From the NCBI GenBank assembly GCA_033763655.1, contig JANRKD010000012.1, forward strand, positions 26,606 to 90,605: 64,000 nucleotides of DNA, in the 5' to 3' direction. The notes beneath the pieces are model-generated. The model was not told the DNA's origin. It was given only the letters and a program-made list of their open reading frames with translations, and made no database searches. Source of the stretch: Alphaproteobacteria bacterium (GTDB lineage: Bacteria; Pseudomonadota; Alphaproteobacteria; Rickettsiales; UBA3002). Shown in pieces: positions 1 through 64,000 of this stretch (positions are counted from its first letter, which is position 1; each line of letters begins with the position of its first letter). Both the position numbers and the translations under genes were made by a program.

Positions 1-150
1 TATTTTCACAGTGGCATCCGGCCATGGATACGCAGGCGCCACGCGCCGCTGCCGGATAATCGCCTGCTATTGCTGAACTCTATAAAAGCACAATAAAAAC
101 AGTTGGTTGACATTTATTCCCGCGCAAAGATTAACCCACCCCCTACAATT

Positions 151-165
151 TTAACTAAATATTAA
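151..165 (+). promoter_or_regulatory. CtrA-box-like motif (TTAA-N7-TTAA) upstream of the 195..1400 gene
   Basis: Read directly: ttaa-ctaaata-ttaa in an AT-rich leader, with an extra TTAAC half-site at 131-135. Resembles the alphaproteobacterial CtrA consensus TTAA-N7-TTAAC. Confidence 0.3.
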
Positions 166-194
166 TTATCTGGGGGTAAATCTTATAACTGCCG

Positions 195-1400
195 ATGAAT
201 CCTATCTTTATTCACGCTTCAGAACCGACCGGCCCGCGCGCAGCCCGCCCGCCACGGGCACGCGGCGAGATTGCGCTGACCGGCACGCTGTTCTTTCTTC
301 CCAACCTCGCGCTTACCCTGCATTTTACCGGGATTGCCGCCGGATTTCAGTGGCCGGAACGTTGGAAAGCGCCTTTCTCGAACCTCGCCCTGTTGCCGCT
401 CGACACATACCTCCTCTGGCTGGCTGGCAACCTTGTCGGCCTTGGCCTCTTTTTCACCCTGCACCGCCTGCTCGTGCAGCCGCTCGGCCACATCGCCCGG
501 CAATTGCAGCCGCTGCGCCGCCTCTGTGCGCACGAAAGCCCTGCCGCTGCGGCATCCTGCCTGCATCTCCCCCGGCTGGCCCGCGACATCGGCCGGTTTG
601 CCAGCTTCGCGCTCGAGCATTACCGCAAGCATCTCGAAGCCACGCAGGCACTGGAGCAGGCGCGGCAGGTCATCGCGCAATTTGCCCTCGAACAGCAGCT
701 CATCCTCAGCAGCGCCCACCGCGAGATCGGCGCGCAATACCGCGCGGTGCTCTCCTACGCCCACTATCTTGAGGAGCATGTCGCACGCCGCCAATGCGAT
801 CCCGCCCTGCGCTACGACCTCGACGAGGTCTGCGAATCGAGTTTCAACCTGAAGATTATCGCGGGCGCCCTTGCGGTACTTGGCACAAAAGAGCCGCTGC
901 CTTCGGGCGATGTCGCCCTCGCGCCGCTGATGCAGCAGACCATGCTGACCCTCGCCCCGGCGCTCGATCGCCGCAGCATGAAACTCACCACGGCAGACGT
1001 AGACCTGTCGGTCACCGCCCGGGGCGATGCAGGTACCCTCGCGCAGATTCTATGGATGATGCTGCTCGGGATGATCCGCTATGCGGCGGATGAAAGCACC
1101 CTGCAGCTGCGCTGCCTGCGTAGCGGCGATGGCGCGCGGGCACTGCTGAGCATTGTGGTCAGCGAATTATCGCCCAACCGCCTCTCGGAGGAGGAGCGCG
1201 GCGATTACCTCGCCCGCCGCCTGAAGCACCTCACCCCGCATATGTTCGCCGAAACCATCCGCATCCACGGCAATATCCAACTGGCAAACCTGCTGATTCA
1301 GCGCATGGAAGGCGCCATCCGCGTGCTGCCGCTCACCGTTTCCTCCTGCGAGATATGCATGGAGCTTCCGGCGGCGGCAATACCCGACTCCGGCCAGTAA
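195..1400 (+). CDS. Membrane sensor histidine-kinase-like protein (degenerate catalytic region)
   Basis: 401-aa ORF with N-terminal hydrophobic segments and an H-box-like stretch (SSAHREIGAQYRAVLSYAHYLEEH). The C-terminal part only weakly resembles an HATPase fold, and no clear N/G boxes are visible by eye. Confidence 0.4.
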   Translation: MNPIFIHASEPTGPRAARPPRARGEIALTGTLFFLPNLALTLHFTGIAAGFQWPERWKAPFSNLALLPLDTYLLWLAGNLVGLGLFFTLHRLLVQPLGHIARQLQPLRRLCAHESPAAAASCLHLPRLARDIGRFASFALEHYRKHLEATQALEQARQVIAQFALEQQLILSSAHREIGAQYRAVLSYAHYLEEHVARRQCDPALRYDLDEVCESSFNLKIIAGALAVLGTKEPLPSGDVALAPLMQQTMLTLAPALDRRSMKLTTADVDLSVTARGDAGTLAQILWMMLLGMIRYAADESTLQLRCLRSGDGARALLSIVVSELSPNRLSEEERGDYLARRLKHLTPHMFAETIRIHGNIQLANLLIQRMEGAIRVLPLTVSSCEICMELPAAAIPDSGQ

Positions 1401-1505
1401 TTTTTCTGTGGCGGGGCGGATTTCAGCTTCACATCATGCCGATAGTGTTTACTCTTACGGCAAGCCCTGCATGGTGCCGGGCTTTTTCCCGAAGGAGCCT
1501 TCGCC

Positions 1506-1853
1506 ATGAAAAAGATTTCGTTCTGTGCCGTCAGTTTACTCGCCGCATTCACCGTCAGCAGCGCTATTGCCGCTGAGTCGTCGCCGCACCGCCCTGCGGC
1601 GCACCCGATGTTCGAAAAAGCAGATGCGAACAGCGACGGCGGTATCTCCAAAGACGAATGGCGCGCCAAAGGTGACAGCATGTTCACCGAAATAGACGGC
1701 GACAAGGACGGCAAACTCACCAAAGACGAAATGAAAGCACACCACGAAGCGAAGCGCGCCGAGTGGAAACAACGCCGCGAGGCACGCGCTGCCAAAGCCG
1801 CCGCCGGTGAGAAACCCGCCGCCGCCGCACCGGCACCCGCCGCGAACAAATAA
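1506..1853 (+). CDS. Secreted EF-hand calcium-binding protein
   Basis: Signal peptide MKKISFCAVSLLAAFTVSSAIAAES. Two EF-hand loops (DANSDGGISKDE, DGDKDGKLTKDE) and an Ala-rich tail. Confidence 0.75.
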   Translation: MKKISFCAVSLLAAFTVSSAIAAESSPHRPAAHPMFEKADANSDGGISKDEWRAKGDSMFTEIDGDKDGKLTKDEMKAHHEAKRAEWKQRREARAAKAAAGEKPAAAAPAPAANK

Positions 1854-1936
1854 GCAGGAAGAAACCTCCCCGCATCCCGGTGCAAATCGGGGTGCGGGCA
1901 CTTGCACCGCTGCGCGCTATCCGTTACACCAGCCGC

Positions 1937-2662
1937 ATGGATGATTGCACAAAAACCGCCGAAACCGCTGAAGCCACCCTCGCCGCCCTGCGCGCGCGGA
2001 TTGATGCGATGGATCGCCAGCTTGCGGATTTATTCAACGCGCGCATCGGCATTATCGCCGAGGTGGCGGCGCTGAAAGCGGCGCACTGGCCCAACACCTG
2101 CCATATCCGCCCGGGCCGCGAGGGGCAGATGCATCGGGCCACCTGCGACCGCTTTGCCCACGGCCCCTTCCCCGCGCTCGCGGCGCTGGCCATCTGGCGG
2201 CAGTTGATTGGCGCCAGCACCCATCTCGAATCGTCGCTTGCCGTGACGGCGCTGGCCGCTTACCCCGAACATCTCTGGCTGGCGCGCGAGTATTTCGGCG
2301 TGCAGGTCGGGCTTACCGCATCCGCCACGCTCGCCACCGCGCTGGAAACGCTGGCCACACGCCGTAGCAACATCCTCATCCTGCCGACCCCGACGGCAAG
2401 CGACTGGTGGCAACAGGCCGAAGCCTTGCGCGCCGCCGGACTGTTCATTTTTGCACAGTTGCCCGTGGTGGCGGACAACCTGCCTGCGGGCGCAACGGCA
2501 GCAGTCGCTCTCGCCACCGTTACCCCCGAGCCTTCGGGCGACGACATCAGCTACCACCTGCGCGCGGGCGAACTGGTAACGCGCGACGGCTTCCATCCGG
2601 ATGACGACGGTATTTTTCTCGGCGCCCACCCGCGCGCCATTCACTTAGGAGCCTCTGCATGA
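1937..2662 (+). CDS. Chorismate mutase family protein
   Basis: Start trimmed to ATG 1937 (MDDCTKT). Has the type II chorismate mutase helix pattern (LAALRARIDAMDRQLADLFNARIGIIAEVAALK). Stop overlaps the hisC start (ATGA at 2659-2662). Confidence 0.7.
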   Translation: MDDCTKTAETAEATLAALRARIDAMDRQLADLFNARIGIIAEVAALKAAHWPNTCHIRPGREGQMHRATCDRFAHGPFPALAALAIWRQLIGASTHLESSLAVTALAAYPEHLWLAREYFGVQVGLTASATLATALETLATRRSNILILPTPTASDWWQQAEALRAAGLFIFAQLPVVADNLPAGATAAVALATVTPEPSGDDISYHLRAGELVTRDGFHPDDDGIFLGAHPRAIHLGASA

Positions 2663-3750
2663 CCCAACAGCCTATCCCCAAACCCGGCATCCGCGACATC
2701 TCCCCCTACACGCCCGGCAAGTCGAAAATGCAGGGCGATGCCCGCGTCATCAAGCTTTCCTCGAACGAAAATCCGTGGGGCCCGTCGCCCAAAGCGATTG
2801 CGGCTTTTCAATCCCTGGCGGGCGAGTTGCACCGCTACCCCGACGGCGGACACGCCACCCTGCGCGAGGCGATTGCCGACAGCCAGCATTTACCGGCGGC
2901 GCAAATCATCTGCGGCGCGGGGTCGGATGAATTAATCGGCATGCTCGTCCACGCCTATGCCGGGGTGGGCGACGAGGTGCTTTATACCGCCCACGGCTTC
3001 CTCATGTATAAAATCTATGCCCTCGGCAACGGCGCGACCCCCGTCACCGCGCCCGAGAAAGACCTGCATACGGATGTGGACGCGTTGCTTGCCGCCGTCA
3101 CCCCGCGCACGAAAATCGTCTTTGTCGCCAACCCCAACAATCCGACCGGCACTGTCATTCCGTTCAGCGAAATCCGCCGCCTGCGCGCGGGCCTGCGCGA
3201 GGACATCATCCTCGGGCTGGACGCCGCTTACGCCGAATATCTCGATAGCCCCGACTACGAGGACGGCCTCCGTCTGGTGAAGGAAGGCAGCAACACGGTG
3301 GTGTTTCACACCTTCTCGAAAATCCATGGCCTGCCGGCGTTGCGCCTTGGCTGGGCCTTCGCGCCCGCGCCGATGATCGACGTGCTCAACCGCGTGCGCA
3401 GCCCGTTCAACGTCAGCGCCCCGGCCCTTGCGGCCGGCGTCGCCGCCATCGGCGATGCGGGCTACCTCGCCGCTATGCGGGCGAAAAATGCCGCCGAACG
3501 CGCGCGGGTGGCACAGGCCATCGCCGCGCACGGCTACCTGGTAGTGCCAAGCGTCACCAACTTTGTGCTGGTGCGTTTCGGGGAGGATACGGCGAAGGTG
3601 AACGCCCACCTCGCCGCGCACGGGCTGATCGTGCGCGAAGTGGCCGCTTATGGCTTGCCGGATTACCTGCGCATTTCGATTGGCACGGCGGAGGAAAATA
3701 CTCTGCTGCTCGCCGCGCTTGATGCCTTCGCGAAAGCCCGCGCCGCGTGA
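2659..3750 (+). CDS. hisC: Histidinol-phosphate aminotransferase
   Basis: 363 aa with class II aminotransferase features, including the PLP-lysine region TFSKIHGLPALRLGW. Lies between chorismate mutase and prephenate dehydrogenase genes. Confidence 0.9.
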   Translation: MTQQPIPKPGIRDISPYTPGKSKMQGDARVIKLSSNENPWGPSPKAIAAFQSLAGELHRYPDGGHATLREAIADSQHLPAAQIICGAGSDELIGMLVHAYAGVGDEVLYTAHGFLMYKIYALGNGATPVTAPEKDLHTDVDALLAAVTPRTKIVFVANPNNPTGTVIPFSEIRRLRAGLREDIILGLDAAYAEYLDSPDYEDGLRLVKEGSNTVVFHTFSKIHGLPALRLGWAFAPAPMIDVLNRVRSPFNVSAPALAAGVAAIGDAGYLAAMRAKNAAERARVAQAIAAHGYLVVPSVTNFVLVRFGEDTAKVNAHLAAHGLIVREVAAYGLPDYLRISIGTAEENTLLLAALDAFAKARAA

Positions 3751-4883
3751 GTGAACGTCTGCATATTGCTCTGCTGGGCGCGGGGCAGCTTGGCGGCTCG
3801 TTCGTGCTCGCGCTGCGCGAGAACGGCGCGGATATTTTCGTCAGCGCCTACGACCCGGCCACTGCACACGCCGAAACCCTGCGCGCGCGCGGCGCGGTCG
3901 ATGCCGTTGCCACGACGCCCGCCCAAGCCGCGCACGGGGCGGATATTATCGTCCTCGCCGCGCCGCTGGGCGCCTACCGTGCGCTGGCGCAAGCGATTGC
4001 CCCACAGGTCGAAAACGGCGCTATCGTCACCGATCTCGGCTCGGTCAAAGGCAGCATGGTGGCGGTCGCGCGCGCGCTGCCGCAGGCGCATATTGTCCCC
4101 GCACACCCAATCGCCGGTAGCGAAAAATCCGGCCCCGATGCCGCGCGGGCGGATTTATTCGCCGGCAAGCTGTGCATCCTCACGCCCGACGAAACCACCG
4201 ACGCCGAGGCCTTCCGGGCTATCGAGGCGCTGTGGCAACTCGCCGGGGCGGAGGTTATCGCCATGCCCCACGAAGTGCACGACCAGATTTACGCCTACGT
4301 CTCGCACCTGCCGCACTACATTGCTTTTGTGGCCGCGCATTATTTCCATAAGCGCGGCATCACCCTTGAGGCGGAGGACGTCATGCTCGGGCAGTTCCTG
4401 CGCATCGCCCGTTCCAACCCGCGTATGTGGACGGATATTGCGCTCGAAAACCGGGCGGCGCTGCTGCCTGCGCTTGCGACCTACATCGCCCTGCTCGAAC
4501 ATTTTGCAGGCGAGTTGCGCGCGGGCGACCCGGGTGCAGGCGCCGCCGACACGAACATTCTCGCCAAAACGCTGCTGCCGCGCGTGCTGGCCGCCAGCCT
4601 GATTTCAGGCGTCTCGCTTTACGAGCAGCACTCGGGGATGAACCTGCGCCCGTTCGGGGCGGGCGGCCTGCGCGACATGGTCGCCCCGGCGGCGATTTCG
4701 CCCGAGGCCGACACCGAGGCGATGAGCGCCAACGCCGCCGCCATGGCCGGGATTATCGAGGGGATTCTTCCGCATTTGCGCACGCTCGAAGCGCAGCTTG
4801 GCAGCGAGGATGCGCCCGCGCTCTATGCCGGCCTCAGCGAAATGGCCGAGGCGGCGCACACGCTCAACGCCTTCAGAAATTAG
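3747..4883 (+). CDS. tyrC: Prephenate/arogenate (cyclohexadienyl) dehydrogenase
   Basis: GTG start overlapping the hisC stop. Rossmann motif IALLGAGQLGGS and prephenate dehydrogenase core HPIAGSEKSG. Confidence 0.8.
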   Translation: MSERLHIALLGAGQLGGSFVLALRENGADIFVSAYDPATAHAETLRARGAVDAVATTPAQAAHGADIIVLAAPLGAYRALAQAIAPQVENGAIVTDLGSVKGSMVAVARALPQAHIVPAHPIAGSEKSGPDAARADLFAGKLCILTPDETTDAEAFRAIEALWQLAGAEVIAMPHEVHDQIYAYVSHLPHYIAFVAAHYFHKRGITLEAEDVMLGQFLRIARSNPRMWTDIALENRAALLPALATYIALLEHFAGELRAGDPGAGAADTNILAKTLLPRVLAASLISGVSLYEQHSGMNLRPFGAGGLRDMVAPAAISPEADTEAMSANAAAMAGIIEGILPHLRTLEAQLGSEDAPALYAGLSEMAEAAHTLNAFRN

Positions 4884-5532
4884 CTGTAATCAGCGCCTTT
4901 AACGCCTCGTGGTCGCGCACATGCACGGCGAACGGGTAGCCGTCATATTCCCCATTTGTTTCGGGGACATCCTGCTCGCCATAGAGAACCGGCGTGCAGC
5001 CCGTCGCCTGCGCAGCACCTAAATCCGCACCTGTGTCCCCAACGAACCAGACATCCGCGGCGGGCGCGATGCCCGAATCCCTGAGCGCGAACAGCACCGG
5101 ATCGGGGTGGGGTTTGTCGCGCGGGGCATCGGTCGCACCGACGGCGACTTTGAAATATTTCTGCCAACCAAGATGCGCCAGCTCAAGGCGCAGGGTGGGG
5201 GCCTGTTTGTTGCTCACCACCCCGAGAAATATATCGGGCGCGATGGATTCGAGCATCGCCGTCACCCCGGGCAGCGGCGTCAATTGTTCAAGATGCAACG
5301 CGCGGTAGCTCTGCTGGTAATGCGCCCCCGCCTCCTGCCAGCGTTCGCCAAAAAGCGTCGGAAACGAATCGCGCATCGAGTGTTTGACCTCGTTGCGGAT
5401 ACGCTCGTAGCTCCATTCGGGTTGGCCCATATGGCGCATGGTCACGTTCATGGCGGTGTGAATCAGCGGCCAGGTATCGACCAGCGTGTTATCCCAGTCG
5501 AACAGAATCGCGCGCGGCTTTACAAGCGTCAT
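4873..5532 (-). CDS. HAD-family hydrolase (phosphoglycolate phosphatase-like)
   Basis: 219 aa with HAD motif I (FDWDNTLVDT), VVSNK, and motif IV GDTGADL. Confidence 0.75.
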   Translation of the reverse strand: MTLVKPRAILFDWDNTLVDTWPLIHTAMNVTMRHMGQPEWSYERIRNEVKHSMRDSFPTLFGERWQEAGAHYQQSYRALHLEQLTPLPGVTAMLESIAPDIFLGVVSNKQAPTLRLELAHLGWQKYFKVAVGATDAPRDKPHPDPVLFALRDSGIAPAADVWFVGDTGADLGAAQATGCTPVLYGEQDVPETNGEYDGYPFAVHVRDHEALKALITANF

Positions 5533-6101
5533 CGGGCGCTCTCAAACCAGGTGGTTAAATGCGCTTGCATTGCCGCCAGCGTCGGCAGGGCAGCGTCGCG
5601 ATCGGAGAGGATGGCCTCCTCGCGCGCATATGGCCACGCAATCGCAAGGGCCGGGTCATCGAAACGGATGCCGCTCTCGCCCGCCGCCGCGTACAGCGCG
5701 CTCATGTGGTAGACCACATCCGCCGCCGCATCGCCCAGCACGCAGAACCCATGCGCGAAGCCCGCCGGAATCCAGAGCATCTCGGCGTTTTCCTCGCTCA
5801 GCTCGACCGCCACATGCCGCCCGAAACTCGCCGAGCCAGGCCGCACATCCACCGCGATATCGAGGATCGCGCCCCGGGTGACGCCAACCAGCTTACCCTG
5901 CGCAGGCGTATGCTGAAAATGCAGACCGCGCACCACACGCGGCAACGAGCGCGAGTGGTTGACCTGCACAAAATCCGCCGTAATCCCGAGGGCGTGGAAC
6001 TTTTCCGCATGGTAGCGCTCGATAAAAAAGCCGCGCGTGTCCGAAAGTTTATCGAGCGTCACCCGCTTGACTTCGGGGAGCGCCGTATCATGAATCCGCA
6101 T
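5529..6101 (-). CDS. rfbC: dTDP-4-dehydrorhamnose 3,5-epimerase
   Basis: 190 aa with RmlC cupin signatures (RGLHFQ, QGKLVGV, WIPAGFAHGF). Overlaps rfbD. Confidence 0.9.
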   Translation of the reverse strand: MRIHDTALPEVKRVTLDKLSDTRGFFIERYHAEKFHALGITADFVQVNHSRSLPRVVRGLHFQHTPAQGKLVGVTRGAILDIAVDVRPGSASFGRHVAVELSEENAEMLWIPAGFAHGFCVLGDAAADVVYHMSALYAAAGESGIRFDDPALAIAWPYAREEAILSDRDAALPTLAAMQAHLTTWFESAR

Positions 6102-6963
6102 AGATTTCCTTCATGGCGAGGGGGATACCTTCGTGCCAGTGTGGCATACGGATGCCGTAGGAGGCAAGCGCGCCGCCATCAAGACGCACATCTTTCGGGC
6201 GCGGGGCGGGCAAAGGATACTCATCCGTCACAATCGGCACCACGCGCGCGCGGCTCTGCAGGGCGCGGGCGATCGCGCAGGCGAAACCGTGCCAGCTGGT
6301 GTGGCCTGCCGCGCTCAGGTGGTAAATCGCCGCCGGGATTTCACCGCCAATCAGGCGCGGCGCGGCTTCTGTAATTGCCTCCGCAATATGCTGCGCATGG
6401 CTCGGCGCGCCGAGTTGGTCAGCAACCACGCGCACCTCGTCGCGCTCCCTGAGCAACGTCGCCATAGTGCTGAAAAAGTTTTTGCTGCGCCCGCCATAGA
6501 CCCATTGCAAGCGAAAAACATGCCCGCCCTGCGCGCGCACTGCCACTTCGCCGTCGCGTTTGCTGCGGGCGTAAACCCCAAGCGGGTGCGTGGCCGCCGC
6601 CTCGTCGTAGGGCGCCCCTGCGACGCCATCAAAGACATAATCGGTCGAGAAATGCACCAGCTTCACGCCCTGTTCTCCGGCGGCGGTGGCAAGCATTCCG
6701 GGCATTTCAGCGTTGATACGCATAGCCGTCGCCGCGTCCTTTTCCGCCGCATCCACTGCCGTATAGGCCGCCGCGTTGATGACCAGTTGCGGCTCCACCG
6801 CGCGCAGGATGAGGGCAATTTCCTTCGGCGTTGCCTGCGCGAAATCGCAGCGCACCCGGTCGATGCCGGTCACCTCATACCCCGCCGCCGTGAGCGTGGT
6901 CAGCAGGCGGCTGCCCACCTGCCCGTGGGGGCCAAACAGCACAATGCGCGGGGCGGCGCTCAT
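6088..6963 (-). CDS. rfbD: dTDP-4-dehydrorhamnose reductase
   Basis: 291 aa, RmlD family (LFGPHGQVG Rossmann, FSTDYVFDG, YARSK). Confidence 0.9.
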   Translation of the reverse strand: MSAAPRIVLFGPHGQVGSRLLTTLTAAGYEVTGIDRVRCDFAQATPKEIALILRAVEPQLVINAAAYTAVDAAEKDAATAMRINAEMPGMLATAAGEQGVKLVHFSTDYVFDGVAGAPYDEAAATHPLGVYARSKRDGEVAVRAQGGHVFRLQWVYGGRSKNFFSTMATLLRERDEVRVVADQLGAPSHAQHIAEAITEAAPRLIGGEIPAAIYHLSAAGHTSWHGFACAIARALQSRARVVPIVTDEYPLPAPRPKDVRLDGGALASYGIRMPHWHEGIPLAMKEIYADS

Positions 6964-7865
6964 TGCGGCGCCTTGAAGCTGATGGGAATCAGGAACTCGA
7001 CAAGGCTCCCCGCAGGGTAGCTCGCCGGGACAGCAGGCACCGGATTGGCGCGGCGGATCATGTCGAGCGCCGCATCGTCGAGCACCATCAGGCCCGAGGA
7101 TTGCTCGATGGCGTAATAGCGCACGTTGCCCGCGCGGTCGATGCGCATACGCAGCACTGCCCGGCCTTCGCGCCCGCTGGCCGCCGCCGGGTAAAATTTA
7201 TGCTGCTGAATCCAGCTCGATATTTCCTGCTCGTAGCGCGCGCGGATGGCCTGCGCCGTCTGCTCACTCAGGCTGGTGACGCTGCCCTGTCCGCCGATGG
7301 CGCCCTCCGCCACCCCGGCACTGCGCTGCGCGTTTTCCGCCACCGCCTGCGGGCTGGGCGCGCCGACTTCGCGGACATATTGCTGCGGTCTGGGTGCAAT
7401 CGCAGGCGCCTGTTGCGCCAGCGCCTCCTCTACCCGCACCACGCGCGGCGGTTTTGGCGCGGGATTCGCCGGCGGCCGCGCGAGCGGCGCAGGCACGACC
7501 GGCGCGGGCATATCGGGGCGAATACGCCAGCTCTCGCTGCGCGCTGCCTGCATCACCGGCGGAGCCACCGGCGCAGGGACAGGCGGCGTTACCGCAGCAA
7601 CGGGAGCGGCAGGCCGGCCATCGGCGGCGATGCGATCTGCCCCGCCGATTTTGAACGACAGCGCCCGCACCGGAATGTTTGTCACCTCCGTGGAAGGCAT
7701 CAGAGCGGCGATGACGAAAGCCAGCACATGTACAAGGAACGCCACCCCCAGCATTTTCGCAAAATCGGTCGAGGTCAGGTAGGTGTTCGGCCCCACCGCC
7801 AGCGCCGAGGGTGCGAGGCTTTTGCGCCCACGGCCTAAAATGCCCTGCGTCAGCCCCCAGTTCAT
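6960..7865 (-). CDS. tonB: Energy transducer TonB
   Basis: N-terminal anchor helix, long Pro/Ala-rich spacer, and C-terminal TonB domain (YPAAASGREGRAVLRMRIDRAGNV). Last gene of the exbB-exbD-exbD cluster. Confidence 0.75.
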   Translation of the reverse strand: MNWGLTQGILGRGRKSLAPSALAVGPNTYLTSTDFAKMLGVAFLVHVLAFVIAALMPSTEVTNIPVRALSFKIGGADRIAADGRPAAPVAAVTPPVPAPVAPPVMQAARSESWRIRPDMPAPVVPAPLARPPANPAPKPPRVVRVEEALAQQAPAIAPRPQQYVREVGAPSPQAVAENAQRSAGVAEGAIGGQGSVTSLSEQTAQAIRARYEQEISSWIQQHKFYPAAASGREGRAVLRMRIDRAGNVRYYAIEQSSGLMVLDDAALDMIRRANPVPAVPASYPAGSLVEFLIPISFKAPQ

Positions 7866-8278
7866 GGCCCCACCGCCATCGGTCCGGCATCGGTGACCAG
7901 CGACAGGTTTTTACCGCCCGCCGCACGAATCTGCTCGAGGAAATCGACCAGGCTGTTGGCGGCCAGATGCGCATCCGCCTTGATGGTGACGACCCGCTCG
8001 GGGTTGATGGCAAATTCGCGCGTCAGCACGTCGGCGATGGCGCCGCCCTCATACAGCTCATCGTTGATAATCACCTCGCCATATCGGCCGAGGCTCACCA
8101 CGACCGGCCCTTCCTGCAAGCGCTGGCCGGAATCGGCGCGCGGCAACTCTACCGGCACGATGCTGAATTTTTCCATATGCCCGGCGACCAGAAAAAAGAG
8201 GATGATGGTAAAAACAATATCAATCAGCGACACCATGCTGATGGCGCGCAATTTGCGGGTGTTACGCTTGAACTCCAT
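7862..8278 (-). CDS. exbD: ExbD/TolR biopolymer transport protein
   Basis: 138 aa with a single N-terminal TM (SLIDIVFTIILFFLV), typical ExbD topology and neighbourhood. Confidence 0.85.
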   Translation of the reverse strand: MEFKRNTRKLRAISMVSLIDIVFTIILFFLVAGHMEKFSIVPVELPRADSGQRLQEGPVVVSLGRYGEVIINDELYEGGAIADVLTREFAINPERVVTIKADAHLAANSLVDFLEQIRAAGGKNLSLVTDAGPMAVGP

Positions 8279-8279
8279 G

Positions 8280-8678
8280 CTAGACCTTATCGACCTGGAC
8301 GTTGCGCCCGCCCGTCAGGTACACCGCATCCATCACCGAAATAAGCTGCTGCACACTGACCCCGGCGGTGGTGAAAATCGCGATGCTTATTTCCGGCGCA
8401 GCGGCGATGCGGTCGCCAAGAACGCCGCTCATCTGGTCAATGCCCATCGGCTGATGATCAACTAGCACCGTGCCATCCCCGGCAATCTGGATGCGCAGCA
8501 CCTGCCGTTCGGCCTGGTGGGCAGGCGGCGCTTTACCCGAGGGCAGCGACAGCTCCATGGATTCGGAAACGACAAAGCTGGTGGTGAGCATCACAAACAC
8601 CATGAGGTGGAACACGATGTCGATTAACGCCGTGAGGTTTATTTCCGAAACCAGCCTGCGTTGGCGTTCGAAATCCAT
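8280..8678 (-). CDS. exbD: ExbD/TolR biopolymer transport protein (second copy)
   Basis: 132 aa with motif INLTALIDIVFHLMVF. Adjacent to exbB. Confidence 0.85.
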   Translation of the reverse strand: MDFERQRRLVSEINLTALIDIVFHLMVFVMLTTSFVVSESMELSLPSGKAPPAHQAERQVLRIQIAGDGTVLVDHQPMGIDQMSGVLGDRIAAAPEISIAIFTTAGVSVQQLISVMDAVYLTGGRNVQVDKV

Positions 8679-8686
8679 CGCTGCCT

Positions 8687-9463
8687 CTAGAACTTATTGT
8701 AGCTGGGGTTGAGCAGGTGCAGCGTGCTCGAACTCTGCGGCGCGCCGCGCGGGTTGGCAAGCAGGTTGGATTGCTCCTCCATCAGCTTACGGGCGCGGGC
8801 TTCGCGCTCCAGCACTTCGCGTTTTTCCTGCTCCTTCTCGTTGCGGATAAACACATCCTCCAGCGCCAGGGTTTGAATCGTCACGTCGCGCATGGTGGCG
8901 CGCACGCGCTCGATCAGGCTATCGATCAGGTAATAGGCAGCCATCGCAGGCACCGCCACCACCAACCCGCCGACCGTGGTAATCAGCGCCTGCCAGATGC
9001 CGCCGGCCAGTTGCGAAGGGTCCACCCGCGCGCCGGATTCTGCCAGCTTGGCAAACGCCGCCACCATGCCGATGACCGTGCCAAGCAGCCCAAGCAACGG
9101 GCCAATGGAGGAGGCCATCTCCAGCCCGCGCATCTGCGATTCGAGGTAGCGCAGTTCCGCCGAGCCGACGCGGGCAATCTCCGATTCGCGACTTTTCATG
9201 GTGATCTCGCGGTTCATCACCCCTTCGACCGCGACTCGCATAATGCGCGCCAGCGGCCCCTTCTCGCGGGCGAGCAACTGCGCGGCATCGGTCAGCTCGC
9301 CGCGCTTAATCAGCAGCATCGCGCGGTCGATGAATTGCGTGTTAAAGACGCCGCTCGTGATAAACTGGTGGGCCTTGAACAGGATAATCCCGAGCACATA
9401 AACCGAGAGCGCCACAATCACATACATGACGAAGCCGCCCTTAACGAAAATAATATCCAGCAT
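8687..9463 (-). CDS. exbB: MotA/TolQ/ExbB proton-channel protein
   Basis: 258 aa with three TM segments and the conserved region SIGPLLGLLGTVIGMV. Confidence 0.85.
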   Translation of the reverse strand: MLDIIFVKGGFVMYVIVALSVYVLGIILFKAHQFITSGVFNTQFIDRAMLLIKRGELTDAAQLLAREKGPLARIMRVAVEGVMNREITMKSRESEIARVGSAELRYLESQMRGLEMASSIGPLLGLLGTVIGMVAAFAKLAESGARVDPSQLAGGIWQALITTVGGLVVAVPAMAAYYLIDSLIERVRATMRDVTIQTLALEDVFIRNEKEQEKREVLEREARARKLMEEQSNLLANPRGAPQSSSTLHLLNPSYNKF

Positions 9464-9605
9464 GGTGTCGCCGCTGAGGTTGAGTCGCCAGCCACCGGTC
9501 GCCCGCCGCCGGTGAGTGTTGATGTTGTTTACGCTACCGGGAACCTAGCGCCATCCGCCGCGCGTGTAAACCTCAACCGCCCCGCAACACCCACTTATCT
9601 GGCCC

Positions 9606-9782
9606 TTACAACTTACGCGCTTCTTCGGGCAGCATGATGGGGATGCCATCGCGGATGGGGTAGGCAAGCCCGGCGGCGGGGGAGATTAACTCCTGCGCCG
9701 CTTCGTCATAGGTCAGCCGCGCCTTGGTGACGGGGCAGACGAGGATTTCGAGAAGGGCGGGGTCGAGCGTGCCGGTATGCAT
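9606..9782 (-). CDS. Trm112/UPF0434 family small zinc-ribbon-like protein
   Basis: Not in the ORF track (58 aa). My translation of the minus strand is [58 protein letters not shown], which carries the family signature LLEILVCP...[11 protein letters not shown]. Confidence 0.7.
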
Positions 9783-9865
9783 GAAAAACCTTCGGGCGGG
9801 AGTGACGCGGGCCTGCTGGCATTGGCCAGTCCATTCGTTGAGCCCCGGGAGCGAGGCTTAACGAA

Positions 9866-9940
9866 TGGAGCGGGCGAAGAGATTCGAACTCTCGACATTC
9901 ACCTTGGCAAGGTGACACTCTACCACTGAGCTACGCCCGC
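9866..9940 (-). tRNA. tRNA-Gly (anticodon GCC), CCA encoded
   Basis: Reverse complement reads GCGGGCGTAGCTCAGTGGTAGAGTGTCACCTTGCCAAGGTGAATGTCGAGAGTTCGAATCTCTTCGCCCGCTCCA. It folds as a cloverleaf with anticodon loop TTGCCAA. Confidence 0.9.
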
Positions 9941-10075
9941 TCACGTTCGTCAAGGAGCGCTAACATACGCAACGAAATGGAAAATGCAAGCAAGGAAATG
10001 CACTGGAGGAAAGGTTGCTGGAAAACGGGAAAAACCCGCGGAAATCCGCGCAGAAACGGACGTAAAAAGCGGCAA

Positions 10076-10279
10076 TCAGCGCATGAATATCAGCTTGCCG
10101 TTGCCAACCACCGCCGATTGGCTGGCGGAAACCGCATCATCCCAACGGATGGCGCTGAATTGCTGAGCGCCGGTTGCGGCCAGATTCGCGCGGGTGGCGG
10201 ATTGATCGGCACAGGCGGCACAGGCAAGTAATGCAGCCAGCGCAAACATTCTTGAAGTGAAACGCATCGTAAACCCCAT
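10076..10279 (-). CDS. Small putative lipoprotein
   Basis: 67-aa ORF (likely start MRFTSRMFALAALLACAAC) with a lipobox-like LLAC. Lies in a lower-GC stretch next to tRNA-Gly. No homologue recognised. Confidence 0.4.
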   Translation of the reverse strand: MGFTMRFTSRMFALAALLACAACADQSATRANLAATGAQQFSAIRWDDAVSASQSAVVGNGKLIFMR

Positions 10280-10464
10280 CCTTTTCTTGGCGCAACCTTG
10301 TGGTTGCTGGGGTTGTTATGCGCCGGATTGCCGCCGATGAGGAGCGCGCATTGTGCAGGTGCGTCATGCGCCAGACGCATAGGTTTTTATCGTTATGTTT
10401 GAGTGGATTGCGTTTTTGTGACTGGGTGGCGCTTCATGAACGCCAGATGTTGTCAGGCCGGGAA

Positions 10465-10845
10465 CTAGCCGATTTCCAGACCGGAGCCGGATGGGCCACT
10501 AACCATGGAAGCATAACCTCCACTTGGTCCCCCTTGGCCAAACAACTCTGCCTGACTCGCCTCACGCACTGGCGCACGACTGCTTGCATCCTCAAAGCCT
10601 TTGACAAAATCTGCGCTTTTAAACCCCATATCCGCAAGTAATTTAGCAAAAAGACCTTCACGTTTTTGTGCGGCCATTCTGAACGTACCTTCGGCCTTAG
10701 GTGCAGCGGATTGCAACGAAAGTCCCGCACCGACATTGATAGTCTCGCGCGCACCAAACACATACATCACTCCACCGCCTTGACCTTGCGATGACTGCCT
10801 CTGCAGCAACTGCCGGGCAATATCTGGTACTACATCATCAGCCAT
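10465..10845 (-). CDS. Hypothetical protein (Gly/Ser/Gln-rich, orphan)
   Basis: 126-aa ORF preceded by a good RBS (GAGGAGAAATT-ATG on the minus strand). Composition is visibly lower in GC than the flanks. No family recognised. Confidence 0.5.
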   Translation of the reverse strand: MADDVVPDIARQLLQRQSSQGQGGGVMYVFGARETINVGAGLSLQSAAPKAEGTFRMAAQKREGLFAKLLADMGFKSADFVKGFEDASSRAPVREASQAELFGQGGPSGGYASMVSGPSGSGLEIG

Positions 10846-11124
10846 AATTTCTCCTCACCCTCAATATAGCACATAGAATATGACAGTTGTGTGACAAAAT
10901 AGCGGTTTTTTGGCTTTTTTTGCCCATTTTTACCCCGTGCGGCGCCATGCCTTATCCGGTTTGGCATGACACGCGGCGGGGGTGGCAGGGTCGGGCTGAT
11001 TACTCTCCCCTCGTCATACCGCCCGATGACGGCATCCATCTTGAAGGCCGCCCCCGCAATGAATGCGGGGTGACAGGTGGGGATGCGGGGTGTTGGGTGA
11101 CAGGTGGAGATGGGGTGACAGATG

Positions 11125-11245
11125 CCACTTCAGCCTCCCTTGTCATGCCAGCTTTACGCTGGCATCCAGCCACTTCAGAAGAATCTTGCGACGTGGACAC
11201 GTCGCGCTGGATGCCAAATCAAGTTTGGCATGACAAATGGTGGGG
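11125..11245. repeat. About 120-bp palindromic (REP/MITE-like) element, copy 1
   Basis: Three hairpins: atgccagc-tttac-gctggcat, gcgacgtg..cacgtcgc, and atgccaaa-tcaag-tttggcat. Ends are GTCATGCCA...TGGCATGAC. Near-identical copy at 26635-26752, and a partial hairpin at 10948-10972. Confidence 0.7.
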
Positions 11246-11330
11246 CTTGGCGCTGGAGGCTGGCAAGCCCTCACCCCGGCCATCTCCCGCAGGCGGGCGA
11301 GGGAGCGCTCGCGGCGCGGTCATGGGCCGC

Positions 11331-11395
11331 ACCCCTGCCTCCCCGCTACCCTGCCTCCCTGCTACCCTGCCTCCCCGCACCCCTGCCTCCCCGCG
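11331..11395. repeat. Imperfect tandem repeat, about 16 bp x4 (ACCCTGCCTCCCYGCT)
   Basis: Read directly: acccctgcctccccgct / accctgcctccctgct / accctgcctccccgc / acccctgcctccccgcg. Overlaps the 3' end of the M20 peptidase ORF. Confidence 0.55.
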
Positions 11396-12563
11396 CCAGC
11401 ACCTCGCCGACGCGCTGCATCATCGCCGCGCCTTTTTCAAGCTGCACCTTGGCAATATATTCGTCGGGCTGGTGCGCCTGATCGATACTGCCCGGGCCGC
11501 AGATAACCGTCGGGAACCCGTGCGCACCGAACGCACCGCCCTCGGTGCCATACGACACCGCACCCGGCGCACCGTTGCTACCAGCCAGATACATGGCCAG
11601 TGCCAGATAGGCCGCATCGCCGTTTTGTTTTTTCAACCCCTGCACATGGGTAAGCCGCCGTGTCTCGATTGCACAGCCCGGATAGCGCGTTATAAGCGCT
11701 GCAACACACGCTTCAAACGGCGCAATAATCGCGTTAACATCCGCCCCGGGCATGGGCCGCACTTCCCAACGAATCGCGGCGCTCCCGGCGATGATATTGC
11801 GCGCCACACCCGCCTGCATAACGCCCACATGCACTGTGCTATAGGGCGTGGGAAAAGCGCTGCCGCCTACCGCCTGCGCTTGTTGCTGCAGATTCATTTC
11901 CTCGAGGCAGACGGTCAGATGCGCGGCGATATAGGCGGCGTTTACCCCCGCATCCGGCGCGCTGGAATGCCCCTCTTTTCCCGTGATGATGGTCTCGAAC
12001 GCGTCGATGCCCTTATGCTCATCAACCACCTGCATCATGGTCGGTTCGCCAACCATAATCAGCTGCGGCCTGATGGTGCGTTGTGTGAACTCGACCGCCA
12101 GCGGCTCGGCGCATTTGCAGCCGACTTCCTCGTCATACGATAGCGCCAGCCAGACAGGCCGCTGCAACTCCTGTGTCGCCCACACCGGTGCCTGCGCCAA
12201 CGCGAGGGCGATAAATCCCTTCATATCCGCCGTGCCGCGCCCATAGAACCGATCGTCGCGGCAGGTGAGGGTGAAGGCCGTTTCAGCCCCCACGCCCCCC
12301 GTCCATTGCTGGTCGATGACGGGCACCACATCCGTATGGCCAGACAGCACAATGCCGCCTTCGACCTGCGGCCCGATGCGTGCCAGCAGCGCCGATTTCG
12401 TAATACCGTGCGCGTTGGTTTCATTCACGCGCGTAACCTGCGCGGCATATGGCGCGAGATACTCTTCGATCCACGCAATCAAGGCCGTGTTGGAAGCGCT
12501 GCTCGTCGTATCGAACGCGACCAGTGCGGCAAGGATAGCTTCAACGGTGGGGTGCGCAGGCAT
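11346..12563 (-). CDS. argE: Acetylornithine deacetylase / M20 family peptidase
   Basis: 405 aa, M20 metallopeptidase pattern (LSGHTDVVP, GRGTADMKG, SYDEEVG). The last ~20 codons (RGGRGAGRQGSREAG) are read from the tandem repeat. Confidence 0.75.
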   Translation of the reverse strand: MPAHPTVEAILAALVAFDTTSSASNTALIAWIEEYLAPYAAQVTRVNETNAHGITKSALLARIGPQVEGGIVLSGHTDVVPVIDQQWTGGVGAETAFTLTCRDDRFYGRGTADMKGFIALALAQAPVWATQELQRPVWLALSYDEEVGCKCAEPLAVEFTQRTIRPQLIMVGEPTMMQVVDEHKGIDAFETIITGKEGHSSAPDAGVNAAYIAAHLTVCLEEMNLQQQAQAVGGSAFPTPYSTVHVGVMQAGVARNIIAGSAAIRWEVRPMPGADVNAIIAPFEACVAALITRYPGCAIETRRLTHVQGLKKQNGDAAYLALAMYLAGSNGAPGAVSYGTEGGAFGAHGFPTVICGPGSIDQAHQPDEYIAKVQLEKGAAMMQRVGEVLARGGRGAGRQGSREAG

Positions 12564-12617
12564 AGCGCAAAGGTAGTGGAATCCTTTACGCGCTGTAAAG
12601 GGAAATGCCTGTCCGGA

Positions 12618-13847
12618 TTACGCTGCTTTATCGGCGCGCATCATTTTCGGTAAATCGCCCACCAGCCCCATGGCGTGGCGCATCAGGTAATGTTTGACCG
12701 GCGGCAGGTGGTCAACCGCGACCATCCCCGCCCGGCGCAGGAGCGACATCCCCGGCAGATTGTTGCTAAACAGGCGGTTGAGCAGGTCCGTCCCCGCCGT
12801 CATGCTGAAAGAATCAAACCGCCGCCAGCGCTGGTAATGCTTCAGCACCGCTTCACTGCCAAGGTCGAGCCCCAATTTGCGCTGTGCAATCAGCAATTCG
12901 GCGAGCACCGCCACGTCGCGGTAGCCGAGGTTGACCCCCTGCCCGGCGATGGGGTGAACTCCGTGCGCAGCATCCCCCACCAGTGCGAAACGCGGCGCAA
13001 TAAACGTCTCCGCGCGCATGAGTTTGAGCGGATAGGCAAAGCGTTTGCCCACCACGCGCACCGTGCCCCAGTAATTGTCGCGGCTTTCGCCGACGCGGCG
13101 CTGCAACTGCGCGTTAAAGGCTTCCTCGTTAAGCGCCACAAAGTTCGGCGCGTCATCGTCGTGCTCTGTCCAGACGACGCCGCTGCGGTGGACGCCATTT
13201 TCGCCCGGCACCAGCGGCAGCAGCGCGAACGGCCCGGCGGGGTAGAATTTTTCGAGCGCCAGCCCGTGATGCGGGTGTTCATGCTCGATGACGCAGACTA
13301 TCGCCGTCTGGTGGTAGGAAATCACGCGGTGCGGGATATTGGCCGCCTCGCGCAGCTTGCTGAAGCGCCCGTCAGCGGCAATCAGCAGCGGTGCGGTGAT
13401 GGATTCCCCATTCTCCAGTTCCGCCGTCGCGCCCACAGCGTCGGCATGGTAGCCGGTCACTTTGCTTTCGATGATGCGGATATTCGGCTCGCCCTCCAGC
13501 CCCGCATACAACCCCCGGCGGATGACCTGATTTTCGAGGATGTAGCCGAACGGCTCGCCGACATCCTTATCCGAATAATGCACAAAGCCCGGCTTATCCT
13601 GATCGCAAACACGAATATCGTGAATCGGCTGCGCTTGCGGCGCCATATGCTTCCACACCCCCAGATGGTTGAGGATGCGCACGCTGCCCGAGGAAATCGC
13701 CGAAGTGCGGCCATCGAACCCGGCGGCGACCTGCTCGGCGCGCGGCAGCGGGTCGATGACGGTCACGCGGATGCCGCCCTGCGCCAGCGCAATCGCCAGC
13801 GCGTTGCCGACCAGCCCGCCGCCCGCCATGATGATTTCCGTATCCAT
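12618..13847 (-). CDS. UbiH/UbiF/VisC/COQ6-family FAD-dependent ubiquinone hydroxylase
   Basis: Start trimmed to MDTEIIMAGGGLVGNALA (FAD GxGxxG). Conserved LVGDAAHGVHPIAGQG motif. Confidence 0.85.
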   Translation of the reverse strand: MDTEIIMAGGGLVGNALAIALAQGGIRVTVIDPLPRAEQVAAGFDGRTSAISSGSVRILNHLGVWKHMAPQAQPIHDIRVCDQDKPGFVHYSDKDVGEPFGYILENQVIRRGLYAGLEGEPNIRIIESKVTGYHADAVGATAELENGESITAPLLIAADGRFSKLREAANIPHRVISYHQTAIVCVIEHEHPHHGLALEKFYPAGPFALLPLVPGENGVHRSGVVWTEHDDDAPNFVALNEEAFNAQLQRRVGESRDNYWGTVRVVGKRFAYPLKLMRAETFIAPRFALVGDAAHGVHPIAGQGVNLGYRDVAVLAELLIAQRKLGLDLGSEAVLKHYQRWRRFDSFSMTAGTDLLNRLFSNNLPGMSLLRRAGMVAVDHLPPVKHYLMRHAMGLVGDLPKMMRADKAA

Positions 13848-13894
13848 GTGCCCGGTGTTAGCACAGGCAGGGCCGCTTGCCAACCGGCATGCGG

Positions 13895-15124
13895 TTACGC
13901 CAGCAACCCTTCGAGCCGGTGGTGGGTAATGCCAAAATGCGCCTTGCTTTGGGCGATGGCGGCGCGCAAGGAGTGCTGCGTTTTTTCGCTGGGCGGCGTG
14001 GCGGCCCTGACTCCGACAATCATGACATTTTTTGGGGTATGCGCATCCGAAATAAATTCGAATAATTTGCTACGGTAGCCGTGCAACTCCATCAGTTGCG
14101 CGCGAATGCCGTCCGTCACCATTTCGCTGAGGCGCTCGACATAGGTGCCGTGCTGCAGCAAAAAAGCGAGTGGGTGCGCGGCATCCGGTTTTGGCAGCGC
14201 CCGGCGCACCTGCTTGTGGCAGCACGGCGCGACCACAATCAACGCCGCATCGGCACGCACCGCTTTGGCGATGGCATCGTCGGTCGCGGTGTCGCAGGCA
14301 TGCAGGGCGATCACCCCGTCAGCACCGCTGCAATCATAGGCGGCGATGCTGCTTTCAACAAAACGCAGGCCCGAAAACCCCGCCGCCTGCGCGATGGCGT
14401 TGCAGTGCGTCACCAGATCGGCGCGCGATTCGACCCCGGTGATTTCGACCGGGCGCGCGAGCGTGTGCGCGATATAATCATAGAGCGCGAAGGTGAGGTA
14501 GCCCTTGCCCGCGCCCATATCGACAAGGCGCAGCACGCCGCGCGGCGGCAATTGCCGCAACAGCCCGTCGAGAATCTCGATGTATTTATTAATCTGGCGG
14601 AATTTATCCTGCGCATTTTTATAGACCGTGCCGTTCGCATCGGTAATCCCGAGCGCATGCAGATACGGCTTGCCCGCGCTCGTGATAAGGCGCTGTTTGG
14701 GCTGGTCGTGGCTCAGGGTCGGTGCGGCGGCAACACTCGCCGCGTGGTGGCTCATTTGATACTGCCCATCGCGCCGCGTGAGCGTGATGTCGCCTGAGGT
14801 CGCACAGCAACGCGCGGCATTGAAATGCTCGGTGAGTTGCGAAACCATCAGCGCGGCGGCTTCCTGCGGCGGATAATTCTTGACCACGTCGCGCGTGCGG
14901 TGGTGAGTGGTGAAACTCAGCTTGAGTGCGCGCTTGACCATAATGGGGCGGATGTCGATGGACTTTACATCCCCGGCTGTGGCCGTCGGCTTACTGAGCG
15001 TCACCTTCACCAGACCACCGCTGGCGACGGCATCAAGCACCGCCTCGCAAAACGCCTGCACTGTTGTTTCCTGATTCATGACCCCGTCATAGGCGCGTGC
15101 GGCGCGGCTGGCAAGCGTCGCCAC
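13895..15124 (-). CDS. Class I SAM-dependent methyltransferase
   Basis: 409 aa with SAM motif I LVDMGAGKGYLTF. Substrate unknown. Confidence 0.6.
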   Translation of the reverse strand: MATLASRAARAYDGVMNQETTVQAFCEAVLDAVASGGLVKVTLSKPTATAGDVKSIDIRPIMVKRALKLSFTTHHRTRDVVKNYPPQEAAALMVSQLTEHFNAARCCATSGDITLTRRDGQYQMSHHAASVAAAPTLSHDQPKQRLITSAGKPYLHALGITDANGTVYKNAQDKFRQINKYIEILDGLLRQLPPRGVLRLVDMGAGKGYLTFALYDYIAHTLARPVEITGVESRADLVTHCNAIAQAAGFSGLRFVESSIAAYDCSGADGVIALHACDTATDDAIAKAVRADAALIVVAPCCHKQVRRALPKPDAAHPLAFLLQHGTYVERLSEMVTDGIRAQLMELHGYRSKLFEFISDAHTPKNVMIVGVRAATPPSEKTQHSLRAAIAQSKAHFGITHHRLEGLLA

Positions 15125-15155
15125 GCTTGGTTTTTACTTACAGGCGCGCTAAACC

Positions 15156-16082
15156 ATGCGTATGCACCCTGCCCCACTGCACGCCGTTTACGGCACACCG
15201 CCTGCGCATCTGCTGCCGCTGCCCGAGGGGGCGCAGCCATGCTCGCCGCTGATTCCTGGAAGCGCGGCACTTGAGGATTACGCCCCGGAAAGCCTGCGCA
15301 GCGCGGTGATTTACGCACCCGCCAACACCACCGAACGGCGCTATACCCTCGCGCTTGCTCTGCGCGCGCTGGCCGTCGGCGCGCCGCTTACCGCGCTTGC
15401 CCCGGCGGATAAAGGCGGTCGCCGCCTCGCTATGGAACTCGCAGGCTTCGGCTGCGCTACGACCGGAGAAGCGCGCCGCCATCACCGCATCGTTTCATGC
15501 ACGCGACCCGCGCAGTTGCTGCAGATCGACGAAGCCCTCGCCGCCGGGGCGCTGCATCGCCACCCCGCCCACGGGCTATGGACGCAGGCAGGCATCTTCA
15601 GTTGGGACCGGCTGGATGCAGGCAGCGCGCTGCTGCTCAAGCACCTGCCAGAGTTTGCCGGACGCGGCGCCGACCTTGGCTGCGGGCTTGGCGTACTCAG
15701 CCAGCAAGTGCTGCGCAGCGCCCGCGTGCGCGAACTCACCGCCATCGACATCGACCGCCGCGCGATCAGCGCCGCCGAAAAAAACCTCGACGACGCGCGC
15801 GCACGCTTTATCTGGGCGGATGTGCGCACCACCGAAACCGATTTCCCCCACAACCTCGATTTTGTCGTCATGAACCCGCCATTTCACGATGCGGGCATCG
15901 AAGATAAATCCCTCGGGCAGGCCTTCATCCGCCGTGCCGCCGCAATGCTCGACAGCGGTGGCGCCTGCTGGCTGGTCGCCAACCGGCATCTGCCCTACGA
16001 GGCGGTGTTTGGGGAATGTTTTTTAAGCCACCGCCTGATTGCGGATGCAGAGGGTTTCAAAATTATCGAAGGCATAAAATGA
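15156..16082 (+). CDS. RsmC/RsmD-like rRNA (guanine-N2) methyltransferase family protein
   Basis: 308 aa with motif I ADLGCGLGVLS and the N-methyltransferase motif VMNPPFH. Confidence 0.65.
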   Translation: MRMHPAPLHAVYGTPPAHLLPLPEGAQPCSPLIPGSAALEDYAPESLRSAVIYAPANTTERRYTLALALRALAVGAPLTALAPADKGGRRLAMELAGFGCATTGEARRHHRIVSCTRPAQLLQIDEALAAGALHRHPAHGLWTQAGIFSWDRLDAGSALLLKHLPEFAGRGADLGCGLGVLSQQVLRSARVRELTAIDIDRRAISAAEKNLDDARARFIWADVRTTETDFPHNLDFVVMNPPFHDAGIEDKSLGQAFIRRAAAMLDSGGACWLVANRHLPYEAVFGECFLSHRLIADAEGFKIIEGIK

Positions 16083-16083
16083 A

Positions 16084-16818
16084 ATGAGCACAACCATCCG
16101 CATCGACAAATTACTGGCCGGTATGGGCTACGGATCGCGCCGCGAAATCGAGCATCTGGCCGATACGGACCGCGTGCTGCTGGATGGCCAGCCCATCTTC
16201 GATTGCGGTGCGCGGGTGCCGCTTGATGCCACGCTGTGCGACCGCCTCACCGTCGACGGCGAAGCGATTGACCCGCTGCCCGGCATGGTGGTGCTGCTGC
16301 ATAAACCGCTGGGCGTCACCTGCTCGCACAAAGAATCGGGGCCGCTGATTTACGACCTGCTACCTGCGCGCTGGCGGCGGCGCGATCCGGTACTATCGAG
16401 CGTCGGACGGCTCGATAAGGAAACTTCGGGGCTGTTGCTACTCACCGACGATGGCGCGCTGCTGCATAAAATTATTTCGCCCAAACAGCATGTCGCCAAA
16501 TGCTACCTCGCCACCCTCGCGCGGCCCTTGCGCGGCGATGAAGCGACGATTTTTGCCAGCGGCACCCTGATGCTCGAAGGCGAAAAAACGCCGCTGCAAC
16601 CTGCCGAAATGCAGGCGCTCAGCGACACCACCGCACGGCTCACTTTGCATGAGGGGCGCTACCATCAGGTGCGGCGGATGTTTGCGGCGGTGGGCAACCA
16701 TGTCGCCGCACTGCACCGTGAATCGGTCGGCGGGCTGACATTGCCTGATGATCTGAAGGCGGGCGACCATCGCCTACTCGATGCCGCCGACATCGCCCGT
16801 ATTTTTACTCCGCGCTGA
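16084..16818 (+). CDS. RsuA/RluB-family pseudouridine synthase
   Basis: 244 aa with an S4-like N-terminus (RIDKLLAGMGYGSRRE), catalytic GRLDKETSGLLLLTDDG, and YHQVRRMF. Confidence 0.85.
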   Translation: MSTTIRIDKLLAGMGYGSRREIEHLADTDRVLLDGQPIFDCGARVPLDATLCDRLTVDGEAIDPLPGMVVLLHKPLGVTCSHKESGPLIYDLLPARWRRRDPVLSSVGRLDKETSGLLLLTDDGALLHKIISPKQHVAKCYLATLARPLRGDEATIFASGTLMLEGEKTPLQPAEMQALSDTTARLTLHEGRYHQVRRMFAAVGNHVAALHRESVGGLTLPDDLKAGDHRLLDAADIARIFTPR

Positions 16819-18199
16819 GCACCGTCGCGCGCGGCAGGCGAATTTCCACCCGCAGCCCGACGCCATTCTCCGGCGTTTTGAGTAGGATACTGCCCGACAG
16901 CCGCGCCGCAATCTCGGCCACAATCGCCAACCCCAACCCGGTGCCTTGCGCCTTGGGCGTGCCGACGCGGTAGAAGCGCTGGAACACATGCGCCCGTTCC
17001 GCCTCAGGGATGCCGGGGCCGGAGTCCGTCACCGCACAGCAGATGGTGCTGCCGTCCTCACTCAGCACCACATCGACCGCACCGTTCTCGGGCGTATATT
17101 TCACCGCGTTTTCGATGATGTTTCCTATCAGCAGGCGCAGCAGGGTTTCATCGGCCATCACCCAGAGATTATCGGCACCGTGGAGCGACAGCGCAATCTG
17201 TTTCTGCGCGGCAATCGCAGCTAATTCGGTGAGGATGGCAATCACATGCTGTTTGACATTAAGCGGCTGGCGCACCACCGGCTGGTGGCTGATGCGGGTT
17301 GAGGTCAGCAACTGCCCTACCAGCCGCGATGCCCGCTCGATCGAGGCGCGCAAATCCGCCAGCGATGACGCGCGCTCCTGCGTGTTGCGCGCCTGCTCCA
17401 TCATCTGCAATTGCAGCTTGATGGTGGCCAGCGGCGTGCGCAGATGGTGGGCGGCATGTTCGGCAAACCGCTTCTCGGCGTTGAAGGAATGTTCGAGCTT
17501 CTGCAGCAACTGATTGATGGAATTGCCCAGCGGCGACAGATCGCGCGGTACATGGGCAAGGCTCAGCGGCGACAAATCATCCGGCGAACGGCTGCGAATC
17601 TGCGCAATCAGCGCCCGCACCGTGCCCAGCCCCGAACCGATGCCCACCCAGATCAGCGCGCCCACCAGCGGCACCAGCAGCGCGAGCGGCGCGGCCAGCG
17701 TCAACAGGATGTTTTTCACCAATGCCGCGCGCAGGCTGATTTTTTCGCCCGCTTCGACCGTGATGTTCGTCTGCGGAATCTCGAGGCTATAGACCCGCCA
17801 GCGCTCGCCGTTGTCATCCTTCACATACGAAAGGCCGCTGGCCTGTTGCGGAATGCCGACAATCGGCGCTTTATCGGAAATCATGGCGAGGCGGTTGCCG
17901 CGCCAGACGCGGAACATGCGGCTGCTGGCGTAGATGGCGGCGACTTCGTTCAAGGCTTTCTGGTTACTCACCGTCAGGTCAATTTTGCGAATGCGGCGGA
18001 ACGGCTCGCGCTCGACGCTCATTTCGTCCTCGACCACCAGCCAGATCAGGTTGGCGCTGCTGATCAGCTGCGCATCGTACACATGGTGAATCTGCCGCGT
18101 CGCGCCTTTGAACGCCAGCACGCCGATAATGCAGATGGTGATGAGAATGGTCGGCGCGATGCGCAGGAACAACGAGCGCGTGAGCGTGTGGTGCTTCAT
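16805..18199 (-). CDS. Two-component sensor histidine kinase
   Basis: 464 aa with two TMs, H-box (FAEHAAHHLRTPL), N-box (IGNIIENAVKYT) and G-boxes (DSGPGI, GTGLGLAIV). Confidence 0.85.
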   Translation of the reverse strand: MKHHTLTRSLFLRIAPTILITICIIGVLAFKGATRQIHHVYDAQLISSANLIWLVVEDEMSVEREPFRRIRKIDLTVSNQKALNEVAAIYASSRMFRVWRGNRLAMISDKAPIVGIPQQASGLSYVKDDNGERWRVYSLEIPQTNITVEAGEKISLRAALVKNILLTLAAPLALLVPLVGALIWVGIGSGLGTVRALIAQIRSRSPDDLSPLSLAHVPRDLSPLGNSINQLLQKLEHSFNAEKRFAEHAAHHLRTPLATIKLQLQMMEQARNTQERASSLADLRASIERASRLVGQLLTSTRISHQPVVRQPLNVKQHVIAILTELAAIAAQKQIALSLHGADNLWVMADETLLRLLIGNIIENAVKYTPENGAVDVVLSEDGSTICCAVTDSGPGIPEAERAHVFQRFYRVGTPKAQGTGLGLAIVAEIAARLSGSILLKTPENGVGLRVEIRLPRATVLSAE

Positions 18200-18200
18200 A

Positions 18201-18860
18201 CTAAACCGCGTTGACGCGGTAGCCGACGCCGCGCACGGTTTGAATAAACGCGCTGCCGAGCTTTTTACGCAGGTTATAGATGGTCACTTCAACGGTGTTG
18301 CTCTCGGCGGCATCCTCGGCGCTGTAGAGCACATATTCGATGTCCGATTTGGTGACGAATTTCCCCGCCCGCTCCATCAGCAGTTTCAGGGTGCGAAACT
18401 CCTTCGCGGTCATCATCACCGGGGCGTCGCCCTTGCGCACCAGCGAGGCCGCAGGCTCGAGCACCACCGCGCCGCAGCGAATCGTGCTCTCGGCCCGGCC
18501 CGCACTGCGGCGGATGAGCGCCCGCAGCCGCGCCAGCAATTCATCAAGGTCGAACGGCTTGATGAGATAATCATCCGCCCCGGCATCCAGCCCTTCGACC
18601 TTCTGCTGCGGCAGATCGCGCGCAGTGAGCAGCAGCACGGGCGTCATGTTCTTGCGGCTGCGGATGGCGCGCAGCACCTCGATGCCCGAACATTTCGGCA
18701 GGTTCACATCCAGCACCACGGCGGCAAACGGCAAATCGGTGAGGGCGTCAATCGCCGCTTCACCATCCTGCACCCAATCGACCCCATAGGCGTTGCGTTC
18801 CAGCGCCTTTTTCAGCGAGGTGCCGAGCATGTCATCGTCTTCGACCAGTAAAATACGCAT
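18201..18860 (-). CDS. OmpR-family response regulator
   Basis: Start trimmed to MRILLVEDDDMLG (ATG at 18860). Receiver plus winged-helix output domain (TVRGVGYRV). Confidence 0.85.
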   Translation of the reverse strand: MRILLVEDDDMLGTSLKKALERNAYGVDWVQDGEAAIDALTDLPFAAVVLDVNLPKCSGIEVLRAIRSRKNMTPVLLLTARDLPQQKVEGLDAGADDYLIKPFDLDELLARLRALIRRSAGRAESTIRCGAVVLEPAASLVRKGDAPVMMTAKEFRTLKLLMERAGKFVTKSDIEYVLYSAEDAAESNTVEVTIYNLRKKLGSAFIQTVRGVGYRVNAV

Positions 18861-18885
18861 ACGACCTTTTAGCGGAATCATCGGA

Positions 18886-18914
18886 ATAAAAAAAGCCCGC
18901 TCTTGCGAGCGGGC
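18886..18914 (-). terminator. Rho-independent terminator after the 76-aa secreted-protein gene
   Basis: GC stem GCCCGCTC-ttgc-GAGCGGGC (18895-18914), followed on the minus strand by a T-run. Also has TTTT on the plus strand, so it is potentially bidirectional. Confidence 0.6.
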
Positions 18915-18966
18915 TTTTCCCAATAGATCCGGAAGCATTGCTCCCGTATTCTTGTGTCACCAGAAA

Positions 18967-19197
18967 CTAGTGAGCAGCAGCCGGAGCAGCTTCTTTTTTC
19001 TCGGCTTTTGCAGCAGCAGGAGCCGTTTTTGCAGCTTCAGCAGCAGCTTCTTTCGAAACTTCTTTAGCGGCTTCTTTCGAAGCTTCTTTCGAAACTTCTT
19101 TAGCAGCTGCAGGAGCAGCCGCTTGTTCAGCAGCGAATGCCGACGAAGCAACGAGGGTGGTAGCAGCAACAGCGATCAGAAGGGACTTAAGTGCCAT
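18967..19197 (-). CDS. Small secreted Ala/Lys/Glu-rich repeat protein
   Basis: 76 aa with signal peptide MALKSLLIAVAATTLVASSAFA-AE and repeats KEVSKEASKEAAKEVSKEAA. Strong RBS (AAGGAGATAAACC-ATG) and its own terminator. Confidence 0.6.
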   Translation of the reverse strand: MALKSLLIAVAATTLVASSAFAAEQAAAPAAAKEVSKEASKEAAKEVSKEAAAEAAKTAPAAAKAEKKEAAPAAAH

Positions 19198-19286
19198 GGT
19201 TTATCTCCTTTGAGGTTAAGTTAGTTGGCGATTCGGTGTATAAGCAATCAAGCTGAGGCGAAACTGAAGTTTTGAAAAATAAACGC

Positions 19287-19310
19287 TTATCCACAGATTA
19301 CTTATCCACA
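19287..19310 (+). promoter_or_regulatory. Two perfect DnaA-box consensus sites (TTATCCACA x2)
   Basis: Read directly: TTATCCACA at 19287-19295 and 19302-19310, in an AT-rich 130-bp intergenic region. A third imperfect inverted box (TTATACACC) lies within the 19228-19244 arm. Confidence 0.45.
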
Positions 19311-19335
19311 CCGAATCGCACGGAGCGTCGGCGCG

Positions 19336-20934
19336 CTAGCGGCGATAGCGGGAGGTCGGCAGTTGCCCCGGCGTGCGCTGCACAGGTGACGACATGCCCA
19401 GATCCCGCACGGTGCCGCAGCGCAGTTTCGTTTCCTCTTCCTCCTGCTGCGCGGTGACCCCGGCGCACAGATTGCTGACAAAGCCCACATGCATCACCGG
19501 CCCGACCCGCAGCCAGACCTGCGAAACGCCGCGCACCTGCTGCTGGTAAGGCGCAGTCAGCCGCACCCGCACCACCGGGAAATCGGGGTGAATCTGGCGA
19601 TATTCCGCCCAATAGGCGAGGGCTTCCCCGTTGCTGGCAAACGGCCCGATCTGCGCCCAGAAGGCTTTCTGGCCTTCGCTCGCACTCGGGCTTAACGATA
19701 CAGCGGGCACGACCGGCGCGACAGGGACAGCCTGAATAACCGCAGGGGCTGCGGGCGGCGCGGTTATCTGCGTGACGGGGACGCGCCTGGCTTCCTCCAC
19801 CTGCACCGAACCATCCGCCGCCGGGGAAGCCACCGCCGCCGGGGAAGCCACCGGTTCGGGCAACGGCAGGGGCGCTGGCGCACTGGCGGCCAGCAATGTT
19901 TCACGATCCTGCGCCCGCAACGGCGCGGGGGGGGGCGGCAACTGCAGCGACGGCGCGGACATGGCGAGTGGTGCGGCGTTCAATGCCACCGACGGCATCG
20001 CCGCCAGAGGGGTCGCGGGCGAGGCCAGCGAATTGGCAGGCTCCGGCACCAGCACGGGAAGCGGCGCAGGCATGGGGAGCGCCTGCGCATCCACCGTTTC
20101 GATTGGCGCGGCGGCAGGAGAAGGTGCCAGCTTCGGGGCCGGCTTCACTTCGGGCGCATCACTGCTGAAGGGGTTCAGTCGCGACCAGAAACTACGGTGC
20201 GAATCTTTCGAAACCGCCGCCAGATCGGCGTGCACTTTCGGCTGATTCTCGATGGCAGTATCCAGCGCACTTGCCACTTCGGGCGCGGCACGATCCGCCG
20301 TATCCATCTCCATCGCCGACATGGTCGCCGCCGCGCCGATGCTGCCCAATGCCTCGCGGTTCAGCGGGTCACGCGCCGGGGCCTCGTTCAGGATACTCAG
20401 CCTGCGGGTGACATCGGGCGCATTATCCGTCGCCACCGCCGACGCGGCCATGGACATGACCGGTGCCGGGGCTGCCGCATTGCTGCCTGCGGCGGCAGAT
20501 GCCTTCGTCGCGCCTTCTTTTGCGGGAGAACTCTCCATCGCCGTCTGCACGATATAGCATTCATCCCCGGCGCCGTTTAGCTGCGCGCAGAGGGCCTGCG
20601 CCGCCGCGCGATTTTCGACCGGCCCCGCCTGCGTGCGGTAGACCGTGAGGTTATCGGGCGGCAGTTTCACCTCGCGGATACTGCTGGCCAGTTTGCCAAG
20701 GGAAGCAGCGTGTTTTGCGGTTACTTCGCCCAGCCGTTTTTCGGCTTCCGCGCGGGTTTCAAACGAACCGAACTGAAGCATGGTCAGCGACGCAGCGAAA
20801 GCAGAAACGGCCACCGATGACGCCACTGCAAACGCAAACGCTAAGCGAATAGGTTTCACAAAATCCTCAGTCAGGGCGGTGACATGTTGTTCTTTTACAA
20901 CAGCGTGTCTAAGGGAATCAGGGCAACCGCGCAA
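19336..20934 (-). CDS. SPOR-domain protein (two SPOR-like domains with a long Pro/Ala-rich linker)
   Basis: N-terminal anchor, then LQFGSFETRAEAEKRL...VYRTQAGPV. C-terminal FWAQIGPFASNGEALAYWAEY...LRVGPV. The true start is uncertain. Confidence 0.65.
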   Translation of the reverse strand: MRGCPDSLRHAVVKEQHVTALTEDFVKPIRLAFAFAVASSVAVSAFAASLTMLQFGSFETRAEAEKRLGEVTAKHAASLGKLASSIREVKLPPDNLTVYRTQAGPVENRAAAQALCAQLNGAGDECYIVQTAMESSPAKEGATKASAAAGSNAAAPAPVMSMAASAVATDNAPDVTRRLSILNEAPARDPLNREALGSIGAAATMSAMEMDTADRAAPEVASALDTAIENQPKVHADLAAVSKDSHRSFWSRLNPFSSDAPEVKPAPKLAPSPAAAPIETVDAQALPMPAPLPVLVPEPANSLASPATPLAAMPSVALNAAPLAMSAPSLQLPPPPAPLRAQDRETLLAASAPAPLPLPEPVASPAAVASPAADGSVQVEEARRVPVTQITAPPAAPAVIQAVPVAPVVPAVSLSPSASEGQKAFWAQIGPFASNGEALAYWAEYRQIHPDFPVVRVRLTAPYQQQVRGVSQVWLRVGPVMHVGFVSNLCAGVTAQQEEEETKLRCGTVRDLGMSSPVQRTPGQLPTSRYRR

Positions 20935-21063
20935 GCGCTTTTTAGCTGAGGATACCCCCCACTTCCCGCGCGCAATTTGCTTTTCATCCGGGCAAAGCTT
21001 CGCTAAAGCAACGATGACTTGCGTTTTTCCACCCCACCTCCATCCTTGCCCTTAAGGTACCGA

Positions 21064-22812
21064 ATGAACACTGCTGCCACTGCTAAATCCTGGCCTTTCG
21101 AAGAGGCCCGCGCCCTGCTCACCCGGATGGAGCGCCTGAAGGAGAAGAAAGACACGGTGCTGTTTGAAACGGGCTACGGCCCCTCGGGCCTGCCGCATAT
21201 CGGCACGTTCGGCGAGGTGGCACGCACCGCGATGGTGCGCCATGCCTTTGAAACGCTGACTGCCGGCCAGTATAAAACGCGCCTCATCTGCTTTTCCGAC
21301 GATATGGACGGCCTGCGCAAAGTGCCAGACAACCTGCCTAACGCGGCGATGATTGCGCAAAATCTCGGCAAGCCGCTGACCGCAATCCCCGACCCGTTTG
21401 GCACCCACGAGAGCTTCGGCCACCACATGAACGCCCGCCTGCGCGCCTTCCTCGATAATTTCGGCTTCGATTACGAGTTCCGCTCCTCGACGGAAACCTA
21501 CCGCAGCGGCGCGTTCGACACGGCCCTGCGCAATATCCTCGCCAATTACGACAAGGTGATGGATGTCATGCTGCCGACCCTGGGCGAGGAGCGCGCGGAA
21601 ACCTATGCGCCGTTCTTGCCCGTGTCGCCCGTTTCCGGCAAGGTCCTGCTCGCGAAGGTTGTTAAAACCGATGTGGCAAAAGGCACCATCACCTACCTCG
21701 AAGAGGACGGCTCGGAGGTGGAAACGCCCGTCACCGGCGGCCACTGCAAGCTGCAATGGAAGCCCGACATGGGCATGCGCTGGGCGGCGCTCGGGGTCGA
21801 TTACGAGATGTATGGCAAGGATCACCTCGCCAGCGCAAAACTGTATGACGCCATCTGCCGTATTGCGGGCGGCACCCCGCCCCAGCAGATGATGTTCGAG
21901 CTGTTTCTCGACGAGAACGGCCAGAAGATTTCCAAATCCAAAGGCAACGGCATCACGATTGACGAATGGCTGAAATACGCGCCCGAGGAATCGCTGGCGC
22001 TGTATATGTTCACCAACCCGCGCCGCGCCAAGAAGCTGTATTTCGACGTCATCCCGCAACAGGTGGATGACTACCTGACCTATCTGGAGAAATACCATCA
22101 GCTTACAGTGGGCAATAGCAGCGACATTGGCTCCCGCTCCCCCCTTGCGGGGGAGCCCGATCCGTCTTCGGATGGGGTGGGGGGACAAACCGCGAAGAAT
22201 ACCCCCCCCGGATTTACAAGTGCAAATCCCGCCCACCCGCAAGGGGTGGGCACGCCCGCGTCGCTGCTTGCGCTCAACCCTGCGGCACTCGACAATCCCG
22301 TCTGGCATATCCATGGCGGCACGCCTCCGGCGCCGGAATCTTCCCTGCGTTTCAGCCTGCTGCTCAACCTTGTTTCCGCCTGCAACGCCGAGGATACATC
22401 CGTGCTCTGGGGTTTCCTGAAACGCGAATTGCCCGAAGCCACGCCGGAAAATTCACCGATGCTGGATCAATTATGCGGCTATGCCGTGCGCTATTACCAC
22501 GACTTCGTGAAGCCGCACAAAAAGTTCCGTGCGCCGACCGAAATCGAGCGCGCAGCATTGCTCGAATTGCGCAGCTACCTTGCTGCGCTGGCCGACGGCA
22601 CGCCCGCCGAGGATATCCAGACCCGCATTTATGAAATCGGGGTGGCACATTACAGCAAGGAAACTTTGCGCGAATGGTTCAAAGCCACCTATGAACTGCT
22701 GCTTGGCGCCTCTCAGGGCCCGCGCATGGGCAGCTTCATCCACCTCTTTGGCGCGCGCGGAACCATCGGGCTGATCGACGCGGCGCTGGGGCAAAAGGAC
22801 GTGGCGGCTTGA
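21064..22812 (+). CDS. lysK: Class I lysine--tRNA ligase
   Basis: Start trimmed to MNTAATAKSWPFEEA. HIGH-type motif (GPSGLPHIGTFGE) and KMSKS-type motif (KISKSKGNG). Confidence 0.9.
   Translation: MNTAATAKSWPFEEARALLTRMERLKEKKDTVLFETGYGPSGLPHIGTFGEVARTAMVRHAFETLTAGQYKTRLICFSDDMDGLRKVPDNLPNAAMIAQNLGKPLTAIPDPFGTHESFGHHMNARLRAFLDNFGFDYEFRSSTETYRSGAFDTALRNILANYDKVMDVMLPTLGEERAETYAPFLPVSPVSGKVLLAKVVKTDVAKGTITYLEEDGSEVETPVTGGHCKLQWKPDMGMRWAALGVDYEMYGKDHLASAKLYDAICRIAGGTPPQQMMFELFLDENGQKISKSKGNGITIDEWLKYAPEESLALYMFTNPRRAKKLYFDVIPQQVDDYLTYLEKYHQLTVGNSSDIGSRSPLAGEPDPSSDGVGGQTAKNTPPGFTSANPAHPQGVGTPASLLALNPAALDNPVWHIHGGTPPAPESSLRFSLLLNLVSACNAEDTSVLWGFLKRELPEATPENSPMLDQLCGYAVRYYHDFVKPHKKFRAPTEIERAALLELRSYLAALADGTPAEDIQTRIYEIGVAHYSKETLREWFKATYELLLGASQGPRMGSFIHLFGARGTIGLIDAALGQKDVAA
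22110..22280. repeat. Palindromic repeat block lying in frame inside lysK
   Basis: Hairpins gctccccccttgcgggggagc (22145-22165, identical 21-mer at 28870-28890), atccg-tctt-cggat, ggattt-acaagtgc-aaatcc, and cccaccc-gcaa-ggggtggg. Boundaries are approximate. Confidence 0.5.
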
Positions 22813-23636
22813 TGTCCATGAACCTCGAAGAAATTATCGGCAATTACGACGCTTTCATCGTCGATCTGTGGGGCGTCATCCATGATGGAACGCATCTCTA
22901 CCCCGGCGCAGCGGAAACGCTGGCGCTGCTGCACAGCCTCAACAAACCGGTGGTGTTTCTATCAAACGCGCCGCGCATATCGGCCAAAGCGCAGGGCAAC
23001 CTCGACCGCCTGAACATCCCGCGCAGCCATTATCTTGAAATCGTCACCAGCGGTCAGGTGGCGCATGATTTATTGGCGCGCGACGCAAGCCCCAAACGCC
23101 GCTACTACTACCTCGGCCCCAGCAAGGACGAAGACGTGCTCGATGATTTACCCAATTACCAGCGCGTCGATGAACCCGCCGAGGCCGGCTTCATCCTCTG
23201 CACCGGTTACGAGGAAGACGGCCAGCCTCACGAGGAAATTGTGCCGCTGCTGCTGCAACTCCTGCATCTGCCGATGCTATGCATCAACCCCGATATGGAG
23301 GTGGTGAAGCAGGACGGCACGCAGTGGCTGTGCGCGGGCGCGGTGGCCACCGAGTTCACGCAGTTGGGCGGCAAAGTAGCCTATACCGGCAAGCCCTTCC
23401 CTGAAGTCTATCAGGTCTGCAAGCTGCTGCTGGGCAACCTGCGCACGCTATGCGTGGGCGACAACCCCGCGACCGACATCAAAGGCGCGAACGAGGCGGG
23501 ATTCGACAGCCTGCTCATCACCGGCGGCGTGCTCAAAGCCCGCTACGGCGAGCAGTTGAGCCACGATCAGGCGCGCGAAATCTGCGCCATCGCGAAGGTG
23601 ACGCCGACCTTTGTGCTGGGCGGGTTCGGGCTGTAA
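22809..23636 (+). CDS. HAD superfamily class IIA hydrolase (TIGR01459-like)
   Basis: 275 aa with motif I FIVDLWGVIHDG, LSNAPR, and GDNPATDIKGA. Start overlaps the lysK stop. Confidence 0.75.
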   Translation: MMSMNLEEIIGNYDAFIVDLWGVIHDGTHLYPGAAETLALLHSLNKPVVFLSNAPRISAKAQGNLDRLNIPRSHYLEIVTSGQVAHDLLARDASPKRRYYYLGPSKDEDVLDDLPNYQRVDEPAEAGFILCTGYEEDGQPHEEIVPLLLQLLHLPMLCINPDMEVVKQDGTQWLCAGAVATEFTQLGGKVAYTGKPFPEVYQVCKLLLGNLRTLCVGDNPATDIKGANEAGFDSLLITGGVLKARYGEQLSHDQAREICAIAKVTPTFVLGGFGL

Positions 23637-23765
23637 TTCTTTGCGGCATCGAAGGGGCCTTGGGCCGTGGCGGGGGATCCCGGTACGCGCTACGCTTGGC
23701 CGGGATGATGCCCTAAACAAACCTCTGTGCTTGCTGCGCTTTTGAAATCCGCTATAAACGCGGTT

Positions 23766-25163
23766 ATGAGCGAAAAGAAAGCAGCAGCGAACAGCATGTG
23801 GGGTGGGCATTATACGCTCGGCCCGGCGGAAGCGTTTGCGGCTATTAATCCCAGTATCGCCATCGACCAGCGGCTTTACGCCGAGGATATTCAAGGCTCC
23901 CTCGCCCATGCCGCCATGCTCGCGAAAGTGGGAATCCTGAGCGCGGATGAGCAGCAGGAAATCGCGCGCGGCCTCGCACAGGTGAAGGCGGAAATCGAAG
24001 CAGGCACGCTGAAATTCAGCGCGGCACTGGAAGACATCCACATGAACATCGAGTCCCGCCTCAAAGACATCATCGGCGCGCCCGCTGGCAAACTGCACAC
24101 TGCCCGCTCGCGCAACGATCAGGTCGCCACCGACCTGCGGCTTTATGCGCGCACGCTGTGCGGGCATCTGGATGCGGCGTTGCAGGCGCTACAGGCCGCC
24201 CTCCTCGCGCAGGCGGAGCATACTATCGACACGGTGATGCCCGGCCTGACACATCTGCAACCGGCGCAACCGATCAGCTTCGCGCATCATTTGCTGGCGT
24301 ATGTTGAAATGTTCGGGCGCGACCGGGGCCGCATCGCAGATGCCGCGAAACGCCTGAACGAATGCCCGCTGGGCGCGGCGGCGCTGGCCGGCACCACCTA
24401 CCCTATCGACCGCGCGATGACCGCTGAAATCCTCGGCTTTGACCACCCGATGCGCAACTCGCTCGATGCCGTCTCGGCGCGCGATTATGTGGTGGAGCTG
24501 CTGGCGGCCTTTGCCATCATCGCCACCCACCTGTCGCGTCTGGCCGAGGAACTGGTGCTGTGGACATCACCGCTCGTCGGCTTCGTGAAATTGAGCGAAG
24601 CCTTCACCAGCGGTTCTTCTATCATGCCGCAAAAACGCAACCCCGATGCGGCCGAACTGGTGCGCGGTAAAACGGGCGGCATCGTAGGCGCGCTGGTGGC
24701 GATGCTCACCACCCTCAAAGCCCTGCCGCTCGCCTACAACAAGGATATGCAAGAAGACAAACGCCCGTTCTTTTTTGCGGGCGATGAAATCCTGCTCAGC
24801 CTCAAGGCAATGACGGGTATGGTCGCCGACCTGCAGCCGCAGACGGATGCCATGCGCGCCGCCTGCTCGCGCGGCTACCTCAATGCCACCGACCTGGCCG
24901 ACTGGCTGGTGCAGCATGCGGGCGTGCCTTTCCGCGAGGCGCATCACCTCACCGGGCAATTGGTCAGGCTGGCCGAGCAGGAAAAATGTGGGCTGGAGGA
25001 TTTATCCCTCGCACAGATGCAGGCCGTCCACCCGGCCATCACCGCCGATATTTTCGCCGCGATTGCGCTTAATGCCTGCGTCGCGCGCCGCACCAGCGCC
25101 GGCGGCACCGCCCCCGAACGTGTGCGCGAGGCCCTCACCGCAGCAAGAAAGGCATGGTTATGA
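23766..25163 (+). CDS. argH: Argininosuccinate lyase
   Basis: Start trimmed to [17 protein letters not shown]. Fumarate-lyase signature [12 protein letters not shown]. Confidence 0.92.
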
Positions 25164-25357
25164 TCCGCACCCTTTCCCTCATCGTGCTCGCGTTGGTTAT
25201 AGCGAGTTGCGGCGTTAAGCGCCCACTCTTGCGCCCAAAAGACATCCCCGCCTACGAGGAACAAAAGCGCAAGAAACGTGAGGAGCTGGAGCAAGACCAG
25301 ATTGAGCTCGACCGCGAAGATGCTGCCGATGCTGCTGCGCCGGAAAGCAGCAAGTAA
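25154..25357 (+). CDS. Small lipoprotein upstream of lysA
   Basis: 67 aa with a signal peptide and lipobox LVIASC. Charged tail. A small lipoprotein gene before lysA is a recurrent arrangement in proteobacteria. Confidence 0.6.
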
Positions 25358-26610
25358 TGGATTATTTCATCTATAAGAACGGCGCGCTGCATGCCGAAGA
25401 TGTCGCCATCGCCGATATTGCTGCCACGGTCGGCACCCCTTTTTACTGCTATAGCCACGCCACCCTCGCCCGTCATGCACAGGTGTTTTCGGATTCGCTC
25501 GCAGCGCTCAAACCGCTGGTCTGTTTTGCGGTCAAGGCCAACAGCAACCTCGCAGTGCTCAAAACACTGGCGGAGTGCGGCCTTGGAGCCGATGTTGTCT
25601 CCGAAGGTGAACTGCGGCGGGCGCTGGCCGCAGGGATTCCAGCCGGGAAAATCGTATTCTCGGGCGTCGGCAAAACACGGCAGGAAATGGCTTTCGCCCT
25701 CGCGACAGGGATTTTCCAGTTCAATGTCGAATCCGAAAGCGAGCTGATTGCCCTGAACGACGTGGCGGCGTCGCGCGGCCTGAAGGCGCCGATGGCGCTG
25801 CGCGTCAACCCCGATGTCGATGCCAAAACCCACGCCAAAATCTCGACCGGCAAAAAGGAAAACAAGTTTGGCATCGCCATCGACGATGCAGCGCGCCTCT
25901 ATACCCTCGCGCAATCGCTGCCCCATATCGCGGTGCAGGGCGTGTCGGTGCATATCGGCTCGCAACTGACGGAGCTTGCGCCCTTCCGCGCCGCCTATGC
26001 GCGGGTGCGCGCGCTGGTCGAACATTTGCGTGCCTGCGGCATCGCCATTCGCACAATCGACCTTGGCGGCGGGCTGGGCGTGCCCTATGCCAGCGACGAC
26101 GCACCCCCCCCACCCGCTGAATACGGCGCGCTGGTCACCGAGATGTTCGGCGATTTCGGCGCGGAATTTATTTTCGAACCGGGGCGGCTCATCAGCGCCA
26201 ATGCGGGGATTCTGGTGACGCAGGTGACCTACGTGAAACACGCCGAGCAGGTCTATGTAATTGTCGATGCGGGCATGAACGACCTCATGCGTCCCGCGCT
26301 TTACGATGCGGTGCATGCCGTGGTGCCGGTGCGCGAAAGCGACGGCGCGATGACCAGCGTTTCGATCGTCGGCCCGGTCTGCGAATCAACCGATGTGTTT
26401 TTGAAAAACGCCGCCCTGCGCCTGCCCAACGAAGGCGATTTGCTGGCGCTGCGCACCGCCGGGGCCTATGGCGCATCGTTAAGCAACAGCTACAATTCGC
26501 GCCTGCTGGTGCCGGAAGTCATGGTGCGCGGCGCGGTGTTCAGCGTCATCCGCCCACGCCCCACTTACGCGCAAATGCTTGCAGCAGAGATAATCCCCGA
26601 CTGGGTTTAG
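25357..26610 (+). CDS. lysA: Diaminopimelate decarboxylase
   Basis: 417 aa, PLP-dependent Orn/DAP/Arg decarboxylase family (FAVKANSN PLP-lysine region, GGGLGVPY, CESTD). Confidence 0.92.
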   Translation: MDYFIYKNGALHAEDVAIADIAATVGTPFYCYSHATLARHAQVFSDSLAALKPLVCFAVKANSNLAVLKTLAECGLGADVVSEGELRRALAAGIPAGKIVFSGVGKTRQEMAFALATGIFQFNVESESELIALNDVAASRGLKAPMALRVNPDVDAKTHAKISTGKKENKFGIAIDDAARLYTLAQSLPHIAVQGVSVHIGSQLTELAPFRAAYARVRALVEHLRACGIAIRTIDLGGGLGVPYASDDAPPPPAEYGALVTEMFGDFGAEFIFEPGRLISANAGILVTQVTYVKHAEQVYVIVDAGMNDLMRPALYDAVHAVVPVRESDGAMTSVSIVGPVCESTDVFLKNAALRLPNEGDLLALRTAGAYGASLSNSYNSRLLVPEVMVRGAVFSVIRPRPTYAQMLAAEIIPDWV

Positions 26611-26634
26611 ATAGCCACGGCTGGCTGCCACCGG

Positions 26635-26752
26635 CCACTTCCCTATCCCTTGTCATGCCAGCTTTACGCTGGCATCCATCTCCTATGAATATCTGCGGCG
26701 CAGACGCGCCGCGCTGGATGCCAAATCACGTTTGGCATGACATGTGGTGAGG
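26635..26752. repeat. About 120-bp palindromic (REP/MITE-like) element, copy 2
   Basis: Aligns by eye along its whole length with 11125-11245 and has the same three hairpins. Sits between the convergent lysA and hpt genes. Confidence 0.7.
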
Positions 26753-26791
26753 TTGGGTGCTTCTCTGGCAACTGTCGGCTGCGAACTGCCC

Positions 26792-27328
26792 TTAATGCAC
26801 ATCCAAATAGCCGATGAACGGCAGCTCGCGGTAATGATTGGCATAATCGAGGCCGTACCCGACCACGAATTTATCCGGAATGCTGAAGCCGACGAAATCC
26901 GCTTTCCCGGCCACTTCCAGCTTGCCCGGCTTTTCGAGCAGCACCGCAATTTTTACATCCGTTGCGCCGCGCTCGATCATCAAATCATGGGCAAAGCGCA
27001 GGGTGCGCCCGGTCTCGAGAATGTCATCGACAATCAGCACCTGCCTGCCCTCGACCTCGTCGCCGACATCGCGCCCGACCACCACCTGCCCCGAGCTGTG
27101 GGCGGCAGAGCCGTAGCTGCTTAAGGTCATGAAGTCGATTTGCGGATGCACCCCGATCGCGCAAAGTTCGCGCACCAGATCGGCGGTGAACATAAAGGAG
27201 CCGCGCAGCAGCGACACAATCAGGAAATCGCCGGTTATCTTCGCCGCGATTTCGCTGGCCAGCGCCTCGACGCGCTCTTTGATTTCAGCCGCCGTGAACA
27301 ATACGGGAATCGAACGTTTCTCAGCCAT
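26792..27328 (-). CDS. hpt: Hypoxanthine phosphoribosyltransferase
   Basis: 178 aa with PRPP-binding motif VLIVDDILETGRT. Confidence 0.9.
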   Translation of the reverse strand: MAEKRSIPVLFTAAEIKERVEALASEIAAKITGDFLIVSLLRGSFMFTADLVRELCAIGVHPQIDFMTLSSYGSAAHSSGQVVVGRDVGDEVEGRQVLIVDDILETGRTLRFAHDLMIERGATDVKIAVLLEKPGKLEVAGKADFVGFSIPDKFVVGYGLDYANHYRELPFIGYLDVH

Positions 27329-27358
27329 GATGGTTCTTTTTCTTAGGGTTAGCGACCG

Positions 27359-28066
27359 CTAGCGCATCAACAGTTGCAGCGGGTTGCCCATATCCACCAC
27401 AATGCTGCTGACATTACCAGCGAACACTGTCTCGACGTTGGTGATGCGGAACGGATAAACCTCACCGGCTTTCAACTGCGCATTGACCGGATAGTCGCGC
27501 CCCCAGATGGCTTGATCGGTTTTGTCACGCAGCGCGACCCGCACACTCGGCACCGCGCGGGTGGCCGTGCTGTGGTTGCGGATACTTCCCGAGAGAATGA
27601 ACTTCGTTTTGCTGCCTTCGCGCACCCGCTCCATGGTCACGTCGGAGAAAATGAGGCCGTCGGTGGTCTGCACCCCCAGCGCGGCGTAAATATCCTTGAG
27701 CACGGGCCGATGCATCCAGCTCGGGTAATAGGTGGCAAAAGCCAGCACCAGCCACAGCGCCGCAAGGGCAGGCGCAGCGATTTTGAAGGGTGTGGCGCGC
27801 ATGGGTTTGCGGGCAATGACCGGCAGGTTAAACCCCGGCTTGAGCGGCGTCACAGGCACGGCGCCATCGCCCATCGCCGCTTCGACCTGACGCATAAAAT
27901 CATCATCCCCGGGGGCGGCGGCTTGCGTCCCCACCGGAGCGGGCGGCGGCGCTTCGCATTGCCATGCGTGGCTGCAACGGCCACAGCGCACCATGCGCCC
28001 GCCCGGGGGAATCTGGGCGTCGGCCACCATGAAACGTGCCTGACATGCGGGACATTCGAGAATCAT
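27359..28066 (-). CDS. MJ0042-type zinc-ribbon / DUF3426 membrane protein (ZitP-like)
   Basis: Start trimmed to MILECPACQARFMVADAQIPPGGRMVRCGRCSHAW (CxxC...CxxC finger), followed by a TM and a C-terminal beta-rich domain. Divergent from ftsE. Confidence 0.7.
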   Translation of the reverse strand: MILECPACQARFMVADAQIPPGGRMVRCGRCSHAWQCEAPPPAPVGTQAAAPGDDDFMRQVEAAMGDGAVPVTPLKPGFNLPVIARKPMRATPFKIAAPALAALWLVLAFATYYPSWMHRPVLKDIYAALGVQTTDGLIFSDVTMERVREGSKTKFILSGSIRNHSTATRAVPSVRVALRDKTDQAIWGRDYPVNAQLKAGEVYPFRITNVETVFAGNVSSIVVDMGNPLQLLMR

Positions 28067-28123
28067 ACGCCCGCACAATAAACCATTTGGTGCAATGCTG
28101 CCAGTCGATTATAAGGGAGTGGA

Positions 28124-28786
28124 ATGATACGCTGCAACAACATCACCCTCGAATACGTCGTCGGCAAACCGGTGCTGCGGCATGTCAACCTGCACCTCGA
28201 AGCGGGCTCGTTCACCTTTGTTTCGGGTGCCAGCGGCGCCGGAAAATCCTCACTGCTGTCGATGCTGTCACTGTCGCTGCAGCCCAGCTCAGGCAGCCTG
28301 CAACTCTTCGGCACGGATGTCACCAACCTCACGCGCGAGCAACTCCCCGCCGCGCGGCGAAAAATCGGCACGGTCTTTCAGGATTTCCAGTTGCTCAATC
28401 ATCTGACGGTGGCGGAGAACGTGGCGCTGCCGCTTAAAATTATCGGCGAATCGCACGAGGAAATCCACGCCAAGGTCAAGGAGCTGATTGGCTGGATCGG
28501 GCTTGAGGGCTTCGCGGATGTACGCCCGCCGCTGCTTTCGGGCGGCCAGAAGCAACGGGTGGCCATCGCCCGGGCAGTCATCAATAAACCGCTGCTGATT
28601 CTGGCCGATGAGCCGACCGGCAACCTCGACCATGAGCTGAGCATGAAGCTGATGTACCTGTTTCGCTCCCTCAACAAAGTCGGCACCACGATTGTGTTTG
28701 CAACCCATGACGCCGCGCTGCTCGAAGCATTCGAATACCCGACAATCTACCTGCGCGACGGGCAGTTGAGCCGCGCGCGGCGTTAG
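28124..28786 (+). CDS. ftsE: Cell-division ABC ATPase FtsE
   Basis: 220 aa with Walker [10 protein letters not shown], signature LSGGQKQR and Walker [14 protein letters not shown]. Confidence 0.88.
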
Positions 28787-28799
28787 CGCAATTTGGGTT

Positions 28800-29135
28800 C
28801 AACCTCTCCATTTTCCGTCATAGCGAAGGGTAGCCACGGCAATCCAGTTTGGCCACACGCTCTTCCTTTGCTCCCCCCTTGCGGGGGAGCGGGCGTTGCC
28901 CGAAGCCACGCCGTGGGGGGCATCCTTTGCCCAGCGACCTGCCGTCGGTATCACCCTCAAATATCACCCTCACCCCCCCACCGAAACGCTTGAAGAGAGC
29001 GTTTCGACTCCCCCGCGAGGGGGGAGTAGGCGGGAGTGCCTCAGGCGCGGGGAGTGAAGGAGTGATGGCTTCAGCCTTTCAGCGTGAGGGTGCGCGGCAC
29101 GGCACCGCCCACGCCTCGCCATGACGGATGGTAGC
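28800..29135. repeat. Cluster of short palindromic repeat units
   Basis: Hairpins gctccccccttgcgggggagc (28870-28890), cgaaacgct-tgaagag-agcgtttcg (28982-29006), and ctcccccgcgaggggggag (29009-29027). No credible ORF. Confidence 0.5.
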
Positions 29136-29140
29136 AACGC

Positions 29141-29749
29141 CTAGGCCTTTTTGGCCTCGGATTTCACCCAGTCGCGCAACCGTACCACACCGTATTTATA
29201 GAACTCGCTGAACACCAGCCGGCGCGTATTTTCGTGCTGCCACCATTCATCGCGGCGGAACCCGGCGGGGAATACCGCGTCGGCGAGGATCACCATCTCG
29301 GGGCTGGCGGCGCGGAACTCATGGATGCTGCGCTTCATGTGGTAGCTGGCGGTAATCAGGCGGATACTGGTAATGCCCCGATCCCGCAGGAACTGTGCCG
29401 ACTGGTCGGCGTTGCTGACGGTGCTGCGCGCGACATGGTCGAGCACGATTTCTAATTCCGATGCGGCGGCGGCAATCCGGCGGCGGGTTTTTTCGCTCGC
29501 ATGCTCTGCCAGCATTTCAGCCACCGTCACATGTTGCCCGACACCGCTGATATACAGCAGCGGCGCCGCCCCCTGCGCCAGCATTTCAAACCCGCGCTCG
29601 ACGCGGCCCTGCCCGCCGGTGAGCACCACAATTGCCTCAGTTTTTATGGCCGGCGACACCGAACCGCGCGGCATGCTGTGGACGAACCAGACCAGCGCCG
29701 ACGACCACGCAATCGCCATCAACATCAGCAGTGAGAAAAGAAATCGCAT
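29141..29749 (-). CDS. YdcF/DUF218 family protein
   Basis: 202 aa with an N-terminal TM and DUF218-type core (IVVLTGGQGRVERG, ISGVG, LITASYHMKRS). Confidence 0.7.
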   Translation of the reverse strand: MRFLFSLLMLMAIAWSSALVWFVHSMPRGSVSPAIKTEAIVVLTGGQGRVERGFEMLAQGAAPLLYISGVGQHVTVAEMLAEHASEKTRRRIAAAASELEIVLDHVARSTVSNADQSAQFLRDRGITSIRLITASYHMKRSIHEFRAASPEMVILADAVFPAGFRRDEWWQHENTRRLVFSEFYKYGVVRLRDWVKSEAKKA

Positions 29750-29790
29750 GGTGAAATACTATCGCCTGAGTATCGCCGGCGCCAGCGGAT

Positions 29791-30339
29791 TTATACGCCA
29801 TATTGCGCAATGATGATGTCGGCGGCGGTGCATAAATCATCGGTGACGGTGACAGGCGCGATATGGGCGGGAATCCCCTCCGCCTCAAGGCGCGCGCCCT
29901 TGCCGGTGCGCACGAGGATGCGCGGGCAACCGGCGGCGACGGCCGCCTCCATGTCGCGCTGCATATCGCCGACAAATGGGGTGTGCGCCGGGTCGGCGTT
30001 AAATTGCTTCAGCCCCTCGAGCAGCATGCCCGGTGCGGGTTTCCGCCAGAGGCTGAAATCGTTGGGCGCTTCGGAAGCGTAATACACCGCGTCGATTTTT
30101 CCGCCTGCTTTTTCTACTTCAGCGCACATATAGGCATGCACTTGCCGCACGATCGCATGGGTGGTGGTGCCAAGGCCAATCGCTGACTGGTTGGTGCAGA
30201 CGGCAATGTTAAATCCCGCGCGGCTAAGTTTCACGATACCCTCCACCGCACGCGGCAGGAACACGAACTCCTCGAAGGCGAGCACCCCTACCGGGCCATC
30301 GACATTAATCACGCCGTCACGATCGAGCAACACCAGCAT
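29791..30339 (-). CDS. HAD-IIIA phosphatase (D,D-heptose 1,7-bisphosphate phosphatase-like)
   Basis: ORF trimmed to MLVLLDRDGVINVD (DxDG motif). The ATG overlaps the ftsX stop (ATGA at 30338-30341). Also has CTNQSAIG and FVGDMQRDMEAA. Confidence 0.7.
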   Translation of the reverse strand: MLVLLDRDGVINVDGPVGVLAFEEFVFLPRAVEGIVKLSRAGFNIAVCTNQSAIGLGTTTHAIVRQVHAYMCAEVEKAGGKIDAVYYASEAPNDFSLWRKPAPGMLLEGLKQFNADPAHTPFVGDMQRDMEAAVAAGCPRILVRTGKGARLEAEGIPAHIAPVTVTDDLCTAADIIIAQYGV

Positions 30340-31247
30340 CAGTGCATATGCTCCAGCATGGATTGCACCGTCAGGCGGGTGGCAATCAGCGCAATCAGCG
30401 CGGTGAAAATGGGCAGCAGCACAAACATCGCCCCGTGCAGGCCGCTGATGCCGACATGCGGAATCACCGGGCTGTCCCAGCGCACGGATGCCAGCGCGAC
30501 GGCGGCATAAATACCGGCGGCAATCACCACGCCGGTGAAGGCGCCGCGCGCGGTGAGCCAGGCGTTGTTCCACTGGAACTGCCGCAGGATATAGTCGTCC
30601 GTCGCGCCGAACATGTGCAACAGGCTGACAGTTTTAAAATGCAGGCGCAGGTTGGTGCGCGCCACCAGCACCACCATCCCGAGCACACATAAAATCAGCA
30701 GCAGCGCCACCGTCAGCACCAGCCCCTGCAGCAACGCGACCGCTTGCACCATCTGGCCGACCCACGGCCCGCGATCCTCAACCCGGATGCCCGCGTCAAT
30801 TTTTCCCAGCGCCGCGCGCAGGGCCTCAAGGTTGACGGCGCTCGCATCGTTCTTCACCGCCGTTTTTACGTCGAGAATCACCGGCACCGGCAAATCGGCA
30901 ATTTCAAAATGTTCGCCAAGCCACGGCCTGAGCAAGCCTTCCATTTGCGCCGGGCTGAGGGTCGTAACCGCCTCGACCCCGGCGGTATTTTTCAAGGTTG
31001 TGCTCACGCGCTCCATCAGCGCGGCATCGGTGGCGCGGCTGCGCGGCACTTCCACCTGCAACACGCCGATGACATCGTGCGATTGCAGCGAAAGCGCACT
31101 GGTGAGCGACATCGCCAGCGCCAGCAGCAGCGCGGCAAACCCAATCAGGCAGGCAATCATCGCCGGCAGCAGACGATGGGCATCGTCCCGCGCGAAGGGA
31201 ATATCGGAGGAAATAAGCTGGCGCAAACGTCTCATGCGCCCAAGCAT
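30339..31247 (-). CDS. ftsX: Cell-division permease FtsX-like
   Basis: 302 aa: TM1, an extracytoplasmic domain of about 100 aa, then three C-terminal TMs. This is FtsX-like topology. Confidence 0.7.
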   Translation of the reverse strand: MLGRMRRLRQLISSDIPFARDDAHRLLPAMIACLIGFAALLLALAMSLTSALSLQSHDVIGVLQVEVPRSRATDAALMERVSTTLKNTAGVEAVTTLSPAQMEGLLRPWLGEHFEIADLPVPVILDVKTAVKNDASAVNLEALRAALGKIDAGIRVEDRGPWVGQMVQAVALLQGLVLTVALLLILCVLGMVVLVARTNLRLHFKTVSLLHMFGATDDYILRQFQWNNAWLTARGAFTGVVIAAGIYAAVALASVRWDSPVIPHVGISGLHGAMFVLLPIFTALIALIATRLTVQSMLEHMH

Positions 31248-31291
31248 ACGGCAAGCGCGGCATAAGTAAAGTGGGCTAACCGGAAAATGCT

Positions 31292-31867
31292 TTAGGCGCT
31301 AGTGCTCACGGGTTTAGCCGCCGCGCCCGCCGCCACGCCGACCATCGCCGGGCGCAACAGGCGGTCGTGGATTTTGTAACCCGCCTGCAGTACCTGCACC
31401 ACGGTGCCGCTTTCCGCATCCGGCGCATCCACCTGCGCGATGGCCTGATGGAAATTATGATCGAATTTCTGCCCCATCGGGTCGAGGCGCTCGATCCCGT
31501 GCCGCGCGAACACCCCGAGCAGCTCCTTAAGCGTCATCTCGACACCGACAGCGAGGTTGGCGACGGCGGGCTGGCTTTCTCTCATCTCGGCGGGAATGCT
31601 ATCGACCGCGCGTTGCAGATTCTCAAGCACGCTGACCAGATCGCGCGCAAAGCCGGTGACGGCGTATTTGCTCATATCGGCCAGCTCGCGTTCAGACCGG
31701 CGGCGGGTGTTTTCGGTTTCGGCCAGCGCACGCAATGCCTGATCCTTCAGTGCTGCCAGTTCCGCATCCTTCTGCTCGATGACCGATTGCAGCGCGCGGG
31801 CGATGGCTTCGGCGCTCATGTCGGCGGCTGCTTCTTCCGGCGCGGCGTGTTCTGCGGATTCGCTCAT
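31292..31867 (-). CDS. grpE: Nucleotide exchange factor GrpE
   Basis: 191 aa with an acidic N-terminus, a coiled coil (ALRALAETENTRRR), and a C-terminal beta domain (VLQAGYKIHDRLLRPAMV). Confidence 0.9.
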   Translation of the reverse strand: MSESAEHAAPEEAAADMSAEAIARALQSVIEQKDAELAALKDQALRALAETENTRRRSERELADMSKYAVTGFARDLVSVLENLQRAVDSIPAEMRESQPAVANLAVGVEMTLKELLGVFARHGIERLDPMGQKFDHNFHQAIAQVDAPDAESGTVVQVLQAGYKIHDRLLRPAMVGVAAGAAAKPVSTSA

Positions 31868-31934
31868 GATGATTCTCCAAAAAACAGTGCCTTCCCTAAC
31901 GCGGCAAGGCAGACAAAAATGAAACGTTCCGGCT

Positions 31935-31963
31935 ATATGTAGATTATTTCAACCGATTTCAAG
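31935..31963 (-). promoter_or_regulatory. Sigma-32 (RpoH)-type promoter candidate for grpE
   Basis: Minus strand reads CTTGAAA-N14-CTACATAT, compared with consensus CTTGAAA-N13-15-CCCCATNT. Lies about 70-95 nt upstream of the grpE ATG. Confidence 0.35.
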
Positions 31964-32106
31964 TGCCCAGATGGCAGAAGTGATTGCCAGCGCCACGCAG
32001 AACGCCTACAAACTATACTGCCTGCAATCGATAATCGCACCGGTTATTTATTCGCTTATTCGCCGCGCGCGCCCGGCGCCACCTTTTAATTCTGTCAGGA
32101 GAAACC

Positions 32107-32826
32107 ATGACCCGTTCCTTCAACCGTGCCGCCGCCGACCTGCGCCCCGTCACCCTCACGCCGGATATTTCGCGCCACGCCGAGGGGTCGTGCCTGGTCG
32201 AGTTCGGCCACACCAAGGTGCTGTGTACCGCTTCGGTCGAGCCGGGCGTGCCGCATTTCCTGCGCAACACCGGCTCGGGCTGGGTGACGGCGGAATACGG
32301 CATGCTGCCGCGCGCCACCAACAGCCGCAACCCGCGTGAAGCCGCCAAAGGCAAGCAATCCGGGCGCACACAGGAAATCCAGCGCCTGATTGGCCGCTCT
32401 CTGCGCACGGGAATCGACCTTGCGCTGCTGGGCGAACGGCAGATTATCATTGATTGCGACGTCATCGAGGCCGATGGCGGCACCCGCACCGCCTCCATCA
32501 CCGGCGGTTATGTCGCCCTGGCCCGCGCCATTCAAAGCCTGCAGAAAAAGGGCGACCTGAAACTAAACCCGCTGCTCGACCCGGTCGCCGCCATCTCGTG
32601 CGGCATCGTGGATGGTGCGGCGTTGCTCGACCTCGACTATACCGAGGATTCCTCCGCCGAAGTCGATGCCAACATCATCATGACCGCTAAAGGCAGCATT
32701 GTCGAACTGCAGATGTCGGGCGAGGAAAGCACCTTCAGCGAGGAGGAGCTCGCCGCCCTGCTCACACTCGGCAAATCGGGCATCAAAGCGCTGGTCGAAA
32801 AACAACGTCAGGCGCTGGGGCTTTAG
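32107..32826 (+). CDS. rph: Ribonuclease PH
   Basis: 239 aa with a strong RNase PH pattern ([50 protein letters not shown]). Confidence 0.93.
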
Positions 32827-32828
32827 GC

Positions 32829-33440
32829 ATGGCGACGCCGCTCGTCATTGCCAGCCATAACGCAGGCAAGGTGCGCGAGTTTCACGCGTTGCTGGCACCG
32901 TTCGGCTTTGCGGTGCAATCCGCCGCCGAGTTGAACCTCGCCGAACCGGAGGAAACCGGGCAGACATTTGAAGCCAACGCCGCACTGAAAGCCCATGCCG
33001 CCGCGCGCGCCTCGGGCCACCTCGCACTCGCGGATGATTCGGGGCTGGTGGTGCCCGCGCTCGATGATGCGCCGGGGATTTATTCCGCACGCTGGGCCGG
33101 GCCGAACCACGATTTCGCGCAGGCCATGGGCCGCGTCGCGCGCGAACTGCATCAGGCGGGAATGACCCCCGACGGCGCCCCCGCCTACTTTGTCTGCGTG
33201 CTGGCGCTGGCCTACCCGAACGGCGACTTGCGCAGCCTGCGCGGCGAGGCGCATGGCACCCTCACCTTCCCGCCGCGCGGCACGCTCGGCTTTGGCTACG
33301 ACCCGATTTTTATCCCCGCAGGCCATACGCAAACCTTCGGTGAAATGCCACCCGAGGAGAAACACCGCATCAGCCACCGTGCCAAAGCATTTGCCGCCCT
33401 CACCGATTTATTGCACAAGGAACGCGCCGCATGCGCCTGA
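32829..33440 (+). CDS. rdgB: Non-canonical purine NTP pyrophosphatase RdgB/HAM1
   Basis: 203 aa with [25 protein letters not shown] and SHRAKA motifs. Confidence 0.9.
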
Positions 33441-33985
33441 AACTGCTGGCCCTCGCCGCCTCCACCCGCACGGATTCGCTGAACAAACGCCTGCTGGCCC
33501 TCGCCATGGCGGAAGCCACCCGCGCCGGAGCGCACATCACCGAGCTGGACTACACCGCCTGCGCCGCGCCGCTCTATCAGGGCGAGGAAAACCCAGAAAT
33601 CCCCGCCGGTGCGGCCCGTCTGGGCGATGCGCTCCTCGCGCATGACGGGTTGCTGCTGGCCAGCCCGGAATATAACTGGTCGATTCCCGCCGCGCTCAAA
33701 AGCCTGATCGATTGGCTCTCGGTAGACCCACGCGCGCCGCTTCGGCGCCGCCATGCGCTGCTGATGTGCGCCAGCCCTTCGGTACGCGGCGGTATTCTTG
33801 GCCTCCACCAGCTCAGCCTGCCGCTGGCGCATCTCGGGGTCTATGTCTACCCGCAGTTGATTGCCATCGGCGATGCGGAGAATGAAATCACCGCCACCGG
33901 CCTGCGCAGCGCGAAAGACCAGCAGTTCCTCGCCGATTGTGTAACCGATTTCGTACGCATCGCGAATACCAACGCGAAGGCTTGA
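33431..33985 (+). CDS. NADPH-dependent FMN reductase family protein
   Basis: 184 aa with a flavodoxin-like pattern ([35 protein letters not shown]). Confidence 0.75.
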
Positions 33986-34004
33986 CTTGACCAAAGGACT
34001 CCCC

Positions 34005-35894
34005 ATGCACCCGTTTACCCGTTACGCACTCGCCCTGCTTCTGCTGGCGCCGCTTACCGCCACCGCGCAGGAGGCGCCGCTTACCTCGCCCATCGCCAAA
34101 GCCACCTTGCTGGTCGATGCGCCGCGCGTCAAAGCGGGGGAGGCGATTGCGGCGGGGGTACATTTCACCCTGCCGCCGCACTGGCATATTTACTGGCAGA
34201 ACCCGGGAGATTCCGGCATCCCCACCACCCTGAGCTGGGAACTGCCCGAGGGGCTGAGCGCGGGGGAAATCGCCTGGCCCGCGCCGGAGCGCTTTGCCAT
34301 CGAAGGCATCGTCGGCTACGGCTACAGTAACGAAGTCACCCTGCCGGTGACGCTCACACCCGCGCGTGACGGCCTCATCGGCGACGTCACCGTCAAAGCC
34401 AACTGGCTGGTGTGCAAAGACATCTGCATCCCGGAATCGGCGACGCTGACGGCGCCGCTCGCTGCCAACCCCGAAGGCGCGACGCACCTCGCCACGGCGC
34501 AAGCTCATCTGCCGCAGCCGTTCACCGGCGAAGCGCACTTCTCCGTCACGCCGCAATCGGTGACGCTCACCCTCCGCCGCGCTACCCCGTGGGAGAACGC
34601 TGCGCAGGCATGGTTCGCCCCGGTCGAGGACGGGCTGATTGCCAACGAGCCGATCGGGGCCGTGACGCCTAACGGCAACGACCTGCAACTGACATTTGCG
34701 CGCGGGGCCGCCGCCCCCATCGACCTCTGGCACGGCATCATCCATTATATGCAGGACGGAAAACCCGTCGCTGCCGCTGTGACCGCCACCCGCACCGAGG
34801 CGGCGGCAGAGCCCGCCGCTGCGCCGCGCATCCCGGCGGGCGGGGCTTCATCCTCGCTGCTGCTGGCGCTCGCGCTCGCTTTTGTCGGCGGATTGATTCT
34901 CAACATCATGCCCTGCGTGCTGCCTATCCTTGCGCTCAAGGCATTGGCGCTGGCTAAAAAGGCCGAGGCCTCGCGCCTCGATGCGGCCAAACAGGGCTTA
35001 AGCTTCACTGCCGGGGTGGTCGTGAGCTTCCTGCTCATCGCCGGACTGATGCTGGCGCTCAAAGCCTCCGGCTCGGCCATCGGCTGGGGGTTCCAATTGC
35101 AGAACCCCAACTTTGTCGGGTTACTGGCGCTGGTGATGCTGCTGGTATCGGCCAGCCTGTTCGGCTTTTTCGAGCTGCCCGTCCTCTACGGCGAGCGTGC
35201 GACGGGGGTCGATGAAAGCAAGCTGCGCGGCTCCTTCTTCACCGGCGTACTGGCGGTGATGGTGGCGACACCCTGCTCGGCGCCGTTCATGGCGACCGCC
35301 ATCGGCGCAACACTGAGCATGCCCACCTTGCAGGCGTTGCTGGTTTTCGCCACGCTGGGCCTTGGCATGGCGGCGCCCTTCCTCACCATCAGCCTGTGGC
35401 CGGCGGCGCGGCGCCTGCTGCCCAAACCCGGGGCGTGGATGCACCGCTTCAAGCAGATCCTCGGGGTGCCGATGCTGGCCACCGCTCTGTGGCTGATTTA
35501 TGTGCTCGCACAATTGCTGCAACCCGTCACCTTCGACGCAAGTGACGGCCACGCGGCCTATTCCGCGCCGCGCCTTGCGCAATTGCGCGCCGAGGGCACC
35601 CCTGTGCTGGTCGATGCCACCGCCGCCTGGTGCCTGACCTGCAAAGTCAACGAGCGGGTCGCCCTCAAGCCCGATTCGATGCAGCAATTCTTCCGCGAAA
35701 AAGGCATCACCCTGATGGTCGCCGACTGGACCACAAACGACCCTGCCATCACCGACTACCTCACCGGCTTCGGGCGCAACGGCGTGCCGCTTTATGTCTA
35801 TTACCCGGCGCATGGGGAACCCAAAGTGCTGCCGCAGATTCTGACCCCGAGCATCGTGCGCGAGGCGATCGAGGGTGCAAACGCACATGACTAA
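34005..35894 (+). CDS. DsbD-family thiol:disulfide interchange protein
   Basis: Signal peptide, an N-terminal DsbD-alpha-like domain, a multi-TM core (NIMPCVLPIL, ATPCSAPF), and a C-terminal thioredoxin with WCLTC. An alternative start lies at 33987. Confidence 0.8.
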   Translation: MHPFTRYALALLLLAPLTATAQEAPLTSPIAKATLLVDAPRVKAGEAIAAGVHFTLPPHWHIYWQNPGDSGIPTTLSWELPEGLSAGEIAWPAPERFAIEGIVGYGYSNEVTLPVTLTPARDGLIGDVTVKANWLVCKDICIPESATLTAPLAANPEGATHLATAQAHLPQPFTGEAHFSVTPQSVTLTLRRATPWENAAQAWFAPVEDGLIANEPIGAVTPNGNDLQLTFARGAAAPIDLWHGIIHYMQDGKPVAAAVTATRTEAAAEPAAAPRIPAGGASSSLLLALALAFVGGLILNIMPCVLPILALKALALAKKAEASRLDAAKQGLSFTAGVVVSFLLIAGLMLALKASGSAIGWGFQLQNPNFVGLLALVMLLVSASLFGFFELPVLYGERATGVDESKLRGSFFTGVLAVMVATPCSAPFMATAIGATLSMPTLQALLVFATLGLGMAAPFLTISLWPAARRLLPKPGAWMHRFKQILGVPMLATALWLIYVLAQLLQPVTFDASDGHAAYSAPRLAQLRAEGTPVLVDATAAWCLTCKVNERVALKPDSMQQFFREKGITLMVADWTTNDPAITDYLTGFGRNGVPLYVYYPAHGEPKVLPQILTPSIVREAIEGANAHD

Positions 35895-35967
35895 CCTGTA
35901 ATGCAACGGCCTGTAATCGTGTGCTATAGTCCCGCCACGTTAACACCCTACAAGGAGTTTCCTGATA

Positions 35968-36573
35968 ATGCTGCGCCCTGTTTTATCGTTCCTGACGACC
36001 CTGCTTATTGCCGGCAGCGCTCTTGCGGCGGTTACCGTCGGTGAACCCGCGCCCGCCTTCAGCGGCACCGATGTCCTCAGCGGCGAACCCATCAGCAACG
36101 AAAGCCTGAAGGGCAAAACCGTCGTGCTCGAATGGAATAATCCCGACTGCCCGTTCGTCAAAAAATTCTACTCCGTCGGCGCGATGCAGGCCCTGCAGGC
36201 AAAAGCCGCCCGCAACGGCGTGGTATGGGTGGGCATCAACTCCTCGGCGGCAGGCAAAGAGGGCTACCTGAAAGACGCCGCGCAGGCGAAGGCCGCACTG
36301 GCCGAGCGTCAATCGAACACCCGCCATTACCTGCTCGACCATGACGGGCGCATCGGCCACGCCTACGCCGCCAAAACCACCCCGCATATGTTCATCATCG
36401 ACCCGCAGGGCATCCTCGTCTATCAGGGCGCGATTGATAACAAACCCAGCGCCGATACCGCCGACATCGCCACCGCCACCAACTACGTCACCGAAGCGCT
36501 GAACGCCTTAAAGCACGGCAAGCCGATTAAAACCGCCACCACGCAACCTTACGGCTGCTTCATCAAGTATTAG
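35968..36573 (+). CDS. Secreted thioredoxin-fold (redoxin) protein
   Basis: 201 aa with a signal peptide and motif WNNPDCPFVKKFY. Confidence 0.7.
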   Translation: MLRPVLSFLTTLLIAGSALAAVTVGEPAPAFSGTDVLSGEPISNESLKGKTVVLEWNNPDCPFVKKFYSVGAMQALQAKAARNGVVWVGINSSAAGKEGYLKDAAQAKAALAERQSNTRHYLLDHDGRIGHAYAAKTTPHMFIIDPQGILVYQGAIDNKPSADTADIATATNYVTEALNALKHGKPIKTATTQPYGCFIKY

Positions 36574-36578
36574 CCGCT

Positions 36579-37328
36579 TCAAACCTTCGTGCGAGAAGAG
36601 ACCAGTGCGCTGGCTGTCTGCCATTGCGCCTTCACCTTTGCCGTGGATGGCGTCGCCCGCACACCTGCATAAATCTGCTTTTCCGCCTCGACCACCAGCA
36701 CCCCGCCCCAGCGCGGGGTACACAGCACGCCTAGCCATTCCAGCAGGCCAAATCCGCGTAGCCAGAACGGGTGCGTCGAGGGCGGCGCGAACAACGCCGA
36801 ACGGGTATCGCGCACCGTAAAATTGGCGGCGTTCAGCAGTTCCCGGAGCGTGGCGGGCGTGTAGGCCGCCCCGGTGGCAAACGGGGTTTCCCCGAAGCGG
36901 CGCCACAGCCCGCGACGGTTGGGCACCATCAGCACCAGCCGCCCGCCCGGCGCCAGTAATTGCCACCAGATGCGCAGCAATTCCTCCGGCGCGGCGGCAT
37001 GCTCGAACCCGTGCAGCATCAGCACGCGGTGCAGCGACGACGGCGCGAAAGGTGGCCGCTCCTCATCGCCGAGCACGCTGTGATTGGCGCTATCAACCGG
37101 CCAGTAAATCGCCCCCTGCGCGATGGGCATCAACGCGAGGATGCGTGTGCCCGGATGCGCCGACGCCGTCGGCAACGGCAGCAGCGGCGAGGCATAGCCC
37201 ACCCCGACCATATGCAGGCCTGCATCGCCGGGCCAATACTCGCGCAGCATGCGCCGCAGCCGCCGCTTGACCTTGCGGCCAAGGCGGGAAGAATAAAATT
37301 GTCGCAGATTGACGATATCGGGACGCAT
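36579..37328 (-). CDS. Class I SAM-dependent methyltransferase
   Basis: 249 aa, Methyltransf_11-like region (LLAPGGRLVLMVPN). Substrate unknown. Confidence 0.55.
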   Translation of the reverse strand: MRPDIVNLRQFYSSRLGRKVKRRLRRMLREYWPGDAGLHMVGVGYASPLLPLPTASAHPGTRILALMPIAQGAIYWPVDSANHSVLGDEERPPFAPSSLHRVLMLHGFEHAAAPEELLRIWWQLLAPGGRLVLMVPNRRGLWRRFGETPFATGAAYTPATLRELLNAANFTVRDTRSALFAPPSTHPFWLRGFGLLEWLGVLCTPRWGGVLVVEAEKQIYAGVRATPSTAKVKAQWQTASALVSSRTKV

Positions 37329-37369
37329 GGGCTAAGTATAGCGCGATTCGGACGAAGGAATAAAGCGCC

Positions 37370-37954
37370 ATGCATGACCCCCTCTCTAAATTCTCGCAAT
37401 GGCTTAGCGATGCGCACGCGCACACCGCCATCCATGACGCCACCGCGATGACACTGGCCACCGCCACGCCTGATGGCGCTCCCTCGGCCCGCATCGTGCT
37501 GCTCAAGGAAGCCACGCCGGATGGCTTCGTGTTTTACGGCAATATGGAAAGCCGCAAGTTCCGTGAGCTGTCTGCCAATCCACGCGCGGCGCTGTGTTTC
37601 TACTGGGTGCCGCTGAACCGTCAGGTGCGTATCGAGGGCAGCACCGTGCCTGTAAGTGAGGCCGAGGCCGACGCTTATTTCGCCTCACGCCCACGCAAGC
37701 GGCAACTTGGGGCGTGGACGTCGCAGCAATCGCGCCCACTTTCCAGCCGCGCCGAGATGGAGGAACGCCTGACGCAGTTTACGCAGCAATTCGCCGGTGG
37801 CGCAGTGCCGCGCCCGCCGCACTGGTCAGGCTGGCGGCTGGTGCCCCACACCATGGAATTCTGGGTCAACAGCGACGCACGGCTGCATGAGCGCGAGGTT
37901 TACACCCGCGCGGACGCCGCATCCCCCTGGCAGCATACGCTGCTTTATCCCTAG
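37370..37954 (+). CDS. pdxH: Pyridoxamine 5'-phosphate oxidase
   Basis: 194 aa with RIVLLKE, RQVRIEG, HWSGWRL and EFW...RLHER motifs. Confidence 0.9.
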   Translation: MHDPLSKFSQWLSDAHAHTAIHDATAMTLATATPDGAPSARIVLLKEATPDGFVFYGNMESRKFRELSANPRAALCFYWVPLNRQVRIEGSTVPVSEAEADAYFASRPRKRQLGAWTSQQSRPLSSRAEMEERLTQFTQQFAGGAVPRPPHWSGWRLVPHTMEFWVNSDARLHEREVYTRADAASPWQHTLLYP

Positions 37955-38415
37955 AAGCTACGCCCACCGCCGGTGCCGTAATCGGGTGCGCTGCCCACAC
38001 CCGGGCGGGCGGGCTGGTAGGTCGAAACCGGCGGTGCAGCGGGCGGCGAGGATGTTGCGGCGGAAGGCTTGACGCTAGGCGCGCCGCTCGGCGGATTCGC
38101 CGCCGCCCCCGGTGCGGCCGGTGGCGAGCCGGCAACTGCCGTCGCCGCCGAAGGGTTGGTGCTGGGCGACCCGGTCGGCGGGTTTGCCGCCACCACGCCC
38201 GTCTGCGGCGTGGCCACATGCCAGCCCGCCTTATTCATGCAAGCGCTGAACATGCCGCCGACTGCCGCCTGATTCCCCGCCGCGCCGGCGAGCCGCGCCG
38301 ATTCCTCGCGGCAGAGATTCTGGCTTCTGGCATATTTCCCCTGAATCTCGCTTTGTGCGATGCAGCCGGAAGTAAGCGCGGCAAGCCCAAGCACTGCAAT
38401 TTTACGAAACATCAC
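37951..38415 (-). CDS. Pro/Ala-rich lipoprotein downstream of fliJ
   Basis: 154 aa with lipobox LTSGC. The start overlaps the fliJ stop by 14 nt, so it is probably co-transcribed with fliI-fliJ. Confidence 0.5.
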   Translation of the reverse strand: MMFRKIAVLGLAALTSGCIAQSEIQGKYARSQNLCREESARLAGAAGNQAAVGGMFSACMNKAGWHVATPQTGVVAANPPTGSPSTNPSAATAVAGSPPAAPGAAANPPSGAPSVKPSAATSSPPAAPPVSTYQPARPGVGSAPDYGTGGGRSF

Positions 38416-38821
38416 GCCTCACATATCCCCGAATACCGATTTCATCCATCTCCTGACCGAGCTTGCGCGCGGCGGCATCGTCCTTACGCTTCTGCCAGTT
38501 GGCCAGCGTCAGTTCAAATTTTTTCATTTCGCTGAAATGGTCGCGCAGTTGCTGGGTCAACTTGTCCAGCTCCGCCTCCACCCGCCGCAGATGGGTATGC
38601 ATCATCTCCTGCCGTTTTTTAATCGAAGCGGAGTAATCCCCGAAGAAATGCGCCATTTCCGGCATGACCTGCGCCGCTTTCAGCTCGCTCACCAGCTGGT
38701 TGGAAAGCCCTTCGATAATCGCGTAGACCTCCTCGCGCTGCTGTTCGAGGATGCCCTGCTGGCGCTTGATGGCATCCATCTCACGCTGCTTGACGCGCAC
38801 TAAGGTTCGGATGGATTTCAT
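38402..38821 (-). CDS. fliJ: Flagellar export chaperone-like protein FliJ
   Basis: 139-aa all-helical coiled-coil protein immediately after fliI. Assignment rests mainly on size, composition and position. Confidence 0.6.
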   Translation of the reverse strand: MKSIRTLVRVKQREMDAIKRQQGILEQQREEVYAIIEGLSNQLVSELKAAQVMPEMAHFFGDYSASIKKRQEMMHTHLRRVEAELDKLTQQLRDHFSEMKKFELTLANWQKRKDDAAARKLGQEMDEIGIRGYVRRDVS

Positions 38822-38831
38822 CGCAGCGTAC

Positions 38832-40196
38832 TCATGCGCTGGCCTTCGGCTTCTCGGCGACTTCGCTCAAGCCCAGCACCTTGCCGAGCAATTCATAGCC
38901 TTCGGCCAGCGTCGCCGATTCGTTCTCGCGCTGGGTGATGAAGGTTTCCAACTGCGGGTAAAACTGCATGGCGCGGTCGACATCCGGGTCGGTGCCACGG
39001 CGGTAAGCGCCGAGGCGAATCAGCTCCGCCATGTTCTCGTAGGTCGCCATGAAGCGGCGCGCGACCATAATCAGTTGGTTTTCGTATTCGCTGTTGGCAT
39101 CAGGCAGCATCCGCGACACGGATTTGAGGATGTTGATGGCGGGGTAGCGCCCGCGCTGCGCAATTTCGCGGTCGAGCACGATATGCCCGTCGAGAATCCC
39201 ACGCACGGCGTCGGCAATCGGCTCGTTGGTGTCGTCGCCCTCGACCAGCACGGTGAACATGCCAGTAATCGAACCGCTGCCGTTGAGTCCCGGCCCGGCG
39301 CGCTCCAGCAGGCGCGGCAATTCCGAGAACACCGTCGGCGGGTAGCCCTTGGTGGTCGGCGGCTCGCCTGCGGAAAGGCCAATCTCGCGTTGCGCCATGG
39401 CAAAACGGGTGACGGAATCCATCAGGCAGAGCACGTCCTGATTCTGATCGCGGAAATACTCAGCGATGGCAAGCGTGGTGTAGGCCGCCTGCCGCCGCAT
39501 CAACGCCGAATCCGATGAGGTGGCGACCACCAGCACCGAGCGCTTCAAGCCCTCCTCGCCCAGATCGTCCTCGATGAATTCCTGCACCTCGCGCCCGCGT
39601 TCGCCGACCAGACCGATGACGTTGACATCCGCCTGACTGTAGCGCGCCAGCATCGACATCAGGATGGATTTCCCCACCCCCGACCCGGCAAAAATCCCCA
39701 ACCGCTTGCCGCGGCAGGTTGTGAGAAAAGTGTTGATGGCGCGCACGCCCATATCCATTTTACCCGCGACCCGCGCCCGTTTCGCCGCCGGCAGGGGGTT
39801 GGCGCGCAACAGGTAAGGCAGGCCACCGCGCAGCAGCGGGCCTTTGCCATCGAGCGGGTTGCCCATCGGGTCCACGACGCGGCCCAGCCAGGCATCCGAC
39901 GGCTCGACCGCCGAGGCGCTGGCCACCACCGTCACCCGGGCGCCAAGGCCGACGCCTTCGACCGAGCCGAACGGCATCAGCAGCGCTACATTCTCGCGGA
40001 AGCCCACCACCTCGCACAGCACCTGATGGTCGGCGCCATGGGTACCCTGCACCGCGCACCGCGCGCCCACGCTCAGCAATGCCTCGATCCCCGCGCATTC
40101 AATCAGCAGCCCCTTGATTGCCACCACGCGCCCCATCGCCTGCGCGGCAGGCAGGCGCTCAATCTCTTGCAATAAATGCTGGCGGCTCGGGGTCAT
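38832..40196 (-). CDS. fliI: Flagellum-specific ATPase FliI
   Basis: 454 aa with Walker A GSGVGKS and Walker B VLCLMDSVTRFA. F1-ATPase beta-like core. Confidence 0.92.
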   Translation of the reverse strand: MTPSRQHLLQEIERLPAAQAMGRVVAIKGLLIECAGIEALLSVGARCAVQGTHGADHQVLCEVVGFRENVALLMPFGSVEGVGLGARVTVVASASAVEPSDAWLGRVVDPMGNPLDGKGPLLRGGLPYLLRANPLPAAKRARVAGKMDMGVRAINTFLTTCRGKRLGIFAGSGVGKSILMSMLARYSQADVNVIGLVGERGREVQEFIEDDLGEEGLKRSVLVVATSSDSALMRRQAAYTTLAIAEYFRDQNQDVLCLMDSVTRFAMAQREIGLSAGEPPTTKGYPPTVFSELPRLLERAGPGLNGSGSITGMFTVLVEGDDTNEPIADAVRGILDGHIVLDREIAQRGRYPAINILKSVSRMLPDANSEYENQLIMVARRFMATYENMAELIRLGAYRRGTDPDVDRAMQFYPQLETFITQRENESATLAEGYELLGKVLGLSEVAEKPKASA

Positions 40197-40466
40197 ACCG
40201 CCAGCATAACAGAATCAACCGCCACTCGCCAGCGTGACTGCTATCTACTCCTTCCCAATACGAATGAGGCTATTTTCCGGCGCCCTCCCGAAATCGCTTG
40301 AAGAGGGGTGAGGGTGTTTCATCCTTATGGGGAAGGACTATAAGTGGCAGAACCGCATGGCAGCAGCACATACCCGCGCCCATCCCCCCTCTTTTTGTCG
40401 TCTTTTGCGCCACTCATTCGTCAATAATTCCTTAATAGTTAAAATTCTAGTTGAGTTTGGGGATGG

Positions 40467-40482
40467 TTAATAGTATATTAAC
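40467..40482 (+). promoter_or_regulatory. Consensus CtrA box TTAA-N7-TTAAC in the fliI/ctrA divergent intergenic region
   Basis: Read directly: ttaa-tagtata-ttaac, about 120 nt upstream of the ctrA ATG. Further TTAA half-sites lie at 40432-40445 and 40486-40497. Confidence 0.45.
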
Positions 40483-40598
40483 GCTTAACACGTTAAGGAA
40501 TGCGGGCGGATTGCCAGCTTATTGGCTCGCGTTTGTTAATATTCGTCGCCACAAAACATAAAACGGCTCTCTTTCAAACCCACGTATCAGGAGACACC

Positions 40599-41333
40599 AT
40601 GCGCGTATTACTCGTTGAAGATGATCCCTCCACCGCCAAAGCGATTGAGCTTTCGCTCGCCTCCGAAGGCATTATCTGTGACACCACCGAGCTGGGCGAA
40701 GAGGGCCTTGAGATCGGCAAGATGTATGATTACGACATCATCATCCTCGACCTGATGCTGCCCGATATCGACGGCTACGAGGTGCTGCGCCGCTTCCGCG
40801 CTGCCAAAATCAACACCCCGATTCTCATTCTCTCGGGCCTTTCGGGGCCGGATCAGAAAATCAAGGGCCTGGGCTACGGGGCGGATGATTACCTGACCAA
40901 ACCCTTCAACAAAGGTGAGCTGATTGCCCTCATTCAGGCGATTGTCCGCCGCAGCAAGGGCCATTCGGAATCCATCATCCGCACCGGCAAGCTGACCGTC
41001 AACCTCGACACCCGCGCGGTAGAGGTCGATGGCAAGCCCCTGCACCTGACCAGCAAGGAATACGGCATCATCGAGCTGCTCTCGCTGCGCAAAGGCTCCA
41101 CCCTGACCAAGGAAATGTTCTTGAACCACCTCTATGGCGGGATTGATGAACCGGAACTGAAAATTATCGACGTCTTCGTCTGCAAACTGCGCAAAAAACT
41201 GCAGGATGCTTCGGGCGGCGATAACTACATCGAAACCGTGTGGGGCCGCGGCTATGTGCTCAAGGAGACGGATGCCGTGCTGGAGCCCTCGCCAAAGGAA
41301 GCCAAACGCCGTAAGGTCGCGCAGGACGCATAA
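40599..41333 (+). CDS. ctrA: Cell-cycle response regulator CtrA
   Basis: Start trimmed to [17 protein letters not shown] (RBS AGGAGA). Long near-identical blocks match CtrA proteins as I recall them ([42 protein letters not shown]). Confidence 0.9.
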
Positions 41334-41352
41334 GCCACTTTACGGTAAAAAA

Positions 41353-41384
41353 GGGGCACCACCGCAAGGTAGTGCCCCTTTTTA
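41353..41384. terminator. Bidirectional rho-independent terminator between ctrA and cheR
   Basis: aaaaa-GGGGCAC-caccgcaaggta-GTGCCCC-ttttt, read directly. Confidence 0.6.
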
Positions 41385-41410
41385 TATGCCCATGTTTAGG
41401 GATTCTCTTT

Positions 41411-42229
41411 CTAAGCCAGCGAGAACAGGCCGCGATGATTTTCTATGGTTTTGTATTTCGTGGTCAGGCCGTTGGTGGTCTCGGAACCACCAAGGAAAAG
41501 ATAGCCCGGCACATTCAGAATCGCCGCCATACGGTCCAGCACATCGGCTTTGGTTTTCTCGTCGAAATAAATCAGCACGTTGCGGCAGAAGATAATGTCA
41601 AACCGGCCCACGGCGGCATAGGGCGCGAGCAGGTTGCCGGTGGTGAACTTGACCATCGACTTGATGGCGTCGTTAATTTCCCAGTTATTGTTCGGGCGCT
41701 GCGTGAAATATTTCATCAGCAGTGAAATCGGCAACCCGCGCTGGATTTCAAACTGGCTATACATCCCCGCTTTCGCCCGATCGACCACTTTATCGGCAAG
41801 GTCGGTTGCATAAATCTCCGCCGAGAAGCCGGGATATTTCGCCGCTTCTTCCTTCAGCGTCATCGCGATCGAATACGCCTCCTGCCCGGTCGAGCAAGCC
41901 GCCGACCAGATGCGGATGGAATTGCGCCCTTTCGCCTTCAAATCCGGCAGGATGACTTTGGCCAACTGGTCGAACGGCTTGGCATCGCGGAAAAACATCG
42001 ACTCGTTGGTGGTCATCGACTCCACCACCTGATGCACCAGCGGCGCGCTCGGGTTGCTGCGCAGGCGGGCAATCAGCTCGCGCACATCCGCCATACCATT
42101 TGCTTTGGCGATCGGTCCAAGGCGGGTGTCGATAAGGTAGCCCTTATCCGGCGTCAGCGCGAGGCCCGAACGCTGCTTCAGCAGGGTCGAAATAAAATCG
42201 AATTCGTCGTTGCTGAGTGCGAGGGTCAT
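41411..42229 (-). CDS. cheR: Chemotaxis protein methyltransferase CheR
   Basis: 272 aa with ETYFFR-like NESMFFRD, IWSAACSTGQEAYSIAM and IFCRNVLIYFD. Confidence 0.9.
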   Translation of the reverse strand: MTLALSNDEFDFISTLLKQRSGLALTPDKGYLIDTRLGPIAKANGMADVRELIARLRSNPSAPLVHQVVESMTTNESMFFRDAKPFDQLAKVILPDLKAKGRNSIRIWSAACSTGQEAYSIAMTLKEEAAKYPGFSAEIYATDLADKVVDRAKAGMYSQFEIQRGLPISLLMKYFTQRPNNNWEINDAIKSMVKFTTGNLLAPYAAVGRFDIIFCRNVLIYFDEKTKADVLDRMAAILNVPGYLFLGGSETTNGLTTKYKTIENHRGLFSLA

Positions 42230-43335
42230 GTCACCGCCTTAATGAGGAAGGGCGCAATGGCATTTAACGCAAACACCGCGCTTGTCAACTTGGCATCCGC
42301 CACCGACTTAGGCATCCCGTAGACCACGCAGCTTGCTTCGTCCTGCGTCACCACGCCGCCGCCGCTGGCGACAATGGCGCTGGCCCCGCGCGCACCGTCG
42401 GAGCCAAGCCCCGTCAACACGGCGGCCACCAGCTTGTCATTGTAGATTTTGGCGAGGCTGCGAAACATCGGGTCGGCGGAAGGCCGGCAGAAATTCTCCG
42501 GCGGATCCTGATTGAGTTTGATGCGGCAGGCGCTCGTCCCCACGCGCGTGGCCGTGAGGTGGTAATCGCCCGGCGCGAGATAGATAATCCCGGGCTTCAC
42601 TTCCTCCTCGTCAATCGCCTCGTGGCAATCAAACCCCGAGGCCTTGCTGATATGGTCGGCCAGAATCGCGGTGAAGTTTGGCGGCATCTGCTGGGTGATA
42701 AAAATAGGCGTACGCAGGCTAACGCCCCTGAATTCGCGAAAGATGTGCAACAGCGCCTGCGGCCCGCCGGTCGAAGAGGCAATCGCCAGCGCCTCCATGC
42801 TGCGCATCTGCTCGGCACGTTTCAATGCCTGCGTGGGTGCGGGGATGGGCGAAGGCATCTCGTGTGTCCGGGCCTGCGCTGCGGGCGCCTTGCTGGCTGC
42901 CGGTGGCACGGGGTTCGAGGTCGCGCGCACATGCGGTGCCAGCGCCTTGACCTTGGCGATGAGTTCGCGGTAAAATTCACTCACCTGACCGGCGTCGCGC
43001 GTTGAGGGCTTGGCAATATAATCCGCCGCCCCCATCTGCATCGCACGCACGCTGATTTCGGCGTTACGCGTACTTAAGGTCGAGGCCATGATAACGCGCG
43101 TCTTTGGGGCAATCGCCAGCAATTCGGGCAATGCTGTCATCCCATCCATCACCGGCATTTCCACGTCGAGCACGATGACATCCACCGGGGTTTTCCTGAG
43201 CATGCTGATAGCAATTTCTCCATTCGCTGCCGAGGCCACCACTTCAAACGCGCCGTCCTCCCGGAGGGCACGGTCGAAAAGACCGCGCACCACGGCCGAA
43301 TCATCGACCAGCATGACGCGAATGCGATCGGACAT
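42226..43335 (-). CDS. cheB: Protein-glutamate methylesterase/response regulator CheB
   Basis: 369 aa: receiver (IRVMLVDDSAVVR) plus methylesterase domain (IASSTGGPQAL, GLGSDGA). Confidence 0.9.
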   Translation of the reverse strand: MSDRIRVMLVDDSAVVRGLFDRALREDGAFEVVASAANGEIAISMLRKTPVDVIVLDVEMPVMDGMTALPELLAIAPKTRVIMASTLSTRNAEISVRAMQMGAADYIAKPSTRDAGQVSEFYRELIAKVKALAPHVRATSNPVPPAASKAPAAQARTHEMPSPIPAPTQALKRAEQMRSMEALAIASSTGGPQALLHIFREFRGVSLRTPIFITQQMPPNFTAILADHISKASGFDCHEAIDEEEVKPGIIYLAPGDYHLTATRVGTSACRIKLNQDPPENFCRPSADPMFRSLAKIYNDKLVAAVLTGLGSDGARGASAIVASGGGVVTQDEASCVVYGMPKSVADAKLTSAVFALNAIAPFLIKAVT

Positions 43336-43716
43336 TTACTGTGCCCCATCTTCGATAATGCCCAGTTGCACCAGCTTGCCTGCAATAATCGCCTCGTCGA
43401 ACGGCTTCATGACATATTCATCCGCGCCGTTGGTCATCGCCATCTGGATTTTGGTGAAGTCGTTCTCGGTGGTGCAGAAAATGATTTTCGGCTGGCTGAT
43501 GGTCGCATCCGCGCGGATGACCTTCATGCATTCCATGCCGTCCATCACCGGCATGTTCCAGTCGAGGATCATCACATCCACCGCGTGGGCGCGGGCCTGA
43601 TCCACCGCCTCGCGGCCATTTTCCGCCTCCAGGATATTAAACCCGAACACCTCGACGATGCGGCGCACCACCTTGCGCACGATCTTGGAATCATCGACAA
43701 TCAGACAGGTTTTCAT
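43336..43716 (-). CDS. cheY: CheY-like single-domain response regulator
   Basis: 126 aa with DD, DWNMPVMDG and KPF motifs. Confidence 0.85.
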   Translation of the reverse strand: MKTCLIVDDSKIVRKVVRRIVEVFGFNILEAENGREAVDQARAHAVDVMILDWNMPVMDGMECMKVIRADATISQPKIIFCTTENDFTKIQMAMTNGADEYVMKPFDEAIIAGKLVQLGIIEDGAQ

Positions 43717-44207
43717 GCTGCGTCCTTGGCCTTGAGGTTAATCACATGCGCCACGTCGAGGATCACCAGCAGTTCTTTTTCCAGCTTGAAGACACCAGCG
43801 GCGAGCGCGCGCCAGCCGGCATCCATGTTCGACGGCACTTTCTCGAAGCGGTTCATCGGCAGGGAAAGCACATCGCCCACCGCGTCCACCATCAGCGCGA
43901 ACAATTCATGCTGGAAATCGACCACCACCATCATGATTTTTTTAGGCTCCGGATAGGGCGGCAGGCCAAGGCGGCGGCGCATATCGTAGGCGGTAACAAT
44001 CCGCCCACGCACGTTGAGCGAACCGGCGATGACCTCCTGCGTGAGCGGAATCGGCGCGATATGCTGGTGGCGCATGACATCCTGCACCGCGAGCACGGAA
44101 ATGCCGAATAACTGTTGCCCCAACCGCAGCGTGACAAACTCCTGCTGCGCGCCGCTGGCCGTGCCCGCAGGCAGCGCCGAGGTTAAGGTGGTGAGTGCGC
44201 CCGACAT
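43713..44207 (-). CDS. cheW: Chemotaxis coupling protein CheW
   Basis: 164 aa, CheW-like domain (FVTLRLGQQLFGISVLAVQDV, NVRGRIV). Confidence 0.85.
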   Translation of the reverse strand: MSGALTTLTSALPAGTASGAQQEFVTLRLGQQLFGISVLAVQDVMRHQHIAPIPLTQEVIAGSLNVRGRIVTAYDMRRRLGLPPYPEPKKIMMVVVDFQHELFALMVDAVGDVLSLPMNRFEKVPSNMDAGWRALAAGVFKLEKELLVILDVAHVINLKAKDAA

Positions 44208-47020
44208 TATGCAGCCTCCCTTTTTGCGCTAAGTTGCCGTGTCATTTCCGCCAGCAGCGCCTCGCGATCGGTTTTGAGAATAATCCCGTCGATACCGACT
44301 TTCAGTGCGCGTTGCTTGAAAATATCGTTGACGGTCGAGGTAAAGGCGATAATCGGCACCCGGGCCATGCGCGGATCCAGCCGCAGGCGTTGCGCCAGCT
44401 CGAAACCATCCATCTCCGGCATCTCGATATCGGTGACGATGAGATCGAAATTGCCCTGCTGCGTCTGTGCGACCTCCAGCGCCTCGTAGGGGCTCGCCGC
44501 CTCGGAAACAACGTACCCCACATCCGACAGGAACGGCACAATCAGCTTGCGGAAGAACAGGCTGTCCTCGACCAGCAGCACCTTAAGCCCATTCACTTTC
44601 GGCGCGCTGTTGCCCAGATGGCTCAAATCATTGACCAGATCCTTGAGCAGATACCCGACATCCACCACATCCGTGGTTTTGCCCATAATCACGATGCTGC
44701 CGAGGAAATATTCCTCCGACGCCGTGATTTTAATCGCCAGTGGCGATTCCACAATGTCGGTAATCGAATCCACAATCAGCCCAATCGTGCGATTGTCGTA
44801 AGTGAACACCACCACATCGAACGAACCTTCGGTTGGAATCGCCATGTCGGGCAGGGTTTTGAGGCGCATCAGATCGCCCCGGTACTGCACCACATGGTCA
44901 CGCCCCGAAAGCTCAACCGAGCTTGCCTCAATCACCTCCAGCCGCGACACCAGTTCGAGCGGCACCGCTTTGGGCGCTCCCGCACCTGCTTTGAAAATGA
45001 GGAAGCTGGCCAGTTTTTCGCGGGTCGCCGCCGCCGCTTGCGCGTCTTCGTCTTCCTTCCCGGCGCCTTCGAGGTTGCCCAGCGATTTCGCCAACCCGTT
45101 CGGGTCGAGGATCATAATCACGCTGCCATCGCCCAGAATGGTGTTGCCGGAATAAACGTCGATATTACCGAGCACCGGACTGACCGGCTTAACCACGATT
45201 TCTTCGGTATCGTAAATCTTATCGAGGATAATGCCAAAATCCGTCGCGCCGATGCGCAGTACCGCCACATAGGCATTCAGCGGCGATGCCGCGTCGCCGC
45301 CTTCGGCCTGCGCCTCCTGCTCCGCCGACAGGCCGAGCACGTCGCGCAGGTTAATCAGCGGCAGTAATTTATCCCGCAGGCGCAACACCCCGGACTCGTT
45401 GATATTCTCGACCTTATATTCCGACCCCTCGCCGACCCGCACCAGCTCCAGCACGTTGAGCTGCGGCACCGCAAACCGGTGGCCCGAGGTTTCCACCAGC
45501 AGCACCGAAACAATCGCCAGCGTCAGCGGGATTTTAATATGGAAGGTGGAGCCTTTGTTTTTGGCCGAGGACAGCGACACTGTTCCCCCGATTTTTTCGA
45601 TGTTGGTGCGCACCACATCCATGCCCACACCGCGGCCAGAAACACTCGTCACCTTCTCGGCGGTCGAGAACCCGGCCTTAAAGACAAACTGCATAATCTG
45701 GTCGTCGGACATCTGATCGAGCTGCGCGTCGGTCGCCAGGTCTTTCTCGACGATTTTCTGTTTGATGCGCTCGATATTCAGGCCACGCCCGTCATCCTTA
45801 ATCTCGATGATGATATGCCCGCCCTCGTGGAAGGCCGACAGCGTCACCGTGCCGACTTCAGGCTTGCCCACCGCCACGCGGTCGGCCGGCTGCTCAAGCC
45901 CGTGGTCGCACGAGTTGCGCACCATGTGGGTGAGTGGGTCCTTGATCATTTCCAGCAACTGGCGATCCAGCTCGGTGGCTTCCCCAATCATTTTCAGTTC
46001 GATTTTTTTATTCAGCTCCATCGACAAATCGCGAATCAGCCGCGGGAATTTCGACCACGCATTGCCAATCGGCTGCATGCGCGTTTTCATGACGCTTTCC
46101 TGCAGCTCGGTGGTAATCTGCGACAATTGCTGCAACGGGCCTTTCAGCTCGCGCTCCTCGCGGTGACGCACCACCTGCAGCAGCTGGTTGCGGGTGAGCA
46201 CCAGCTCGCCCACCATCTGCATCAGGCTTTCCAGCACGTCGATATTGACGCGGATACTTTGCGCCGCCGCGTGGCTGCCGCCTTCTTTGGCGTCGGTATC
46301 GAGCCCCTGCTTGATGGCCTTTTCCTTGGCCTGTTCCGAAATCGGCGGGCGCGCCGCCGGAGCAGCGGCGGCTTCCACCGGTGGGGCTTCCGCCGCCGGG
46401 GCCGTATCGGGCACCAGATAGGTATCGGGCGCGCGGGTGAAATCCATACCGCCTTCCAGTGTCGAGCTGGCGTTGGCGAAGGCGCGCTCAAGCTCGTCCA
46501 TCGCGTCCTGCGAGGTTGAGGAGACAATTTTCATCTCCGCCGGCGAGAACATGCCGTCCACGCGCGGCTCTTCAAACTTCTCGACCGGTTTCGCCGCCTG
46601 CACGGGAGCAGCGGCGGCGGCGGCAGTCGTCACCACCGCACCGTTGGAATCGGCAAACTGGTTCAGGCGCTTGATGAGGTCCTGGTCTTCGCCGTCCGGC
46701 TCGCTGCCATTATCGGAAAGATACTCAATCAGGACTTTAATCCGGTCAATCGCCTCGAGCACAATCGAGATGGCATCGGGGGTGACCACGATTTCCCCAT
46801 CGCGGATTTTACCGAGGACATTCTCCCCCGCATGCGCCACCGACTCCAGCCGGGGCAGCCCAAGAAAGCCGCAGGTGCCTTTAATCGTATGCACCAGACG
46901 GAAAATATTGCCAAGGATACCCTGATCGTTCGGGTTCTGTTCGAGTTTCACCAGTTCGAGATCGAGCACGGCCAGCGATTCCGACGTTTCCGTGATGAAT
47001 TCCCCAATTAAATCATCCAT
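44207..47020 (-). CDS. cheA: Hybrid chemotaxis histidine kinase CheA with C-terminal receiver domain
   Basis: Start trimmed to MDDLIGEF. Hpt (FRLVHTIKGTCGFLG), kinase core (DHGLE, DDGRGL, GRGVGMDVV), CheW-like domain(s), and a C-terminal REC (KVLLVEDSLFFR...VTDIEMPEMDG). Confidence 0.9.
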   Translation of the reverse strand: MDDLIGEFITETSESLAVLDLELVKLEQNPNDQGILGNIFRLVHTIKGTCGFLGLPRLESVAHAGENVLGKIRDGEIVVTPDAISIVLEAIDRIKVLIEYLSDNGSEPDGEDQDLIKRLNQFADSNGAVVTTAAAAAAPVQAAKPVEKFEEPRVDGMFSPAEMKIVSSTSQDAMDELERAFANASSTLEGGMDFTRAPDTYLVPDTAPAAEAPPVEAAAAPAARPPISEQAKEKAIKQGLDTDAKEGGSHAAAQSIRVNIDVLESLMQMVGELVLTRNQLLQVVRHREERELKGPLQQLSQITTELQESVMKTRMQPIGNAWSKFPRLIRDLSMELNKKIELKMIGEATELDRQLLEMIKDPLTHMVRNSCDHGLEQPADRVAVGKPEVGTVTLSAFHEGGHIIIEIKDDGRGLNIERIKQKIVEKDLATDAQLDQMSDDQIMQFVFKAGFSTAEKVTSVSGRGVGMDVVRTNIEKIGGTVSLSSAKNKGSTFHIKIPLTLAIVSVLLVETSGHRFAVPQLNVLELVRVGEGSEYKVENINESGVLRLRDKLLPLINLRDVLGLSAEQEAQAEGGDAASPLNAYVAVLRIGATDFGIILDKIYDTEEIVVKPVSPVLGNIDVYSGNTILGDGSVIMILDPNGLAKSLGNLEGAGKEDEDAQAAAATREKLASFLIFKAGAGAPKAVPLELVSRLEVIEASSVELSGRDHVVQYRGDLMRLKTLPDMAIPTEGSFDVVVFTYDNRTIGLIVDSITDIVESPLAIKITASEEYFLGSIVIMGKTTDVVDVGYLLKDLVNDLSHLGNSAPKVNGLKVLLVEDSLFFRKLIVPFLSDVGYVVSEAASPYEALEVAQTQQGNFDLIVTDIEMPEMDGFELAQRLRLDPRMARVPIIAFTSTVNDIFKQRALKVGIDGIILKTDREALLAEMTRQLSAKREAA

Positions 47021-47113
47021 AAGCCCTGTTCCCTGTGCGAAGTGTGGCAAGCAAATATCCAGTCTTTTTCTAGACCATTTTAGTTCGCCCCATCATACAC
47101 GCGAGAGGTGAAA

Positions 47114-47129
47114 TTAAAAGCGCAATAAC
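47114..47129. promoter_or_regulatory. Imperfect CtrA-box-like motif upstream of cheA
   Basis: ttaa-aagcgca-ataac (one mismatch to TTAA-N7-TTAAC), in the 140-bp cheA/chpT intergenic region. Confidence 0.25.
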
Positions 47130-47189
47130 ACAACCGTTCAGGCAGAATGCATTTTTATGAACATCTGTGGCGAAAAGAATCGGGGTCGA

Positions 47190-47858
47190 TCAGGAAGCGT
47201 TCGCCAACGCCAGATGAGGTTGCGTCAGGCGGAACGAGAGTGTGCCACCCTCGACCGCGAAGCGGATGCTGGCGTGCAACTCCTCGGCCAGTTGCGCAGC
47301 AAGGAAGGGCTGTGCGGTTTTCGGGGAAAGCGTCACCTCCTCGGCGCGGTCATTGAGGATTGCCGCCGTGTCGGAATCCAGCCGGATGGTTTCGCCCACA
47401 ATGGTAACGTCAATTTGCTTTTCGCCCTGCTCCGACTGGGCAACACGCACCGACAGCACCCCGCCACGAATGGCGCTCGCCCCGGCGATAATCAGCAGAT
47501 TGAGTAGCAGGCGCGACATTTTCTGGCTGATGGATACACCCGAAGCATCGGTATGGCTATCGGGCCAGTCGAGCTTCACCTTGGTGCCGGAGAAAAAATC
47601 GAGGGCGATTTTTTTCTTATCCGAAAGCGAGGCCTCGCCCGACTCGCCAACGCGACCATAGGCCTGACGGTAGAATTGCAGGCGGTTGACCGCTTCATGT
47701 GCGCTGGTCACAATCAGCTGCACTGCCTCGTTCTGCATGTCGAACCCCTCCTCATCGAGGAACTCGGCGCCGTTATTCACCGCCCCGATCGGGCCGGTCA
47801 AATCGTGGCACAGGCGGGTGGCAATCATCTCGGCCAGTCTGGTGTCATGGTGAATCAT
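47190..47858 (-). CDS. chpT: Histidine phosphotransferase ChpT family protein
   Basis: 222 aa. N-terminal LAEMIATRLCHDLTGPIGAVNNGAEFLDEE matches the ChpT phospho-His helix (ARLCHDxxxPxxAxxxGxxLL) as I recall it from Caulobacter ChpT. Confidence 0.7.
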   Translation of the reverse strand: MIHHDTRLAEMIATRLCHDLTGPIGAVNNGAEFLDEEGFDMQNEAVQLIVTSAHEAVNRLQFYRQAYGRVGESGEASLSDKKKIALDFFSGTKVKLDWPDSHTDASGVSISQKMSRLLLNLLIIAGASAIRGGVLSVRVAQSEQGEKQIDVTIVGETIRLDSDTAAILNDRAEEVTLSPKTAQPFLAAQLAEELHASIRFAVEGGTLSFRLTQPHLALANAS

Positions 47859-47957
47859 GGGAAAGCTCCTTCGTGCCCCGTACCTAGCGTCTATTTTGGC
47901 GCCGTCATTGTAGCAGTCTTACATCCCGGATACTACGCTTCAACTCTAAAGAAATCG

Positions 47958-48536
47958 TTAAGCTTTGGGGAATAATTTCGCCTCGATGAGCGCGGCCAGC
48001 GCATGCAGCGCCACCATGTGCGCCTCCTGCACATGGGCGGTGATAAGCGAGGGAACTACCAGCACAAAATCCGCCGCGACGGGCGTGCCGCTGCGCAGCT
48101 TTTCGCCCGAAAAAAGCGCCGTCTTTACGCCGTTGGTGCGGGCGGTAGCCAGCGCACGCAGCACGTTGGGGCTGCGGCCCGACGTGCTCAGCGCAATCAG
48201 CACATCCCCCGCCTGCCCCAACGCCTCGACCTGCCGCGCGAAGACATAGTCATAGGCATAATCATTGGCGATGGCAGTCAGGATGCCCGTATCGGCAGAG
48301 AGCGCGATGGCAGGTAAGGCGCGGCGGTCATCGACAAAACGACCCACGAACTCGCCCGCAATATGCATCGCATCGCACGCGCTGCCCCCGTTACCACAGA
48401 AAAGCAGCTTGCGACCGCCCATGACCGCCTCGGCGCAGGTGGCGGCGAGGGCCTCGATGGCGGCATGTTCGGCGTGAAGGAAGCCATCGACTGCGGCGCG
48501 GTGGTTCTCGGCAATGGATTGCAGCAACGGGTTCAT
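47958..48536 (-). CDS. gmhA: SIS-domain phosphoheptose isomerase
   Basis: 192 aa with [12 protein letters not shown] and [11 protein letters not shown] motifs. Confidence 0.8.
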
Positions 48537-49189
48537 GCGCGCAGCGCCTCGATATTCTTGGCGTAATCCGCCGCGTTGCCGGTGAAAACGGCACTGCCGG
48601 CCACCAGCACATTGGCGCCCGCCGCCACCACCTGCCGGGCGGTCTGCGGGGTGATGCCGCCATCCACCTCCAGCAGAATATCGCGCCCCGAGGCGGCAAT
48701 CATCGCCCGCACCGCCTGAATTTTCCGTAGCTGGCTGGGGAGGAAACTTTGCCCGCCGAAACCGGGGTTGACCGTCATCAGCAGGATTAAATCGACCTCG
48801 CCCATCACATACTGCAACGCCGATTCATGCGTCGAAGGGCAGAGCGCCACCCCCGCCTTTTTACCCAGCGCCTTGATGCTGGCCACCGCACGGTCGAGAT
48901 GCGGCGTCGCCTCGGCATGCACGGTAATAATGTCGGCCCCCGCTTTTGCAAATTCAGGAATCAGCGCCAGCGCCGAAATCATCAGGTGCACATCAAGCGG
49001 CAATGCCGTATGCGGGCGAATGGCCGCCACCACACTTGCTCCCATCGTCAGGTTGGGCACGAAATGGCCGTCCATCACATCGACATGCACGAGGTCGGCA
49101 CCGGCATTGCTAATGGCCACCACTTCCTCTCCCAACCGCGCGAAATCGGCGGAAAGGATGGAAGGTGCAATCTGAATTGTATGTGCCAT
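48533..49189 (-). CDS. rpe: Ribulose-phosphate 3-epimerase
   Basis: 218 aa with [32 protein letters not shown] and VDGG. Confidence 0.92.
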
Positions 49190-49237
49190 ATGCTACGGCC
49201 ATAGCAGCGCAGGCAGGTAGCGACAATCAAAACTTAG

Positions 49238-50539
49238 CTAGCGCTTCGTAAAACATACCGCAAAAAATCCATCCATCCCGCCCTGCTCAGCGCACATGTC
49301 CGGTCGCGTCCGCAGATAGCCCTCAGATGTCAGGCAATGCGCCGGGACAGTGCTTGCCGCATCCCCCGTTGCCACCTGCGCATCCGCCTGCTGCTGGCCA
49401 AACCACGCTGCCTGCTGCTCGCCCTCCTCGGGTTCGAGCGAACACACGCAATAAACCATCCGCCCGCCCGGTTTGAGCCACCCCCAGACGCGGCTGAGCA
49501 GCGCACGCTGTAAGGCCACCATTTCGGCAATATGCTCGGGCGTAACCAACTGCACCACCTCCGGATGACGCCGCCAGGTGCCGGTTGCGCTACACGGCGC
49601 ATCAAGCAGAATCACGTCATAGGCTCGATTAGGCTGCCACTCCAGCGCATCGGCCACCACCGTATTCGCCTGCATTCCCATGCGCGCCAGGTTCGCTTTC
49701 AGCCGCTTCATCCGCGCGGCGGAGCGATCCAGCGCGGTGACGAACGCCCCGGCCTGAATCAGCTGCATCGCCTTGCCGCCGGGCGCGGCGCAGACATCGA
49801 GCACCTGCCGCTCGCGCAGATCGCCTGCCATGCGCACAGGGTAACTCGCCGCCACATCCTGCACAAAAAACGCGCCCGTCTCGTAGCCCGGAAGCTGCTC
49901 GACCGGCGGGTGCTCGCCCACGAAACGCAGCATCTGCGCATCGAGGCGCACGGCCCCCTCCATCGGCTGCGCGCACTGAATATCGAGCGGCGCGCGCTGC
50001 GCCGCCACCTGCGCCATCGTCGCGACCGCTGCGACGCCATACGCCGCTTCCCAGCGCGTGCGCAGCCAGGGCGGCAGGTTACTTTCCGGTGCGGGCAACT
50101 CCGGCTGGTCGCGGGCGATCTTTTGCAGCAACGCATTGACCAGCGCCGCGAACCCGGCATCCTTGCCCTTCTTCACCAGCATGACGGTTTCGTTGATGGC
50201 GGCATGCGCCGGCGTGTGCAGCAGCAGCAGTTGCACCACGCCAAGGCGCAGGGCGTTCATCACCTCGTGGCGCTTGGCAGGCAGCGGCTTTTCGAGATAG
50301 CGGGCGAGTACCGTATCCACCTGCCCGAGATGCTGCAGGCTGGTCAACACCAACCGCATGACAAAACGCTGGTCAGCTTCCGCACCGGTGAGCGGGTGTT
50401 TGGCGAGCGCTTCATCGAGCGTCTGCCGTTGCCCGAGCACCTCGTTGAGCAAACGATGTGCCTGCACGCGCGCACCAATGGCGGCGGGCGGACGCGAGGG
50501 TTTTTTATGGCGCGGCATCGTGGAGGGTGTGGAGTTCAT
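49238..50539 (-). CDS. rsmB: RsmB/Sun-family 16S rRNA m5C methyltransferase
   Basis: 433 aa with a NusB-like N-terminus, SAM motif LDVCAAPGGK, DAPCSATG, and YCVCSLEPEEGE. Confidence 0.85.
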   Translation of the reverse strand: MNSTPSTMPRHKKPSRPPAAIGARVQAHRLLNEVLGQRQTLDEALAKHPLTGAEADQRFVMRLVLTSLQHLGQVDTVLARYLEKPLPAKRHEVMNALRLGVVQLLLLHTPAHAAINETVMLVKKGKDAGFAALVNALLQKIARDQPELPAPESNLPPWLRTRWEAAYGVAAVATMAQVAAQRAPLDIQCAQPMEGAVRLDAQMLRFVGEHPPVEQLPGYETGAFFVQDVAASYPVRMAGDLRERQVLDVCAAPGGKAMQLIQAGAFVTALDRSAARMKRLKANLARMGMQANTVVADALEWQPNRAYDVILLDAPCSATGTWRRHPEVVQLVTPEHIAEMVALQRALLSRVWGWLKPGGRMVYCVCSLEPEEGEQQAAWFGQQQADAQVATGDAASTVPAHCLTSEGYLRTRPDMCAEQGGMDGFFAVCFTKR

Positions 50540-50603
50540 GGCTTGCTCATGCCAGTTAATCGGCGCGCTTGCAACCTCCGCCCCTGTGCACTACCTTTGA
50601 ACC

Positions 50604-50789
50604 ATGCGCGACACCCCCACACCGATACCTGACCTGCCCGCCGCCGAGGCCACGCTTTCGACATCTGCCGATGCTGCGCAGGCGGGCACTGCCGCCACGA
50701 CCGAGGCCAAGCCCGCGCCGTCACCTGCACGGCTCGACCCCACCCGCTACGGCGATTGGGAGTTAAACGGCAAATGTGTGGATTTTTAA
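50604..50789 (+). CDS. DUF1674 (SDHAF4-like) small protein
   Basis: 61 aa. C-terminal DPTRYGDWELNGKCVDF is the DUF1674 signature. Confidence 0.65.
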   Translation: MRDTPTPIPDLPAAEATLSTSADAAQAGTAATTEAKPAPSPARLDPTRYGDWELNGKCVDF

Positions 50790-51102
50790 GCCCGCCTGCC
50801 TCCCCTTCTCGCCCACGCCCTTCGCACCGCCCCTACGCGCCCGCGCCTGGCGCCATCAATCACGCGACGGGCCACCCGCCTCTTCCACTCCCACGGGCAC
50901 TCAACTTCCAACCGCATGAATTTCCTTTGATTTTAGCAGCAACCCTGACCGCGCTTTCCCCGCAAGCGCGACCTATTGACGCCCGCACAGAGGAGGCTCC
51001 GCCCCGCCGCATAGGCCTGCCCGACCGCTGGCAATAAAAAGTGCGCTTACCCTCTTGACGCCATGCGTCGATTCGCTTAAGCAGACGTCCTGTTTTTCGC
51101 GT

Positions 51103-52691
<1,589 letters not shown>

Positions 52692-52707
52692 GCGATGCCT
52701 CCATTTC

Positions 52708-52944
52708 TCAGGGATTAGAAAAGGTTACATCGTCAACGATAACAGGTGGCACCTCGCAATCAACGCTGCTTTTGTCTCTTTTGTTCAATAAAAGCAGCTG
52801 GTTAATGCCTAGATGATAATCATAGATATTATCCACGAGCATCCACACGGCATTCACTAATTCGAGCTTTTCCTCCTCGGTGAGATCGAACTGATCAACA
52901 TACTGCCGATAGGGAGAGAGATCTGTGATCATCTCATCCCCCAT
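52708..52944 (-). CDS. Hypothetical acidic protein upstream of the recombinase
   Basis: 78-aa ORF, 16 nt upstream of the recombinase ATG on the same strand. No family recognised. Confidence 0.4.
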   Translation of the reverse strand: MGDEMITDLSPYRQYVDQFDLTEEEKLELVNAVWMLVDNIYDYHLGINQLLLLNKRDKSSVDCEVPPVIVDDVTFSNP

Positions 52945-53063
52945 TGCGTAAACACATCACTGGAGAAGAGATCGCTGTGCTAAATGAAGTGCTCCGACGC
53001 ACCTCTCGCGATCTTTCCATGTAACATACAGAAAATTGTTCACTGTGTTTAGTGCTAAGATGT

Positions 53064-53465
53064 TCAAACACGGGAAAGCCCTCCCTGTGCTGAATTTAGG
53101 CGCACGGCGATCATATAAACCGCTACACGATAGCGATAATGCAGCGTGGTACGGCAGTAGCCCAAACGCTTGGCAATCGGTTTCCACGGCACTCTGGCGG
53201 CACGCAGCCAAATCAGGCGGCGGTCGATTTCATCATCGAGGAAGAAAATCCACTGGATGGTTTCTTCCATTTCGGCAATCGCCTGCGCCGATGGTGGTCC
53301 GAGGCGAAGCGGCAGCTTATCAGCCTGAAGTTTCTCCGCTTCCGTGAGCATGACGGCTGGCCACTGTGTTTTGTAGCCCATCACCCGCACCGGCGGCAGG
53401 CGCTTCAGCGTGTACACTGCGCTTTCAAAACGCCTCACTACGTCAATCGCTGTCCACTGTTTCAT
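53064..53465 (-). CDS. Hypothetical protein (island-associated, possible HTH at the C-terminus)
   Basis: 133-aa ORF whose start overlaps the stop of the upstream 404-aa gene (ATGA). The C-terminal KRLGYCRTTLHYRYRVAVYMIAVRL looks HTH-like. Confidence 0.45.
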   Translation of the reverse strand: MKQWTAIDVVRRFESAVYTLKRLPPVRVMGYKTQWPAVMLTEAEKLQADKLPLRLGPPSAQAIAEMEETIQWIFFLDDEIDRRLIWLRAARVPWKPIAKRLGYCRTTLHYRYRVAVYMIAVRLNSAQGGLSRV

Positions 53466-54676
53466 GGCTGCACCTCCCGCGTGGCCAGCGCCACGTCCGT
53501 AATGCGGTGCGATTGATAGCTATGCTCCGCCCACCAGAGTTTCAGGTGCGGCAGGTAGTGCGTGGTGAGCCACTCCCGCACAAAGCGGTTCGGGCAAGCG
53601 ATGATCACGCAGGCGCCATCGCCCCTGACTTCCGCGCCGCGCACGGCGGTGCTGGATAGCCAGCTTTTGCAGGCAGCCTTGCCGAATTTGTCGGTGAAGC
53701 AGGCCAGCACATGATCCCAGCCTGATTGTAACAGCGGATCATTGCAGACCGGTGGTGGTGCTGGATGTTTGCCGCCGGAGAAGCCGCCTTCCAGAATCTT
53801 GGCCACATGATCGCTGGATTCCACTGCCCAGCTGAGATCAATCGTCCAGTTCTTGCCTGCAATCTTGCCGAGGCAAAACTCCGAAGCGCCGATGATCTCG
53901 CAGTAGTAGCGCCACGCTCTGATGTCTTGCTGGAAATCTTCCAGCCACCGCATGGTCATCTGTTCTTTGCGTTTGGGCGTCAGCTTTGCATTCTGCCCCG
54001 GTGTGAGCTTGCTCTGCACCTCTGCATTCCAGATGTCGAGCATCTGCTCTAAAATCTGTTTTCCACCGGTTGTCTGTTTTTCTCTCTCGCGCTCTCTCTT
54101 TTCTGCTCTCGCTCTGATTTTTTTATCTGAATTTGTTTTTTTATCTGCGTCTTTCTCTGCATCTGTTCTGGAATCTGAAGTTCTGTCCTCTGAATCTGTA
54201 ATCTGCTTTCTGTTCTCTGTATCTGGTGCGGATTTGGCGTTTTTTGGTGATTCGGCGTGATGCTCCGTGACGGTGTGTGACGCTTCGTGATTCTCCGTGA
54301 TGTCCTGTTTTTTGCCGTCGCGGTATTTCTGGGCGCGTTCCTTATCGCTGAGATACTGGCGCGTTTCCCAGCTTGTGACGCGGTTTTGCTCGTTGATCAT
54401 GCCCTTTTCGCGGAAGGTTTGTAGAATCCTCTCCACGATCTTCTGGTCAATATCCTGCACCACCGCGATCTGCTCGGAATCCACTTCCACCGTGCCGCGT
54501 TTCTTGTGGCGCGAGGCGGCATCCAGCACGCACAGCCATACCGTCACCACATGCGTCATCAGCTGCTCGCTACGCTTGGCAATCACCTTGAGTTTTGCGT
54601 CTTCCGGCATGCCGTGATACACCCTGTACCATTCGATGGATGTCATGGGGAACCTATGCGCCGCTGGCATTGTCAT
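53462..54676 (-). CDS. Phage-type replication-initiator/replisome-organizer-like protein
   Basis: 404 aa. N-terminal winged-helix-like region, a central low-complexity charged linker, and a C-terminal DnaA-N-like region (CPNRFVREWLTTHYLPHLKLWW). Alternative start at 54646. Confidence 0.5.
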   Translation of the reverse strand: MTMPAAHRFPMTSIEWYRVYHGMPEDAKLKVIAKRSEQLMTHVVTVWLCVLDAASRHKKRGTVEVDSEQIAVVQDIDQKIVERILQTFREKGMINEQNRVTSWETRQYLSDKERAQKYRDGKKQDITENHEASHTVTEHHAESPKNAKSAPDTENRKQITDSEDRTSDSRTDAEKDADKKTNSDKKIRARAEKREREREKQTTGGKQILEQMLDIWNAEVQSKLTPGQNAKLTPKRKEQMTMRWLEDFQQDIRAWRYYCEIIGASEFCLGKIAGKNWTIDLSWAVESSDHVAKILEGGFSGGKHPAPPPVCNDPLLQSGWDHVLACFTDKFGKAACKSWLSSTAVRGAEVRGDGACVIIACPNRFVREWLTTHYLPHLKLWWAEHSYQSHRITDVALATREVQP

Positions 54677-54866
54677 TGCCTTGCGCTTTCAATTTTTTGG
54701 TGATGGCTGAGGTGAGCGCCCGGATCGCAGTCAGCGAGCGATGAAACTCTCGGTTGGCGAGTCTTCGGTAATGGATCAATTCATCCAGATCCATGTGGAG
54801 CAGCGCCTGCTCCGACAGGTGCATCAATTCTTCAAAGCGTGAGATGGGGGATCGTGAATCGTTCAT
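54654..54866 (-). CDS. Hypothetical small protein
   Basis: ORF trimmed to the ATG at 54866, which has a GGAGG RBS 7 nt upstream. About 70 aa, helical by composition. Confidence 0.4.
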   Translation of the reverse strand: MNDSRSPISRFEELMHLSEQALLHMDLDELIHYRRLANREFHRSLTAIRALTSAITKKLKAQGNDNASGA

Positions 54867-54879
54867 GGTGTGCCTCCGT

Positions 54880-54898
54880 TGTTTGAACTGTTCAAACA
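54880..54898. promoter_or_regulatory. 19-bp perfect palindrome (operator candidate)
   Basis: tGTTTGAAC-t-GTTCAAACa, read directly, immediately upstream of the RBS of the 54866 gene. A half-site tgttcaaacacg recurs at 53061-53072. Confidence 0.4.
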
Positions 54899-54979
54899 CG
54901 AAGCTGTACGAACGATGGGTGGGCTGGCGTGGGGCTTGCCTAGGTGTCGCTTAGGGCTGGGATAGGGCTGGGCTTGGAC

Positions 54980-55507
54980 TTACGAAGCCGGGTGGATGAT
55001 GAATGTCACCACCCCATGCACCTTGAGTTCTTCGCCTTCTTTGATCAGGCGCGGCTCATAATCAGGATTTTCCGGCACCAGCATGATGTCACCATTCTGG
55101 CGATAAAGACGCTTCACGGTCAGTTCCCCGTCCACCGACACGATCACAATATCGCGATGCTCTGGCGTTTTGCCCAAATCGACCACCAGCACATCATCCT
55201 CGCGGATGCCTGCATCAATCATCGAGTCACCCGTCACGCGCACGAGATAGGTGCAATCCGGGTTCTTGATCATCAGCTCGTTGAGATCAATCGTATCATC
55301 CAGATGATCTTCCAGCGGCGTCGGGATGCCAGCTGGGACGCGGGACGAATACAGCGGGACTTTGTAACCACGGTTTTGCACAAACCTACACACATCCCCC
55401 ATCAGGCTGAGTGGAATGCGGATCGGCTTCGTTGCTTCGCCGTGTGGTCCTTTACCTTTTGGCCTTCCGGCACCCTTGCGTTTGCCGCCGTGCGATGTGT
55501 TCTTCAC
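54980..55507 (-). CDS. S24-peptidase (LexA/UmuD-like) autocleavable repressor candidate
   Basis: 175 aa with a GTG start and GAGGGA RBS. Basic N-terminus (GGKRKGAGRPKGKG), cleavage-site-like PAG-IP, catalytic GDSM, and TVKRL lysine. Confidence 0.7.
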   Translation of the reverse strand: MKNTSHGGKRKGAGRPKGKGPHGEATKPIRIPLSLMGDVCRFVQNRGYKVPLYSSRVPAGIPTPLEDHLDDTIDLNELMIKNPDCTYLVRVTGDSMIDAGIREDDVLVVDLGKTPEHRDIVIVSVDGELTVKRLYRQNGDIMLVPENPDYEPRLIKEGEELKVHGVVTFIIHPAS

Positions 55508-55527
55508 GCGAAGTTCCCTCGTAGGTT

Positions 55528-55576
55528 GTCAATGCAGTTGACGCTTCCTAGTATATTACTGTACATAATTCAAGAG
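55528..55576. promoter_or_regulatory. Divergent promoter/operator region: inverted repeat plus SOS-box-like site
   Basis: GTCAA-tgcag-TTGAC (55528-55542) overlaps a TTGACG -35-like hexamer. tactgtacataattcaag (55558-55575) resembles CTGT-N8-ACAG with an imperfect right arm. Confidence 0.3.
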
Positions 55577-55619
55577 GCATATAAAAGCATAATTTAGCAA
55601 GCAAAATCGGGAGGCTGGT

Positions 55620-56402
55620 ATGCCATTTCCGGAACGGGAGTATTACACATTGGAGCAAGCGGCACGGCGTTGGGCGGCAACACTGGAAGAAGTTCAGCAC
55701 GCCATTGTCGCAGGAAAACTTCATGCTTCGGCATGGGTTCCCTCAACTTTTGCCTATACGATTACCGAACACAGCCCCGATAGCGCCACCCGTTCCCCAG
55801 CGCAACCATTGGAAGGATATGTCCGCCTGATGCCGGAATCCTGCCGAATTATCTTCTCTCGTGGCGCGGTAGAGCGCCGGAAATTTCAGACAAACTTGCC
55901 CAACACTTATTTGCAGATTGTCGAGAGCCTGAACAAAATTGAGCTTCGCCGTGATGATTTGGTGATTCTGAACGATGATCTGCGCCAGTTCGAGCGTGAG
56001 TATCATCTGGTGGCCAGTAAACCGTGCAAAGTGATTAGTGTACACAAAATCAATGCCAAGTCCTCCGCCCGGACTCATGCGCTTTTCAGCTATCAGAACG
56101 GCTTCCGCTTTGTACGGCTGGATGGAATACAATTCACCTTCGGCGAGATACAGGCCGCCATCATCCGCCAGCTCTATGAAGCCAGCGCCACCGATAACCC
56201 GTGGGTGCATGGCAAAACGCTACTATCAAATGCCGGTTCCAATTCCATGATCATGCGTGACGTGTTCCGTCATCAACCCAAATGGAAGGAGCTGATCCAT
56301 ACCAACGGGCGCGGCTTCTACCGCCTGAGCCCTATGTGCAGCCCTATCTCGGCTCCACCTGAGCCCTACCTGAGTCACACCCAACAAGAGGAAAATGTTT
56401 AA
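55620..56402 (+). CDS. Hypothetical protein translationally coupled to umuD
   Basis: 260-aa ORF with RBS GGGAGG. N-terminal YYTLEQAARRWAATLEEVQHAIVAGKL looks like an excisionase/MerR-type HTH. The stop overlaps the umuD start (TAATG). Confidence 0.5.
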   Translation: MPFPEREYYTLEQAARRWAATLEEVQHAIVAGKLHASAWVPSTFAYTITEHSPDSATRSPAQPLEGYVRLMPESCRIIFSRGAVERRKFQTNLPNTYLQIVESLNKIELRRDDLVILNDDLRQFEREYHLVASKPCKVISVHKINAKSSARTHALFSYQNGFRFVRLDGIQFTFGEIQAAIIRQLYEASATDNPWVHGKTLLSNAGSNSMIMRDVFRHQPKWKELIHTNGRGFYRLSPMCSPISAPPEPYLSHTQQEENV

Positions 56403-56860
56403 TGACCGCTCTGCACGCACATCACCGCACGCATCCGCCGTTTCAGATTCTGGAACCGGCTGATTATCCTTCCAGCCTTCGCCTGCCACTATTCGCCTGC
56501 GCGGTGCAGGCTGGGTTTCCATCACCGGCGGATGATTACATGGAGGGAAAGCTCGATCTCAACAAGCATCTGATCCGCCACCCCACCGCGACATTCTTCC
56601 TGCGTGCCACCGGCAATTCAATGATCAAGGCAGGCATTCATCCCGGCGATATTCTGGTGGTGGATCGCAGCCTAGAGCCGCGTCACGGCAAAATTGTGAT
56701 TGCGGCGCTGGATGGACAGTTGACCGTCAAGCGCCTGCATAAATCCGCAAAAGGCACCTTCCTGATGCCTGAGAACGACGAGTTCAAACCCATCAAGATT
56801 GAGGATGGAAACGACGTGGTGATCTGGGGTGTTGTTACCACCGTGCTGCACGAGGTGTAG
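56402..56860 (+). CDS. umuD: Translesion polymerase V accessory subunit UmuD
   Basis: 152 aa. [19 protein letters not shown] (cleavage region), GNSM (Ser), TVKRL (Lys). Confidence 0.85.
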
Positions 56861-56861
56861 T

Positions 56862-58124
56862 GTGGCAAAAATTTTCGCACTCATCGACTGCAACAACTTC
56901 TATGCCAGCTGCGAGCGGGTGTTCAACCCGTCGCTGGTTAGCAGGCCGATTGTTGTGCTTTCCAACAATGACGGGTGCGTGGTGGCCAGATCGAATGAGG
57001 CCAAGGCTTTGGGCATTCCGATGGGTGCGCCGTATCACCAGCACAAAGCTGTGATCGAAAAAAACAGTGTGGCGGTGTTTTCCTCTAACTACCAGTTTTA
57101 TGGCGATATGTCGCAGCGAGTCATGGAATCCCTGCGCCTGCTAGTGCCGGATATGGAAGTCTATTCGATTGATGAGGCATTCATGCGGTTGGATGGTTTT
57201 ACCCATGTTGATCTGACGACTTTCGCCAGCGATATTCGCAGCAAAGTCCGCCAATGGACAGGCATTCCCACCTCTATCGGGATTGCGCCCACCAAAACGC
57301 TGGCCAAGATCGCCAATCATGTGGCGAAGAAACGCACTACCACCGGCGTGTTTGATATGCGCGACCCCATAGTGCAGGAGCAGATCATGCGCGATCTGCC
57401 CATCGAAGAAATCTGGGGCATCTCCTATCGCTGGGGAAAGAAGCTCCGCGCCATTGGCATCACCACGGCCTTGCAGCTGAAAAACAGTGATCCCAAGCAT
57501 ATCCGAAAGCATTTCAGTGTGGTGGGTGAGCGCATCGTCATGGAGTTGCGCGGTCTTTCCTGCCTCGATCTGGAACAAATATCACCGAAGAAGAATATCC
57601 TTTCCTCGAAATCATTCGGCAAGCTGGTGACGGATCGTGATCAGATCGAAGAAGCGCTGGCCAACTATGCCGCTCGTGCCTGCGAGAAATTGCGGCGGCA
57701 GAAAAGCAAAGCACAGGGGATTTATGTGTTCATCCGCACCAACCCCTTCCGTGATCGTGATCCGCAATATCGAAACGGCGTAATGCTTGGCCTTACACTT
57801 CCCACGTCAGACACGGCGCAAGTGATCGCTGTTTCCAAAGCACTTCTGAAATCAATTTATCGCAAGGGATACCGCTATCATAAGGCAGGCCTGATGCTGC
57901 TCGATCTGATCCCGGAGGCACAATGTCAATCGCATCTGTTTGTGGCGCGGGATGATGCAAAGCGAGACAGGCTGATGCGGGTGATGGATCAGATGAATCA
58001 GTCCATGGGAACCGGCACCGTGTTTCATTTGGCGCAGGGAACCAAGCGTGACTGGAGCATGCGCTGCGATAATCGCTCTCCACGCTACACCACCAAATGG
58101 GAGGAGTTGGGAAAAGTGGCATAA
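56862..58124 (+). CDS. umuC: Y-family DNA polymerase V catalytic subunit UmuC
   Basis: GTG start 2 nt after the umuD stop. [36 protein letters not shown]. Confidence 0.9.
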
Positions 58125-58196
58125 ACACATGATTGACGGTTGTTTGTTCCGTGATTTCCTGTATTTTCTGAAACGAAACTCGCACAGGGTGAGGAA

Positions 58197-58385
58197 ATGA
58201 ACACGGACATAATGACAATCGATGAGGTAGCGGACTACCTCAAACTGAAACTGAAAACCGCCTATCACCTCGCGGCAAAGGGTGACATTCCCGGCTTCAA
58301 AGTCGGTGGATCATGGCGGTTTCGTCGCAGCGAGATTGAAAAGTGGATTAAACGGCAAGAAGCCGGGAAAAAGGAGAGCAAATAA
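58197..58385 (+). CDS. Excisionase-family helix-turn-helix DNA-binding protein
   Basis: 62 aa. MTIDEVADYLKLKLKTAYHLAAKGDIPGFKVGGSWRFRRSEIEKWI is the excisionase/MerR-type HTH pattern. The stop overlaps the hsdM ATG (TAATG). Confidence 0.7.
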   Translation: MNTDIMTIDEVADYLKLKLKTAYHLAAKGDIPGFKVGGSWRFRRSEIEKWIKRQEAGKKESK

Positions 58386-59956
58386 TGGCTGACACAAAAA
58401 AAGAACAGGAACGCTCAGCGTTACACTCCACCATTTGGCGAATCGCCAACGACCTTCGCGGCAGCGTTGATGGCTGGGACTTCAAGCAATATGTATTGGG
58501 CATCCTCTTTTACCGCTTCATCTCAGAAAATCTAAGCTCTTACGTGAATGAAAAACAAAAACAGGCTGGCGAGCGTAACTTTGACTACGCCGCATTAAGC
58601 GATAGCGATGCAGAGCGTGGTCGCGAACTGATTCTTGAAGAAAAAGGCTTCTTCATTCACCCCAGCGAGTTGTTCGAGAACGTTTGCAAACGCGCAGAAT
58701 CTGATGCCAACTTGAACGAAACGCTTGAGAAAGTGTTCAAAAATATCGAGGCTTCCGCCCAAGGAACCGACAGTGAAAGCGACATGAAGGGGCTGTTTGA
58801 TGACATTGATGTGAACAGCAACAAACTTGGTGCGACGGTCGTAAGGCGCAACGAAAAGCTGGTGAAGCTGCTCAATGCTATCGGCGAGCTGCCGATTGGT
58901 AATTATGGCGATAACTCCATCGATATTTTTGGCGATGCGTATGAATATCTGATGACCATGTACGCGGCCAACGCTGGGAAATCCGGTGGCGAGTTCTTCA
59001 CGCCGCAAGAGGTTTCTGAACTTCTCGCACGCATTACCGTGGTAGGAAAAACAGAGGTCAACAAAGTATATGATCCCGCATGCGGCTCTGGATCGCTGCT
59101 GCTGAAGTTTGCCAAGGTGCTGGGCAAAGAAAACGTGCGGAATGGTTTCTATGGTCAGGAAATCAATATCACGACTTACAACCTTTGCCGCATCAATATG
59201 TTTTTGCACGACATCAACTATGAACAATTTGATGTTGCACATGGTGACACACTCACCGACCCCCACCACTGGGATGATGAACCATTTGAAGCCATCGTGT
59301 CTAATCCGCCATACTCGATCAAATGGGACGGTGACGCAAACCCACTGCTGATTAACGATGATCGTTTTACGCCAGCGGGTGTTCTTGCGCCAAAATCAAA
59401 AGCTGATCTGGCGTTTGTGATGCACGCCCTTTCATGGCTGGCAACCAACGGTACAGCTGCAATCGTTTCTTTCCCCGGCGCGATGTATCGCGGCGGCGCG
59501 GAGCAAAAAATAAGGAAGTATCTGGTTGATAATAATTACGTCGATGCTGTGATCCAGCTCCCAACCGATTTATTCTTTGGAACCACCATCGCCACCTGCA
59601 TATTGGTTCTGAAAAAGAACAAATCCGACAGCAAGGTGCTGTTCATTGATGCAACAGCTGAGTTTGTGCGCGGTTCAGCGAAAAATAAGCTGAATGATGA
59701 ACACATTACGAAGATTCTGGATTGCTACGCCAGCCGCTCTACGGAAGAACATTTCTCCCGCCTTGTGCCGCATAAAGAGATCGAGGAAAAAGATTATAAC
59801 ATCAGCGTTGGTACTTATGTTGCGCCCAAGGATGAACGCAAAGCTGTCAACATCTCCGAACTGAATGCACGAATAGGTGACATTGTAAGTAGGCAAAATG
59901 AACTGCGCTCACAGATTGACGCAATTGTAGCCGACTTAGAGGGAGACGCCGCATGA
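58385..59956 (+). CDS. hsdM: Type I restriction-modification methyltransferase subunit HsdM
   Basis: 523 aa with an HsdM N-terminal domain, SAM motif YDPACGSGSLL, and catalytic NPPYS. Confidence 0.92.
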   Translation: MADTKKEQERSALHSTIWRIANDLRGSVDGWDFKQYVLGILFYRFISENLSSYVNEKQKQAGERNFDYAALSDSDAERGRELILEEKGFFIHPSELFENVCKRAESDANLNETLEKVFKNIEASAQGTDSESDMKGLFDDIDVNSNKLGATVVRRNEKLVKLLNAIGELPIGNYGDNSIDIFGDAYEYLMTMYAANAGKSGGEFFTPQEVSELLARITVVGKTEVNKVYDPACGSGSLLLKFAKVLGKENVRNGFYGQEINITTYNLCRINMFLHDINYEQFDVAHGDTLTDPHHWDDEPFEAIVSNPPYSIKWDGDANPLLINDDRFTPAGVLAPKSKADLAFVMHALSWLATNGTAAIVSFPGAMYRGGAEQKIRKYLVDNNYVDAVIQLPTDLFFGTTIATCILVLKKNKSDSKVLFIDATAEFVRGSAKNKLNDEHITKILDCYASRSTEEHFSRLVPHKEIEEKDYNISVGTYVAPKDERKAVNISELNARIGDIVSRQNELRSQIDAIVADLEGDAA

Positions 59957-61140
59957 GCAGGATTGATGATCTGATCGCCGAGCATTGCCCGAATGGTGTG
60001 ACCTTCAAAGAGCTAGGCAAGGTTTGCAAAATTAAAACAGGCGAAGCTGTAAGCAAACAACTAATTGTTTCAAAACCCGGTCAATATCCTGTAATCAACA
60101 GTGGACGAGAGCCATTGGGGTTCATTGATCAATGGAACACAGAAAATGATCCTATAGGCATTACTAGTCGAGGCGCTGGCGTTGGCTCTATCACATGGTG
60201 TGAGGGAAGATATTACAGGGGTAATCTCAATTATTCTTGTACCATAATTGATGAAGCCATGCTTTCAGTTCGGTTTCTGTTTTATCTGCTGAATGACATA
60301 CAAGATAAAATCCAATCCCTGTGTACCTACGATGGCATCCCCGCCCTGAATAAAGGCAATCTTGAGAAGCTGGAAATTCCTGTTCCACCGCCTCAAATAC
60401 AGAAAGAAATTGTTGACATCCTCGATGCGTTTACCAAGCTGGAAGCAGAGCTGGAAGCAGAGCTGGAAGCACGTCGTCAGCAATATGCGTATTATCGCAA
60501 CTCCCTCCTTTCATTCAATGAGATCGGCAGAAACGTAGAGAGAGAGAGAGAGAGCCGTTTCGTCCAATGGCGATCACTCGGAGAAATAGCTATGTATTCC
60601 GATACGCGCATTGATGCCGCCGCTTTAGATCATCACACCTATGTTGGTGTCGATAATCTATTGCAAAATCGTGCTGGCAAAACCATATCGAATTATGTTC
60701 CAGAATCTGGAAGATTAACGCATTATAAAGCCGATGATATTCTGCTAGGTAATATTCGGCCTTATCTAAAGAAAATCTGGCACTCGGATAATCAAGGCGG
60801 AACTAATGGCGATGTTCTAGTAATCCGTATAAAGCCTGAAGAAAAAGAGAATGTTCTGCCACGCTATCTTTATCAAGTTTTGGCTGATGATAACTTCTTC
60901 CATTATGCAGTGAAAACATCCAAGGGCGCGAAAATGCCTCGCGGTAACAAGCAACTTATAATGAAATACGAAATCCCCGTACCATCTCCTGAAGAACAAG
61001 AACAAATCGTTGCTATTCTCGATAAATTCGATGCGCTGGTGAATGATATTTCCAGCGGATTGCCTGCCGAAATTTCCGCTCGCCGTCAGCAATATGAACA
61101 TTACCGCAATCAGCTTCTGACATTCCAAGAGGCTGCTTAA
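59953..61140 (+). CDS. hsdS: Type I restriction-modification specificity subunit HsdS (type IC-like central repeat)
   Basis: 395 aa. Two target-recognition domains are separated by the conserved helix ILDAFTKLEAELEAELEARRQQYAYYRN. The C-terminal twin is ILDKFDALVNDISSGLPAEISARRQQYEHYRNQLL. Confidence 0.88.
   Translation: MSRIDDLIAEHCPNGVTFKELGKVCKIKTGEAVSKQLIVSKPGQYPVINSGREPLGFIDQWNTENDPIGITSRGAGVGSITWCEGRYYRGNLNYSCTIIDEAMLSVRFLFYLLNDIQDKIQSLCTYDGIPALNKGNLEKLEIPVPPPQIQKEIVDILDAFTKLEAELEAELEARRQQYAYYRNSLLSFNEIGRNVERERESRFVQWRSLGEIAMYSDTRIDAAALDHHTYVGVDNLLQNRAGKTISNYVPESGRLTHYKADDILLGNIRPYLKKIWHSDNQGGTNGDVLVIRIKPEEKENVLPRYLYQVLADDNFFHYAVKTSKGAKMPRGNKQLIMKYEIPVPSPEEQEQIVAILDKFDALVNDISSGLPAEISARRQQYEHYRNQLLTFQEAA
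60439..60471 (+). repeat. 12-bp tandem repeat (ctggaagcagag x2.75) encoding LEAE repeats in the hsdS central region
   Basis: Read directly; in frame. Confidence 0.8.
60537..60554 (+). repeat. (AG)9 dinucleotide microsatellite inside hsdS
   Basis: Read directly: agagagagagagagagag, encoding ERERE at the start of the second target-recognition domain. Confidence 0.85.
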
Positions 61141-62636
61141 TGCCAAATAGCCCTCTATACAGCTTGATCATGCACGGAAACCCAGAATTCTGGTCTGGCA
61201 ACGAGGGGTATGTTGACTTCCCAAGGGATAGGTTTCTTGAATACACAGATGATCACCTCAAAAATGAATTTCAGGCATTAGATCAGAATGTGGTCAATAG
61301 GCTCAAAACATTGCCAACATTATTCGCAGTAGAGCATGAAAATGCTGATACCAGAGTTGGAAAAGTAACTGATATTGAAGTTCAGCCAAGAAACTTGCGT
61401 GTTTATTATCAATTCAATGACAAGCAAAACCAACTCACTAAGGGAACATTAGAGGCACAAGAGTTGAGGCTAGACGCCGATAAGTATGAGTTTTACAGAA
61501 CCCATTGGGCACTCAAAGAAGCCAATTTGAACGATTTTCTGAAAGAGCGATCAAAAACCTTAGAAGGCATATTCGATAAAATAAAACAGGAATTGGATAC
61601 ACCGAATCCTGAAAAACCAGATCATACTAAGTTGATGGTTTTATATGCTACCAATTCTTCGGGGAAAACCAGAATTTCTAAGCGATTTGCTGATCAATAT
61701 GATGAGCAGGTGCTGTACTATAACGCTTTTACCGAAGATTTATTCAGCTGGGATAACGAAAATTATATTCTAAAAATTGATAATCGGGCTTGGATTTTTA
61801 GGTTCATCGAAGAACAGGGGCTTGATCGTCAAATCATAGATAGGTTTCAGGAATTCACGGGATCAAAATTAGAGCCTTTCTTTGAAATTCCAGAGGAAAG
61901 AATCACTTTTCGCATTCGCAAGGGTGATGATGGGAGTACAGAAAACATTAAAATTTCCAGAGGCGAAGAGAGCGTTTTTATCTGGTCTGTCTTCTACGCT
62001 ATTTTAGACGTTGGAATTGATGCTTTGAATGCCAAGGCAGAAGATAGGTCAACTCCTGACTTCGACAACATCCAGTATATTGTGATTGATGATCCGGTTT
62101 CCTCAATGGATGACACGCGGATTATTACCGTAGCTCTTGAGCTGGCAAAGCTGATCAAAAAATCAAAGAATCAGCTGAAATTTTTGATCACCACCCACCA
62201 TGCACTATTTTTTAACGTGCTGTTTAATGTGCGCGGCAAGAACTGGGATAGGAAAAACTACATTCTCTCAAAATCCGGAGCAGAGTTTATTCTGAAAGGC
62301 CAAGGCAGCGAATCACCCTTTGCGTATCATCATGTTGCCATGGCGGACATCGAAAAAGCAATTAAAGACAAAGACATCAAGAAATATCACTTCAACATCT
62401 TCCGCGCCCTTTTGGAGAAAACAGCCAATTTCTTGGGGTATGATAGTTGGAAGATGTGCCTGACAGGTAGTGGACATAGTGACGCGTTTGCCAAAATCAT
62501 CGACCATTACAGCCATGATCGGCTATCGGATTTGGAATATCGCGACATAACAAACGATGAGAAAGTGGAGTTTGTTGAAGCCTTCAACTTTTTCACGGAC
62601 AAGTATTTTAAGCAGGAAGTAATAACAAATGGCTAA
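61140..62636 (+). CDS. PrrC-like anticodon-nuclease/ABC-type ATPase homologue with an extra N-terminal domain
   Basis: 498 aa between hsdS and hsdR. Walker A LYATNSSGKT, signature-like ISRGEES, Walker B YIVIDDPVSSMDD, and TTHH. The C-terminal FRALLE...IIDHYSHD resembles the PrrC nuclease triad region (R..LE ... SH). Residues 1 to about 165 have no recognised homology. Confidence 0.6.
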   Translation: MPNSPLYSLIMHGNPEFWSGNEGYVDFPRDRFLEYTDDHLKNEFQALDQNVVNRLKTLPTLFAVEHENADTRVGKVTDIEVQPRNLRVYYQFNDKQNQLTKGTLEAQELRLDADKYEFYRTHWALKEANLNDFLKERSKTLEGIFDKIKQELDTPNPEKPDHTKLMVLYATNSSGKTRISKRFADQYDEQVLYYNAFTEDLFSWDNENYILKIDNRAWIFRFIEEQGLDRQIIDRFQEFTGSKLEPFFEIPEERITFRIRKGDDGSTENIKISRGEESVFIWSVFYAILDVGIDALNAKAEDRSTPDFDNIQYIVIDDPVSSMDDTRIITVALELAKLIKKSKNQLKFLITTHHALFFNVLFNVRGKNWDRKNYILSKSGAEFILKGQGSESPFAYHHVAMADIEKAIKDKDIKKYHFNIFRALLEKTANFLGYDSWKMCLTGSGHSDAFAKIIDHYSHDRLSDLEYRDITNDEKVEFVEAFNFFTDKYFKQEVITNG

Positions 62637-64000
62637 CACATCCTACAACACCATCGCCGAGAATCCGAATAGCACCGTAGTTGCCGAATATGTGCCGGAT
62701 AAAAAGGATGCAACACATTACCAGTCTGAAAACGAGCTGGAGCTGGAGTTCATTCGCCTGCTACGAAACAACGGCTATGAATATCTGACGATCAAAAGCG
62801 ATAGCGACCTTATCCAGAACCTGCGTGCGCAGCTTTCAAAACTCAATGATATGGTGTTTTCAGAAGCCGAATGGCAGCAGATGCTGACGCACTATCTAGC
62901 CAACAAAAACGAAGGCATTGAAGAAAAAACCACCAAGGTTCAGGAAGATCACATCTTCAACCTCAAGCGTGATGACGGCACTACCAAGAATGTGCGGATT
63001 CTGGACAAAGATAACATCCACAATAACTTTGTGCAGGTGATCAACCAATATGAAACTGAAGGCGCACGCAAAAACCGCTATGATGTGACGGTACTCGTCA
63101 ACGGCCTGCCGATGGTGCATGTGGAATTGAAGCGGCGTGGTGTTGCTATTCGGGAGGCATTCAACCAGATCAATCGTTATCAGCGTGATAGCTTCTGGGC
63201 TGATAGCGGTCTTTTTGAGTATGTACAGCTGTTCGTTATTTCCAACGGCACACATACAAAATACTATTCCAACACCACACGCAGCGCCCACATTAAGGAA
63301 CAGCAAGGCAAATCATCACGCAAGAAAACCAGCAACAGCTTTGAATTCACCTGCTGGTGGACAGATGCACAGAATAAGCGCATTGCCGATCTTGTCGATT
63401 TCTCCAAAACTTTTTTTTCTAAGCATTCCCTGCTTTCGATCCTGACGCGCTATTGCGTATTCACGACGGATAAATTGCTTCTGGTCATGCGCCCATACCA
63501 GATTGCAGCGGCAGAGCGCATTATGAACCGCATTGCTATGTCCACCAACCACAAGCAGCTCGGTACTTTGGAAGCTGGCGGATATATCTGGCACACCACA
63601 GGCAGCGGCAAAACGCTGACCAGCTTCAAGACGGCGCAACTCGCCACCCGCCTTGAGGGTATGGACAAGGTGCTTTTCGTCGTTGATAGAAAAGACCTCG
63701 ATTACCAAACGATGAAGGAATACGACAAGTTCCAAAAGGGTTCTGCCAATTCCAACACCAGCACAGCTATATTGACGAAGCAGCTTTCCGACCCGAATGC
63801 CAAAATCATCATCACCACCATTCAGAAGCTGGCCAAATTTATCTCTGCCAATAAGGGGCATAGTGTTTTTGATGGTCATGTCGTTTTGATTTTTGATGAG
63901 TGTCACCGTTCCCAGTTTGGTGAGATGCACACGGCAATCACCAAAGCCTTCAAGAACTATCATATTTTTGGTTTTACCGGCACGCCGATCTTTGGAGAGA
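62629..64000 (+). CDS. hsdR: Type I restriction endonuclease subunit HsdR (5' partial, continues past the window)
   Basis: Open frame from ATG 62629 (MANTSYNTIAENPN...), absent from the ORF track because it runs off the end. Contains NRYDVTVLVNGLPMVHVELKRRG (nuclease domain), the helicase Walker A motif (HTTGSGKT), and the DEAH box as FDECHRSQ. Confidence 0.9.
   Translation, partial: MANTSYNTIAENPNSTVVAEYVPDKKDATHYQSENELELEFIRLLRNNGYEYLTIKSDSDLIQNLRAQLSKLNDMVFSEAEWQQMLTHYLANKNEGIEEKTTKVQEDHIFNLKRDDGTTKNVRILDKDNIHNNFVQVINQYETEGARKNRYDVTVLVNGLPMVHVELKRRGVAIREAFNQINRYQRDSFWADSGLFEYVQLFVISNGTHTKYYSNTTRSAHIKEQQGKSSRKKTSNSFEFTCWWTDAQNKRIADLVDFSKTFFSKHSLLSILTRYCVFTTDKLLLVMRPYQIAAAERIMNRIAMSTNHKQLGTLEAGGYIWHTTGSGKTLTSFKTAQLATRLEGMDKVLFVVDRKDLDYQTMKEYDKFQKGSANSNTSTAILTKQLSDPNAKIIITTIQKLAKFISANKGHSVFDGHVVLIFDECHRSQFGEMHTAITKAFKNYHIFGFTGTPIFGE

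Follow-up and report, generated by a model that had tools for sequence, protein, structure and literature searches.

PrrC is the founding suicide tRNase guarded by a restriction-modification (R-M) system, and its activation beyond T4-Stp is poorly understood. In the E. coli prr locus, the genes of the type IC enzyme EcoprrI and of EcoPrrC are coupled in the order hsdM-hsdS-prrC-hsdR, and the body of EcoPrrC combines an ABC NTPase with an anticodon nuclease whose trigger is Stp in T4. This nuclease is latent: the R-M complex keeps it from cutting the tRNA anticodon loop, and an anti-restriction factor/dTTP activates it, with hydrolysis of GTP. The nuclease domain has been assigned to HEPN (PMC3710099). 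In the NTPase domain K46, T47, D215, D216 and H251 are essential; Arg349 and Asn321 are both strictly essential as well, and R349K is inactive (PMC3025547). According to the literature, prrC genes hardly ever lie outside type I R-M loci. The hallmark of type IC is a 12-bp tandem repeat in the D1 region of HsdS, which is translated into a helical 4-aa repeat (TAEL) and determines the length of the spacer, together with D1 and D2 helices that are alike (PMC3874165). Assignment to type IC can also rest on complementation, cross-reacting antibodies or high identity to EcoR124I or EcoprrI subunits. An R-M-guarded PrrC is thus already known, and the variant feature of the protein described here, X, is its N-terminal domain.

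X is encoded in the window, i.e. the whole stretch of 64,000 nucleotides that was analysed (Table 1). As originally predicted, an open reading frame for 498 aa is present in a translationally coupled HTH-hsdM-hsdS-X-hsdR operon, and all four junctions overlap: by TAATG between HTH and hsdM, ATGA between hsdM and hsdS, TAATG between hsdS and X, and the 8-nt ATGGCTAA between X and hsdR. The identities proposed for the other four genes were confirmed by their matches to HTH_17, N6_Mtase with HsdM_N, Methylase_S and TIGR00348, and the operon holds all three of the hsdM, hsdS and hsdR subunits (Pfam, NCBIfam, PADLOC). Gene order and coupling are those of EcoprrI, except that a small HTH gene, probably the regulator of the operon, stands at its head; such a gene is also found upstream of hsdM in three of the homologue loci (L002, L004 and L040). 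A scan for promoter-like and terminator-like sites within the operon gave no excess over chance expectation. HsdM is 50-78% identical to the HsdM proteins adjoining PrrC homologues (80 loci) and 56% identical to its nearest E. coli counterpart. The E. coli hsd locus fetched through this hsdM is without prrC, and blastn found no match to X in 5,426 E. coli genomes.

Table 1. Features of the X locus, with positions counted in the window.
Feature	Position	Strand	Length, evidence or remark
tRNA-Ala(TGC)	51103-51178	+	ARAGORN; island boundary context
Large serine recombinase	51114-52691	-	Resolvase + Zn_ribbon_recom; island boundary context
Small HTH_17 gene (MerR/excisionase-type), first gene of the operon	58197..58385	+	Pfam HTH_17, E 3.9e-18
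hsdM, type I methyltransferase subunit	58385..59956	+	N6_Mtase, E 3e-116; HsdM_N, E 1e-20
hsdS, specificity subunit with two target-recognition domains	59953..61140	+	Methylase_S, E 5e-39, two stretches
ORF X	61140-62636	+	498 aa; the public gene call (P0001; 488 aa) misses the first 10 codons
X, N-terminal accessory domain, residues 1-138	61140..61553	+	Alignments, AF2 model, profile search, phrog_4962
X, ABC-type (Rad50/SMC-like) NTPase domain, residues 139-366	61554..62237	+	PADLOC PrrC, Foldseek
X, HEPN-type anticodon-nuclease domain, residues 367-498 and stop codon	62238..62636	+	EcoPrrC residue mapping, Pfam AAA_13
hsdR, 5′ part, restriction/translocase subunit; gene runs off the window	62629..64000	+	TIGR00348 hsdR, E 9e-112; PADLOC REase_I, E 5.5e-184

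Judging from hsdS, the R-M system appears to be type IC-like. This gene carries a perfect 12-bp tandem repeat of 2.9 units (60437-60471), which lies in D1 and encodes (EAEL)n in the central helix, the unit being EAEL instead of the TAEL of EcoR124I, EcoDXXI and EcoprrI, and the D1 (EARRQQYAYYRNSLLSF) and D2 (SARRQQYEHYRNQLLTF) helices of HsdS are near-identical. X lies where prrC lies in the prr locus, as had been noticed, but this position is nothing special: a survey of the neighbourhoods found hsdS, a PrrC homologue and hsdR in this order on one strand at 77 of 80 homologue loci, including all seven that encode a long form with the N-terminal domain, and the arrangement is the norm of the family.

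The assignment of X to the PrrC family of anticodon nucleases is well supported. Residues 138-489 match positions 15-344 of the 372-position PADLOC profile PDLC02360 PrrC with an E value of 1.9e-104; the Pfam model AAA_13 is matched with 41.6 bits, above its cut-off of 36, and the NTPase body matches SMC/Rad50 heads in Foldseek. All the motifs pointed out earlier are found, ATNSSGKT at 170-177, the signature-like ISRGEES at 272, IDDPVSSMDD at 316 and TTHH at 351. Among them, K176 and T177 of Walker A, D317 and D318 of Walker B and the D-loop, and H353 of the H-loop are the counterparts of the essential EcoPrrC residues K46, T47, D215, D216 and H251, and are kept in 119-120 of 120 aligned homologues. 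In the nuclease domain, H397, H417, R422, E426 and H459 correspond to H295, H315, R320, E324 and H356; the first four are invariant across the 120 homologues and H459 is present in 117. EcoPrrC numbering was carried over through the published string of the LARP (the Lys-anticodon-recognising peptide, which specifies tRNA-Lys), found literally in a homologue (P0064), not by direct alignment. The spacing of the triad R422/E426/H459 agrees with the original prediction, with four residues from R to E in both proteins and 33 (X) versus 32 (EcoPrrC) from E to H. RloC, an ABC-HEPN tRNase that excises the wobble nucleotide, likewise has an ABC NTPase, a related HEPN nuclease, the Arg/Glu/His triad and a match to Pfam AAA_13, but its ABC domain bears a long insert, a coiled coil with a zinc hook, and its gene usually lies outside R-M loci, whereas the AF2 model of X has no long coiled coil and its gene is hsd-embedded.

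X differs from EcoPrrC in several other respects. About 28 fewer residues separate Walker A from Walker B. K452 stands at the position of Arg349 (the arginine of HEPN Rx4-6H), and A423 at that of Asn321. Lys at the former is the majority state (96 of 120 homologues) and Asn at the latter is found in only 19 of 120, and the pair looks like an active-site variant at the level of the subfamily, not decay. The LARP (KYGDSNKSFSY) is not matched by the equivalent segment of X, KGQ--GSESPFAY, in which only the F-x-Y-H end is conserved. Because this segment is divergent, the tRNA target of X need not be tRNA-Lys.

The main difference lies ahead of the NTPase domain. While the usual two-domain PrrC has about 360-400 aa and a P-loop near residue 40, X has 498 aa and its P-loop at 170-177, the Walker A lysine being K176 instead of K46, and the predicted displacement of this motif is therefore real. 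The extension relative to EcoPrrC, estimated earlier at about 165 aa, is shorter, about 135 aa, or 130 aa by motif offset, since the usual N-terminus of PrrC is already matched by residues 138-165 (the PADLOC profile matches from position 15); short-form homologues start with MAKGKFKSIESVCARIKKDLDTPNPEKPDHTK. Nor has the N-terminal strand of the ABC domain been replaced, as had been supposed, because in the model the P-loop is still preceded by a helix (141-153) and a β-strand (163-170). A domain of about 135 aa is added to the start of the ABC domain, not substituted for it.

If the long frame were an artefact of a wrong start call or of a fusion by sequencing error, X would be an ordinary PrrC of 360 aa. 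The public gene call uses another start, and two homologues (P0017 and P0022) begin mid-domain. Against this, the reading frame runs through without interruption, no Met stands where the short form starts, the full-length AF2 model is confident, and 37 independent homologues from several classes have the fused architecture. The start at M1 is supported by a GAGG Shine-Dalgarno sequence 7 nt upstream and by residues 6-12 (LYSLIMH), which make up β1 of the domain, a conserved strand. The artefact reading is effectively refuted.

The N-terminal region (hereafter the N-domain) is a genuine folded domain left without annotation in curated libraries. Its AF2 model (pLDDT 92.5, pTM 0.87) is a compact α/β module in the order β1-β2-α1-α2-β3-β4-β5-loop-β6-α3, and the residues conserved throughout the family are W18, R31, E34, T36, P59, F62, E65, G74, E117, R120, T121, H122, W123, A124 and K126. 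The original prediction that this region matches nothing recognisable stands for Pfam, NCBIfam, PADLOC and the PDB, in which no match to the N-domain was found, and neither X nor the N-domain profile retrieved anything meaningful from the PDB sequences; in sequence space, however, the domain is widespread. A word-indexed search with the N-domain alone returned a single match, which reflects a limit of the index and not rarity, and an exhaustive profile search in its place retrieved 1,147 protein clusters. Thirty-seven of the 120 top PrrC homologues, from several classes, carry the domain, with 21 residues invariant among the carriers; the N-domain is therefore no one-off novelty of X, since roughly one in three of the closest clusters of PrrC homologues has it. 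It is recurrent yet unannotated, so it cannot be called a common annotated domain of ordinary PrrC or RloC proteins. We found no earlier name for it in the literature searched, and one may exist in literature outside that search.

The N-domain comes and goes among close relatives. Over the shared body X is 83% identical to a short form and 78% to the closest other long form. The short forms of its subfamily (for example P0015 and P0012; about 365 aa) have the same K452/A423-type variants and the same place between hsdS and hsdR, but wholly lack the N-domain. This presence/absence polymorphism makes the N-domain an optional add-on. It is not restricted to PrrC, either. In 125 of 149 N-domain proteins it is N-terminal, and the fusion partners include CAP12-PCTIR_TIR (36), TIR_2 (12), Pkinase (8), the HEPN family Abi_C (7), SEFIR (5) and AAA_13 (3), besides KAP_NTPase, FRG, GmrSD_N and SLFN_AlbA_2. 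Partners match the defence families PDC-S15, PDC-S35, PD-T4-6 and QatA/PifA, and those models never span the N-domain; among the libraries searched, only PHROG has a model that matches it (phrog_4962, of unknown function; E 1.6e-10). Membership in a large family found on TIR, FRG, kinase, HEPN and KAP-NTPase effectors marks the domain as a mobile module in common use, not an invention specific to PrrC. Proteins in which it precedes a TIR, an FRG (phrog_4962/PDC-S15 effector) or a kinase (PD-T4-6-like effector), and the prokaryotic Schlafens with swapped sensors, have a homologous N-terminal module and share with X the layout of a swappable sensor before a toxic effector. They stand alone with no R-M guard, whereas in X the module joins an effector that is already regulated by an ABC domain and guarded by R-M.

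This distribution bears on the function of the N-domain in X. All seven long-form PrrC loci are hsd-embedded and, according to the literature, the latency of EcoPrrC depends on its association with EcoprrI, so that the N-domain could be a docking or tethering module to the Hsd complex, in substitution for the contacts made by short PrrCs, and not a sensor. The test of this reading came out against it: among 80 N-domain loci, where the domain heads TIR, FRG and kinase effectors, just three have an hsd-like gene within 6 kb and 77 have none. Moreover, short forms that share 83% identity with X over the common body occupy the hsd position without the N-domain, and split N-domain/TIR gene pairs are not R-M linked. 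Docking is accordingly quite improbable. The split pairs themselves could point to a ligand-free module for autoinhibition (antitoxin-like) or oligomerisation, which would mask the effector until proteolysed or displaced: three of four stand-alone N-domain genes overlap a TIR_2 gene downstream, like an antitoxin gene before its toxin gene, and both TIR and PrrC effectors require oligomerisation (PMC3025547). However, antitoxins and pure scaffolds rarely keep an invariant constellation of polar and aromatic residues across unrelated effectors, and short PrrCs are regulated without any N-domain, which makes this reading unlikely. A dedicated gene for production of a signal was considered as a partner and rejected, as N-domain loci have no conserved neighbour gene family.

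The same conserved residues raise the question of whether the N-domain has catalytic activity of its own, perhaps as a small hydrolase or nuclease acting on a nucleotide or nucleic acid. E34, E65, E117, R120, H122 and K126 hardly vary between phyla or between types of effector, and stand-alone copies exist. No profile or fold match to a catalytic family was obtained, however, DUF4297-type nucleases matching just with E ~0.3 and TM ~0.3, and nearly every N-domain is accompanied by a genuine toxic effector, the typical layout of sensor and effector. An enzymatic role is thus improbable. A PD-(D/E)xK nuclease reading of the acidic residues was also set aside, having no fold or profile support.

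The Foldseek search with the confident N-domain model gave weak matches to YTH, Lon-N and RsmE-N. The best PDB match is a YTH domain (6zot_A; E 7e-3, probability 0.96, TM 0.44), and the other top matches are YTHDF1 (TM up to 0.48) and the N-domains of Lon and RsmE. PUA-like readers are common in defence proteins. YTH, EVE and Lon-N readers, which belong to them, are similar in size to the N-domain and have a mixed α/β barrel-like topology, and the best matches are near full-length. The TM scores, though, are just 0.44-0.48, below 0.5, and no E value is below 1e-3; searches of Pfam and of PDB sequences found no profile link to any PUA-like family, and the BFVD fold search gave no significant match. 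The likeness of the modelled domain to YTH and Lon-N folds is thus better described as a weak resemblance than as membership.

Taken together, the most satisfactory reading, to which we assign a probability of about 0.7, is that X is a PrrC-family anticodon nuclease in a type IC-like hsd operon, with an added N-domain as its regulatory or sensor module. The original proposal of a new sensor on an R-M-guarded abortive-infection nuclease survives in this form, except that the module is not specific to PrrC. In X, an ABC-type NTPase is followed by an RNase of HEPN type at the C-terminus, and the gene lies between hsdS and hsdR. By analogy with EcoPrrC, the Hsd complex would hold X latent, and a phage that disables restriction would release it to cut an anticodon loop of tRNA, leaving 2′,3′-cyclic phosphate and 5′-OH ends, while binding and hydrolysis of NTP by the ABC domain would gate the nuclease activity. 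The N-domain, from its place in the architecture, probably acts as an integral regulator or infection sensor. It would supply this nuclease with a second input that is self-contained, in keeping with the scarcity of hsd-like genes and the lack of a conserved neighbour family at N-domain loci. The set of strictly conserved polar and aromatic residues and the weak YTH/Lon-N likeness prompt the speculation that the domain binds a ligand which is itself conserved, for example a nucleotide or a nucleic acid, perhaps a modified one, and that its trigger is less likely to be a variable phage protein. The ligand class stays speculative because the fold matches are weak and no profile links the domain to PUA-like families. 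A bolder and tentative proposal, possible but on the doubtful side, is that the N-domain represents an undescribed ligand-sensing family, perhaps PUA-like, that switches on many unrelated abortive-infection effectors and makes X a dual-input PrrC. If so, two events could each set off the nuclease, the disabling of its R-M guard and the recognition by the N-domain of its ligand, possibly a modified nucleotide or nucleic acid made during infection; PrrC could then be activated independently of Stp-like anti-restriction peptides, and TIR, FRG, kinase, HEPN and KAP NTPase effectors would be switched on directly.

A natural PrrC subgroup with an acquired N-terminal module offers a handle on PrrC regulation. 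It also draws attention to a widespread, uncurated defence domain that heads TIR, FRG, kinase and HEPN toxins and counts at least 1,147 protein clusters. Being small, confidently modelled and strongly conserved, the domain should have a tractable ligand, and its identification would provide hundreds of single-gene defence candidates with an annotation in one step.

As for its setting, the operon is carried by a low-GC island integrated beside the tRNA-Ala gene. The GC content drops from ~0.6-0.65 in the host, at the boundary formed by this gene and the recombinase, to ~0.40 in X. The suggested alphaproteobacterial host is plausible at the level of the class only, Rpe being at most 67% identical to alphaproteobacterial representatives.

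The ORF between hsdS and hsdR, here called X, is a member of the PrrC family with intact catalytic residues. It is present on the + strand as the original prediction had it (see the table), its residues 138-489 are covered by the PADLOC PrrC model (E 1.9e-104), and it matches Pfam AAA_13 above the gathering score. The predicted motifs ATNSSGKT (170-177), ISRGEES (272), IDDPVSSMDD (316) and TTHH (351) were all found, as were the proposed nuclease residues R422 and E426 in FRALLEK and H459 in HYSHD; with these essential residues kept, the proposed homology to PrrC stands. For PrrC of the E. coli prr locus (EcoPrrC), the published landmarks are the LARP segment 284-KYGDSNKSFSY-294, H295, H315, R320, N321, E324, R349 and H356, and, for the NTPase, K46, T47, D215, D216 and H251 (PMC3025547). 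This numbering was carried to X via a homologue alignment (A1), through the literal LARP string present in several homologues, whereby K176/T177 correspond to K46/T47, D317/D318 to D215/D216, H353 to H251, H397 to H295, H417 to H315, R422 to R320, E426 to E324 and H459 to H356, and these residues of X are kept in 117-120 of 120 homologues. The AlphaFold model of full-length X (mean pLDDT 85, pTM 0.73) resembles SMC/Rad50-type ABC heads in a fold search.

Coordinates of features in the window and in relatives' loci
Feature	Sequence	Position	Strand	Remark
tRNA-Ala(TGC)	window	51103-51178	+	island start
Large serine recombinase ORF	window	51114-52691	-	
Two island ORFs	window	54944-56402	+	217 aa, 260 aa
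umuD-like S24 peptidase gene	window	56402-56860		on island
umuC-like Y-family polymerase gene	window	56829-58124		on island
HTH_17 gene	window	58197-58385	+	
hsdM	window	58385-59956	+	
hsdS	window	59953-61140	+	
12-bp tandem repeat	window	60437-60471		in hsdS
(AG)9 run	window	60537-60554		in hsdS
X	window	61140-62636	+	498 aa
Part of X ahead of Met11	window	61140-61170		
A423 of X	window	62406-62408		
K452 of X	window	62493-62495		
hsdR	window	from 62629	+	leaves window at its end
Split N-domain/TIR_2 pair	locus L242	5001-5856		
Split N-domain/TIR_2 pair	locus L246	5001-5871		
Split N-domain/TIR_2 pair	locus L248	5001-5880		

The P-loop of X is displaced by 130 residues relative to EcoPrrC. 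The extra N-terminal domain (N-domain) had been put at about 165 residues and thought to replace the ABC N-terminal strand; its boundary lies instead near residue 138, residues 139-165 align to the start of ordinary PrrC proteins, and the X model keeps a helix (141-153) and a β-strand (163-170) ahead of the P-loop. Close homologues comprise a short class (about 360-375 aa, Walker A near residue 38) and a long class (about 480-530 aa, Walker A near residue 160-170; 37 of the 120 top clusters). In alignments, the long forms have a strongly conserved N-terminal segment in common, with 21 invariant positions, including W18, R31-F-L-E34, T36, P59, F62, E65, E67, T71, G74, E117, R120, H122-W-A124 and K126. 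Over its ABC-HEPN body X shares more with the short form P0015 (83%) than with any other long form (78%), and to judge from these comparisons the N-domain has therefore evidently been gained, lost or exchanged between close relatives. In two PrrC homologues, P0017 (404 aa) and P0022 (399 aa), the sequence opens partway through the N-domain ('...YELYRTHWAIKE...'), perhaps because the domain is a truncated remnant or because the start was mis-called; recurrent loss would agree with both readings. The public gene call for X itself (P0001, 488 aa) begins at Met11 and leaves out the first conserved β-strand of the N-domain (residues 6-12, LYSLIMH). The M1 start is preferred, since a GAGG Shine-Dalgarno sequence precedes it and this strand is conserved in homologues; N-domain relatives typically open with 'M-Y/F-N-L-L'.

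The N-domain is a discrete extra domain common to X and many Abi effectors, and the greatest value of the finding is that it represents a large uncurated family heading many defence effectors. The claim that this region matches nothing recognisable holds for Pfam, NCBIfam, PADLOC and PDB sequences but not beyond them: PHROG 4962, of unknown function and with a full-length N-domain plus FRG architecture, matches at E 1.6e-10, and when 1.84 billion cluster representatives were searched exhaustively with a profile of the domain, 1,147 proteins matched at E ≤ 1e-3, 546 of them at E ≤ 1e-10. No prior description was found in the literature searched, coverage of which is incomplete. Among 144 N-domain proteins, the fusion partners counted by Pfam were CAP12-PCTIR_TIR (36), TIR_2 (12), Pkinase (8), Abi_C (7), SEFIR (5), AAA_13 (3), KAP_NTPase (2), FRG (2), and GmrSD_N, SLFN_AlbA_2, EAD2, EAD11 and AbiJ_NTD3 (1 each). 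The commonest classes in the best 80 of 554 GTDB loci are N-domain plus TIR (~295 aa) and N-domain plus FRG (~435 aa). Partners match the defence families PDC-S35, PDC-S15, PD-T4-6 and QatA/PifA, PADLOC models cover the effector part alone in every case, and every source labels the N-domain effector proteins hypothetical. Of the best 149 profile matches, 125 carry the domain at the N-terminus. In the other 24 it follows 70-470 residues (P0133, P0145, P0149, P0152, P0168 and others), so further architectures exist; the preceding segment of P0133 is winged-helix-like. Three of four stand-alone N-domain genes (137-148 aa), from the unrelated lineages Sporomusa, Desulfosporosinus and one metagenome contig, have a TIR_2 gene directly downstream, overlapping by 11-38 nt. 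These pairs are divided versions of the N-domain-TIR fusion, or possibly frameshifted fusions; as Rosetta-stone evidence, they indicate that the N-domain works with its effector.

As for the role of the N-domain, general R-M docking is ruled out, hsd-like genes lying within 6 kb in just 3 of 80 N-domain loci. When all neighbouring ORFs were clustered, no conserved partner family was found beside N-domain genes, which makes a dedicated signal-generating enzyme less likely and favours a self-contained sensor or regulator. Its invariant polar and aromatic residues are retained across phyla and unrelated effectors, and such a constellation would fit a conserved ligand or catalytic pocket better than fast-evolving phage-protein recognition. 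The isolated domain is modelled at pLDDT 92.5 and pTM 0.87, and its best PDB fold matches are all PUA-like, aligned over almost the full length: the YTH m6A reader 6zot_A (E 7e-3, probability 0.96, TM 0.44), YTHDF1 (TM up to 0.48), and the N-domains of Lon and RsmE. From the model, a PUA-like nucleotide or nucleic-acid reader is tentatively proposed, with a probability of roughly 0.4; it is a lead rather than a finding, because no PDB match reached TM 0.5 or E < 1e-3 and a BFVD search gave no match.

X is the fourth of five consecutive genes on one strand, HTH_17-hsdM-hsdS-X-hsdR, which overlap at all four junctions as predicted (TAATG, ATGA, TAATG and the 8-nt ATGGCTAA); a consensus scan found no excess over chance of promoter-like or terminator-like sites inside the operon. 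The operon is a type IC-like R-M system: hsdS contains 2.9 perfect tandem copies of a 12-bp unit (AGCTGGAAGCAG) that encode EAEL repeats in the central helix, and HsdS helices D1 and D2 are nearly identical, both being type IC hallmarks known for EcoR124I, EcoDXXI and EcoprrI (PMC3874165). These EAEL repeats are analogous to the TAEL repeat of type IC systems, in which a change in copy number alters the recognition-site spacer. In addition, hsdS contains an (AG)9 run. The placement of X between hsdS and hsdR was borne out but is not special, being the family norm: in 77 of 80 PrrC-homologue loci of GTDB species representatives the gene directly follows hsdS and is followed by hsdR, all on one strand, in accord with the published view that PrrC is embedded almost exclusively in type I R-M systems. 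R-M-embedded PrrC systems had been described before, and what is new is the long-form variant; the finding is real, though less exotic than first proposed.

X departs from EcoPrrC at two positions that are strictly essential there: it has A423 in place of N321, and K452 in place of R349, which is the HEPN Rx6H arginine (PMC3710099). Lys at the latter position is the majority in X's PrrC subfamily (96 of 120 homologues), and A423/K452 may be read as an active-site variant of the subfamily rather than as decay; the pattern suggests that Lys at R349 and Ala, Ser or Thr at N321 co-evolved. Ala, Ser or Thr is usual at the N321 position across the subfamily. EcoPrrC R349K is inactive, though Lys prevails in this subfamily. 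The LARP-equivalent segment, KGQGSESPFAY, diverges from that of EcoPrrC, and the tRNA target is therefore not assignable. By analogy with EcoPrrC (PMC3025547, PMC3710099, PMC3874165), association with the Hsd complex would keep X latent, disabled restriction would activate it, and X would then cut a tRNA anticodon loop in an NTP-gated manner; from the architecture, the N-domain may add a further regulatory input.

The R-M/PrrC operon is on a low-GC island (operon GC 0.40-0.49 versus about 0.59-0.65 in the host region). GC falls from the site onward where the stop-proximal end of the recombinase ORF overlaps the 3' part of tRNA-Ala by about 65 nt on the opposite strand, and the two look like an island's attachment site and its integrase, with umuDC and R-M/PrrC as the cargo. 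A phage replisome-organiser-like gene is also on the island, and the two ORFs that precede umuD matched no Pfam family at E ≤ 1e-4. The umuD-like and umuC-like genes, which overlap by 32 nt, immediately precede the R-M operon. For Rpe, a housekeeping protein of the host, the best matches are in Alphaproteobacteria, at ≤67% identity.
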